Shown here: positions 1 to 64,000 of the stretch, in pieces | Position numbering within the stretch: the first letter of the stretch is position 1 | Layout: every line of letters begins with the position of its first letter | From: Eledone cirrhosa | Lineage: Eukaryota | DNA length: 64,000 nucleotides | NCBI GenBank assembly: GCA_964016885.1 | Contig: OZ024754.1 | Span: 31,372,001-31,436,000 of the forward strand | Direction of reading: 5' to 3' | Position numbers and translations under genes: made by a program | Notes under the pieces: generated by a model | Databases searched by the model: none | Told to the model about the DNA's origin: nothing | The model's input: only the letters and a program-made list of their open reading frames with translations

Positions 1-51
1 TTTTCTCCTCCTCACCTTCTCTCTCTCACTCACTCATTCTCTTCATTCCAG

Positions 52-144
52 AGAAGACCTGCTTCGAAGACTTACCATAATATTTGAAAGTTTATTGGGA
101 GCTGGAGCATTGCTACCTTTTATTGATGGAGAAACTTACAGCTT
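52..144 (+). CDS. PSME4: PSME4 exon ([30 protein letters not shown])
   Basis: Polypyrimidine tract plus CAG acceptor, GTAAGT donor; resembles the PA200 LTIVHNCLIGSGNLLP segment. Confidence 0.88.
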
Positions 145-3100
145 GTAAGTGTTATGTTCCTTGTTGGCATTATCTTGTTATGTGTATATATAGCATGTAT
201 TACATGCCTAAGAAAACAACAATACATTTTTTAATATGTTTATTTATGCATCGAGCACACTTTCTCTCTACTGGCTTGTAATTTTCTTAACTAATTATTC
301 TCCTCTCTATTTGATTAGTTAATATTATATCATCATCATCATCGTCCACTTTTTCCCTGCTTGCAAGGGTGGGATGGGAACTGATTTTGGCTTGATTTCT
401 ACAGCTGGATGCCCTTCCTAACACCAACCTCATTTTACAGTGAGTGCTGGGTGCTTTTTTGCTGTGGCACCTCCACGACCACTTTGCAGTGAAATGATAG
501 GGACCCCAGTCCCTATCATCTCATTTCTACAGCTGAGTAAACTGGAGCAATGTGAAATAAAGTGCCTTGCTCAAGCAAACAACACATCACCCGGTCTGAG
601 AATTGAAAAGACACTTCCGTGCGAGCGGAACACGGTCTCCCGACCATTCACACATCAAATGGGACAAAACCGTCTGACCCATGCTAGCGTGGAAGAAGGA
701 CGTTAAACGATGATGATGATAAATATATATATATAATATTTGTAAATCGAACTTTAGCTGCAGTTTCGATTTGTTTGAGGCAATCACAAAGCACTCAATG
801 GATCGAAAGTTAAAAACAAACATTAAGTCCAGAGTTAACACCGTAGTTATGAAATGTGACACCAAGATAACTGACTGAAGACACCAGCTATACATACAAC
901 AAAATTACGATAGATACAGAAAGGTTTTTCATACCTGGACCATCTCTGATTGATTAAAATCAATATAATCTCTGATAGGTTTCTGGAACCCCTGGAAGTT
1001 ATATACCGCGTTATAAATATATATCATCATCATCGCCGTTTAATGTCCTATTTTCCATGCTAGCATGGGTTAGATGAGTTATCTAGTAATGAGTCAAGTC
1101 AGATCAAGTGAACTGTTTATGGCTGGATGCCTTTCCTAATTCCACCACATTTACAGTGTGGCCTTTTATCGTGGCACCAAAAGAGCCAACTGACAGGTTG
1201 GACTGGTTGCTTTTTATTGTGCCACCAACATGACCACTTTACAGTGTGAACTGGGTGCTTTTTGTTGTCACCAACATGACCAGTTTAGAGCGTGGACTGG
1301 GTGCTTTTTTATAAATATATATATATTTTCGTTGACATACAAAGCATTTGGAAATTTGAAAATATAGTCAACACATTACAAATAACTATGATACCAATTA
1401 ACAACTATAAATAATTGTTGAATAAATTGAGTGAAGTACCAGATTTATTCAACTATTATATATAGTTATCAACTACTATTATAATTATCTGCAATGTGGC
1501 GACAGTGTTTGCAAATATTTTATATTGCAATTGGTGAACTATGACACTGTTGGTTGCAGGTTTTCAGCAAGCCAATCACTGGTTCACAACATTTGAGAAG
1601 TACATCTTTTCTGGTTTTATTCCTCATTTTAACATTGGTAAAATATTTACTGTTAAAAGAATACATCTTTCTATTTGGTTGTACAAAACCTCAATTCAAA
1701 ACGTATGGGACATTACAAATGTATGTATAATGGAGATGTGACTTATACATGAGTATATAGTGTTGAAAAAAAAGCATTTAAATAACAAGAAGAAATGGAA
1801 ATCAAGATAATTTAGTATTTTTCCTAACAACCCCATCCTAAAATGTCTCTGGTTCTATGGAACAAAATCACCCATTTTAAAAAGTTTCTATATAAATTAA
1901 TATATTACATAATTTTATATAAGAATCTTTCCTTAAGATATGTTACAAATACCATCTTAATGAAATAATTTTAGTAAAGCTGCTCCAAATTCTACGAGGG
2001 TCGGCTGAAAAATTCATAGGCTGACCAAGATACTCATGGAATGACCAAATGAGGTTTATTTTTTAACATAGTCCCTGGAAAGAAACAATACAGTTATTGA
2101 TAAGATTTGAAATTAATGCATGCAAGAGTTCACAGTTCTAACATCACTCTTTCATAGTTAGCCTATGAAATTTTCGACCAAGCCTTGAACATTGATTAAA
2201 TGAAACAGTGTATTTAATTAGATATATGGTGACTAAAGGATTAAGATCTTAGGATTTTGTTAGATGATTTGGGCAAAAATGTTTTTTGCTAGCTTGCTCG
2301 AAACCTCTAACTTAAGTACACTGATCTGTGTGTGTGTGCTTCTGTTTTCAGTGTATACTATGTATGCTGTCTGTTGAAAAGGAAAATAGTCTGCCTCCTT
2401 TCTCAGCAATTAAGCTCCTTTCTATTAACAGAGTGGAATCTCAAGTGGAATTATTGAATTTTAGCTGCTGTGCCACAATGACTGAAGGTAATTCGGCTTA
2501 CTGTTTGATTCATTTTTTTTTATTTTTTTTTTTTTTACATTTTTTATTCAATACCCTTAACCCTTTAGCATTTAATCCAGCCAGAGTTCTTTCACCTCTT
2601 TCTATTCAAACCGGCTATAACTGGCCAATCATACTGATGTTAAAGTATTGTTCTCAAAATAAATATCAAAATTTCATAGATTCAATATTATGTTAGATAA
2701 AGCCTTTACCATGAAAATACAATAATGAATATAGAGTAATGTAAATGTTAAGGGGTTAAACCTTTTGATATCAAACCACCTGAAATTGGTTATGATTTTA
2801 CGATACTGAACTCATCATCCTCATTATTGTCGTTTTAACATCCACTTTCTATGTGTTTGTTTTAAAGTGTGTGTGTGTATGTATATATATATATATCATC
2901 ATCATCATACGTCCGCTTTTTCCCTGCTTGCAAGGGTCGGACGGGAACTGATTCTGGCTTGATTTCTACAGCTGGATGCCCTTCCTAACACCAACCTCAT
3001 TTACAGTGAGTACTGGGTGCTTTTTTTCCGTGGCACCTCCACGACCACTTTGCAGTGGAATGATATGGACCCCAGTCCTTATCATCTCATTTCTACAGCT

Positions 3101-6100
3101 GAGTAAACTGGAGCAATGGGAAATAAAGTGTCTTGCTCAAGGAAACAACACATCACCCGGTCTAAGAATTGAACTCACAACCTTTTAATTACAAAGCCAA
3201 TGCTCTAACCAGTAAGCCATGTACCTCCATATATATATATATATATAACCACTAAGCCATGTGCCTCCATATATATATATATATACATATCTTTTTTTTT
3301 AACATAGAAATTCCAATTCAGATAAGTTGATCTTCTTTTATTATTTATGTATTTTCATATTAGCACCCTGAAAGGTTAATCAGGTGAAATTGTGGAACTG
3401 CTAGAGAGGAGAGAAGTAGACATCTGTTGTGTACAAGAGATGAGATGGAGAGGTGCCTCAGCAAAACTACTGATAGGCAAACAGCATAGATACAAGCTTA
3501 TAGGCAGGAAATTACGGTGGGGGTAGGAGGTGTAGGCATCTTACTAGCTGAGAAATGGATAGATAAAGTGATAGTAGTAGTTAGAGTAAGCGACAGAATT
3601 ATCAAGCTTAGATTAGCAGTAGGAAATAGAATGGTGACAATTACATTTATCTATACCCCACAGGCAGGGCTGAGTAAAGAACAAAAGTTCAGGTTTTATG
3701 AAGAACTTTTACAGACGACTTCAGGTACTGATAAAGGTAACCTCATCATCCTGGCAGACGACTTCAATGGACATGTGGGACTGTACCAGAACAGATTCAG
3801 TGGAGTTCATGGGAACTATCGTTATGGCTCAAGAAATGAAGAGAAACCAGCCAGCCACCTAATCTCTAGGTCAAGCATGACTTCTTATCTACAATGTATA
3901 ATTAAGTTCAGTTTACCAAAATATCTTTATTGTTTTTTCCAGGAATCAGCTTTAATGGCAGTTGTGTCAGGCTTGCAGTTGTTGATGCCATCCAACCATT
4001 ACTCAGTGAGTTCACTATTTTCCTCTTCTTCCTCCTCTTGAAAATGGCCATTGAGAGATAGATAAAGTAATATATCTCTCTCTCTCTCAATATTGTAACT
4101 TCATACCTAGACACACAATACACACATGCCTATATACATCCACAAAATGGCATGTACTCTCTTGCCTCCCTCTATCTTACACCACTACCGTCTACACCCC
4201 TCTCTATCTTATACGCATCACTATAATTTCTCTCCCTTCCTCCCATCCATCTTTCTAAATAACATTTACAGTGTGTACTGGGTGCTTTTTATTGTAACAC
4301 CAAAATGACCACTTTACAATGTGTACTGGGTGCTTTTTATTGTGGCGCCAAAATGACCACTTTACAGTGTGTACTGGGTACTTTTTATCGTAACACCAAA
4401 ACGACCACTTTACAATGTGTACTTGGTGCTTTTTATCGTAACACCAAAACGACCACTTTACAATGTGTACTGGGTGCTTTTTATTGTGGCGCCAAAATGA
4501 CCACTTTACAATGTGTACTGGGTGCTTTTTATTGTGGCGCCAAAATGACCACTTTACAGTGTGTACTGGGTACTTTTTATCGTAACACCAAAATGACCAC
4601 TTTACAATGTGTACTTGGTGCTTTTTATCGTAACACCAAAACGACCACTTTACAATGTGTACTGGGTGCTTTTTATCGTAACACCAAAACGACCACTTTA
4701 CAATGTGTACTGGGTGCTTTTTATTGTAACACCAAAATGACCATTTTACAATGTGTACTGGGTGCTTTTTATTGTAACACCAAAATGACCATTTTACAGT
4801 GTGTACTGGGTGCTTTTTATTGTAACACCAAAATGACCATTTTACAGTGTGTACTGGGTGCTTTTTATCGTAGCACCAAAACGACCACTTTACAATGTGT
4901 ACTGGGTGCTTTTTATTGTAACACCAAAATGACCATTTTACAGTGTGTACTGGGTGCTTTTTATCGTAACACCAAAACGACCACTTTACAATGTGTACTG
5001 GGTGCTTTTTATTGTAACACCAAAATGACCATTTTACAGTGTGTACTGGGTGCTTTTTATCGTAACACCAAAACGACCACTTTACAATGTGTACTGGGTG
5101 CTTTTTATTGTAACACCAAAATGACCATTTTACAGTGTGTACTGGGTGCTTTTTATCGTAACACCAAAACGACCACTTTACAATGTGTACTGGGTGCTTT
5201 TTATTGTAACACCAAAATGACCATTTTACAGTGTGTACTGGGTGCTTTTTATCGTAACACCAAAACGACCACTTTACAATGTGTACTGGGTGCTTTTTAT
5301 TGTAACACCAAAATGACCATTTTACAATGTGTACTGGGTACTTTTTATTGTGGCGCCAAAATGACCACTTTACAATGTGTACTGGGTGCTTTTTATTGTA
5401 ACACCAAAATGACCATTTTACAATGTGTACTGGGTACTTTTTATTGTGGCGCCAAAATGACCACTTTACAATGTGTACTGGGTGCTTTTTATTGTAACAC
5501 CAAAATGACCATTTTACAATGTGTACTGGGTACTTTTTATTGTGGCGCCAAAATGACCACTTTACAATGTGTACTGGGTGCTTTTTATTGTAACACCAAA
5601 ATGACCATTTTACAATGTGTACTGGGTACTTTTTATTGTGGCGCCAAAATGACCACTTTACAATGTGTACTGGGTACTTTTTATTGTGGCGCCAAAATGA
5701 CCACTTTACAATGTGTACTGGGTGCTTTTTATTGTAACACCAAAATGACCATTTTACAATGTGTACTTGGTACTTTTTATTGTGGCGCCAAAATGACCAC
5801 TTTACAATGTGTACTGGGTGCTTTTTATTGTAACACCAAAATGACCATTTTACAATGTGTACTGGGTACTTTTTATTGTGGCGCCAAAATGACCAGTTTA
5901 CAATGTGTACTGGGTGCTTTTTATTGTAACACCAAAATGACCATTTTACAATGTGTACTGGGTACTTTTTATTGTAACACCAAAATGACCATTTTACAAT
6001 GTGTACTGGGTACTTTTTATTGTGGCGCCAAAATGACCACTTTACAATGTGTACTGGGTACTTTTTATTGTGGCACCAAAACGACCACTTTACAATGTGT

Positions 6101-8599
6101 ACTTGGTACTTTTTATTGTGGCGCCAAAATGACCACTTTACAATGTGTACTGGGTGCTTTTTATCGTGGTACCTTAGACATGTGCATGTGTGTGTGCTCA
6201 CTCTTGAATTGAGGATAGTAGAAGCTTGTGTATACAGCTGCTTCCTAGTTATGGAGCAATGGTAAAACAAAAGAGAGAGAGAGGAAGGAATAAAATAACT
6301 AGAAACCAGATATTGACTTGTATATATTCATCATGTATATATATATATATTTCTTTCTTTCTTTCCTTCCAAACCATCTCCAGAATATCTCCTGAGCCAC
6401 AGTGAAGATGATACTAAAAGCCTCCTCAAAATTATCTCTGTAAGTACTCTAGTTCTAGTCATCACATTTCTTGTTGTATTCCTTTATATCTTCCCTTATA
6501 TATTATTTGTATGTTACTCTTTGAAAATAATGTTTTCTTATCTTAATTTTTTTTTTTTTTTTTTTATGTAACACAGTTCAAATCCAGTGCTACAATATAT
6601 ATGTGTGTGTGTATATAATATATGTGTATGTATGTAATATCATCATCATCATTTTATGTCCGCTTTTCCTTGCTTGCAAGGGTGGGGCGGGTCCTTTTCA
6701 GCACAGCATTTTTCCATTCATTACAGTCCTTCGTAATATATATATATATATTTATTATATGTACAGATTAAAGTTTAAGCAAAGAATCGCTGCTTTCACC
6801 CTTTTATGGGATATATACACACACATAGTGTATAAGTGTGTAACGTTTAGTTACTGATGGTTCACAAATTTGAGCACTCAATATGTGGATCTGGCTACTG
6901 ATGTGGGATTCTACATTTCATTTACGTTTTCACTAGTTTTGGTACATGTAACTGATAAGAAGCAGCAGGAATGAAGTATCAATATAAGATGAATATATTT
7001 TTTATTCATATGTGATGCTTGTTTCACAATCGATCAGCTCAAAGTACGATCAATAGTGATCAGACCCGACTCTGGAATTGGTATATTATCAGAGTTGTGA
7101 ATTCTCTTTGGTCTTTCCATTGTTGATACTATCTGTCAGTTGCAACTCTTGGCAGAAGAAAGGAGCTGATCATCAGATCAGACCAAAGAACTATGTTTCC
7201 ATTGGGTTTTCCATTACTGATACTGTCAGTTGCAACTTCTGTCAGAAAAAAGGAACTGATCATCAGATCAGACCAAAGAACTATGTTTCCATTAATTGTT
7301 CCATTACTGATACTATCTGCCAGTTGCAACACTTGTAGACTGAAGATATGGTAAGAAACATAAATGAATAGCACTCACTGTAAATGAGGTTGGTGTTAGG
7401 AAGGGCATCCAGCTGTAGAAATCAAGCCAAATCAGTTCCTGTATGAGCAAGGCATGGTCAGCTGACCAGACACTGCCCACAACAGGACAACCCGTCTAAC
7501 CCATGCTAGCGTGGAAGAACGGACGTAAAACGGTGATGATGATGATGATGAAATATTGCTTTGAAAGTCATGAAACCTATTACAACATGAAAGAAAAAAA
7601 TGTTAAAATTTCATCTGTTCAATGTCAACAAAATCAGTATATATAGGGATATAGAGGAAAACTTGACCCCAGTACATGATTGATACTTTTTTATTGACTT
7701 CGTAAGAATGAAAGGCAAAGTTGTTCTCAGCTCAATATGAACCCAGAGAATGCAGAGAGCTGAAACAAATACCACAAAGATTTCTATCCAGCGTACTAAT
7801 AACTCTTACCAACTCGCCAACTGTTTATTAACATTACCTGTCCCTTTTTAAATGTTATTATTGTATCTAAATAAGAAACCAGTATTAATATTGTCTGCCT
7901 TTATTTTTTAGATCTATGATTGTTTGATCTTTTATCATGGTACTGTGAAGAAAGATTTTGATTTACGCTGGAAGAATTTACATTCAGTGAAAGAAGCTCT
8001 ATCAATGAAGGTATGTCTTATGTAATCCTTTTTTCTATAACTGTTAACACTTTATTGGTAGACTAGACACTTCTCTTCTGTTAAGTTTTTGCAATAAGAG
8101 AGGGCCTGTAAGGTCTATAGGTACCAGGCACTGCACACAATTCTTTTATGGTTTAGTGAGAAGAGAAAGTGCTGCAACCAAGATTCTGGTCTTTTCAGAA
8201 TTTGTGAGATGATATATCAAGCATATATTAAGTAATAGCATTTGTTGGAATGAATTCCATTCAGTGTGGACCACAGGAAGGCTGCCATTTCCCTCTATGT
8301 GAGATGATGAAAGGAGATGGGTCTCCAACTAGAAACCTGTCCTGAATGTTTATAATAGAGTCAATGGCTATCCACCCCAACTATGGGTTAAATAGCCTCA
8401 CCAACCCACAATTGGCCAAGCGGAGTGAGTACTGTTACACCTGACATGACCACAACCAAACAGAAAGTGGTGGTGGTCTACCAGGGAGGGGTTCCACCGG
8501 TAGGAGTGAGAAGGCTCCAGATTGGATTAATAAAGGCATCCAACAACCAGGTGGTGGTGTTAAACTTCAGTTTTATAAACAGAATTTAAAAAATCTACT

Positions 8600-8633
<34 letters not shown>

Positions 8634-11600
8634 ATCATCATCATCATCATTGTTTAGCATCCATCTTCCATGCTAGCATGCAGGTTTTCTATGGCTGGAT
8701 GCCCCTCCTAACACCAACCACCTTTACAGTGTGGACTGGGATCCTTTTTACCGTGTCTCCTACATGACCACTCTACAGTGTAGGCTGGGTGCTTTTTGTT
8801 GTGTCACCTACACAACCACTTTACACGGGACGGAAGTGGGAGTGGGGTGGGGTGTATATTGGGTTAAGAGGTACCTACTGACTAGGTTTAAGTTTGTATA
8901 ACTACAGAGCACCAAAGATCTCGATCCAGTGTCATTGTCTTAGAGAGGAGTATATATATATATATATATATATAATAAACATAGGAAAATTAACAAAGAG
9001 AAGACAGGACAATGAACAAAAACGAGGCAAAACAAAAGTCACAAGTTGTAATGTGATAGTATATGATTTAATATCTTCTTTTCTTTCTAGCTCGCAGGCT
9101 ATAAATCTCATGTGAGAGCACTGTTGATTGATCGAGTACTTTTACAACATGAGGTTTGTATTTTACTACTTCAATATTTATTGTTTATTTAATAATATCT
9201 ATGAAGAAATATCATTGTTTGGGGCCTTAATGGAACCATATCATCCATACTACTTCTTTACTATTATAATGTGAAACAGTGTTGTTGTTTTTGTTTAGAA
9301 TCCCACAGAATGAAGCATGACCTACCAGGCTAGTGCCATATCCACTTAGCTAAATGTGAATAAAATATATTTATCTAATGATCCATACTTGTCCATAAAG
9401 CCTTGTTGTCAACTTGTAAAGAAAATCATTCACTAAATTCAAGATTTTGTTTTCCAAGAAATTAATGTTAAGTTATGCAAAGAGCAGCTGAAGACATTTT
9501 TCAGTTTTCTTTAACTCTTAAGATTGTGTCCCACATGAAAACACATTAGCAATATATTCTCGAAAAGTACAAAACAACATTGAGACAGCATTGCATTAAA
9601 AATTAGTCTTTTCTCTCATACCACAATTTTTTTTACAACAATCCATCTATTCACTAGTAAAGAAACTATAACCAGTTCAATTAACAAACCCATTTTAACA
9701 TATTTTCTACTAAATTATTTCTGGGTATTAAGAGTTATTAGCTGTTGTGATTTCCTGCATATATTTAACAGGCATTCTATAGTTTAATTGTTAGCACAGT
9801 CTCTCAGCAATAACCTAATGTTGACAGGAGTTCTGTAGTATAGTTGTTGATAGTGTGTCTCAGTAACCAATAGATGTGTAGTTTCAAGTCATATCAGCAG
9901 AGCTGTCTATCTTGTCCCTCTCTCTCACATTATAATTCATAACCGCCGAGGTTAACTTTGCCTTTCATCCTTACAGAGTCGATAAAATAAAGTACCGGTA
10001 ATGCACTGGGTAATTGCTGGCCTTGTGCCTAAAGTAGAAACAATTATAATTCATAACAACATTATTTGTGGTTCAACTAAACCTTTGATGTTTAATATCA
10101 ATTCATTACAACACTATTTGAGGTTCAACTAAACCTTTGATGTTTAATATCAATTCATTACAACACTATTTGAGGTTCAACTAAACCTTTGATGTTTAAT
10201 ATCAATTCATTACAACACTATTTGAGGTTCAACTAAACCTTTGATGTTTAATATCAATTCATTACAACACTATTTGAGGTTCAACTAAACCTTTGATGTT
10301 TAATATCAATTCATTACAACACTATTTGAGGTTCAACTAAACCTTTGATGATTAATATCAATTCATTACAACACTATTTGAGGTTCAGCTAAACCTTTGA
10401 TTAATATCAATTCATTACAACACTATTTGAGGTTCAATTAAACCTTTGATGTTTAATATCAATTCATTACAACACTATTTGAGGTTCAGCTAAACCTTTG
10501 ATTAATATCAATTCATTACAACACTATTTGAGGTTCAATTAAACCTTTGATGTTTAATATCAATTCATTACAACACTATTTGAGGTTCAGCTAAACCTTT
10601 GATTAATATCAATTCATTACAACACTATTTGAGGTTCAATTAAACCTTTGATGTTTAATATCAATTCATTACAACACTATTTGAGGTTCAACTAAACCTT
10701 TGATGTTTAATATCAATTCATTACAACACTATTTGAGGTTCAACTAAACCTTTGCTGTTTAATATAAAGGTTCAACTATGTCGTTTTTCAGTTACGTATG
10801 TTGTTGAGTGTAAAGAAGAAATTTACAGTCACCCACAAATCTCTATTGGAAGATCTTCTGTCTCTCTCTACAAGCAGATATAGTGAGGTTAGTATTGCTT
10901 AATACCTTATTTTATAACTATACTGTAACTATTCTACAAACCAGAGAGCCTGGTTACTTGATCTGCTAAAAAAAGGCTACCGAATCTCCCTCAAACACCA
11001 TATTGCCATTATAAAAAGAAAAAGACACATTGGATAATGTAGTCAGGGTACACCAGATATGGAAAAAATGACCGGGTGGTCATCATCACCGTTTAATGTC
11101 CATTTTTCCACACTAGCATGGTTTAGACAAGCTGTTCCATTGTGAGATGTGCCAGATCAGATGACTGTGTCTTGCTCGTGCACAACTGATACTGGCTTGG
11201 TTTTTATGGCTGGATGCCCTTCCCTTCGCCAACCACATTTACAGTGTAGAGTGGGTCAAGAAAAATTTACATGGAATTAAACAGGTTTTCATGGCTGTTG
11301 TATGTTAATAACCTCTCACCAAATTTTCTCTTTCAATGCCAAGGTACGGAAAAAGAGCCAATCGTTGTTGTTCCACATGTTCCTGAATTTCCACTACAGT
11401 TACAACTTACTGCTGCCTGAAATTGTGAATAATCTCACCAATGCAGATCTTCCTGAACACAAACTAAAGGTCAGTCTTCTACATGATAATGTTAAATATT
11501 TCTCAAATGTTAATTCTTCTTCCCCCTCCTTATTTATCTAATATTTCTATTGTTGCTGTCTATATTAACTAGACTCATTTCTCTTTTCTTTTTTGTCTTT

Positions 11601-14600
11601 TTCATACACATCCCTCTCATTCTTCCCCCCGCCTTCCCCTCTAGCAGTAATCCCAAATAAAAACTGGCCCTCAGTGTAACAAATCAGTCCAGCCCATGCC
11701 AAAATGGAAAACATAAAAAATAATGTGATGCCTTATCACTCCTCCCTAACCACATTTTGTCTCTCATGCAACTCTACTTTCTCTCTTTCTTCTTCTCATT
11801 TCTCTCTCCATACACTTCCAAATATTTAAATCAGTAAACTCAATACTGTAATTATCATCCATTGATATCTCCACTGTTTCTGCCAAACTCTATTTATGTT
11901 ATTTCTCTTGTAACCCCAACAGAGCTCCCTTCACACATTGATATCTCCACTGTTTCTGCCAAACTCTGTTATTTCTCTTGTAACCCCAACAGAGCTCCCT
12001 TCACATCATCCATTGATATCTCCACTGTTTCTGCTAAACTCTATTTATGTTATTTCTCTTGTAACCCCAACAGAGCTCCCTTCACATCATTCATGGAAAT
12101 GTCTCCAAGGCGTTGGTAGTCAAACGTGAGTGGAATGTCTTGAATGCTTTATGGCCAGCCGTAATCAAGTCACAGCATTCATCAGAATTGTCAGTTCTCC
12201 GACTGATTGATGACATCACTTCACGTGTTTCCAAGAGTTTTGAGACACCTGCAATTAAAATAGAGGTAAGTACATACATGTGATATATATATATTGTATT
12301 CTAAGTGTAGTGAACTTACCAACTTAAGGGTCCTCCCAATTTAGATTTTAATCAATGATTTTAATCAATGGATGTTTAATAGTAATATACGTGAACGGCA
12401 AAGCATAAATGAATTAAGGGAGAAATTAGGTATAAGAGGGATCAGATGTTGTTTACTCGAGAGAAGACTATGTTGGTACGGTCACGTGATGCGGATGGAA
12501 GACGACAGCTCTATAAAAAAGTGAAGGGCGATAAAAATAGACGGTAGCTACGGAGTAGGCAGACCCAGAAAAACCTGGGACGACTTGATAAATTCTGACC
12601 TCACACACTTACACCTCTCCAAGACAATGTCACTGGACCGAGATCTTTGGCGCTACACAGTAATACAGAAGACCCGCTTTGCCTAAGTACAAAGTGAAAC
12701 ATACAGTCAGTAGGCACCTCTTAACAAAAATACACCCCGTCCCACTACCCCCACCCCATCCACACCACCCCTCTCGATGTAAAGTTATGTTGGTACCACA
12801 ACATCCAGTCCGAAATAAATGAGGTCGTGTAGGTGTCACGACAAAAAAAACACACAGTCCACGCTGTAATGTGGCCGTGTAGGTAACACGGTAAAAACCT
12901 CCCAGTCCACACTGTAAACGCGTTTGGTGTTAGGAAGGGCAGACAGTGCTATACGAGCAAGACAACCAATCTTGCCTCAAGTGGGAAAATTCCCGTCCAA
13001 ACCCATGCTAGCGTGGAAGATGGACGTTAAACGATGATGACGATGGGGATTAATTGCCTGTGTCATACAAAATAAACCTAATGAAATATAAATCAAATTT
13101 CAAATATATATTTATGTATCATATGTATCCTAGTTTCTAGAATAAGTACACAGTACCCCTGGATGTCATATGATGCAATTGAAAGGGTGAGCATCAGGAA
13201 GGACATCTATCCATCCATATAAACGCTGCCTCAAAAAGTCCAGTTCAACTCATGCCAGTATGGAAAACTTGGTGTAAAAACAACAACGATGATGATAATG
13301 ATACCAGATTTTATCCATTTTTGAGACTTCATTTGTGATAGTGCATTTGTAAAGTTTCCTTCTTGTATTTTTTTTTCCTTTCAGACATCTGCTAATTGTA
13401 TTGCAGCAGCTCGAGAGTTAATCCAAACTTCAGGTGAATGTAAAGCCCTCTTTGAGCCAGCCACACCTGAGGAACTAGAAATGGGACAGTTGAAAGAAGC
13501 TGAAAGAAATAAGGAGTTTACAGAGTAAGAGAAGAACTTTCATTACCATGTCTCTGTAAAATTACTTCTACAGTGGGTACCTTGTGGTAGTGAGTACCTT
13601 GTGAAAGTGGGTACCTAGTGATAGTGGGTACCTTCTGATATTTGGTAGCTCATTATAGTGGGTACGTCATGCTGTTACGTACCTTCTGATATTTGGTACT
13701 TCATTATGGAGAGTACCTCGTGATAATGAGTACCTTATGATAGAGGGTACGTCATACTGTTGAGTACCTTCTAATATTTGGTAGCTCATTATAGAGGGTA
13801 CCTCATGCTGTTACGTACCTTCTGATATTTGGTAGCTCATGAGAGTGGGTACCTCATCATTATTATAGTCATTTGTGTTGTGACAACACCATTTTAAATA
13901 TTTATATTTTCCCTCTTTTGCAGAATATATATATAATTTCCTTTGTTTGACAATGTATATATGTATATATATATGTGTGTGTTTCTTGTCTTTCAGAATG
14001 TATATATCCCTAAGTGAGAAGCTTGTGACATTAGTTGAAACTGGTGACCTGTAAGTTGCTATCGTTTATAACTATATATAGTTACAATTATACACAGAGT
14101 TTATATATAGTTACATAGTAATAGTTAGTTACACATTGAGGCCTGAAATAATTCATGGCTGTTATATTGTCAGCAATATTACACAAATAAATTCATAAAT
14201 ACCATATGACAATGTTAATAACAATAAGTGTTTCAACTTTCGGCACAACACCAGCAATTTGAAGGTAAGGGGGAAAGTCAATTAAATCGACCGCAGTGCA
14301 TTACTGGTACTTTGTTTTATTGATCTCTTCCCCTAAGGATGGAAAGCAAAGCTAACCTCAACATTACTCTATATATACTTTTATATTTTCATGGTAAAGG
14401 CTTAACCTTACATAATTATCTCATAACGTTTACATTACTCTCCCGCCGAGGTTAACTTTGCCTTTCATCCTTACGGGGTCGATAAAATAAAGTACCAGTA
14501 ATGCACTGGGTAATTGCTGGCCTTGTGCCTAAAGTAGAAACAATTATATTTTCATGGTAAAGGCTTTACCTTACATAATTATCTCACATAACATTTACAT

Positions 14601-17600
14601 TACTCTATATATACTATTATATTTTCATGGTAAAGGCTTAACCTTACATAATTATCTCACATAACATTTACATTACTCTATATATACTATTATATTTTCA
14701 TGGTAAAGGCTTAACCTTACATAATTATCTCACATAACATTTACATTACTCTATATATACTATTATATTTTCATGGTAAAGGCTTAACCTTACATAATTA
14801 TCTCACATAACATTTACCTTACTCTATATATACTATTATATTTTCATGGTAAAGGCTTAACCTTACATAATTATCTCACATAACATTTACCTTACTCTAT
14901 ATATACTATTATATTTTCATGGTAAAGGCTTAACCTTACATAATTATCTCACATAACATTTACATTACTCTATATATACTATTATATTTTCATGGTAAAG
15001 GCTTAACCTTACATAATTATCTCACATAACATTTACCTTACTCTATATATACTATTATATTTTCATGGTAAAGGCTTAACCTTACATAATTATCTCACAT
15101 AACATTTACATTACTCTATATATACTATTATATTTTCATGGTAAAGGCTTTACCTTACATAATTATCTCACATAACATTTACATTACTCTATATATACTA
15201 TTATATTTTCATGGTAAAGGCTTTACCTTACATAATTATCTCACATAACATTTACCTTACTCTATATATACTATTATATTTTCATGGTAAAGGCTTAACC
15301 TTACATAATTATCTCACATAACATTTACATTACTCTATATATACTATTATATTTTCATGGTAAAGGCTTAACCTTACATAATTATCTCACATAACATTTA
15401 CATTACTCTATATATACTATTGTATTTTCATGGTAAAGGCTTAACCTTACATAATTATCTCATAACATTTACATTACTCTATATATACTATTATATTTTC
15501 ATGGTAAAGGCTTTACCTCGCATAATTATCTCACATAACATTTACATTACTCTATATATACTATTATATTTTCATGGTAAAGGCTTAACCTTACATAATT
15601 ATCTCACATAACATTTACATTACTCTATATATACTATTGTATTTTCATGGTAAAGGCTTAACCTTACATAATTATCTCACATAACATTTACCTTACTCTA
15701 TATATACTATTATATTTTCATGGTAAAGGCTTTACATTACATAATTATCTCACATAACGTTTACATTACTCTATATATACTATTGTATTTTCATGGTAAA
15801 GGCTTTACCTTACATAATTATCTCACATTTACATTTACATTACTCTATATATACTATTATATTTTCATGGTAAAGGCTTAACTTTACATAATTATCTCAC
15901 ATAACATTTACATTACTCTATATATACTATTATATTTTCATGGTAAAGGCTTAACCTTACATAATTATCTCACATAACATTTACATTACTCTATATATAC
16001 TATTATATTTTCATGGTAAAGGCTTTACCTTACATAATTATCTCACATAACATTTACCTTACTCTATATATACTATTATATTTTCATGGTAAAGGCTTAA
16101 CCTTACATAATTATCTCACATAACATTTACATTACTCTATATACACTATTATATTTTCATGGTAAAGGCTTTACCTTACATAATTATCTCACATAACATT
16201 TACATTACTCTATATATACTATTATATTTTCATGGTAAAGGCTTAACTTTACATAATTATCTCACATAACATTTACATTACTCTATATATACTATTATAT
16301 TTTCATGGTAAAGGCTTTACCTTACATAATTATCTCACATAACATTTACCTTACTCTATATATACTATTATATTTTCATGGTAAAGGCTTAACCTTACAT
16401 AATTATCTCACATAACATTTACATTACTCTATATACACTATTATATTTTCATGGTAAAGGCTTAACCTTACATAATTATCTCACATAACATTTACATTAC
16501 TCTATATACACTATTATATTTTCATGGTAAAGGCTTAACCTTACATAATTATCTCACATAACATTTACCTTACTCTATATATACTATTATATTTTCATGG
16601 TAAAGGCTTAACCTTACATAATTATCTCACATAACATTTACCTTACTCTATATATACTATTATATTTTCATGGTAAAGGCTTTACCTTACATAATTATCT
16701 CACATAACATTTACCTTACTCTATATATACTATTATATTTTCATGGTAAAGGCTTAACCTTATATAATTATCTCACATAACATTTACATTACTCTATATA
16801 TACTATTATATTTTCATGGTAAAGGCTTTACCTTACATAATTATCTCACATAATATCGAATCTATGAGATTTTGATATTATTAATTTTGAGAACACTACC
16901 TTCACATCACTATGAGCGGCCGGTTACAGCTGGTTTGAAGAGAATTCTGGCTGGATATGGCTGGTTTAAATGCTAAATGGTTAAATTCAGAACGTAAAGG
17001 GTCGTATCTCTATTCCACGGAGCATGTCTGACGCTCTACAATAATAATAGTAATAATTTTTAACATTAGGTCAAGAGTTAGGAAAATTTTGTGGATGGGC
17101 AGAGTGTAAGGGATAAATATAAATAGCTGATTATTGTTTATTTTTATCAATTCAATCAGGGAAGAATGAAGGCAATGAAAGGCAATGTTAACACTGGTGG
17201 GATTTGAACTCAGGATCTAAAAATACCCAACTAAATAAAGAATATACGTAGCTGATCTCTCAGACTTTTAAGTGCTGACAATATAAAGTTAATATAAAGA
17301 ATGGTGTGATCATTCATCAAGATTCTATAAAATAGGATGAAGACCCTTAAAAAGACAGAAAAAGAAGTTGTTATCAGCCACTATGAGGAAGTGAACCCTA
17401 TATCTTCCAGGTACCTTGGAGATATGAGATTCAATTCCCCATAGCAGCCGTTGGCAACTTCTTTTTCTGTCTTTTAAGGGTCATTACCCTATCTTATAGC
17501 ATCTCTGCACATGAGCACATCATCAGTCTTTATAGTAACCCTATATATCAGTAAATGTTGTCTTTCTTAATATTCCTAATTATATAAAAATTAATCTTTA

Positions 17601-20600
17601 CCTGTACAATCTCTCTTTTTCTTGCCAGAGCTTGGAAATTCCGCCAGCTTGCAATTGATCTGTTAAATATTCTGTTGCGGCTTGATCATCAAACCCCCGT
17701 TAGTGCTGTGAATCTCTTTCTTAAAAATGCTGTTGATGATTCAATTAACGTTAGAGAGGTACGACAAGTTTTCCAGTTTTTTTTTCTATTCTGTATTATT
17801 TAACTCTTTAGCATTTACATTACTCTATAATTATTTCACATAATATTGAATCTTCAAGATTTTGATGTTATTTATTTTGAGAATAATACCTTCATGTCAG
17901 TATGAGTGGCCAGTTTGAACAGAAAGAAGTGAGAGAATTCTGGCCGGATATGGACGGTTTAAATGCTAAAGGGTTAAAGATCCCTTGTTTTGTTTTATTT
18001 ATTCATGTTTTCAACCTGAATCTCTTTCTATAAAAAAATGTCCTTGATAAAGTATATATATTGAAAATATATATTGTCATAACATGTCCTTGATAGGGTA
18101 TCATCATCATCATCATTTTACATCCACTTTTCCCTGCTTGCAAGGGTGGGATATTTTGAAAATATATATTGTTGTTGTAACATGTCCTTCATAGGGTATA
18201 TAAGCCCTTCATATTCCTTGTGTCCTTAAATAGAAAGAAAAAAGTTGAAAGTTGTGTTATTCTGATATAACATCTCTTCTTTTGTCATTTCCAGATATGT
18301 TTACTCTCATTAGTTGGAGTTTTCAAATTATTGAAAAGAAGACATCAAACACAAGAAATCAATGTAAAAGAGCTAGCTGAATGTTCACCATCTGTGTCCA
18401 GTGATGCCGAATTCCATCCTTGTTGTCGGGATGATAATATGTGGCTTACATACAACATTGAAAAGCTACCAAAAACTGAAGATGCTTGGAACCAAACCAC
18501 TTTTATTGAAAAAACACATTTTGGTTTCTATTGTTGGCCAAAGTAAGTAACATTTATTCTTTAGGGTTGTAACTTTATAACAACTATATTTTTTTTATTA
18601 TTTCACATCCATTTTGGGTGGTAGATGTATTCCATTGCCCAGATTAGCATCACCACTTGGTCCTTGAGTGTCTTTAGCAGAGTCTACTCTGTTATAAGTA
18701 TTTGGGCCAACTCTCTCGATCAAATCCTTACAACCACTAGTGTTAGTTCCTGCACAAGATTATTGCGATTGCCTTTCTTTCTCAGATTTAGCCATGAAAA
18801 AAAAATAGCTTTATAAAATTGTTTACTTAAATAAGTGTTGCTGTAATGGCCCACACCTATGTTGGTTTAACTGCTCCTTTAATACCACTGCATGGGGTTA
18901 CATCTCCTAGTAAATCTCTTATGTTAGTAATAGAAAATACTCAGTCTTGTCATACATACAGTGTTTATGATTGTAACAGAGTTGTAACTAACCGACTAGT
19001 TACTATATTATCTACAAACTGAATGGTGAGAAATTTCTACTGTATCACACAGGTCTGTCTGTCATATCACACAGCTCAGTCTACAGTATCACACAGGTCT
19101 GTCTGTCTGTCTGCAGTATCACCCTGATTTATATTACATATATTCAGAGAATATGTTTCTCTTATACAACACCATCAAGTAAAGTTAGTATTTACATATT
19201 TACTGCAGTTAACTACAATAATCTAACTAGAGAAAAAAATATCTGATATCAAATTCTATAACAGCTATGGAATTTACACCTGCAATGCTACAGAGTCACC
19301 TTAAGAATGAGCGCAACTATGCCTCTCCTGGTCTTGATGGTGTTACGTACCTGCTTCTCAAACGTGGTGGGTACTTCCTTCTGCACCAGCTATCACTCTT
19401 CTTTCAATTCTGTCTTAACAACGGTGCTACTCTGGAGCAGTGGAAAACTGCCGGTGTCATTCTTTTGTTCAAAAAAGATGACCTCACGTCGCCTGTCAAC
19501 TATTGTCCAGTCAGTCTTACTAGCTGCATTGCCAAACTGATGGAATTGTGTGTCAGAGAAGCACTCTGGAACTACTGGAACTCTCACAACCTTATCCGGC
19601 CCTCGCAATTTGGATTTATCGCTAACTCCAGCTGCTGTGTTCAACTTATCGAGTTTCTTGAAGACATCACCCGGATCACTGATGGCGGCTCATGGGTGGA
19701 TGTTGTTTACCTTGACTTTGCTAAAGCTTTTAATTCTGTGCCACACAAAAGACTTGTGGCAAAATTCTCTGCAATGGGTGTGAAAGATGATCTTTTTAAC
19801 TGGTTGAAGTCCTTCATTCTCAGTTGAAAAGAGGTAGTCACAGTTCTAGGACAGCATTCTTCATTCTGTGCAATGCCATCTGGTGTACTGCAGGATCTGT
19901 TCTTGGTCCCCTTTTGTTTGTTGCATATATTAATGACATAGATGCCAACTTAAAGAATGCCACAGTACTGAAATATGCAGATAACGTCAAGCTGTACCTT
20001 GAGATAAAAAGTATAGATCCTGAACACTATAGATCTTTCCTGCAATCAGACCTGGACACAATGCAGCAATGGATCACAGACTGTGGACAAGTGCACCACC
20101 ATGCATTTTTGGGGGAAAAACCCAGCGTCCACATACTCCCTCCACAACACTAATATCAAGAAGTCTTCTTGTGAATATGACCTGTGCATTACTGTCAGCA
20201 GCGATTTGAGTTGGACGAAGCACATTTCTAAAATTCTCAAGAAGGCCAAGGGTTTCTTGGCATCACTCAGCAAGACTTTTGTCAGCCGCTCTCCAGCTAT
20301 ATATTTAAAGCTGTATATAGCTATGGTGCAGCCATACTTGGAATTCACATCATCAGTCTGGAACCTCTATCTTGCTCAGAACATTGACCGCTTGGAAACT
20401 GTTCAGAGATGTGCAACCAAGCAAATACCCTCCATCAGACATCTACCATACTCTGAACGCCTTGCTTCCCTGGGCATGGATTCATTGAAGCTCCGACGTC
20501 TGGCAACTGACTTGGTAAACATGCACAAAATTATTTACCATCTTGCCAACAACAACCCTGAGCACCTTTTTGATTTCCATGTGTCTAACACACGTGGGCA

Positions 20601-20788
20601 TGCCTACAAAGTCAGAAAACAGCACAGCTCCTATGACTTTCGTAAAAAAATGTTCACGCTCAGAGTTACTGAAGCATGGAACAAACTACCTGCATCAGTT
20701 GTTAGCTGCCAAGACACTGCATCCTTTAAAACCTCCATGCTTCCTGAAATTTGCTAACACTACACCTGATATCCCCCCTCCACACACA

Positions 20789-20823
<35 letters not shown>

Positions 20824-23296
20824 TGACTCCTATGCTCTTCATTTTCCTGACATTTGTACATTATTCTATGTACTATAGATGCACCTTTGATGAGTTGTAG
20901 TGTACCTGAGCACTGTACACAATATTTCATTATTATTATAACAAGTTTTTTGGGTTTATTTTTAATGTAATTCTATTTGTTTGTAATCTTTAGACAGATG
21001 TTGACTTATGCCCCTTACAAGGATCAGCCGCAGTTGGAACGTTCCAGAGAGGAGTTCAGTGAAGTGGAAATGTCTATATACGATCTCTGGATGTCCAAAG
21101 ATTACATTCAGAAGTTTATTACTTTCTTGGCTCTTGAAGAGCAGAAAGGAAAAGATAAGTTTAAACAGAAACATGTGCTTTTCTTTAAGGTAAATCTCTC
21201 TCTTCTCTCTTTCTCTTCTCTCTCTTCTCTCTTTCTCTTCTCTCTCTTCTCTCTTTCTCTTCTCTCTCTTCTCTCTTACTCTTCTCTCTCTTCTCTCTTT
21301 CTCTTCTCTCTCTTCTCTCTTTCTCTTCTCTCTTTCCCTCTCTCTCCTCTCTCTCTCATATATATGTGTATATGTATACACACATTTGTACATCTGTGTA
21401 TGTGTCTATATATTATGTTTGCATATGTATATATTTTTCTGTTCTCCTGTCTTTCTCTGAAAAAAGAAATGTGTTGTTATAAAATGTTATATTGAAAGCT
21501 GATCATCTTTATCTTATTACTATTACTATCATCTTATCCAGGGTTTATGTAGAAATTTTGGTGATTCCTTCCTTGAATTATTGAAACCTGAAATTGAAAA
21601 ATTACTGGAAGAAACCAACCTTGTAACACGAGAGAGTCACCACAGGTGTGCACTAGAGATCTTAGCTGGTATTATACAAGGAATGAAACATTGGCCTTAT
21701 AAAAAGGTAGATGTTTGTTTTATATACTTCTCTTATCTTCTATCAGTTATTGTTGTTTTCTTTGAATATTAACTTCTTGTGCTTTGCAACCACATGGCTT
21801 ATGCTTAGTGACACTGCGTGGTACTTTACGTAAGTGTCTGATTTGGCCTGAGCAATGTGTTGTGTGGAAAATCAGTAAATGGAAACTGTGGAAGCCCAGC
21901 GTGTATGTGTATGAATGTGTGTGTGTGTGTAGCATTGTCACCACTTGGTCAGGTGATAATTTTTGTCTCAGCTTGCAAAGATCAATATTTTACTGAAAGT
22001 GTTAGTGTCAGGAAGGGCATCTAGTTGTATAATACTAACCTAAAAATGTTTTGTACAACCTATGCCAACATAGAAAAAAATGGACTTAAAAATGATGATG
22101 ATGATGTGTGTTACTTGAAGGCTAATTAAATATTTCAGTTCTATAGTGTTTTATATTCTTTACTTTCAGGTGATGGATTTCTGGAGCTGGTCCATAAAAC
22201 TCCTCCGTAAAAATTTAAACTCTATAATTGTTGAATCTGTGGAAGACTGGGGTAACTTCTTTAATCTAATTTGTGTACGTCTTACCTTTATTTAATCTGA
22301 CAGTTAATAACACAAATATCTAGATCAGACGTTTCCAAACTGTTTAGGTGTGTCACTGATAATCTCTAGGTGTGCCACAACACTTTCATGTGTCACAGAT
22401 AATCTGTAGGTGTGTTGTGACATTTAAGTATGTCACTAATCATCTTTAGGTGTGCCATGACTCTTTAGTGTCACTGATATCTTTAGGTGTGTCACAACAC
22501 TTCAGTGTATCACTAATGAGCGCTAAGTGTGTCACAATGCTTTTGGTATGTCACCAGCAATCTCTAGATTTGTCTCAACACTTGAGTATGTCATTAATAA
22601 TCTATAGGTGTGTCACGACACTTGAGTGTGTCACTGATGGTCTATAGATGTCACCACACTTGAGTGTGTCATTAATAATTTCTAGATGTGTCGCGATACC
22701 TTATTTAGTTTATTGACAACAATCTCTAGGTAAAATCTGATAAAGTTGACAAATTAGGTAAAATCTGATAAAGTTTTACCAATATTTGACTCTGAAATAT
22801 ATTTGAGATGTGACAACTCCGTAGAATTAGACATGTGACTGATGATTTGTGATATGATATTTAATTGTTTAATTATTTTGTTAATTTAAGTGTCGCTAAC
22901 GAAACTTGTGTCACCATTAGTTTTATCATTAAAACGTGTTAGCATTGTAAAACTCTGCTTCAGATGATCCATACAAGGTGGGGTGCTGAAAAGTTCCTGT
23001 CTTTAAGGGTAGAGCTGCTACCTTTACAGGGGAGGTAGGACAGCTGCAATAAAAGTGTGAACTTTTCAGCACCCCTCTGTACCAAGGAAAATATTTCTTG
23101 GTAAATTTACTTAAAATTTCATCTACTTTGTAAGAAAATATTAACTTCATTTCATTAAATTCCAACTTCAGGAAAATCGTGATCCAAGGAAACTGTATCC
23201 AATATTTGAATTATTGATGGAAAATCCAATAAGTGAAGAGGGTGGTTCGTTAGGGGATTCAAGGTATGATATAGGATTATTTTCTGCATGTATATC

Positions 23297-23329
<33 letters not shown>

Positions 23330-26300
23330 TATTACTTATGTTCCTCTTTTCTCTCTTTTTCTGTTTCTCTCACCCTCTTACCCCCACTCTTATTCTCCTT
23401 CTCTATTGTCCAGTCGAATATATTGTTTACAAAATGCGTTGATGTCTCAAGAATGGAGAGTTACAGAACTTCTGAAGAAACTTCTGAATTATTTGGAACC
23501 TCACCTCGATCATCCTTACAAGAATGTCCGAGATCGTATTGGATGGTATTTTATTTTGGTTTTCTATGTTACTAGTGTTTAAATATCATTTAACAGATTG
23601 TCTCCTCTATTAAAGTATTCTTTCTAGTCTTGCCATAAGATCCACTTGTTGTAAATGTAGATATTAATTTCTAAGATATAAATATAGGGTCTCAAATTTA
23701 GGAGAAGAGGTTTACTTGATTATATCAACCCTGTTTCTTTATATATTGATCCCAGAAGGATAAAAAGTGAAGTTCATCTTGACAAAATTATTGTCTTAAA
23801 AAAAAAATGGGACATAAAAATGTTAACATTAAAAAATCCACAAAAATGAATAATTTGGATCAGGAAAAATTAAAATTTCAACGTTTTATTTCCTCACCTA
23901 ATTTTTTTTTCATTTCTTTTTCTCCAGTGTTTTGTGCTATATCTTCCTTTACGATTACAAAATGCTGCCAAACAGCAAATCTTTTCTGCCTCTGCGGAAA
24001 TCATTTGTTGAGAAGTTGTTGGTCCAGTTAGATCCTTTGAAAAATATATATGAAGAAAACAACTTTTTGAAAGGTATTTGAAGCTATTCCAATGAAATTT
24101 GCAATATATAGTGATGTGTTGTTTCCTTGAGCAAGACACTTTATTTCACATTGCTCCAGTTTACTCAGCTGTAGAAATGAGATGATAGGACTGGGGTCCC
24201 TATCATTCCACTGCAAAGTGGTCGTAGAGGTGCCACGGCAAAAAAGCACCCAGCACTCACTGTAAATGAGGTTGGTGTTAGGAAAGGCATCCAGCTGTAG
24301 AAATCAAGCCAGAATCAGTTCCCGTATGAGCAAGACAAGGTCAGCCGACTGGACACTGCCCACAACAGGACAACCCGTCTAACACATGCTAGCGTGGAAG
24401 AACAGTCATAAAATGGTGATAATGACAGTGATATAATTGATGTGAAGTGGATCAACTACACTTGATGTAGCGTTCTGCCAAGGTTTATCTGGCAAGGTGA
24501 TCTGCATCCATTACAAATGTAAAAATATGTCTGCCTTCTAAGGCTGCTGTTTGACTGACTCTGGTTTTATGGTGGTGTGTAGATGAAAGAGAAATCTTCC
24601 TCTGGTTAAGATGCCAATGTACCAGAGGTACCGTTCTAAGATGATCTCATACCTATCTTAACTGCTGGGAGAGAGATAGACTGTAGAATAAAGTGTTGTA
24701 CCCAGAAAGGCAACAAAACAACTACAGTAGACTTGAACTCACAGCTGATACTCAAGAAATCTCTGTATCTTATAAACTTGTCATCTCTTCAGTGAGTTGA
24801 ATTTGATGAAAGGGATTTCGTCAACTAATGAATTGTTATTTGACCATGTGGAGTGACAGAATCATTAGTGTTGGCCATGGGTGAGGTGGTGGAGTGACAG
24901 AATCATTCGAGTTGGTCAAGGGTGAGGTGGTGGGTTGACAGAATCATTAGAGTTGGCCATGGGTGAAGTGGTGGGTTGACAGAATCATTAGAGTTGGTCA
25001 AGGGTGAGGTGGTGGAGTGACAGAATCATTCGAGTTGGTCAAGGGTGAGGTGGTGGGTTGACAGAATCATTAGAGTTGGCCACGGGTGAAGTGGTGGGTT
25101 GACAGAATCATTAGTGTTGGTCAAGGGTGAGGTGGTGGAGTGACAGAATCATTAGAGTTGTCTAAATGTTTATTATTTGTTCTGGCTCTTTGTTTTGAGT
25201 TCAAATCCTGTTGAGGTCAACTTTGCCTTTCATCCTTCTGAGAGATAAAATAAAGTACCAGTTAAGTACTGGGGTCGATATAATCGACTGTTTTCCCTCC
25301 CTAAATTGCTAGCCTTGTGCCTAAATTAGAAACTATTATTATTGTTGTTGTTGTTGAACTTTCTCCTAAATGTAACTCCAAATTCCAGGTGAGGACGGTT
25401 TGTCATTACCTCCTAATGGCTTCACATCATCAACTAAACCTGGAGAAGAATCTGAAGAGAAAAAGACGTTAATCCGAATCTGTAAAACTAGTGAGTATTT
25501 CTGTAGAAGATTGTGAATATTCTCCTAAGGTTTTGTCTCCATTGTGTCTAATGAAACTAACTTGTACTGCTGCTGCATTGAACTCTCTAGATTACCTCCC
25601 TTGTCACCGTTCTACTTTACACTGTTGTCCTGGGTTCCTTGGAGCTACATCTCTCTCCGACCAATTCGTGCTGTATTTATTTGTCACATGAGAGACAATA
25701 TAATAATTATTATTGTTGAAATCAATAACAGCTAGCTTTATTAACTTGGTTTTATGTGGAGACTTTAGTAACAGGGAAATTTCCGCCGAGGTTAACTTTG
25801 CCTTTCATCCTTACGGGGTCGATAAAATAAAGTACCAGTAATGCACTGGGATAATTGCTGGCCTTGTGCCTAATGTAGAAACAATTATTTCCTCCTTTAA
25901 CCCTGATTCACAATACTGAATTTTTTTTTTTAAACTAAAAAAACGCATTACATATTTTTACAGTTTTAGTTTACAAATTGAAATTAAGGATGCTGGAGTG
26001 GCAGTATCGGCTATGGATACCATGCTTTGCGGCATAGTTACGTCCCTTTACGTTCTGAGTTCAAATCCCGCATTAGCTTTGCTTTTCATCCTTATTGGGT
26101 TGATAAATAAAGTATCAATCATGCACTGTGGTAGATTTAATCGAGTTTCCCCCTCCTCCCCAAAAATTGCCGGCCTTGTGCCTAAATCAGAAACCATTAT
26201 TATATATTCTATTTCTAGCAGGCTCAATGACCGAATGGTATAAAATGATTATATACAAACTGAGTGCTGGTGATAGGACAAAAAGCACCCAGTCCACACT

Positions 26301-29300
26301 GTAAGGTGGTCGTTTTGGTGCCACAATAAAAAGTACCTAGTCCACACTGTAAGGTGGTCGTTTTGGTGCCACAATAAAAAGCACCCAGTCCACACTGTAA
26401 AGTGGTTGTTATGGTGCCACAATAAAAAGCACCCAGTCCACACTGTAACACGTTTAGCATTAGAAAAAGTATCCAGCTGTAGAAACCAAGCCAAAAGGCA
26501 GATATGTATGAGCATGACATGGTCTTCGCACCTGATTTATCTCATAATGCGACAACTCATCTAACCAAGAAAAAATAGACCTTAAATGATGATGAGTGAA
26601 CTATAGTTAACATAATCCATCTGTTATATCACAGCAGACATAATGAAGTTATAAGAAGACACAAGAATCTATGTAAAACTAATGATGTTGGTGATGTTCT
26701 TGTTGTTCATTTTACAGTTTTGAAATGGTTTGTGCTGAGTTTCAACTCTATGTTAAATAATGTCACAGAAGAGCTGTTTGGCTTCCTGCCAATAGTAAGT
26801 ATATTTCTTTTACTCTGAGATATATATATATATATATATTCCGACCTCACACACTTACACCTCTCCAAGACAATGTCACTGGACCGAGATCTTTGGCGCT
26901 ACACAGTAATAGAGAAGACCCGCCTTACCTAAGTACAAAGTGAAACCTACTACAGTCAGTAGGCACCTCTAACAAAATACACCCCCGTCCCACTACCCCC
27001 ACCCCATCCACACCACCCCTTTCAATGTAAAGTTATGTTGGTACCACAACATCCAGCCCGAAACAAATGAGGTCGTGTAGGTGTCACAACAAAAAACACA
27101 GTCTACGCTGTAATATGGCCGTGTAGGTAACGGTAAAAACCTCCCAGTTCCACACTGTAAATGTGGTTGGTGTTAGGAAGGGCATCCACCCACCAGACAG
27201 TCCTATGCGAGCAAGACAACCACTCTTGCCTCAAGTGGGAAAACTCCCGTCCAAACCCATGCAAGCGTGGAATATGGACGTTAAACGATGATGATACAGC
27301 TACACTTGTTCATATTTCCACATGTGTATAATGTGTGTATAGGCAGCAAATTGGCAGAGGTGTTAGAACATCGGATAGAATGCTGTTTTTTTTTTTGTCC
27401 TGGCATCAGCATGATCACCTTACTAGGTGGAATGGGTGCTTTTTGTCCTGGAACCAACACTACTATTCTTTTATGAAATTTTTCGTAATTTATTGATGTA
27501 TGAAAACTCTTTAGTTTTGCAGCCTTGTCAGCCAAATCCAGGAAGAGGAACTCCAAAAAGAATGTCTCCATGCTATAGCTAATCTAGCTCAGGCTACACT
27601 ATCACGACCTGTCATTTCTGTTGCCATGCAGAAAGTTACAGAGATTGCAACACTGCCCTCATGGCATGCCAAGACTGCAGTTCTTAGTTTCTTGCAGGCA
27701 TTAATCTTCAACAACTTTTTCACAATGCAAAAACCGCAGTATGTGCAACAAGTTCGTAACTTTTTGATGAAACTTATTTGCAATGAAAGACTCGAGGTAA
27801 ACTATTTATTTCATTTTTCTTTCTTAGACATATTAAATTATAAATCATTCATATTTAACTTTTGGTTAGAAAATAAAAAGATTTCATCCATTGCCCAGTT
27901 TAACACCAACACCTGGTCCTTGGATACCTTTAGCAGAGTCGACTTTAATGCAAGCATTTGGGCTAGTTCTTTGGTTTGAGGAGAGCTTCTTCCCTCTTTG
28001 AGTAGGTAGACCAATACCATAATCACGAAGTCAGTCCACTATACAGTGAAGGTATATACCCCACCCAACTATGTTTACAGTGGTATATTCCCCACCCAAC
28101 TATGTTTACAGTGGTATATTCCCCACCCAACTATGTTTACAGTGGTATATACCCCACCCAAGTATGTTTACAGTGGTATATACCCCACCCAACTATGTTT
28201 ACAGTGGTATATTCCCCACCCAACTATGTTCACTGTGGTATATTCCCCACCCAACTATGTTTACAGTGGTATATTCCCCACCTAACTATATTTACAGTGG
28301 TATATTCCCCACCTAACTATGTTTACAGTGGTATATTCCCCACCCAACTATATTTACAGTGGTATATTCCCCACCCAACTATGTTTACAGTGGTATATTC
28401 CCCACCTAACTATATTTACAGTGGTATATTCCCCACCCAACTATGTTTACAGTGGTATATTCCCCACCTAACTATATTTACAGTGGTATATTCCCCCACC
28501 CAACTATGTTTACAGTGGTATATTCCCCACCTAACTATATTTACAGTGGTATATACCCCACCCAACTATGTTTACAGTGGTATATACCCCACCCAACTAT
28601 GTTTACAGTGGTATATTCCCCACCCAACTATGTTTACAGTGGTATATTCCCCACCTAACTATATTTACAGTGGTATATTCCCCACCTAACTATATTTACA
28701 GTGGTATATTCCCCACCTAACTATATTTACAGTGGTATATTCCCCACCCAACTATGTTCACTGTGGTATATTCCCACCTAACTATATTTACAGTGGTATA
28801 TTCCCCACCTAACTATATTTACAGTGGTATATTCCCCACCTAACTATATTTACAGTGGTATATTCCCCACCCAACTATATTTACAGTGGTATATTCCCCA
28901 CCCAACTATGTTTACAGTGGTATATTCCCCACCTAACTATATTTACAGTGGTATATTCCCCACCTAACTATGTTTACAGTGGTATATTCCCCACCCAACT
29001 ATGTTCACTGTGGTATATTCCCCACCCAACTATGTTCACTGTGGTATATTCCCCACCCAACTATGTTTACAGTGGTATATTCCCCACCTAACTATATTTA
29101 CAGTGGTATATTCCCCACCTAACTATGTTTACAGTGGTATATTCCCCACCCAACTATGTTCACTGTGGTATATTCCCACCCAACTATGTTTACAGTGGTA
29201 TATTCCCCACCTAACTATATTTACAGTGGTATATTCCCCACCTAACTATGTTTACAGTGGTATATTCCCCACCCAACTATGTTCACTGTGGTATATTCCC

Positions 29301-31917
29301 ACCCAACTATGTTTACAGTGGTATATTCCCCACCCAACTATATTTACAGTGGTATATTCCCCACCTAACTATATTTACAGTGGTATATTCCCCACCCAAC
29401 TGTTTACAGTGGTATATTCCCCACCCAACTATGTTTACAGTGGTATATTCCCCACCCAACTATGTTTACAGTGGTATATTCCCACCCAACTATATTTTCA
29501 GTGGTATATTCCCCACCTAACTATATTTACAGTGGTATATTCCCCACCTAACTATATTTACAGTGGTATATTCCCCACCCAACTATGTTTACAGTGGTAT
29601 ATTCCCCACCCAACTATATTTACAGTGGTATATTCCCCACCCAACTATATTTACAGTGGTATATTCCCACCCTAACTATATTTACAGTGGTATATTCCCC
29701 ACCTAACTATGTTTACAGTGGTATATTCCCCACCTAACTATGTTTACAGTGGTATATTCCCCACCCAACTATGTTTACAGTGGTATATTCCCCACCTAAC
29801 TATATTTACAGTGGTATATTCCCCACCCAACTATATTTACAGTGGTATATTCCCCACCTAACTATATTTACAGTGGTATATTCCCCACCCAACTATGTTT
29901 ACAGTGGTATATTCCCCACCTAACTATGTTTACAGTGGTATATTCCCCACCTAACTATGTTTACAGTGGTATATTCCCCACCTAACTATATTTACAGTGG
30001 TATATTCCCCACCCAACTATATTTACTGTGGTATATTCCCCACCTAACTATATTTACAGTGGTATATTCCCCACCCAACTATATTTACAGTGGTATATTC
30101 CCCACCTAACATCATCTGGAGTCATTGTCCATTATCCATAGTTTGGTTTAGTTTTTTTATTTAATCTAATTTCTCTTTGATATTGAGTGTTCTCCTCCCC
30201 TTCTTCTAGGTCAGAGAGACAGCTTCAGAGACCCTTAGTGGCTTGCTTCATTGTGGTTTCCTCAGAATTGATGATGACCTCTTAGTAAGTAAACATTTCA
30301 ATATTTTGTTTTTCTGTAATTGAAATCACTACAATCAAGGACCATGGCCAACATCTAGGCAAATGCTTGAAGGATAGGGTAGTGGCATTCATTTGATAGT
30401 AAATAAGAAAATATATTTAGTTTGATAAATTTATAGATCTACACCTGTTTAACATTAGATGGGAAATTGAATTTGTTCCTATATTTTTGTGTTTTCAATG
30501 AATCTAACTCCTCAGAAATTACTCATTTAATAGAAAACGAAATATAAAGGAGCCACACAAAAATAAAACTAGGTAAAAAATGATTTCCCGTCGAATATGA
30601 AAGTCCTCCTCTATCACTAATTTCGTGCAATATTTGTGTTGAAACTATAAATTTATAATTTTCATTTTCAACTTTTTTTTTTATTTCAATATTTTTTTGT
30701 TTTTCTCGTTAATTTATACTGTTTTTCTTAACTCTTGCAGTCATCGTTTGAAAAACTTAGCTGTACCAAATTGAAAGTAGCAGGTGCAGATACAACCAGC
30801 TTGGAACGATTGGTTCAACGCCATGCTGGTGTGCTGGGTCTGTGTGCCTGTATCCAAGCCTATCCATATGAAGTACCACAGTTTGTGCCACAACTTCTCG
30901 TTGACATCAGCACACATGTCAATGATATACAGCCAATACAGGTGAGAAAATTAATTACTGCTACCTGTAGTGGTTTGTTGATCTCAGTATGTTTATGATT
31001 GATTTACAATGTACACACACACACATTGCAATCATGGAAATATGAACATAAATTGATGATGATACTATATAAATATATATATAAAGTATACATCGAAACT
31101 GAAGCTGTAATACAGCAGATACCAGTTGAATTGTTTGTGGCAGTCACAAAGCACTCAATGGTGTGAAAAGTTAATAAATATCTCACCCAGAGTTAATATA
31201 TAAAGTTATAAGGATGACACCATGAATATATCAACTAGGTATACGTAACCATAGTATATAACCTCAAATACCAACAGGTAGAAGGATAAACTCACCTGGA
31301 TGATACTATATATATCATAATCATCATATGTCCATTCTTCTATGGTTGGATGTGTCCTTTCTAAACAGACTCCCTCCAATTGCAGTGTTCTGATCTCTGT
31401 GATGTTCACCATTTTCACATCAGCTCTAATCACATCTGCCCCAGATTTTTCTAACAAATAACATTTTCCTTGCTTAAGCCGAGGTTAACTTTGCAGGGCT
31501 CATGACAGATTTTATATTGATACGTGTGGTCCTTTTTGGGGCAGGATTTACAGCCAGATACCTTTCCTGGTGCCAACCTTTTTAGTCGTCTTTTACAACA
31601 AACACATGTATGATCTCATCATCAAATGAATCCTTCAATAAGCATGAACTTTTACAGATGTCCAATAACCTCTGATCTATTTCCAATAACCCCTGATCTA
31701 TTTCCAATAAATCCTGATCTATTTCCAATAAATCTTGATCTATTTCCATTAAACTCTAATTGATTTTCATCTCCATCTTTAGCTGACAGTAAAGAAGGCT
31801 CTATCTAACTTCCGCCGTACTCATCATGATAACTGGCATGACCATAAACAGAAATTTACTGATGACCAGCTTCTTGTCCTCACAGACTTACTGGTTTCAC
31901 CAAATTATTATGCTTAA
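52..31917 (+). CDS. PSME4: Proteasome activator complex subunit 4 (PA200/Blm10), 3' part; 25 coding exons, 5' exons lie upstream of the window
   Basis: Manually spliced GT-AG exons keep one frame (3124 nt, about 1040 aa) and give recognisable PA200 motifs: [64 protein letters not shown], and C-terminal [12 protein letters not shown]. Confidence 0.96.
1993..2188. mobile_element. Mariner-like MITE
   Basis: TA-CGAGGGTCGGCTGAAAAATTCATAGGCT and an inverted AGCCTATGAAATTTTCGACCAAGCCTTG. Similar small elements at 22971-23081 and 53183-53335. Confidence 0.6.
2432..2487 (+). CDS. PSME4: PSME4 exon ([18 protein letters not shown])
   Basis: CAG acceptor and GTAATT donor; phases fit both neighbours; similarity is weak. 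Confidence 0.65.
2561..2755. mobile_element. TTAA-flanked piggyBac-like MITE
   Basis: Same TIR family, with TTAA on both sides. Confidence 0.78.
2895..3227 (-). mobile_element. tRNA-derived SINE (family A) with CORE-like middle and RTE-type (GAT)n tail
   Basis: On the minus strand: A-box-like TGGCTTACTGGTTAGAG, B-box-like GAGTTCAATTC, CCTTGAGCAAGACACTT, tail GGAAGGGCATCCAGC...GATGATGAT. Close copies at about 330-607 (-), 24115-24425 (+) and 7375-7550 (+). Confidence 0.8.
3365..3845 (+). mobile_element. RTE-clade LINE AP-endonuclease remnant
   Basis: [29 protein letters not shown] and YGSRNEE motifs, with a stop and frameshift. Confidence 0.85.
3943..4005 (+). CDS. PSME4: PSME4 exon ([20 protein letters not shown])
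   Basis: TTTTTTCCAG acceptor, GTGAGT donor, phase 1-1 fits the neighbours. Confidence 0.75.
4265..6172. repeat. 48-bp minisatellite, about 40 copies
   Basis: Unit ACACCAAAATGACCA(C/T)TTTACAATGTGTACTGGGTGCTTTTTATTGTA. Confidence 0.97.
6384..6439 (+). CDS. PSME4: PSME4 exon ([18 protein letters not shown])
   Basis: SEDDTKSL motif; CAG acceptor and GTAAGT donor. Confidence 0.92.
7912..8010 (+). CDS. PSME4: PSME4 exon ([33 protein letters not shown])
   Basis: FDxRWK motif; TAG acceptor and GTATGT donor. Confidence 0.92.
9091..9153 (+). CDS. PSME4: PSME4 exon ([21 protein letters not shown])
   Basis: Highly conserved RALLIDRV motif; TAG acceptor and GTTTGT donor. Confidence 0.94.
10050..10779. 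repeat. 52/48-bp minisatellite, about 14 copies
   Basis: Unit TTCATTACAACACTATTTGAGGTTCAACTAAACCTTTGATGTTTAATATCAA. Confidence 0.96.
10792..10887 (+). CDS. PSME4: PSME4 exon ([32 protein letters not shown])
   Basis: DLLxLSTSxYS motif; CAG acceptor and GTTAGT donor. Confidence 0.92.
11344..11469 (+). CDS. PSME4: PSME4 exon ([16 protein letters not shown]...EHKLK)
   Basis: AAG acceptor, GTCAGT donor, phase 0-0; continues YSE|VRKKSQ. Confidence 0.88.
12074..12265 (+). CDS. PSME4: PSME4 exon ([33 protein letters not shown]...FETPAIKIE)
   Basis: WPA(I/V) motif; CAG acceptor and GTAAGT donor; uses the third copy of a triplicated acceptor. Confidence 0.88.
12387..13045 (+). mobile_element. RTE LINE 3' fragment (ORF C-terminus plus 3' UTR)
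   Basis: [12 protein letters not shown]...GRPRKTW with an in-frame stop; the tail is shared with SINE family A. Second copy at 26841-27295. Confidence 0.85.
13385..13524 (+). CDS. PSME4: PSME4 exon ([14 protein letters not shown]...ERNKEFT)
   Basis: Strong pyrimidine tract with CAG, GTAAGA donor, phases fit. Confidence 0.85.
13997..14050 (+). CDS. PSME4: PSME4 exon ([17 protein letters not shown])
   Basis: TTTCAG acceptor, GTAAGT donor, phase 2-2. Confidence 0.85.
14543..16853. repeat. 73-bp minisatellite, about 32 copies, inside a MITE
   Basis: Unit ATTATATTTTCATGGTAAAGGCTTAACCTTACATAATTATCTCACATAACATTTACATTACTCTATATATACT. Confidence 0.97.
17629..17758 (+). CDS. PSME4: PSME4 exon ([19 protein letters not shown]...SINVRE)
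   Basis: LxWKF motif; CAG acceptor and GTACGA donor. Confidence 0.92.
17804..17973. mobile_element. TTAA-flanked piggyBac-like MITE
   Basis: CTCTTTAGCATTTA and TAAATGCTAAAGGG termini with TTAA flanks. Confidence 0.78.
18295..18542 (+). CDS. PSME4: PSME4 exon ([17 protein letters not shown]...[11 protein letters not shown])
   Basis: RxDNxWL and EKTHxGxYxWPK motifs; overlaps ORF 18331..18546. Confidence 0.95.
19265..20940 (+). mobile_element. 5'-truncated CR1-like LINE reverse transcriptase pseudogene
   Basis: [46 protein letters not shown] and TRGH motifs across three frameshifted ORFs; (ATT)n tail. Confidence 0.92.
20994..21189 (+). CDS. PSME4: PSME4 exon ([20 protein letters not shown]...[15 protein letters not shown])
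   Basis: LITFLxLExxKGKDKF-like motif; TAG acceptor and GTAAAT donor. Confidence 0.94.
21542..21706 (+). CDS. PSME4: PSME4 exon ([11 protein letters not shown]...[17 protein letters not shown])
   Basis: RCxxEIxAGxIxGxKHW motif. Confidence 0.94.
22170..22274 (+). CDS. PSME4: PSME4 exon ([35 protein letters not shown])
   Basis: VExxxDWG motif; CAG acceptor and GTACGT donor. Confidence 0.9.
23172..23263 (+). CDS. PSME4: PSME4 exon ([30 protein letters not shown])
   Basis: RDPRKL and EGGS motifs. Confidence 0.94.
23414..23545 (+). CDS. PSME4: PSME4 exon ([16 protein letters not shown]...YKNVRDRIG)
   Basis: QEWRV and YKNVRxRIG motifs. Confidence 0.95.
23928..24073 (+). CDS. PSME4: PSME4 exon ([16 protein letters not shown]...EENNFLK)
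   Basis: VLxYIF motif; strong pyrimidine tract. Confidence 0.88.
24848..25160. repeat. 41-bp tandem repeat, about 8 copies, at the head of a family-B SINE
   Basis: GACAGAATCATT recurs every 41 bp from 24855 to 25142. Confidence 0.92.
25389..25490 (+). CDS. PSME4: PSME4 exon ([10 protein letters not shown]...[12 protein letters not shown])
   Basis: CAG acceptor, GTGAGT donor, phase 1-1; leads into KT|ILKW. Confidence 0.82.
26718..26794 (+). CDS. PSME4: PSME4 exon ([25 protein letters not shown])
   Basis: ILKW motif; CAG acceptor and GTAAGT donor. Confidence 0.9.
26841..27295 (+). mobile_element. RTE LINE 3' end copy
   Basis: Near-identical to about 12595-13040; ends in GGACGTTAAACGATGATGAT. 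Confidence 0.8.
27515..27796 (+). CDS. PSME4: PSME4 exon ([17 protein letters not shown]...SWHAK...NERLE)
   Basis: SWHA and LQxxxFxN motifs; in frame with ORF 27626..27979. Confidence 0.92.
28047..30110. repeat. 31-bp minisatellite, about 66 copies
   Basis: Unit GTGGTATATTCCCCACC(C/T)AACTAT(G/A)TTTACA. Confidence 0.97.
30210..30284 (+). CDS. PSME4: PSME4 exon ([25 protein letters not shown])
   Basis: LE|VRExAxxTLSGLL motif. Confidence 0.94.
30741..30941 (+). CDS. PSME4: PSME4 exon ([11 protein letters not shown]...[20 protein letters not shown]...IQPIQ)
   Basis: Blm10/PA200 C-terminal domain motif RHAGVLGL. Confidence 0.96.
31783..31917 (+). CDS. PSME4: PSME4 last coding exon ([18 protein letters not shown]...VSPNYYA*)
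   Basis: Conserved C-terminus with the HbYX (YYA) proteasome docking motif; TAA at 31915-31917. Confidence 0.97.
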
Positions 31918-31940
31918 AACTGTTTCATTGACTAATATCA

Positions 31941-33502
31941 GTAAGTACTGTTTCTCTTGTTTTTAACCAGCCACATCAACATACTTCTGCCAATCGATGC
32001 AGAATTTGTGGTTTAATAAACTATAAATTCATCACTTTTTCTAATCATTTTCTTGTTTCATCAAAGCAAGCATGGTTCCACCACCTCCTCATCATCATCA
32101 TCACCACCTTCATCGCTGCCACCTTCATTGTCAGTCTGCTGTTCCATGCTTGCATGGGTTGGATGGGTCTTTTGCAGCACATCATCTCTCCACGCGTCAC
32201 ATTCCTTTGTCGTCTTCTCAGTGAGCTTCAGTAATTTGAAATCAGCTCTCACCACCTTCACCCAGATCCTCCTTTCCAGTAGCTACCTTTGACTGGGATT
32301 TCTAGGCAATTCTTCACCCAGCAATCATCATCCTTGGACATTACATGTCCAAACAAGCACAATCTGCTCTCTTGCACACTACATTGATTCCTCTTGTACC
32401 TAGTTTCCCTTTCAGTTCATCCATTCTTTGTCATTAACATTGTCATTAACATTGCACATCTATCAAAGCCATCGCATATCCTCTGCCTTCACTGTCCATG
32501 TTTTACTACCATGCAGCATTGCACTTTGCACACATCATACAGCCAACTTTTCATTCATAGGATGAGTGTATTTTATCATGGCATAAACACTAGGGAAGTT
32601 GTCATGTCTTTGACACAACTGAAGAACCCCCCACCCTACCTGACTCTTAGCTTCGCAGGATTTTTATGGCTGGATGCCCTTCCTATCACCAATCACTTTG
32701 CAGAGTGCACTGGGTGCATTTATTGCATAAATCACCTACACTGGAGAGGTTGTTATGCCTTGACACAACTTGAGGGTCCTCTCAGCCCTTTTGGCAAAGA
32801 TTCTACAGCAGGATGACCTTCCTAATGCCAACCACCTTGCAGAATGTAGTGGGTACATACTTTTTCCAAGCCTGGTACTTATCTTATCAATCTCTTTTTG
32901 TTGAACTGCTAAGTTACAGTGCATAAGCAGTAAACACATAACACAAACAAGAGGCTTCTGCACAGTTTCTGTCTACCAAATTTTACTCTTGAAGACATTG
33001 ATCAACCAGAAGCTATAGTAGAATAATACACTTGCCCAAAGTATCCTGCCATGGGGTTGAAGCCAAAACTAAGTGGTTTTCACGTGAACATCTATTACTT
33101 ATAATTCATTATACAAACAAGAGTGGGTGGGGTATTGTTATAATGGAGTGACACACCTGTTTTGTATATCTGTACGAAACGAGGGTAAAACCCAAGGTAT
33201 TCACCAGGTGTAATCCCAAACTACCAACGAGAGACTACAACAAGACTCCATACACACTGTTCCCCTTACAGATCACTTCAGTTCTTATTTATACACTGTT
33301 TACCTAGTCCACTTTCAGTTACACAGGGGTATTCAGGGTTTCTTCCCCCACAACAGTAATATAAATAGTTGTTTTTTAGAAAAGAAAATTATTAATTTTT
33401 GTTTAATAATTCAAATATATTCCATTATTGAAACAAAATATAATTCTACAATTTAATCTTCAATATTAAAAAAAAACTTTTTTTTTTCTTTTCTCTTTCC
33501 AG
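31941..33502 (+). other. Probable 3'-UTR intron of PSME4
   Basis: GTAAGT donor 23 nt after the stop; long pyrimidine tract plus CAG ending at 33502. Confidence 0.6.
32090..32560 (-). mobile_element. Degraded RTE LINE 3' fragment
   Basis: Minus strand reads ...CDAWRDDVLQKTHPTH, followed by the CCCATGCAAGCATGGAA...GATGATGAT tail. Confidence 0.6.
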
Positions 33503-33844
33503 ATTAAATGGAAAAAAAAACACAATTTGGTTTTTGGATCTTTCATTTGTTTGGTGAAGCCCCTTACATCTTGGAGAAGATTAATTTTTTTCCTGGTACA
33601 CACACACACACACACACACATACTTACATACACACATATATATATTTACACACACATTAAATTTGTTAAATCTGCAGTTTAGATCTTGGATTGTAAAAAT
33701 GACTTTCAAAAAGAAAAAAAAATCTACAAATATTTAAAAAATACTATAAAGTTTTGAAAACCATGTAATGTGAGTGTGTATGCGCACATACATATACAGA
33801 CACACTGGGAAAACGGACATTAAATGATGATGCGGATATAAATG

Positions 33845-33876
<32 letters not shown>

Positions 33877-35820
33877 TATGTGAAGAAAACAAATGAAAAC
33901 TAACTTGAATTATATTGGTAAGAAAGGAGACATCCGATTTGGGATAACGAAGAGGTTAACTCCAATATTCTATTAATATTTTAATTCCCATGTATGCTAT
34001 AAACAGTCCCAAAATTACAGTGGAAAGTTTGAGTTGTGGACTTATTTAATTGTGAATGTGATTTAGAGTGTTGGGTTGGAAGAGGAGGGAGAAGAGGAAT
34101 GTATTCTGACATTTAATACATAACAAATGTATTAGAGAAGAAATTGTCAAGTCAGCAACAAGAAAATGTGTGTGTATATATATGTATACATATATATATA
34201 TATATTCTGCATGGTGGGGGGCAGGAGAAAACAACCAATGACTAGAATAAAGAATTGGGTAGAGTATAATATAGTCATTTATTAAGAGCAAAAGAAATAT
34301 TTGATGATTGACGTGGGGCAGGCCCCCTTAGGGAATATTTTTTACTTGTGTTTAATCTGAGTAATTAATCAGCATAAACTTCCGGGGCCACAAGTCAGAC
34401 ATGAAATTTACCCCTGGTTAAGATAGACAGATAGATACTGTAAGAAATAAATAAATAGATAGATAGATCATTGGTGAGAGAGAGAGAGATAGGTAGAGGG
34501 TTTATACATAGAGAAGGATAGATATCTCCGGAAGGGGAACTCTTTAAAATCAGTGGGGGGGGGGGGGGGGGGGGGTGACAGATTACATATTTTTTTTATA
34601 AAGTCTCTATTTAAAAATAAAACAAAGAACTTCACAATTCATCTATGTCTGCATATTTAAGAAAGAAAAAGGATTGAATAGCAAAAGTAAGGGAGTGGCA
34701 GAAGACACTACATCCCAGTCAGAGCAGTATATCTCCCCTACATCCTACAGACAAAATGGCGGAGAAGGGCCATCAACACCCGCTACATCAACCGTTTTAT
34801 CTTGCAGGGTCCTTTTCTCATGCAGAATGCATGCCTCCTAGTTTTGATAAGGAAAACAGCAATTCAAGGAGCAGGGACACTAGAGGTCTCAAAAGTGACC
34901 CTCCATGAAAAAGAAACAGTTGTTCATGTCTTCGTCTCCCCGTTTTTACAGAATGTGGAAAAGATGGTGTACCATATATTTACCTCGATCAAATGGGAAT
35001 ATGGGGTGCGTGAGTTTCAATTTAGCTATGTGGACACGACTATCGATGAGGTGTTAAGAAATTTGTTTTACAATCATGATGTTCCAAGTTCAACCTCATT
35101 GTGGGACATCTTTGGGCAAGAGTCTTTTACCATTAACTTGGGTTAATGCAAGTATTCTCATTGAAATTATCATCATGTAGTTTGTTTTTTCTCATGAATA
35201 CTAAATACCCAGGGCTGCCTCATCTAATGTGTACTTTTTTTAAACCTTTCGTTGCAACATTTCTAATGAAAAGACACTACTTTTGATTTTCAAACAATTT
35301 TGGATATAATTAAGAATTTAATGTTAATTTAGTGAAATAACTTTCTCAATGATAAGTTGGTGTTTGGAACATTGCATAATGGTTCTTATATAAGATTATG
35401 ATGAAAGTTTATATATATATATATATAGACACACACACACACAGACAGACAGACAGACAGAGAGAGAGAGACTGATTCTACGAATGCACAAGTGAAACTC
35501 CAGAGTAACAAGGCTAACCTCTTACCCATATTGAATATGTGTGTAGAGTCTGTGGTGCTGAGACCGGGGAGACAACTAATCATGGGAGTAGTAAACACAT
35601 GGGGAGATGTAGAGTGGATATAAAGATTGCTGAACACACAAGCCAAAGCCACTTGGTACCGCCATCGGGATTTTATCTCTCTCTCCATATATATATAGTT
35701 ATGTAATAAACAACATATGTTGTTTATTACATAACTAATAAGCTCTGTAGCCTACATAGAGCACTCTCTTTTCCTTTACCTTTCCTACGGAAATACTTAA
35801 TTCAATTATATATATATATA

Positions 35821-36654
35821 CTAGCAGTGGTACCCGGCGTTGCACGGGATAAGGTATTTTGGAACGTGGGCCGCCAACAGACCTAATCGTGGAAAAACTG
35901 CATGCCTGGACAATATGTAAAGAAAATAAACCGAATACTAGATGGAACAGGAAAAATATAGGGGACCAAAAAGTTGAATTTTTTGATGTGCATAATATGC
36001 CTTGAAATTTCAGGAAAATCGGCTAGACGTAACGCCTCAAAAAGTCCCTAAAAAGCTGAAAAAATAAAGTTTTTCACCTAATGCGGGCCCTAGGCCATAA
36101 AAAAGGTTGGATTTTCTTTGCTCACGGTATGAAGAAGAGACTGACTAATACATAGTTACAATTTCAAGGAAATCGGTCTGACGTAACGACTCAAAAAACG
36201 CAGTTTTTCAACTAATGCGGTGATCATAAAGTTGAATTTTTTTATGTGCATAACATAAGTAATACACATGTAAACTTTGAAAAAAGTCGGTTGGGTACTT
36301 CTCGAGTTTTAGGGATTCAAACTCAGACACACACACACATATACAGACATCCTCGGGGAGGTGACGTAATGCAGACAGCCAGACATACAGACAGATATTA
36401 TAAGGGCGCGACGTTATATGTATGTATCTATCTAAAAAGAGAAAGACTAAGAATTATAGAGAGAGATCGCTAAATCGCCTAATGCGGTCCCTGGGGCATT
36501 GAAAATTTAAAATTTATTTTGCTCAGAACACTCCCTGAAACATAAGTATTACATGTGTAACGTTTGAAAACAGTCGGTTGGGTGTTTCTCGAGGTTTAGG
36601 GATTCAAACTCTCTCACACACACACACAGATATCCTCAGGTTTATATATATAGA
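35821..36654 (-). mobile_element. Non-autonomous Helitron
   Basis: Minus strand begins A|TCTATATATATAAA and ends with hairpin CCCGTGCAACGCCGGG followed by CTAG|T; internal duplicated blocks. Confidence 0.8.
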
Positions 36655-39600
36655 TATATAAACAAAGAGGGTGTGGTAAGATACCAGGTGGACCATAACG
36701 CACCAGAGTACTCAGTAGTAGAGTGAGGACCCCGATGGTTGAGCTCCGGCCGTTTTGAGAGCTAGGTTCGAACAGTTCGGATCTAGCTGTCGGGGTCCTG
36801 CCTCTTTTCCTATATATATATATATATATATGTCCAGAAATAGCCGTCGAAACGGCTTAAGCTATTAATTATAATTAATAGCTTATATGGTTTGGACACG
36901 TAACTCCGCCATATTGACATACGACGTTTCTATGACATTTCTTAAATATGACGGAGCCCATCCAACTTCTGAATACAGCAAATTTCTTCGAGAAAAGGAT
37001 TTTTAAAAAAATGAAGAATTGACACCAGTACCAGACTGGTATTTTTTTTATCGACCTTGAATGGATGAAAGGCAAAGTAGACATCAGCAGGATTTGAACT
37101 CAGGGCCGAAACGAATACCACAAAGTATTCTATTCGCCGTCTTAAAAATAAAAACATACCCCGAGAAAGGAAACTGGTTGGCAGGTGCACGGTATTCGAG
37201 AGAGACGCAGTTCGGTGACTGCCAACCACTTTTTTCCATTTCTAACGATATATTGATTTTCTAAGCTATTATTTACAACGATCGACTGTTGTTTTCTGCG
37301 TTTGGTATTCCCATATTTTCATAGAAAGAAACCTAGACGAGAGAAGATTCGTACACTTAATTATTACAGCAGAGAATGTTGGTGTTTCTAAATATGAGGT
37401 AAACGAAGACATCTTGGCTATTGTTTAGCCCCAGGCTAACCCTGGTTGAGCAGGTGTATGGTCAAACGCATTCCAGCCATTCTTTCTGGGATTATATTCC
37501 AAAACTAGACAATTCAATACTTGCTACATCTGTCGTGGAAATATATAGTGTTTCTGTTTGTATGGTTGACATGAACACAGCATGTTGGAATAGTTAAGAA
37601 GTTCGCATACTTATGCCTTGTAAGTTAAATTAGGTAGACGGAAACTGTTTGGAAGCCCAACTAATGGACAGTACCTGTAATTCAAAGGACCAGTCTTGTC
37701 ACACTCACACTGAATCTCTACGAATTACATCAAGGCTACTCGTTAATCTAACGAGCAGGCTATTCTGTTCATCGAACAACTGGTATACTCATCGTCGAAA
37801 CTGACGGCTGTCAGTCTCCAGTGAGTTAATAACAGGACACTGATTGAATTAACAAAACCAGGGGGAAAAACGATTTCAATTCTCTAGAGCGCTGGACTTC
37901 TCTCGGCAAAAGTCAGTGTGGATATAGCAGACAAAAGCACTCGTGACCACACCAAGTCGAATAGATGAATTTATTGTACAAAAGAGTCTTCTTTGAGAAA
38001 TGTTAAATTAATTTAATTTATTTTTCTGGTTCTAAGTTGGCTCTGAACCAAATTATTAAATTATCTATACGTGATCGCATCAAATGGCTAATGGGGAAAA
38101 TATTTAACGTGAGTGTCAAATACTCGCTCAAACATGTCATCAGACGATGTCTTTTAAAGATGTTTTATGTTGAATCAAACGTATCTTATTAATTTTATGT
38201 GAAAACAGCAATTTAAGGATTCTACATTTTAACATTTTATAAAACGGCGGAATTTTATAATTGGAATAAATTAGTTCAGATTATATTGTTTTAATTATAT
38301 TAGGTATCCTAGAGAAGCACCAAAATATTGTAATAAAAGGGTTGCAGTTTATTATTTCAGTAGATTGACATTGTGAGTTCAAATCCTGCCGAAGTTAGCT
38401 TCGCCTTTCATTCTTACGAGGTTGATAAAATAAAGTACCAGTAACGCGCTGGGGTCGATTTAATCGACTTTCCTCTTCCCTTGAATTGCTGGCCTTGTAC
38501 CTAATGTAGAAACCCTTATTTCGGTAGATTGACCGTATAGTTACGTTATGGGTTCAAACCCTGCAGAGGTTAGTTTTGCCATTCACCCTTACGGGGTCGA
38601 TAAAATAAAAGTACCAGTAATGCACTGGCGTCGATTTAATCGAATCCCCCCCTTCTCAAAATATTGTTGACCTTGTACCTAAATCAAAAACGATACTCTA
38701 ATGGCTACCCCCGTTATCAAACACTGCCTATTATTTTCAAATATTTTTTGAAAATAAAATATTTGGTGAGATTTAATAACTAACTTTCTCATTATTAAGT
38801 TAGTGTTTGGAACATAACTTAACAAAGGTTCTTACATAAAATGATGATGGAAGATCTGTTGGATAAATGTAAACACTTAAAAATAAACAGTTTTGTATTG
38901 TAGAACCAGGGTGGAGTTATCCAGCCTTTTGATATCAATAGTATCACTTATGAAGTTTTATTTTATTTTTATACTTCAACGGCCACCATGTTTTAAGCTG
39001 TCACTATATATTTTGCTTCTCTGATATATTTAGCTTATTAACTTCAGTTCAAATTAACCCTTTTGATTCTAAAACGCCTGAACCTACAACTTTAAAGTGT
39101 TTATATTTATCTAAAAACCTTCCATCATAATTTTATCTAAGAACCTTTAAGTGTTTCCCCGAGCACCAGCTTAATAACGAGAAAGTTTGTTATAGCACTA
39201 AATCTTCCCAAATTGTAATTATTTTCACAATTATTTAAAAATCATAGGCAGTGTTTTTCGGTGGAAATGCTTAAAGAGGGTTAAAGTATCATTTCTGAGG
39301 TTTCCGTCGCTATAGGGTTTGGTTAAATTAAGCATAGATGTTCGAATGACCACCCACTTGACTGACATATATCAACTTCAGTTTGAATTAATACTTTCAC
39401 AGACCACAATTAACTGTATAGAGACATCGTCATATTTCTATTTATTTAGGTCTAGACGGATAAAACAAATGCATTAATTCTTGTTAGAAAAAAAAAAATA
39501 TATATATATATGTGTGTAGAAGTTCTATTTAAATTGTTGGGATACAACAAGCAAATATTTTTATAACTGATATAAAGCACTCAAATTATTGAGTAAAAAT

Positions 39601-39796
39601 ACGATATATTAATAAATGGAAACTATATTTATAAAACCATATTTATTTCATTATACATATTCCAAGAACACCAAGTTAAATTATGGTGTGCTTTCATCAG
39701 ATAAAATATAATATAGACTATCCGGGAGCATCCAACAGAAATGGTCGCATTCTTTAAGGGTATGTCAATATTTATTTATAAAACTGCTCTATATTA

Positions 39797-39861
39797 TATT
39801 TTATCTGATGAAAGCACACCATAATTTAACTTGGTGTCCTTGAAATATGTATAATGAAATA
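39797..39861 (+). ncRNA. Minimal type I hammerhead ribozyme motif (Penelope-like)
   Basis: TATTTTAT-CTGATGA-AAGCACACCA-loop-TGGTGTCCTT-GAAA-TATGTA-TA-ATGAAATA. Confidence 0.7.
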
Positions 39862-40284
39862 AATATGGTTTTATAAATATAGTTTCCATTTATTAATATA
39901 TCGTATATATATATATATTAGAAAGTGAGGGTTTTTTACAAAATGAAAAATAACCGAGATGTCCTACACGAGTGAAAGTATAAAGAAAAAAAGATGAAAT
40001 CGAAAATGCAACTGGAGTTTTATTTTTTTTTTAATATATATATTTATTTGGTTCCTTTACCTGTTTTGCAGTTCTGCTTTTCAAAAGTAGAGTTGAGATG
40101 GAGGGTCTGTGGTTTTTCTCTCTATATATATATATTTCAGAAGATCCCGTTAAGGGCGAAAGCAGCGAATTTGTTCCCTTCTCTTCAAATTGTTGGCCTT
40201 GTACTTAAATAAAAAAAACATTACCCCCCAGACACACAACCACACACACACACATACACACCACTACAGTCACCATGTCCACAC

Positions 40285-41901
40285 TTTCGTCACCACTACC
40301 AGTATTCTCGTCACCACCACCACTACCAGTATTCTCGTCACCACCACCACTACCAGTATTCTCGTCACCACCACCACTACCAGTATTCTCGTCACCTCCA
40401 CCACCACTACCAGTATTCTCGTCACCATCACCATCACCACCACCACCACCACCACTACCACCACCACCACCACCACAACAACAACACCACCACTACCAGT
40501 ATTCTCGTCACCACCACCACCACCACAACAACAACACCACCACCACCACCACTACCAGTATTCTCGTCACCATCACCACCACCACCACCACCACAACAAC
40601 AACAACAACACCACCACCACTACCAGTATTCTCGTCACCACCACCACCACCACCACCACTACCAGTATTCTCGTCACCACCACCACCACCACCACCACTA
40701 CCAGTATTCTCGTCACCACCACCACCACCACCACCACCACCACCAGTATTCTCGTCACCATCACCACCACCACCACCACTACCAGTATTCTCGTCACCAC
40801 CACCACCACCACCACCACTACCAGTATTCTCGTCACCACCACCACCACCACCACTACCAGTATTCTCGTCACCACCACCACCAGTATTCTCGTCACCATC
40901 ACCACCACCACCACCACCATCACTACCAGTATTCTCGTCACCATCACCACCACCACCACCACCACCACTACCAGTATTCTCGTCACCACCACCACCACCA
41001 CCACTACCAGTATTCTCGTCACCACCACCACCACCACCAGTATTCTCGTCACCATCACCACCACCACCACCACCACCAGTATTCTCGTCACCACCACCAC
41101 CACCACCACCACCACCACCACCACCACCAGTATTCTCGTCACCATCACCATCACCACCACCACCACCACTACCAGTATTCTCGTCACCACCACCACCACC
41201 ACCACTACCAGTATTCTCGTCACCACCACCACCACCACCACCACTACCAGTATTCTCGTCACCACCACCACCACCACCACTACCAGTATTCTCGTCACCA
41301 CCACCACCACCACCACTACCAGTATTCTCGTCACCACCACCACCACCACCACCACTACCAGTATTCTCGTCACCACCACCACCACCACCACCACCAGTAT
41401 TCTCGTCACCATCACCACCACCACCACCACCACCACTACCAGTATTCTCGTCACCATCACCACCACCACCACCACTACCAGTATTCTCGTCACCACCACC
41501 ACCACCACTACCAGTATTCTCGTCACCACCACCACCACCACCACTACCAGTATTCTCGTCACCACCACCACCACCACCACCACTACTACCAGTATTCTCG
41601 TCACCACCACCACCACCACCACTACCAGTATTCTCGTCACCACCACCACCACCACTACCAGTATTCTCGTCACCACCACCACCACCACCACCACCACTAC
41701 CAGTATTCTCGTCACCATCACCACCACCACCACCACTACCAGTATTCTCGTCACCACCACCACCACCACTACCAGTATTCTCGTCACCACCACCACCACC
41801 ACCACTACCAGTATTCTCGTCACCACCACCACCACCACCACCACCACTACTACCAGTATTCTCGTCACCACCACCGTCACCACCACCACCACCACCACCA
41901 T
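40285..41901. repeat. Compound repeat: constant AGTATTCTCGTC separated by variable (ACC)n runs
   Basis: About 50 units read directly from the sequence. Confidence 0.96.
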
Positions 41902-42069
41902 CTGAACTACCAAGTCGACAATTACAGCCGATAGTATCGTATAGTCTTACGATGTTTATCTGGAGACAATGAATTACTGACATGTTAAGTTTCGTTGAAA
42001 GCAAGCGTCTCTATTACAAACAGCCCATCATCCTTTCCCCATCTAATTTTCTATGAAATATAATATATA

Positions 42070-42963
42070 CATTGTACCCCCCGGTATTCGCGGGAGTTAT
42101 GCTCCTAGAGCACCCGCGAATATTGGCGTGGTCCATAAAAATGTCTATAAACGTGAAAATATAACGTAAAATGTAATAAAAAGGAGGGAACGTCTTATGC
42201 GAAGGGGCTCCAATAGGCCGGCAAATACAGCATAGTTACGTCCCTTTACGATCTGAGTTCAAATCCGGCCGAGGTTAACTTTGCCTTTCATCCTTACGGG
42301 GTCGATAAAATAAAGTACCAGTAATGTACTGATTTAATTGCTGGCCTTGTGCCATAAGTAGAAACAATTATTATTATGTGAGGGGCGGTGGATTGGCAGT
42401 GTCGGTAGAGGGACGGACGCCATGTTTAACAGCAAAGAGTTACGTCCCTTTATGGTCTGAGTTCAAATCCCGCCGAGGTTAACTTTGCCTTTCATCCTTA
42501 CGGGGTCGATAAAATAAAGTACCAGTAATGTACTGGGTAATTGCTGGCCTTGTGCCTAAACTAGAAACAATTATTATTATGTGAGGGGTGGTGGATTGGC
42601 AGTGTCGGGAGCGGGCCGGACGCCATGCTTTGCAGCATAGAGTTACGTCCCTTTACGATCTGAGTTCAAATCCCGCCGAGGTTAACTTTGCCTTTCATCC
42701 TTACGGGGTCGATAAAATAAAGTACCAGTAATGTACTGGGGTCGATTTAATCGACTTTCCCCTCCGCCAAAATTGCTGGCCTTGTGCCTATATAAGAAAC
42801 AATTATTATTATCAGTAACAATTTAGCGTTAAAAAGCCATAAAAAATCGCGGAAGATATTTGCGATTCCGCGAATATGCGGTGGTTTCCACGAACAATTA
42901 TTAGTTAAGTTCTAAGGAAAATGTCCTTGAATAATCGAGACCGCGAATGCCGGGGGTTCACCG
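42070..42963. mobile_element. Tigger/pogo-like MITE containing three tandem SINE copies
   Basis: Imperfect TIRs CCCCCGGTATTCGCGG and CCGCGAATGCCGGGGG; SINE family B trimer at about 42195-42812. Confidence 0.72.
42585..42812 (+). mobile_element. tRNA-derived SINE (family B), near full length
   Basis: Head GGTGGATTGGCAGTGTCGG, B-box GAGTTCAAATCC, body GTTAACTTTGCCTTTCATCCTTACGGGGTCGATAAAATAAAGTACCAG, (ATT)n tail. Many copies, e.g. 9943-10045, 14443-14545, 25784-25888, 25995-26200, 38370-38690, 56420-56610. Confidence 0.85.
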
Positions 42964-42969
42964 GATATG

Positions 42970-44951
42970 TGTAACGAAGGTATTAGGTGTAGTTGTTAGA
43001 TGAAATAACAAGAATGGCTGATTTACTTTAAAAAGGTTTACTTCACTTCAGTCAAAAAGAACAACAAACAAGTTACCACGAGTCGTGAAGGTTGACGATG
43101 TTATTTTGTTGTTGGTTCATGAGGCTGGTATAGTCTGAAACCAGGAGAGAGAGAGAGAGAGTAATGGTCTGTGGTTGTCTGTAGACATCGGCGGCCTGTA
43201 GGTAGTGGTGAATCTTTACATAGCTTGTCTATAGCGTACTGCTCCGATCTCTCTGTGTGTTATACGTGGGATGATACAGGCTTTATATACCTGTCGCTTT
43301 CTGTCTCCCGCCTTGAGGGATCACCTACGCATGAACCCGTTCACGCCGGAAAGGATAGTGACCTAGAATTTGACTTTTAGGTGTGACCCAGGGTTCAAGG
43401 CGTGGACAGATCTCGCTTACCCAGATCGATGCAGGAGCAGCGATCGATTACAAAAGGTGTAGCGAAATCTGATTCCAGAAGCGTGTCCCAAAACACAAAA
43501 TGTGGGTACTGCGCCCGTATTTCGAGTGCAGAGAAATTTGGAGGGAGAAAAAGAAAGAATAATATCGTATAACTGTGTATGCATGTGTGTGTGTGTGTGT
43601 GTAACATTTAGAAGAAACTGTAAATATACAAAGTTGTGATCATGTATTTCGAACTGTTGTGTATGGATGACTGAACGTTTGGGGTTGCGGTATCGGATTA
43701 TGATATGACAATACAGAGGACTATTTCTCTCGATGTATTATCATACGTAAGATGCTTTTCCAGTGAGTCGAGGTTTACGCTATGACATGAGTGTGTGCAA
43801 TTTTGAGTTGCGTGCCTGAGTGAGTCCAGGCGTGTAGTCCTCGTGGGTGTTTCTCGTGTGTTTAATAGCTGTTGCCTTACCTCAACCAGTCGAAAAGAGA
43901 TATCGCAGAATCCCAACCGAATCCAGAACATACTATAGACAACATGTTGGTGTGTGACAAAGAAATGTGTGTGCGTATGCAGGCATGTAATACAGTTTTA
44001 AAAATGTGCGTATGCAGTCATATATACAATGGTAACAAAAAAAAGGAAAGTTCATATATACAGTTTAAAAGAAATAAATGTTCGAACATTGTTTGTAAAA
44101 AAAGAAAAAAATAATTGTTTTCTATAAAAAGTTCAGTTTTTCTCTTCTTTATGTTATCGTTTTCTTGCTAGGAAGCTAGTAGTATTGTCTGTTGTTGTTG
44201 TTGTTGTTGTTGGAGATTACGAAGCATGTGGTAAAGTGTTTGGTAATGAATCGAAACATCAAAGCGAAGTAACTGTAAATGTTCCGTAGAATCGAAGTTA
44301 GGTGAATAATTTGAAGTGAAGTTTTATCATATCGTACGATATATATGAGAAGCTTGGTAAGAGAAAGTTTGTTGATGTTGGCAATGGAATCCATGATTAG
44401 AAGAAAGGATGCGTGTTGTTTTCTTTTTTTTAAATACCACTTCGTATTTTTTTTAGAGGAACCTGTTCGTTCCCGCGTCTGGGTCACCAATGTAACGAAG
44501 GGTATTAAAAGCGGTTGTTGTTAGATGAAATAACAAGAATAGCTGATTTACTTTATATATAAAAAGGTTTACTTCACTTCAGTCAAAAAGAACAACAAAC
44601 ATATTATCACGAGTCGTGAAGGTTGACGATGTTATTTTGTTGTTGGTTCATGAGGCTGATGTAGTCTGAGACCAGGAGAGAGAGAGAGAGAGTAATGGTC
44701 TGTGGTTGTCTGTAGACCTCGGCGGCCTGTAGGTAGTGGTGAATCTTTACATAGCTTGTCTATAGCGTACTGCTCCGATCTCTCTGTGTGTTAGACGTGG
44801 GATGATACAGGCTTTATATACCTGTCGCTTTCTGCCTCCCGCCTTGAGGGATCACCCACGCATGAACCCGTCCACGCCGGAAAGGATGGTGACCTAGAAT
44901 TTGACTTTTAGGTGTCACCCAGGGTTCAAGGCGTGGACAGGTCTCGCTACA
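42970..44951 (-). mobile_element. Non-autonomous Gypsy/Ty3-like LTR retroelement
   Basis: Direct repeats 42970-~43420 and 44491-44951 (TGTA...TACA), 4-bp TSD TATG on both sides, tRNA-Trp-like PBS TGGTGACCCAGACG on the minus strand at 44476-44489, about 1.07 kb internal region without pol motifs. Confidence 0.88.
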
Positions 44952-44985
44952 TATGTATACAAGATAATTCGACATATAGGTAGAT

Positions 44986-45415
44986 CAGTGGTTCCCAAAA
45001 ATTTTTTTTTACTCACGGCGCATTTTTTGAAAGAATAAAAATATGCTGACCCACTTTGTACATTAAATTCGAAAATTTATCCAAGAGTTTTTCATATATA
45101 TTAGCATAACGAGCAAGGCCTAGACTCTTTACAATGTAATATAGGTTCTTATGAAATTTAAAACACAAAATTTAATAACACATCTAACATAATTAGCCAA
45201 ATCAACTGAATGTATAAACCACTTCCCATCCTTAACATCGTTGATAGATTGTGTTATTTTTCACAAATCTTATTATTAAACTTTACTTGTTTGCCATTTT
45301 AACAGTTATGTATGGACTTTACTACAAATTTCAGTTTGTATTTTTCACATCTTAAAACTTAATCTTGGTCTTTTGCGGCGCATCAATGCGCAGCGGCACG
45401 GTTCGGGAACCACTG
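44986..45415. mobile_element. hAT (Charlie-like) MITE
   Basis: TIRs CAGTGGTTCCC and GGGAACCACTG; 8-bp TSD AGGTAGAT / AGGTCGAT. Confidence 0.88.
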
Positions 45416-46006
45416 AGGTCGATAGATAAACAGTTAAATATGTATGTGTTGTATATTTTCTCGCAAAGATAGAAAGATACATAGGTAGATAGCTGATACT
45501 CTGGCCACTGATCATCTTGTCAACATTCTGCGAGGGTGAGGTTGAGAGAAAATATCAAATGACCATTTCCCAGTCAAATTTAGCACAAATTGGTTGCGCG
45601 ATGTGACAGTTGTGTTGTATTATAAAGATGTCGTCATATACACCAACTCGATTCCGAGCGAGAGTTTCTTTTATAGATTTCGTTAAATATTGTTATTGTG
45701 GTGCCTATGATGGACAGAACTGGACAGTTCCAGTTTGCTATGGAATAGTCATTGGCATATATATCAACAGTCTACGAAGGAATTGTTCCTTTTCAGGTTA
45801 TCTTCGTCCTGTGCGCCCCACTGTTTTGTAATTCATATTAGAAAGCCTTAGCCACGTGAACCATACATATATACATACATATATATATATATACATACAT
45901 ATATACATATATATATAATGGAAACATTTGAACAGGGACAAAACAGAGAGGCAGTACAACGAATGTTTATTAATTTCACGCTCTGGAGAGTGGGGTGTTG
46001 GTGGGG

Positions 46007-46038
46007 GACGACGTTTCGGGCATAAGCCCTTCCTCAGG
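46007..46038 (-). ncRNA. Penelope-type hammerhead core, stem I not evident
   Basis: Minus strand CTGAGGA-A-GGGC-TTAT-GCCC-GAAA-CGTCG-TC. Confidence 0.5.
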
Positions 46039-46219
46039 TGAGAAGTGTGTGGGAACAGAGTTCAAAGGGTGTGTAGGGGAGTGGTGGAGAGACATATAGC
46101 GAAAGGAAACGGTGCGAATGAAAAAATAAAAAATAAAGATAAAATAAAAATAAAGCATGATCAAAATACAAGGAATGAGATAAATTTAAATATAAAGGCA
46201 TGATCAAAATAAACATACA

Positions 46220-46282
<63 letters not shown>

Positions 46283-46460
46283 ATATATATATATACTATA
46301 GAAGGTGTGGAGTAATATTGTAGAACAATAAAATATGCATATATCAGATAAGTAGCGCTCAACAGTTGGTAGAACTGGAGTATATATAATAAAGATGAAA
46401 TAAAGAATACTTAGCACTTTCCTATAAACAAGTGCTATTATGCCTCATATCATTGTACCT

Positions 46461-46526
46461 TATTTTTTATCTGAAGAGAACACAACATCTATGATTTTGT
46501 ATTCGGAATACGTATAATAAAATATA
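46461..46526 (+). ncRNA. Degenerate hammerhead motif
   Basis: TTTTAT-CTGAAGA-GAACACAA-loop-TTGTATTC-GGAA-TACGTA-TA-ATAAAA; GAAA is changed to GGAA. Confidence 0.5.
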
Positions 46527-46561
46527 TGGAACTCTTATAACCATCTTTATTTCATCTTTAT

Positions 46562-46938
<377 letters not shown>

Positions 46939-47631
46939 TTAACTATTTATTATTATTATTGAAACATATCACTTCATTTTCACATAATTAGTTTTTTTTT
47001 TTCTTTTTCCTTAAAGATATTTTCATTGAAGCAGGCGGGTGATGGTTTTGAAACTTCTTGTTTTACATATCTAAACAGGCAGGGAGTATATGGACTACGA
47101 CATATATATATGCCATAGTCTATATACTGTATATATATATATATATAAACACACACACGCATGTGTGTATATATGTAGTTAGAAGTGTTTGTATAAGTAG
47201 GCGGTGGTTATTTGAGACACCTAGTATTTAAGAAAAACGGCTGTGAAGCACACTTTTTTTCAGCATGGGATTTGATGTTTTGTTGTATAATATACTGTGC
47301 AATAATGTTATCCCGTTTTGATAGCAGACCGCCAGTAAACGACCTTTCTTATATGATACAACACTGTTTGTTTTAAAGTCTTTATATTTATCTAAAAACC
47401 TCCCATCATAATTTTGATGTAAAAACCTGTGTTGGGAAAGTTATATCCTTAGATCTCTCCAGATTAATTATTACTTTCAAAATTATTTCATTAGAAAATA
47501 TCGAAAGCGGTGAAGAGGGAGGGGGTGCTATGAGATGTGTGTTTGGTGCAACGTTTTCGAGAGAGAGAGAGCGAGATTGTAAGTCAGGTATCCATGTGTT
47601 AGTCGAGATATAGGTTCCTAGTTGGAATAAC

Positions 47632-47895
47632 ATGTCCAAGAATAAGGAGGTCAAACTGTCAAAGTATCGGCTGCTCTTTGATAGGTTTGTGGTTGAGCCT
47701 GTGACAGAGGAGACTTCTGGCATTCTTGGCCCTCGGGCCACATCATTACTCACTGCTATTGTAGCGGAGTTGGCTTCCCGCAGGTACGAGCCCCACCAAG
47801 TACAGTGGTTGTTTCAGCACGTCTTTCTCGCTGTCGTCCGGGCCAATGTCTTCTCCATCCTATCGGCTGAGACCACGAGGCAGACTGACCCTTAA
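47632..47895 (+). mobile_element. CRE-like non-LTR retrotransposon C-terminal (restriction-like endonuclease) remnant
   Basis: KxxKY...FxxEPxxxETSGxxG...WLFQxxxxAVxRAN pattern resembles RLE-type LINE C-termini. Confidence 0.6.
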
Positions 47896-48507
47896 GTTTC
47901 ATTTATGGTGGTGACGTCCGGATTTGATTTACTTCCATAAGCATACATACGTACATTTAATACATGAATAAATATTTATGAAATATGAACTTTATAATGT
48001 CTCTAAAATGACATTATGTTCTCCCTGTACACGCCTTTATTTGATATGGCGCCATTTATTCTTGGGCTGGTTTCAGACATTTGACTGCGGTCATGCTGGG
48101 GCACTGCCTTAAAACCAGATCAAATTTATCGAAATATAGTTTAGATGTAAATATTGATGTCCAATCATTGGTATTCGGCGAGATTGTTATAATCGATCAC
48201 TTAGATCCTAATATATCGGTAGTATTTAATTGACCAATCCCTAAACAATAAAAAGCAAAAGTTGAACTTGGTAAGATTTGCGCATTTCATTATCTTCGTC
48301 GCTCCACCGATTCTGCCAATCCATTGCTTTTGTAGATGTAAGTTATAAAATAAAAACAGCAACTTTTCTGCTATAAAAGTAAAGTTAACAGTTCAGATAA
48401 CCTTACATGTATGCCCAAGGGGGCGATTGTTGGGGTTGAACACAGGATATCATGTTTGTACAGCGATCTACTTAAAACCCTTCTGCTACGCCTGGGAGAA
48501 GTTGTGG

Positions 48508-48539
<32 letters not shown>

Positions 48540-50343
48540 TAGTGAAGATACAATCATAAATACACTTCCGTTGGGCTTGCCCCATTGTTTCCGCTTTTCC
48601 CAAACCACACTCCTAATAAGGATCCAAGCAAGCCATTCGACCAGCTAAAAATAGCAGCCAACCCTTCCTCAAATCACAGCTTATATGTTTTTTTAAAAGG
48701 GTACATTGGATATTGTATAGTGTAGTCCTAGATAGACTGTCTAAATAAAAGGCAGAATGACCATAGATCTATTTGATGAAGGCATGTAGTAAGGCAAGGC
48801 ACTACTTACCACGGCGGAACAAGTGGCTTGCGCTTGGTAAGTCGTCGGGTAGGAAATACCTGGTGCTTAATTCCGTCCAGCAGAACAAATTCGCGCTTTT
48901 TTCTCTTCTGTACAGTTGTTGCTTTCATTTCGGGGAGAGAAGACCTAACTAATTGCATTACCGGTCGATACTAGCAAGATGTAGCACTAAACAAGAAACT
49001 TTGGCTCTCTCGGCAAGGGCCCCACTACTTTCTTCCTACACAATAACCAACACTTCATTTTTGTTCATTTGTACTCATGCAGCATTTAATTGTAATATTT
49101 TACGGAAGAAAATAAACTCTTTATAAAATGTTTTAACAGCCTTCTGATAATTTCTGCCACCATTGAATCTGCACACATCTTAAAAATATTTCTGAGATCA
49201 CTCTTCCAACTAACTAAATATCAGCTCTTTCTCTCTGCTAAAGGCATACCTGAGGTTTACACAACAATAACACTCCATATAACCATTAACAGTTTTCGAA
49301 GATTATTAAACTCTCTCTCCCATACTCACTAACTTCCTATCAACCAACGTAGGTACCTCACTAAATAACACCCCTTTTAGTAAACTGTGGACCGTTCGTT
49401 TCACTAGAATATCGTGTGTACGAATCGGTGGCTGACTTCGTGGAAATTCCACGGCTTAATGGCTGCCAAGATCAAAATGATATTTTAAATGTTTTATTTA
49501 TAAGTTATATGTATGGTATGGACCCGTAACTCCTGATAAAGTAGTAGGGGCGCCATTTTGACACACGGCATTTCTTGGGGCACTTTTTAAACATTAACTA
49601 TACCAGACTCACCCTACCTTGCTTCTCATCAAACATGAAGCTGTATGCAATATTGTTCATAGACTTACATATAATTACACATATAGGTGCAGGCATGGCC
49701 ATGTGGTTAAGGAGTTTGTTTCACAACCAGTTGGTTCTGGGTTCAGTCCCACTGCATGGCGTCTTTCTTGGGTGTCTTCACTATAGTCTTGGCTTGACCA
49801 ATACTTTGGGAGTGGAATTTGGTATTTGAAAACTATAGAAGACCTTTGTAAATATACCACTACCACCACCACCATCATTTAATTTTCGTTTTCCCTGCTA
49901 GCAAAAGTAATGTTTGTTTGTTACTGTGTCCATATCTATTTTTATGTTGGCCTGTAAGATCAATAAATTACGTGCAAAACTGAAAAAAAAAAGTACTGGA
50001 GTCAAGGTGATCGTCTGAATGAAAGCGATGCCCCAGCATGGCCACGGTCTATTGACTGAAACTAGTAAAGTAATAATAGGATATATGAAAACCAGCAGTA
50101 GTATAAAATGCTGAGTGGAAAAAAGAAGAAAAACAAATAATTATTAATAATGGCTTCTTATAGAGGCACAAGGCCAGCAAATACCCCAGTGCATTACTGG
50201 TGCTTTATTTTATTGACTCTGTAAGGATGAAAGACGAAACTAACCTTGGCGGGGTTTTAAATCAGAACGTAAAAGGCCATAACTCTATGCGACGAAGCAT
50301 ATTGTCCGGTGCTCTACCGATACTAAGAATCCAACGCCCTTAA

Positions 50344-50712
50344 CCCTTTAGCATTTAAACCGGCTGTATCCGGCCAGAATTCTCTTACCTCTTTCTGTTC
50401 AAACCGGCCATAACTGGCCACTCAAACTGATGTTAAGGTATTGTTCTCAAAATAAATAATACCAAAATCTCATAGATTCGATATTATGCGAGATAATTAT
50501 GTAAGATAAAGCCTTTACCATTAAAATATAATAGTATATATAGAGTAATGTAAATGTTATGTGAGATAATTATGTGAGGTAAAGCCTTTACCATGAAAAT
50601 ACAATAGTATATATAGAGTAATGTAAATGTTATGTGAGATAATTATGTGAGGTAAAGCCTTTACCATGAAAATACAATAGTATATATATAGAGTAATGTA
50701 AATGCTAAAGGG
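50344..50712. mobile_element. TTAA-flanked piggyBac-like MITE
   Basis: TTAA|CCCTTTAGCATTTA...TAAATGCTAAAGGG|TTAA. Related copies at 2561-2755, 17804-17973, about 14361-16980 and about 63199-63410. Confidence 0.82.
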
Positions 50713-50904
50713 TTAATAACAATAATAATATCAACAGATTCCAGTAAATATTGAAGAAGTCAACAACAAAGACATTATGGAAAATATAAATATGTTTAAT
50801 AAATAAGAAAGTTTCTTTTAATTGAATCATAGAAAGACATGAATTTCTGTTATGTAGTTTATACTGTAAACTAACTTGTCGACATTTACAATGGATTGTA
50901 ACTG

Positions 50905-51620
50905 CATGTTGTGACAGGTCTTGTTGTGTCACACTGTGACAGGTATTGTGACACATTGTGACAGACCTTGTTGTGTCACACTGTGACATGTCTTGTGTCA
51001 CACTGTGACAGGTATTGTGACACACTGTGGCAGGCCCTGTTGTCACACTGTGGCAGGTCATGTATCACACTGTGACAGGTATTGTGACACACTGTGGCAG
51101 GTCCTGTTGTGTCACGTTGTGACAGGTTCTATTGTGTCACACTGACAGAATCTGTTGTCACACTGTGACACGCTGTGTTGTGTTAGCTACTATAACACTT
51201 CTTTTGTGCTATATTTGATGTAGTGTGATGTGTAGTGTTTGATGTAATGTGATGTGTAGTGTTTGATGTAATGTGATGTGTAGTGTGTAGTGTTTGATGT
51301 AGTGTGATGTGTGGTGTTTGATGTAATGTGATGTGTAGTGTTTGATGAAATGTGATGTGTAGTGTTTGATGTAATGTGATGTGCAGTGCGGTGTGTAGTG
51401 TTTGATGTAGTGTGATGTGTAGTGTTTGATGTAATGTGATGTGTAGTGTTTGATGTAATGTGATGTGTAGTGTTTGATGTAATGTGAAATGTAGTGTTTG
51501 ATGTAATGTGATGTGTAGTGTTTGATGTAATGTGATGTGTAGTGTTTGATGTAATGTGATGTGTAGTGTGGTGTATAGTGTTTGATGTAGTGTGATGTGT
51601 AGTGTTTGATGTAGTGTTAC
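50905..51620. repeat. TGTCACACTGTGACA-based degenerate repeat followed by a 24-bp GTAGTGTTTGATGTAATGTGATGT array
   Basis: Read directly from the sequence. Confidence 0.88.
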
Positions 51621-52017
51621 AGCTGTATTTCTATTTCATATTTGTTTTACAAATGTGTCATAATATTGTAACACAATTGTTTTATTGTTGTATTAGATGT
51701 GTCACACTGCTATCATGGAATGATTGAGGCCAATTTTATATATACATACACACACACACATATATATATATATAATATAATATAATATAATAATATCTCA
51801 GACAAAACATTTAAAAAACAAAACAATAAAAAAATAAAGATAAAAAAAACCCTCACCTATAAAAAAAAGATAAAGACCAAAACCGAAGGGTACCTTACTT
51901 ACTGTGGTTCCCTTCTGTTGTTTTAACAGAACATTATTCTACTATATATTGAGTACCTTACTTACTGTGGTTACCCCTAATTGAACCTGGGATTTTAGTC
52001 TTCAAATTTATTATTAT

Positions 52018-52095
<78 letters not shown>

Positions 52096-52745
52096 ATGGA
52101 TTCAGTTTGATACTGGTTAGATCCTCACTCAACAGAGTACTCAATACTTGGGGTAGTAGCATATGGCTATATTATAAAGAATATATATATGGAGGTGTAT
52201 ATGAAATGCTGTCTTAGTCTACCACCAATTATATATATATGCTGAAACAGTCCTCGATAAGAGGTACCCTAACTCTTGAACTAGAGTAACTGAAAACAAT
52301 AACTCACATACCTATATCTATATATATATATATCTATATATATATATTTATCTATATATATATTTATATTCATAAAATAAATTTGATAGCCTGCTTCAAG
52401 TTACCTATATCATATTGTACAATTATGAATTTATACCTAATTTATTTATATATATAACAATGGCCTAAAAATATATTAAAAACAAGAAACATCTATTAGT
52501 TTGTTGCTTCAGTTATTGTAATTATATATATATATATATATATATAACGAAGCAAATGTGGTAAGGAACCAGGTGGACCATAACGCACCAAAGTACTCAA
52601 TACTTAGGGTAGTAGAGTGGGTAATAGGAATGAGTAGGACCCCGACAGCTGAGCTCAAGCCGTTTCGACGGCTAGTTCTGGACTAAAATTTAGTCCAGAA
52701 CTAGCCGTCGAAACGGCTTGAGCTCAGCCATCGGAGTCCTGCTCG

Positions 52746-52787
<42 letters not shown>

Positions 52788-52949
52788 CAAAATATTAATA
52801 AATGAAAACGTTCACATAATCAAAATATATGTTTTATTATATATATTTCGGAGGTACTGTGCTGTTTTTTTCAGTACGTCCTTCCAGTATTGACTGCCAA
52901 TACTGGAATTGAACTATCAAGACAGTTGAGGTATGTCATACATCAATTC

Positions 52950-53022
52950 ATATATTTTATCTGATGAGGACGTACTGAAAAAAACAGGACAGTACCTCCG
53001 AAATATATATAATAAAACATAT
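52950..53022 (+). ncRNA. Minimal type I hammerhead ribozyme motif (Penelope-like)
   Basis: Stem I ATATATTTTAT/ATAAAACATAT, core CTGATGA (52961-52967), stem II GGACGTACTG/CAGTACCTCC, GAAA (53000-53003), palindromic TATATA, cleavage triplet ATA. Confidence 0.75.
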
Positions 53023-53948
53023 ATTTTGATTATGTGAACGTCTTCATTTATTAATATTTTGAATAATATTACTAACTCCAGAAAACTTTCTGTAGAGTGC
53101 TTTTAATCTATTGTAAAACTATATTCATTGAGTAATCAATGAACCATATTAATCTTTGGTTATATATATATATATATATATATAGTGTGTCCAAAAAGTC
53201 ACTAGGGTATTTAAACATTTATTATAATATATATGCATGGTTTTTCTGCCTATAATTAGAAATCATTACTATTATACATGCATGATATTTGACTTTTTAA
53301 TACTTGGCTGATTTTTGGGACACCCACACCCTGTATATATTAACATTGTATTCTTCAGACTAAATCCTCAAAAGCCACCCTAATATTGTTGCTGTGATTG
53401 TTTCAATCCCAGTAAATCTGAGGACATATATCATATTTGTTGTGTTATCACTATTGGTATGTCACTATATCCCAGATCCCAGGTGATATAGGGAGACACT
53501 GCTAATATTTCGAGTATTGATGTGTGCCCTAAATCACAGGAGATATAGGGAGACACTGACTGTATTTTGACAATTGATGTGTGCCCTAAATCCCAGGAGA
53601 TATAGGAGACACTGGTTGTATTATGATTATTGATGTGTCCTTATATCCCAGTAGATGAGGGTAGACAGTGGTTGTATTTTAACCACATGTGCCTTCCCAA
53701 TATCCCAAAAGATACAAGTACACATCAATAGTTACAATACAACAGGTATTTTCTTGTGTTTGCTGAAATATAGGGACATGTATTTTGACTGTTGCTGTGT
53801 TCCCTATATCCCTAGATACAGAGAACATTGGTTGTATTGGGGACATTAGTGTATCTCAATTTCCAGGACACCATTGGAGTGGTCCTTTATATCACAGCAG
53901 ATAAAGGATCACGTCCACCAGTTGTTTTTCATTTGGTGTTTTCACCAT

Positions 53949-54164
53949 TCAGCTATCACAGTAGCAGAATTTCTTCAGGGCTAATTCATCTATACACCTG
54001 GACTGGTTTCCATAGCTGCTTACTCGACTGATCTCATTCATTAAGCTAAAGGTGTCTTCTTGTTCATTAAATCTGGCTGTCACCTCAAATAAAGCTTCAC
54101 CTGGGCTGGTTTTCACCATCAGTTGGTAATCAACAATAGCACTGACACGGCTACCATAGTAGAC
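53949..54164 (-). CDS. DUF229 protein, last coding exon (VYYGSRV...TSPGEALFEVT...KKFCYCDS*)
   Basis: TAG acceptor, 72 codons ending in TGA; typical DUF229 C-terminus. Not present in the ORF track. Confidence 0.9.
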   Translation of the reverse strand, partial: VYYGSRVSAIVDYQLMVKTSPGEALFEVTARFNEQEDTFSLMNEISRVSSYGNQSRCIDELALKKFCYCDS

Positions 54165-57100
54165 CTAACAAAAGACAGAAAGAAGAAATAAAAACATTAC
54201 AGAAATGATGTCTCTTGTGAAAAAATATCTCAGAGTGACCAGGTCACAGACAGTGTAACAGAATATCTCAGAGTCTACTGTCTTAGTGACTAGGTCACAG
54301 ACAGTGTAACATAATATCTCAGAGTCTACTGTCTTAGTGACTAGGTCACAGACAGTGTAACAGAATATCTCAGAGTCTACTGTCTTAGTGACTAGGTCAC
54401 AGACAGTGTAACAGAATATCTCAGAGTCTACTGTCTTAGTAACTAGGTCACAGACAGTGTAACATAATATCTCAGAGTCTACTGTCTTAGTGACCAGGTC
54501 ACAGACAGTGTAACAGAATATCTCAGAGTCTACTGTCTTAGTGACCAGGACACAGACAGTGTAACAGAATATCTCAGAGTCTACTGTCTTAGTGACTAGG
54601 TCACAGACAGTGTAATAGAATATCTCAGAGTCTACTGTCTTAGTGACTAGGTCACAGACAGTGTAACAGAATATCTCAGAGTCTACTGTCTTAGTGACTA
54701 GGACACAGACAGTGTAACAGAATATCTCAGAGTCTACTGTCTTAGTGACTAGGTCACAGACAGTGTAACAGAATATCTCAGAGTCTACTGTCTTAGTGAC
54801 CAGGACACAGACAGTGTAACAGAATATCTCAGAGTCTACTGTCTTAGTGACCAGGTCACAGACAGTGTATCAGAATATCTCAGAGTCTACTGTCTTAGTG
54901 ACCAGGACACAGACAGTGTAACAGAATATCTCAGAGTCTACTGTCTTAGTGACCAGGTCACAGACAGTGTAACAGAATATCTCAGAGTCTACTGTCTTAG
55001 TGACTAGGTCACAGACAGTGTAATAGAATATCTCAGAGTCTACTGTCTTAGTGACTAGGTCACAGACAGTGTAACAGAATATCTCAGAGTCTACTGTCTT
55101 AGTGACTAGGTCCCAGACAGTGTAACAGAATATCTCAGAGTCTACTGTCTTAGTGACCAGGTCACAGACAGTGTATCAGAATATCTCAGAGTCTACTGTC
55201 TTAGTGACTAGGTCACAGACAGTGTAACAGAATATCTCAGAGTCTACTGTCTTACTGACTAGGTCACAGACAGTGTAACAGAATATCTCAGAGTCTACTG
55301 TCTTAGTGACTAGGTCACAGACAGTGTAACAGAATATCTCAGAGTCTACTGTCTTAGTGACTAGGTCACAGACAGTGTAACAGAATATCTCAGAGTCTAC
55401 TGTCTTAGTGACCAGGACACAGACAGTGTAACAGAATATCTCAGAGTCTACTGTCTTAGTGACCAGGTCACAGACAGTGTATCAGAATATCTCAGAGTCT
55501 ACTGTCTTAGTGACCAGGACACAGACAGTGTAACAGAATATCTCAGAGTCTACTGTCTTAGTGACCAGGTCACAGACAGTGTAACAGAATATCTCAGAGT
55601 CTACTGTCTTAGTGACTAGGTCACAGACAGTGTAATAGAATATCTCAGAGTCTACTGTCTTAGTGACTAGGTCACAGACAGTGTAACAGAATATCTCAGA
55701 GTCTACTGTCTTAGTGACTAGGTCCCAGACAGTGTAACAGAATATCTCAGAGTCTACTGTCTTAGTGACCAGGTCACAGACAGTGTATCAGAATATCTCA
55801 GAGTCTACTGTCTTAGTGACTAGGTCACAGACAGTGTAACAGAATATCTCAGAGTCTACTGTCTTAGTGACTAGGTCACAGACAGTGTAACAGAATATCT
55901 CAGAGTCTACTGTCTTAGTGACCAGGACACAGACAGTGTAACAGAATATCTCAGAGTCTACTGTCTTAGTGACTAGGTCACAGACAGTGTAACAGAATAT
56001 CTCAGAGTCTACTGTCTTAGTGACTAGGTCACAGACAGTGTAACAGAATATCTCAGAGTCTACTGTCTTAGTGACCAAGTCACAGACAGTGTAACAAAAT
56101 ATCTCAGAGTCTACTTTTGTCTTTCATTCTTACTGGGTGGATAAAATAAAGTACCAGTAACATACTGGAGTCGATTTAATCGACTTTCCCCTTCCCTTCA
56201 AATTACTGGCTTTGTGCCTAAATTAGAAACAACTATTATAGATCATCTCTAAAAACAGCACTGCACATTTGAGTTCAAATCCCACTGAGGTGAACTTGCT
56301 ATACTTTTGGTGTTGATACAATAAATTGCTAGTGTAGCGAAGTGACTATATATCTCCCTGCAAATAAAGTACCAGTGATGCACTGGGGTAATCGCTGGCC
56401 TTGTGCCAAAAGTAGAAACTAAGGGCGGTGGATTGGCAGTATCGGTAGAGCATCAGACGCCATGCTTTGCAGCATAGAGTTACGGCCCTTTGCGACCTGA
56501 GTTCAAATCCGCCGAGGTTAAACTTTGCCTTTGTATCTTTATGAGGTCGATAAAATAAAAGTACCAGTGATGCACTGGGGTAATTGCTGGCCTTGTGCCA
56601 AAAGTAGAAACTATATATCTCCCTGCCACCACCACCCGAAGACAATGCCCTTCATCCATTCCAGGTTGATAAAGAAGTACCATTCAAGTACTGAGGTCGA
56701 TCCTTCCTCCATATCTCTCTCACTTTCTATCTCCCCCACCCCCCACCCCAAGAAATCTGTTATATTCAGACCTGGGGAGGGGATGGGCTCTGCCAGATCT
56801 TAAAAAAATGCCCTAGATACGCTGATGTCAATATGGTGGTGGTGGTGGTGGTGATGGTGGTGGTACTGCTGGTGGTGGTGCTGGTGGTGGTGGTGGTGAT
56901 GGTAGCGGTGGTGATGGTGGTGGTGGTGGTGGTGATGGTAGCGGTGGTGATGGTGCTGCTGGTGGTGGTGATGGTGCTGGTGGTGGTGGTGGTGGGAGTG
57001 GTGCTGGTGGTGGTGGTGGGAGTGGTGCTGCTGGTGGTGGTGGTGGTGGTGGTGGTGGTGATGGTAGCGGTGGTGATGTTGGGAGTGGTGCTGGTGGTGG

Positions 57101-60100
57101 TGATGGTAGCGGTGGTGCTGCTGCTGGTGGTGGTGGTGGTGGTGGGAGTGGTGCTGCTGGTGGTGTTCGTGGTGGTGCTGCTGCTGGTGGTGGTGGTGGT
57201 GGTGATGGTAGTGGTGGTGATGGTGGGAGTGGTGCTGCTAGCGGTGGTGGTGGTGGTCGTGCTGGTGGTCGTGGTGGTGTTGCTGCTGCTGGTGGTGGTG
57301 GTGGTGGTGGTGGTGGTGATGGTAGCGGTGGTGCTGCTGCTGGTGGTGGTGGTGGTGCTGCTGGTGGTGGTGGTCGTGGTGGTGCTGCTGCTGGTGATGG
57401 TAGTGGTGGTGGTGGTGGTGGTGGTCATGGTGGTGAGCTGCTGCTGGTGGTGGTGGGAGTGGTGCTGCTGGTGGTGGTGGTGGTGGTAGTGGTAGCGGTG
57501 GTGATGGTGATGGTAGTGGTGCTGGTGCTGGTGGTGGGGGTGGAGGGGAATATGAAGGTGAAACCAAAAGCACTAATTTATAACTGAAAACTCCAGCAGA
57601 TGTCACCCCCCCCCTTCCTCCCCCAGTTGCGACATATATGAAATAACATAAATTAAGTTAATGACATTCTTCGTTAAGAAATTACAAGAAATTGGTGGAG
57701 TTGGCGAAAACAGGATATAACTACTTAAAGGTTCTCTGGAGAAATGTAATAGTGGAGGCAGTAGTAGTGGTGGTTGTGGTAGTAGTACTGGCGGTGGTGG
57801 TGGTGTTGGTGGTAGTGGTTGTGGTGTTGGTGGTAGTGGTTGTGGTGTTGGAGGTAGTGGTTGTGGTATTGGAGGTAGTGGTTGTGGTGTTGGTGGTAGT
57901 GGTTGTGGTGTTGGTGGTAGTGGTTGTGGTGTTGGAGGTAGTGGTTGTGGTGTTGGTGGTAGTGGTTGTGGTGTTGGTGGTAGTGGTTGTGGTGTTGGAG
58001 GTAGTGGTTGTGGTGTTGGTGGTAGTGGTTGTGGTGTTGGAGGTAGTGGTTGTGGTGTTGGTGGTAGTGGTTGTGGTGTTGGAGGTAGTGGTTGTGGTGT
58101 TGGTGGTAGTGGTTGTGGTGTTGGTGGTAGTGGTTGTGGTGTTGGAGGTAGTGGTTGTGGTGTTGGTGGTGGTGGTAGTGGTTGTGACAATGTCATCATC
58201 ATTATCACTTGTTGGGAAGGGTTGGACTTTATGTAAGCAAAAATATTTGTAAATACATTGAAATATGATTTACCATCAGAACTTGGTTAGTTTCCCCACA
58301 AAATAAACTTCAGAAAATATGCCACAGTTATTTATTGACAGAGGTCAAGGACGTCCCCCCCCCCCCGATAATGTTTGCCACTTATTATCATTACTAGGTC
58401 GTTACCAGTCATACGTACGCTCACACGCACTACATAAATATGTACATACATACACTCACATACATATATACTTGCATACATACAGATACATATATACACA
58501 CACACATATACATGCTTGAATACATACATTTACTTATCATAATCAATATTAGCATTTTCTAATAAAATCAATATTTCAATGTATTTTAATTTGTTTTATT
58601 TTATTTTTTAATAAATTAATTTTAAAAACAGCAACTCTACCTTCTGGTTCAGCACATCATTCAAACTTTTCTGAAATCTTAAAATTTTATCAGTTGGCAG
58701 TTGCTTGGTAGCATCAGAAATGGCTTGGACTTGTAACAGGGCACACTTCTCTCTAAATGGGAGAGTTAATTTATTGATCTTGTCCACGAGGCTCTGTGCT
58801 ATCTTCTCGACAACTTTGTCAGTCACGTCGACAGACACCTGCTTTAGGCATGTGCACCAGTGAGGTGCGATACTTGCATTGGCACAGGAACGAGATTTAG
58901 GCACCTCTCGGAACACACTGATGCCTCTCTGTTTCACAGATGCCTCGCGTACCTGGGGAAAGAAACACAAAAATAATATAAGGATTCAAATAAGAGGATT
59001 TAACCCTTTTAATATCAAATTACTTGAAAATGTCCTCGATTTTTATGATACAGAACTGTTTGAATATATCATCATCATCAACATTTGATATTCATTTTTC
59101 CATGCTAGCATGGGTTAGACGAGTTGTCTCGATTTGAGAGACAAATCAGATTAGATGACCATGTCTTGCTCATGCAAAACTGCTTTTGGCTTGGTTTCTA
59201 TGACCAAATACCCTTCCTAAAACCAACCACATTTTGGAAATATACTTATCTAAAACCCCTCCATCACAATTTTATGTAGGCACCTATATTAAGTTGTGTA
59301 CACCAGCTAAATAATGAGAAAAGGATGACCCATCCAATCCTTGCTAGCAAAGAATACAGACATTGAATGTAACTGTTGCTAGCAGAGAAAACATACGTTA
59401 AATGATGATGATACCCATATATATCTAATACTACAATATCCATGTAGTATTAGATATGTTTTTTTAAAGAAAGTAGAGTATGATTTAAAGATAATTTATC
59501 TGCTATTTCTAGCATGTCTAGTGACCACATAAAAGCTCCCTTGTTGACTTGGTATTTATTTTCAGTGAATTTCATGGGCCATAAATTTTCATCTTATTTG
59601 CAGCCTCTTGAACTGTAGCGCCATTAAAATGGTGCCAAATTTGACTGTTGAGTCATCACAAATCTATAAACCTCATTCAGTTCAAACTAAAATATTTGAA
59701 TTCTTTGTGCAGTTTAATTTCCATTGTACAGTGGCCGTTGTATAGCAGGAAATATGTGTGCACAAATATGCAAAGACCCGCAACTAAGAGGAAACATTCT
59801 CTGTGTGCATTTCATGCAGCTGATTCTTGTGATCTACCAAACCATATTCCAATGCATGTGTTCTGGTTGGTTCGTGTTGAGGAAGAATGAGTGTGATGGA
59901 AATGAATGTGGAAGGAAATAGAGAAAGGAGAAGACCAAGAAAGATGAAGGAAGAAATGAAAGCTAGGTGGTTGGAGAGGGGGTCACAAAAGATAGGATAA
60001 AATGGAGAATCCTGTCATGAGGTCTGCAACCCTGTTTTATAAAAAAATAAAATGGTTTTAACCCTTTCATGACTATATTTCTAATGAAATACACTCTATT

Positions 60101-62197
60101 GAAATTAATTATGAATTTACTGAAATTTTTTCATTATTAATATAGTAATATAACATATGGTTCTTACATAAAATTATTTTTGAAGATTTTCATTTAAATT
60201 AGAACCCTTCAAAATGGGTGGTTTTGTCTCATAAAACCAGAGTCAGTTTTCGCCAGGTTGGTAAGGAAAGGGTTAAACAAAGTTAATCGAGTAAGGTATT
60301 TACTAAATTATTAACTATTTCATTACTAAGACTAGCAGAAAAACTACCCTCATGATATGATACATAAATTGTCTTCACTGGTGGCTTGCCTAATTGAAGT
60401 AACTGGTGATGTTCGAAGGTACTTGGTTGTTCCAGCGCATCAGCCTTGTCATCACCCGAGGAAACACTGCAAGTGTTCTGGCTTGCCTCAAAAATTATTA
60501 GAGAGGTTTTGCAGTGCTCCTCGTGATATCAGTATCTTTTGTTCTGGCACCCCTTTCACCTGCCTTTTGTTGTATGTGGTCCTAGATGTGTGTATTACCT
60601 GCTTGTGTGTTTTATCTATGACACAGGTGTTACATTTAGAGAGGTGAGTCTTAAAATGTTCTTACCTGTCCCATTAACATCTATGACACAGGTGCTATAT
60701 TTAGAGAGGCGAGTGTAAAAATGTTCTTACCTGTCCATCAAAATATAAGATGTCCACAAGTGTTTCATATATATCAAAAGGTGTAGTCAGATGGTTAGCA
60801 TTAGTTCTTAAAACTTTGTCCAGGTGAGGGTAACGTTTTTTAAACCAAGGTGGAAATATCAGAAACATAAAAGGTAAACGTTCTTCCAATTTACCCAGGT
60901 AAGTTGTACGAAACTTTCCAAACCTTGATCCATGATCACTATAGAAGAATACAACTGTGTTGTTAAGATGTCCTTCTTCAGACATTGTTTTGAAGAACTG
61001 TAAATATGGTTCATCTGCATAACCGACATTGTTAATATTTGAATGTGTGAGACCAGTTATAAACGCAAAACCAAAGTGAGGCTTATCACGATACGTTTTA
61101 CTGAAGTCATAGACATAACGTAAAACAAAGTCAGTCTCTAAACGATCTAAAATACAATGTTGGTTGGTCCAAAGATTTTTACTTCGTTGCAAGGCCAGAA
61201 AAATTGGCCTGTTGTAGTGATCACAGGGGGGTTCATGAAACCCAGCTTTCAAGTAATTAAAAATAGAGATGGCAGGAGCATCTTCAGCATAAAGAGTCAT
61301 GTAACCATTGTTAGAGAAATTTTTCCAGATGAACGAATAGTTGTCAAATGGTTTGCGGGAGAGTTTCTCAGTCCAAGGCAGCTCTTTAACATATCGACCA
61401 GCAGTCAGTGGGACGACATTTACAAACGTGTTATCAGCTACTTTATTGTAACCAGCCAGTTCATAGGCTCCAAGTGACTCCAGTATGTACTTGCGTGTAT
61501 GTTTCATTTGCCGAATGAAATTGAGTCGAGAAACAGAATCCACTCCAATCATTAAGACATTGAAATTCTCTTTAAGTTTTGGATTTCTTTTCTGGTGTTT
61601 ATGGAAGTATTTAGATCTCCGTTTTACTAAGTTCTTGTCCCGGATGATAAATGAGTGAAAGTTGCTGTACATAAGCCCACCACTTTCACTGTAACACACA
61701 ACTCGAACAAACTCATGCCTGCTCTTTGTATCATTTGTAAACCACACTCCATTTGGTACATATTCAAATTTAAAGTCTGATTTATCTTTCGGTCGAACTA
61801 TCGTCTGGTACTGGCATCGTTTGAAGTCCCTTAGTCCATAATATTTTATGGCTGTCCTATTAATTCTAATGTAATTATCTTCTTGGTAGGTTAACACAGG
61901 TTTGTCAGGACACTGTAACACTCCATTCAGCTTTATATAAGCTCTGACAGAAGGTTCAAATGGATTAAGATTTGGAATTCGGCAGTTTTCTGTTTCAACC
62001 AAAAACCCAGTGTACTCCAAGGAGTTTTGTGCTAAGTGAAATATTTTATCGATATCTCCACTGGCCGACAATATAACATGATGTGGGGGCATATATACAG
62101 TGAAGCTGAGAAATATCACCAAAGATATGGACAGGAGACATAGAAATAGGTTTTGATAATTTATTCGTCCTGATATTCTCCCATCATGTTGGCGAAA
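53949..62197 (-). CDS. DUF229-family protein (alkaline phosphatase/sulfatase-like superfamily), type II membrane anchor; 3 coding exons, start exon not located
   Basis: Spliced frame of 664 aa plus stop, with an N-terminal hydrophobic stretch (LFLCLLSISLVIFLSFTVY) and motifs NVLMIGVDSVSRLNFIR, YNKVADNT, FYSDHGSRFG, EERLPF, LTTPFDIYETL, HWCTC, and C-terminal KKFCYC. Confidence 0.9.
54225..56114. repeat. 51-bp minisatellite, about 37 copies
   Basis: Unit AGTGACTAGGTCACAGACAGTGTAACAGAATATCTCAGAGTCTACTGTCTT. Confidence 0.97.
56833..58185. repeat. (GGT)n cryptic triplet repeat (56833-57545) and a 21-bp GGTAGTGGTTGTGGTGTTGG(T/A) array (about 57755-58185)
   Basis: Read directly; both lie in a DUF229 intron. 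Confidence 0.93.
58641..58952 (-). CDS. DUF229 protein, internal exon (VREASVKQRGISVFREVPKSRSC...LNQK)
   Basis: CAG acceptor, GTAGAG donor, phase 0-0; RSCxxAxIxxHWCTC motif. Confidence 0.92.
60731..62197 (-). CDS. DUF229 protein, large exon
   Basis: TTTTTCAG acceptor at 62198-62199, open frame of 489 codons (covers ORF 60701..62122), GTAAGA donor at 60730. Confidence 0.92.
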
Positions 62198-63432
62198 CTG
62201 AAAAATACAAACAAAAAAAATCAGTGAAAGTTAATCACTGATAAATCAATGACTATTATAAGTCTGTGACAGCATCGAGGGTACAAATGAAACTTGTTGA
62301 AAAAATTTAACACGGTCTCTGATGTTGCATGATATGCCTAAAACTAAAGGTGAAAAATTAGTTGGAATATGAACTTTGTGACCATCTATTTCCGGGGTGT
62401 TTAGGGCCTGGGCAATGATTGGTCAGTGGAAAAACTTCAAAAGTACCCTTGAGATGCTGTTATAGACTGTAAAGACAAAACAAAACACACACATATATAT
62501 GCTTGTATACATACGCATACACATGTGTATATATGTGTGTGCCGGCATGGAGAGTGGACGTAAAATGTTGGAGATGATATATATATATACATATAAACAT
62601 ATATGTACACGTGTGTATTTATATATATATATACTCTCACACATACATACTCATACTCTCTAAAACCATATTCCAAAAATAGAATTTCTTTTACAACCCT
62701 ACATTTGCCAATCCCATTTACCTCTCTCACCCATAGAATTTGTCTCCAGCTTACATTTCCCCTCCTCGCCACCCCCATCTGAACTCTTGACCAGTCCATT
62801 AACACAATTGAGATACACACACATATATACATAAAATTTCCCTCTCCCTAAAAATAATTTTGTTCTATGTAAAAAAACACAACTATCACCGCTGCCACCA
62901 CTACTACTACTACTATGACTACCTCTTTCTCTATATACAGTATAAGATTCCATTTTGGATTCAGTCTTCTTCTTAGCAAGAAAAATGAACAAACCTGCCT
63001 CAACAATTAATTTTAAATCTTTAATTCTTTTTAAGTGTAATACTCAACATTTGATAAGATATATTTCACTGATACATCGAAACCGGTTATATTTTATATA
63101 CATTATAAAACTCCTTTTAAAAAAAATTGTTCCTTTCATTTTTTCAATAATGTCACTTTGACGAACCAAAGAAGAACAAAAGAAAAACAGATCCTTTAAC
63201 CCATTACCATTTACATTGCCCTATATTTACTATTGTATTTTCACGGTAAACACTTTATTTCATATAAATATATCACATAATATCGTATCTATGAGATTTC
63301 TATATTATTTATTTTGAGAACAATACCTTAACACAAGTATGAATGTCCAGTTATGGCTGGTTTGAACAGAAAGAAGTGAGAGAATTCTGGCCGGTTATGG
63401 CCGGTTTAAATATACTTTTCATGCTATTTCCA

Positions 63433-63463
<31 letters not shown>

Positions 63464-63501
63464 AAATAGATCCTTTAAATATACTTTTCATGCTATTTCC
63501 A

Positions 63502-63532
<31 letters not shown>

Positions 63533-63570
63533 AAATAGATCCTTTAAATATACTTTTCATGCTATTTCCA

Positions 63571-63601
<31 letters not shown>

Positions 63602-63783
63602 AAATAGATATATATAAAATAGATCCTTTAAATATACTTTTAATACTATTTCCAATTCCACTCTCTCTCTCTCTATATATATATATATTATGTGTGAGCA
63701 TACATGAACCCGTATGTGTGTGTTTTTATGTCTGTGTGTATGTAGATGAGTATGTGCACTTCAACATCTCTTCTCTATCTCCT

Positions 63784-63960
63784 CTCTATATATAAAACGG
63801 AAGATGTCTGTCTGTGTGTGTGTATGATTTTTATGCATTTCCACATTTCTCTACCGATTTCGATGATTTCTTTTCCAATGTGCTCCAAATTTACCAAGGA
63901 TGGTCAGCGCGTAATAAACTTTGCCAAACATTTCCTGCTTCTATGAAAAAAATTGATAAA
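63784..63960 (+). mobile_element. Helitron-like 5' end fragment
   Basis: TCTATATATAAAA start followed by GTCTGTCTGTGTGTG and ACCGATTTCGATG, typical of non-autonomous Helitron 5' ends. Confidence 0.5.
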
Positions 63961-64000
63961 ACTAAATACATGCTGTAACCCTCTCTCTTACACGCTTATT

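Follow-up and report, generated by a model that had tools for sequence, protein, structure and literature searches.

The closest described relatives of the sequence analysed here are the C-terminal EN+ Penelope-like elements (PLEs) of the Hydra clade, among them Hydra-1_Obim. According to the sections of Craig et al. (2021, PMC8557442) on which we draw, these elements encode an RT followed by an endonuclease, carry DKT, a CxCX5C linker and CxxC and CxH motifs around E and N, and combine a 3′ hammerhead with a (TA)n target and an inverted 5′ copy that bears a one-sided tail; the family described below shares these traits, its endonuclease being a putative one. Minimal hammerheads of metazoan PLEs are of type I with a long helix II and a palindromic helix III, occur in thousands of dispersed copies and show weak activity as monomers in the material taken from Cervera and de la Pena (2014, PMC4209133). 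The same source ascribes pairs of hammerheads on opposite strands, 100-700 bp apart, to truncated PLEs, a layout that recurs at our locus. Poseidon PAc of Anolis (Frangieh et al. 2024, PMC11167929) and Pen2a_Av of Adineta (PMC3846280) are described, in the parts of these papers used here, with a tail between two fixed ends, an AT-rich target, a TATA box and TCACT in the pLTR and a head-to-head inverted pLTR, all of which are found here as well. The rotifer work noted TATA and TCACT in the pLTR and proposed antisense self-priming (PMC3846280). In vitro, the lizard PLE used two internal RT starts bounding the tail and extended both strands, and its protein-assisted ribozyme was dispensable for insertion (PMC11167929). 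Metazoan non-LTR retrozymes, as characterized in the excerpts used (PMC7229834; preprint 10.64898/2026.07.22.740005), likewise have a type I hammerhead, are non-coding and are low in GC. The portion of an octopus repeat survey considered here counts Penelope-like families and names neither ribozymes nor Hydra (PMC13282606). Within the literature covered, Repbase and Dfam apart, octopus reports relating to the family were confined to Hydra-1_Obim and general PLE counts.

Here we describe an insertion in a stretch of 64,000 nucleotides from Eledone cirrhosa (contig OZ024754.1), referred to as the window, whose coordinates are used throughout. It is very probably a head-to-head pLTR insertion of a PLE with Hydra-clade motifs, with the leader likely copied twice at a (TA)n cut. 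The finding is an ordinary one, namely a new family of a known kind. The locus itself, one decayed copy among thousands, matters little. The family, however, adds a large cephalopod set of minimal hammerheads (more than 33,000 motif matches) that covary naturally and retain a C.C mismatch. The fixed ends provide exact coordinates at which the formation of inverted pLTRs and tails by Penelope elements can be tested.

Layout of the insertion

The insertion occupies 52780-53160 and is set between two (TA)n tracts (Table 1). A preliminary description had recognized a Penelope-type inverted pLTR next to (TA)n, which was borne out; the arms (52780-52882 and 52967-53069) are 103 nt long and 97% complementary. 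The bounds then given, 52784-53065, had to be revised, since the insertion reaches 91 nt beyond the earlier end. The inverted short arm runs to the family's short 3′ end. At its other end, the left arm carries the sequence of 52898-52908 and then jumps to 52968. Because 52882-52892 is an inverted copy of 52898-52908, the left arm starts close to the 5′ point of the direct arm, with 59 nt missing from its interior. The string at this head-to-head junction recurs identically in a second locus (L148). The inverted copy had been seen to break inside CUGAUGA; the arm is real, whereas a special meaning of the break was rejected, as it results from a private 59-nt deletion and other inverted arms break at varying positions. 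A-to-G hyper-editing of this copy was also rejected, as the two arms differ at three places only. Among contigs from four runs of one study, none spans the locus, though the repeat is deeply covered.

Table 1. Features of the insertion and its surroundings (window coordinates).
Feature	Position	Strand	Remark
(TA)19 target tract	52747-52784	none	left flank
Inverted short arm	52780-52882	-	copy of 52967-53069 lacking CUGAUG and the 5′ strand of stem I
Start of inverted arm	52882-52892	-	copy of 52898-52908, joined across the 59-nt internal deletion
Direct long arm	52893-53160	+	pLTR leader, from predicted start site to tail end
Predicted transcription start	52893	+	A of TCACT, inferred from motifs
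Minimal type I hammerhead	52950-53022	+	
Short 3′ end	53069	+	first fixed end point of the family
91-nt tail	53070-53160	+	with ACTC...GAGT motif at 53075-53098
(TA)12 target tract	53161-53184	none	right flank
DUF229 last coding exon and stop	53949-54164	-	context, outside the element

Structure and folding of the hammerhead

At base level, all parts claimed beforehand for a complete minimal type I hammerhead on the plus strand are present. Stem I pairs 52955-60 with 53012-17 (6 bp), followed by four outer pairs past an A.C mismatch, and abuts the core CUGAUGA at 52961-67. Stem II (52968-77 with 52990-99), previously given as 10 bp with one mismatch, has nine pairs and one C.C. GAAA occupies 53000-03, stem III is the palindrome ATATATAT at 53003-10, and the AUA triplet ends at 53011, after which the cut is predicted. 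CUGANGA, GAAA, NUH and helices I and II thus stand in type I order. Judged from its sequence, the palindromic helix III is predicted to allow a dimer, and its variant ATATGTAT would still pair via G.U. Unlike the minimal PLE hammerheads in the sections of PMC4209133 used here, the family combines a helix II of 10 bp with a C.C mismatch that is mostly retained, and A10.1-U11.1 occurs in several sister subfamilies. In a covariance-model search with Rfam, a check proposed in the preliminary description, the hammerhead families gave no match at this locus, and miRNA matches below gathering scores sit on the neighbouring palindrome.

The lowest-energy fold of the isolated monomer (−12.7 kcal/mol) is not a hammerhead, the hammerhead fold having −9.1 kcal/mol. 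This prediction agrees with the low activity that minimal hammerheads of this type are reported to show as monomers. In an RNA across the insert, pairing of the arms yields −179.6 kcal/mol against −114.1 kcal/mol for the best fold that retains the hammerhead, a difference of about 65 kcal/mol. Folding therefore predicts that the hammerhead of this copy is silenced by its own mirror arm. As the copy is without a TATA box and its ribozyme would be sequestered by the mirror arm in any read-through RNA, it is probably inert.

Genomic copies and conservation of the ribozyme

A pattern spanning stem I, core and stem III had 28,160 exact matches in the genome and its reversed form had none, so the motif is not due to chance. 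Stem II of the subfamily to which our copy belongs had 1,480 exact genome matches. A similarity search of the 3.0-Gb genome returned 1,999 candidates, 40 of which were scored, at 95-100% identity. Conservation was compared by pattern at one free position (N7) and one catalytic position (G5). With the rest of the pattern fixed, 5,366 N7 variants faced 622 G5 variants, the latter being about nine times rarer. Among the matches listed, N7 changes mostly comprised whole subfamilies, whereas G5 changes were scattered over subfamilies.

Covariation of stem II was seen between subfamilies: seven of the nine pairs were changed on both sides in 14 hand-picked sequences, which are related, so that shuffles overstate the significance. 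In 62 distinct variants, eight of the ten stem II positions paired in 49-60 and pair 8 in 48, and the C.C mismatch was retained in 56. Of the outer stem I pairs, four in number, two are disrupted in 11 of the 14 sequences; stems I and III provide no evidence of covariation because the search pattern fixed them. Conservation of the core across copies held in part. Within the subfamily, it was clear in copies selected by similarity (3/473 versus 168/5,634, p=0.001) and not clear in copies selected by their RT (8/231 versus 136/2,617, p=0.34). This mixed result is compatible with selection acting on master elements, followed by neutral decay of the inserted copies.

The parent element

The expected linkage of the arms to an RT was found at locus L060, where a sequence 99% identical to 52946-53069 is joined to a UTR of about 1 kb, an endonuclease recognized by its motifs and an RT. 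In some copies the upstream continuation consists of about 1.1 kb of UTR leading into the coding region. Loci L064 and L072 present the order pLTR with tail, ORF, UTR and pLTR, and locus L063 opens with the tail alone; the ORF of the parent element starts about 55 nt after the tail. Coding motifs were collected from 30 partly overlapping loci, sister subfamilies included, and comprise DKT (10/12), a CNCx5C linker, CxxC, CxH and YRDD. The position of the RWK motif reads RWR in seven of nine cases and RWK in none, a conservative change. The ORF can be aligned over its full length with five homologues of about 700 aa. Structural matches to the model of one of them (P0001, 36% identical, pLDDT 93.7) are telomerase RTs at ranks 1-4, and a telomerase-RT-like homologue profile aligns to a 750-aa frame of a sister subfamily with an E value of 8e-113. 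Pfam and PDB sequence searches with the ORF gave no significant RT or GIY-YIG match; the pattern of C-terminal motifs matches by eye that of published Hydra proteins, which points to a putative GIY-YIG endonuclease. No intact ORF of our subfamily was seen among the loci examined. A 935-aa open frame was rejected as such, as it represents the RT of this element fused to another inserted retroelement.

The parent is best filed as an EN+ PLE with Hydra-clade motifs, an assignment made by motifs with the references compared by eye. It differs from the Hydra clade, as far as the portions of PMC8557442 used here describe it, in having RWR for RWK and a tail of 91 nt where 30-40 were published, departures that count against the assignment. 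The hammerhead sequence, compared by eye, is not that of Hydra-1_Obim, and with its 3′ UTR of about 1.1 kb the unit exceeds the published length of <3 kb. In Poseidon PAc and Pen2a_Av, according to the same parts of the cited papers as above, the pLTR or tail overlaps the start of the ORF, in contrast to the spacing found here, and our stub begins at the initiator without a TATA box.

Further features were observed in particular loci. Asparagine-rich (AAT/AAC)n expansions lie between RT and endonuclease at L060:3081-4049 (-) and L075:4034-4816 (-) and resemble those reported for Adineta Penelope ORFs in the part of PMC3846280 used. A second hairpin-like motif, GCTC...GAGC, is located between tail and ATG at L064:5931-5991 (-) and L072:2556-2610, and in both loci a pyrimidine tract ending in AG precedes the ATG, a possible acceptor of a 5′ UTR intron as in other PLEs.

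Ends of the copies

In 45 loci, the first 30 of which had been chosen with a query reaching 53110, 29 of 78 arms ended at 53069 (−1/+2 nt) and 40 at 53156-53160. The family thus has two fixed 3′ ends 91 nt apart, 53069 and 53160, and at both of them the arms are mostly followed by (TA)n. A long arm combined with an inverted short arm was present in 23 of 30 tail-selected loci, making a single head-to-head pair the typical copy; no tandem hammerhead array exists at our locus. The 5′ ends in the same 30 loci clustered at 52884-52906 (36 of 59 arms), with two arms extending further upstream and 21 starting downstream; none (0/59) started at the cut site, 53012. With a second reference, 33 of 58 arms started within −3 to +15 of the start site. 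TATAAA is found 30 nt upstream of +1 in 20 of 27 distinct long-copy strings and 29 nt upstream in one, and is absent in six, the search having required the TCA-N-T motif and left TATA free; it is missing from the stub at 52780-53160. By eye, sister subfamilies have the same TATA and start motifs and the same starts. Junctions differ from copy to copy and contain small palindromes.

The ACTC...GAGT motif of the tail is common to sister subfamilies. The tail hairpin showed no covariation within the genome, and MFE folds recovered it in some copies only. Inspected by eye, the 3′ end of the coral element Hydra-2_Amil (supplement of PMC8557442, seen in excerpt) has GCTC...GAGC after the hammerhead, so that one compensatory change relative to ACTC...GAGT is possible.

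Origin of the head-to-head copies

Identity of the pLTR with that of RT- and endonuclease-bearing copies, fixed 3′ and clustered 5′ ends, (TA)n flanks and covariation in stem II support the reading of the locus as a pLTR insertion of a PLE. As the arms end at two fixed points and mostly begin at 52893, the stub likely consists of two 5′-leader cDNAs placed head to head. From the end data, the TATA and TCACT motifs of the rotifer element and the results obtained with the lizard PLE, we infer the following course. RNA of the element would start at +1 (52893), as predicted from motifs, and the GIY-YIG domain would nick both strands of (TA)n. The RT would then start at two internal sites (53160 and 53069) and run to the 5′ end of the RNA, and the two cDNAs of the sense leader would be joined by microhomology, the left arm losing its 59 nt during or after joining. 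Selection is likely to have maintained the ribozyme in master elements, where it would probably cut as a dimer or with the help of protein. The stubs could accordingly be a 'strong-stop' record, in which both strands of a single (TA)n cut prime on the sense leader at two sites 91 nt apart and the cDNAs run off at a capped +1; we judge the chances of this more specific proposal to be about even. The nearer of the proposed priming sites lies 5 nt before the ACTC...GAGT hairpin motif. Arms that begin downstream of the cluster (21/59) speak against leader run-off, as ordinary truncation would give them. If the strong-stop proposal is true, thousands of copies would map the start site and both RT starts of a clade that is not known to have been examined in vitro, and would speak for a sense template rather than antisense self-priming.

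Inversion of the same element by other routes is rather unlikely, albeit the strongest competitor; these would be fold-back or self-priming, with antisense RNA as one conceivable template, or twin priming with 5′ ends truncated at random. In its favour, the junctions contain small palindromes, one third of the 5′ ends are scattered, and self-priming on an antisense template has been proposed for head-to-head junctions in the section of PMC3846280 used here. However, the starts of both arms usually fall at +1 to +15 and leave the TATA box outside, a pattern not expected from an antisense template, and each arm has a fixed 3′ end of its own.

The preliminary description had favoured a separate non-autonomous element or retrozyme. 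A family of this kind (mini-PLE or retrozyme) that propagates itself, its transcripts being mobilised in trans, could account for the great number of short copies with shared ends, and non-autonomous PLEs and PLE-related retrozymes are known from the parts of the literature considered. We nevertheless regard it as improbable, since the same sequence is the pLTR of RT- and endonuclease-bearing elements and is linked to an ORF, junctions vary between copies, the stub is devoid of a TATA box and no arm starts at the cut site. Moreover, the typical copy is a single inverted pair, whereas retrozymes, in the excerpts cited above, are tandem repeats with a ribozyme in each unit. Least probable of all, and hardly to be expected, is co-option of our copy as a regulatory hairpin or ribozyme in the 3′ UTR of the DUF229 gene, where it had been tentatively placed. 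The element does lie 789 bp from the stop codon, and transcription of either strand would yield a hairpin of 103 bp. Against this, the mRNA of this minus-strand gene could carry only the antisense of the ribozyme and not the catalytic strand; the first AATAAA after the stop, at 53223 on the minus strand, precedes the element; and at least 1,480 copies of this subfamily exist.

Neighbouring gene and other repeats in the window

The DUF229 exons are located on the minus strand at 60701-62230, 58608-58985 and 53949-54164. The stop lies at 53949-51, as had been implied beforehand, but on the minus strand. The exon neighbouring the element is 93% identical to a protein labelled Octopus vulgaris by its source.

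A second, unrelated fold-back repeat resides in the same (TA)n cluster at 52546-52747 (-). It shows the same two-end layout, its tail being about 78 nt long and its short end lying close to 52624, and it carries a motif resembling ACTC...GAGT; its search yielded 3,288 candidates, and its contig depth is much higher. A canonical hammerhead in this palindrome family was rejected, since 42 mixed genome-wide matches contained no consistent motif. Diverged relatives of this repeat lie between (TA)n tracts at 36643-36863 and 52093-52300. A sister-subfamily stub at 39527-39912 contains two opposite hammerhead motifs, with a core at 39805 (+); its tail is on the left arm, and its direct arm starts at its own ACTA start. 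At 19231-19827, the window contains an RVT_1 fragment of another retroelement. The last DUF229 intron is filled by a minisatellite with 37 copies of a 51-bp unit and by long arrays rich in TGG, at 54234-56115 and 56834-58182.
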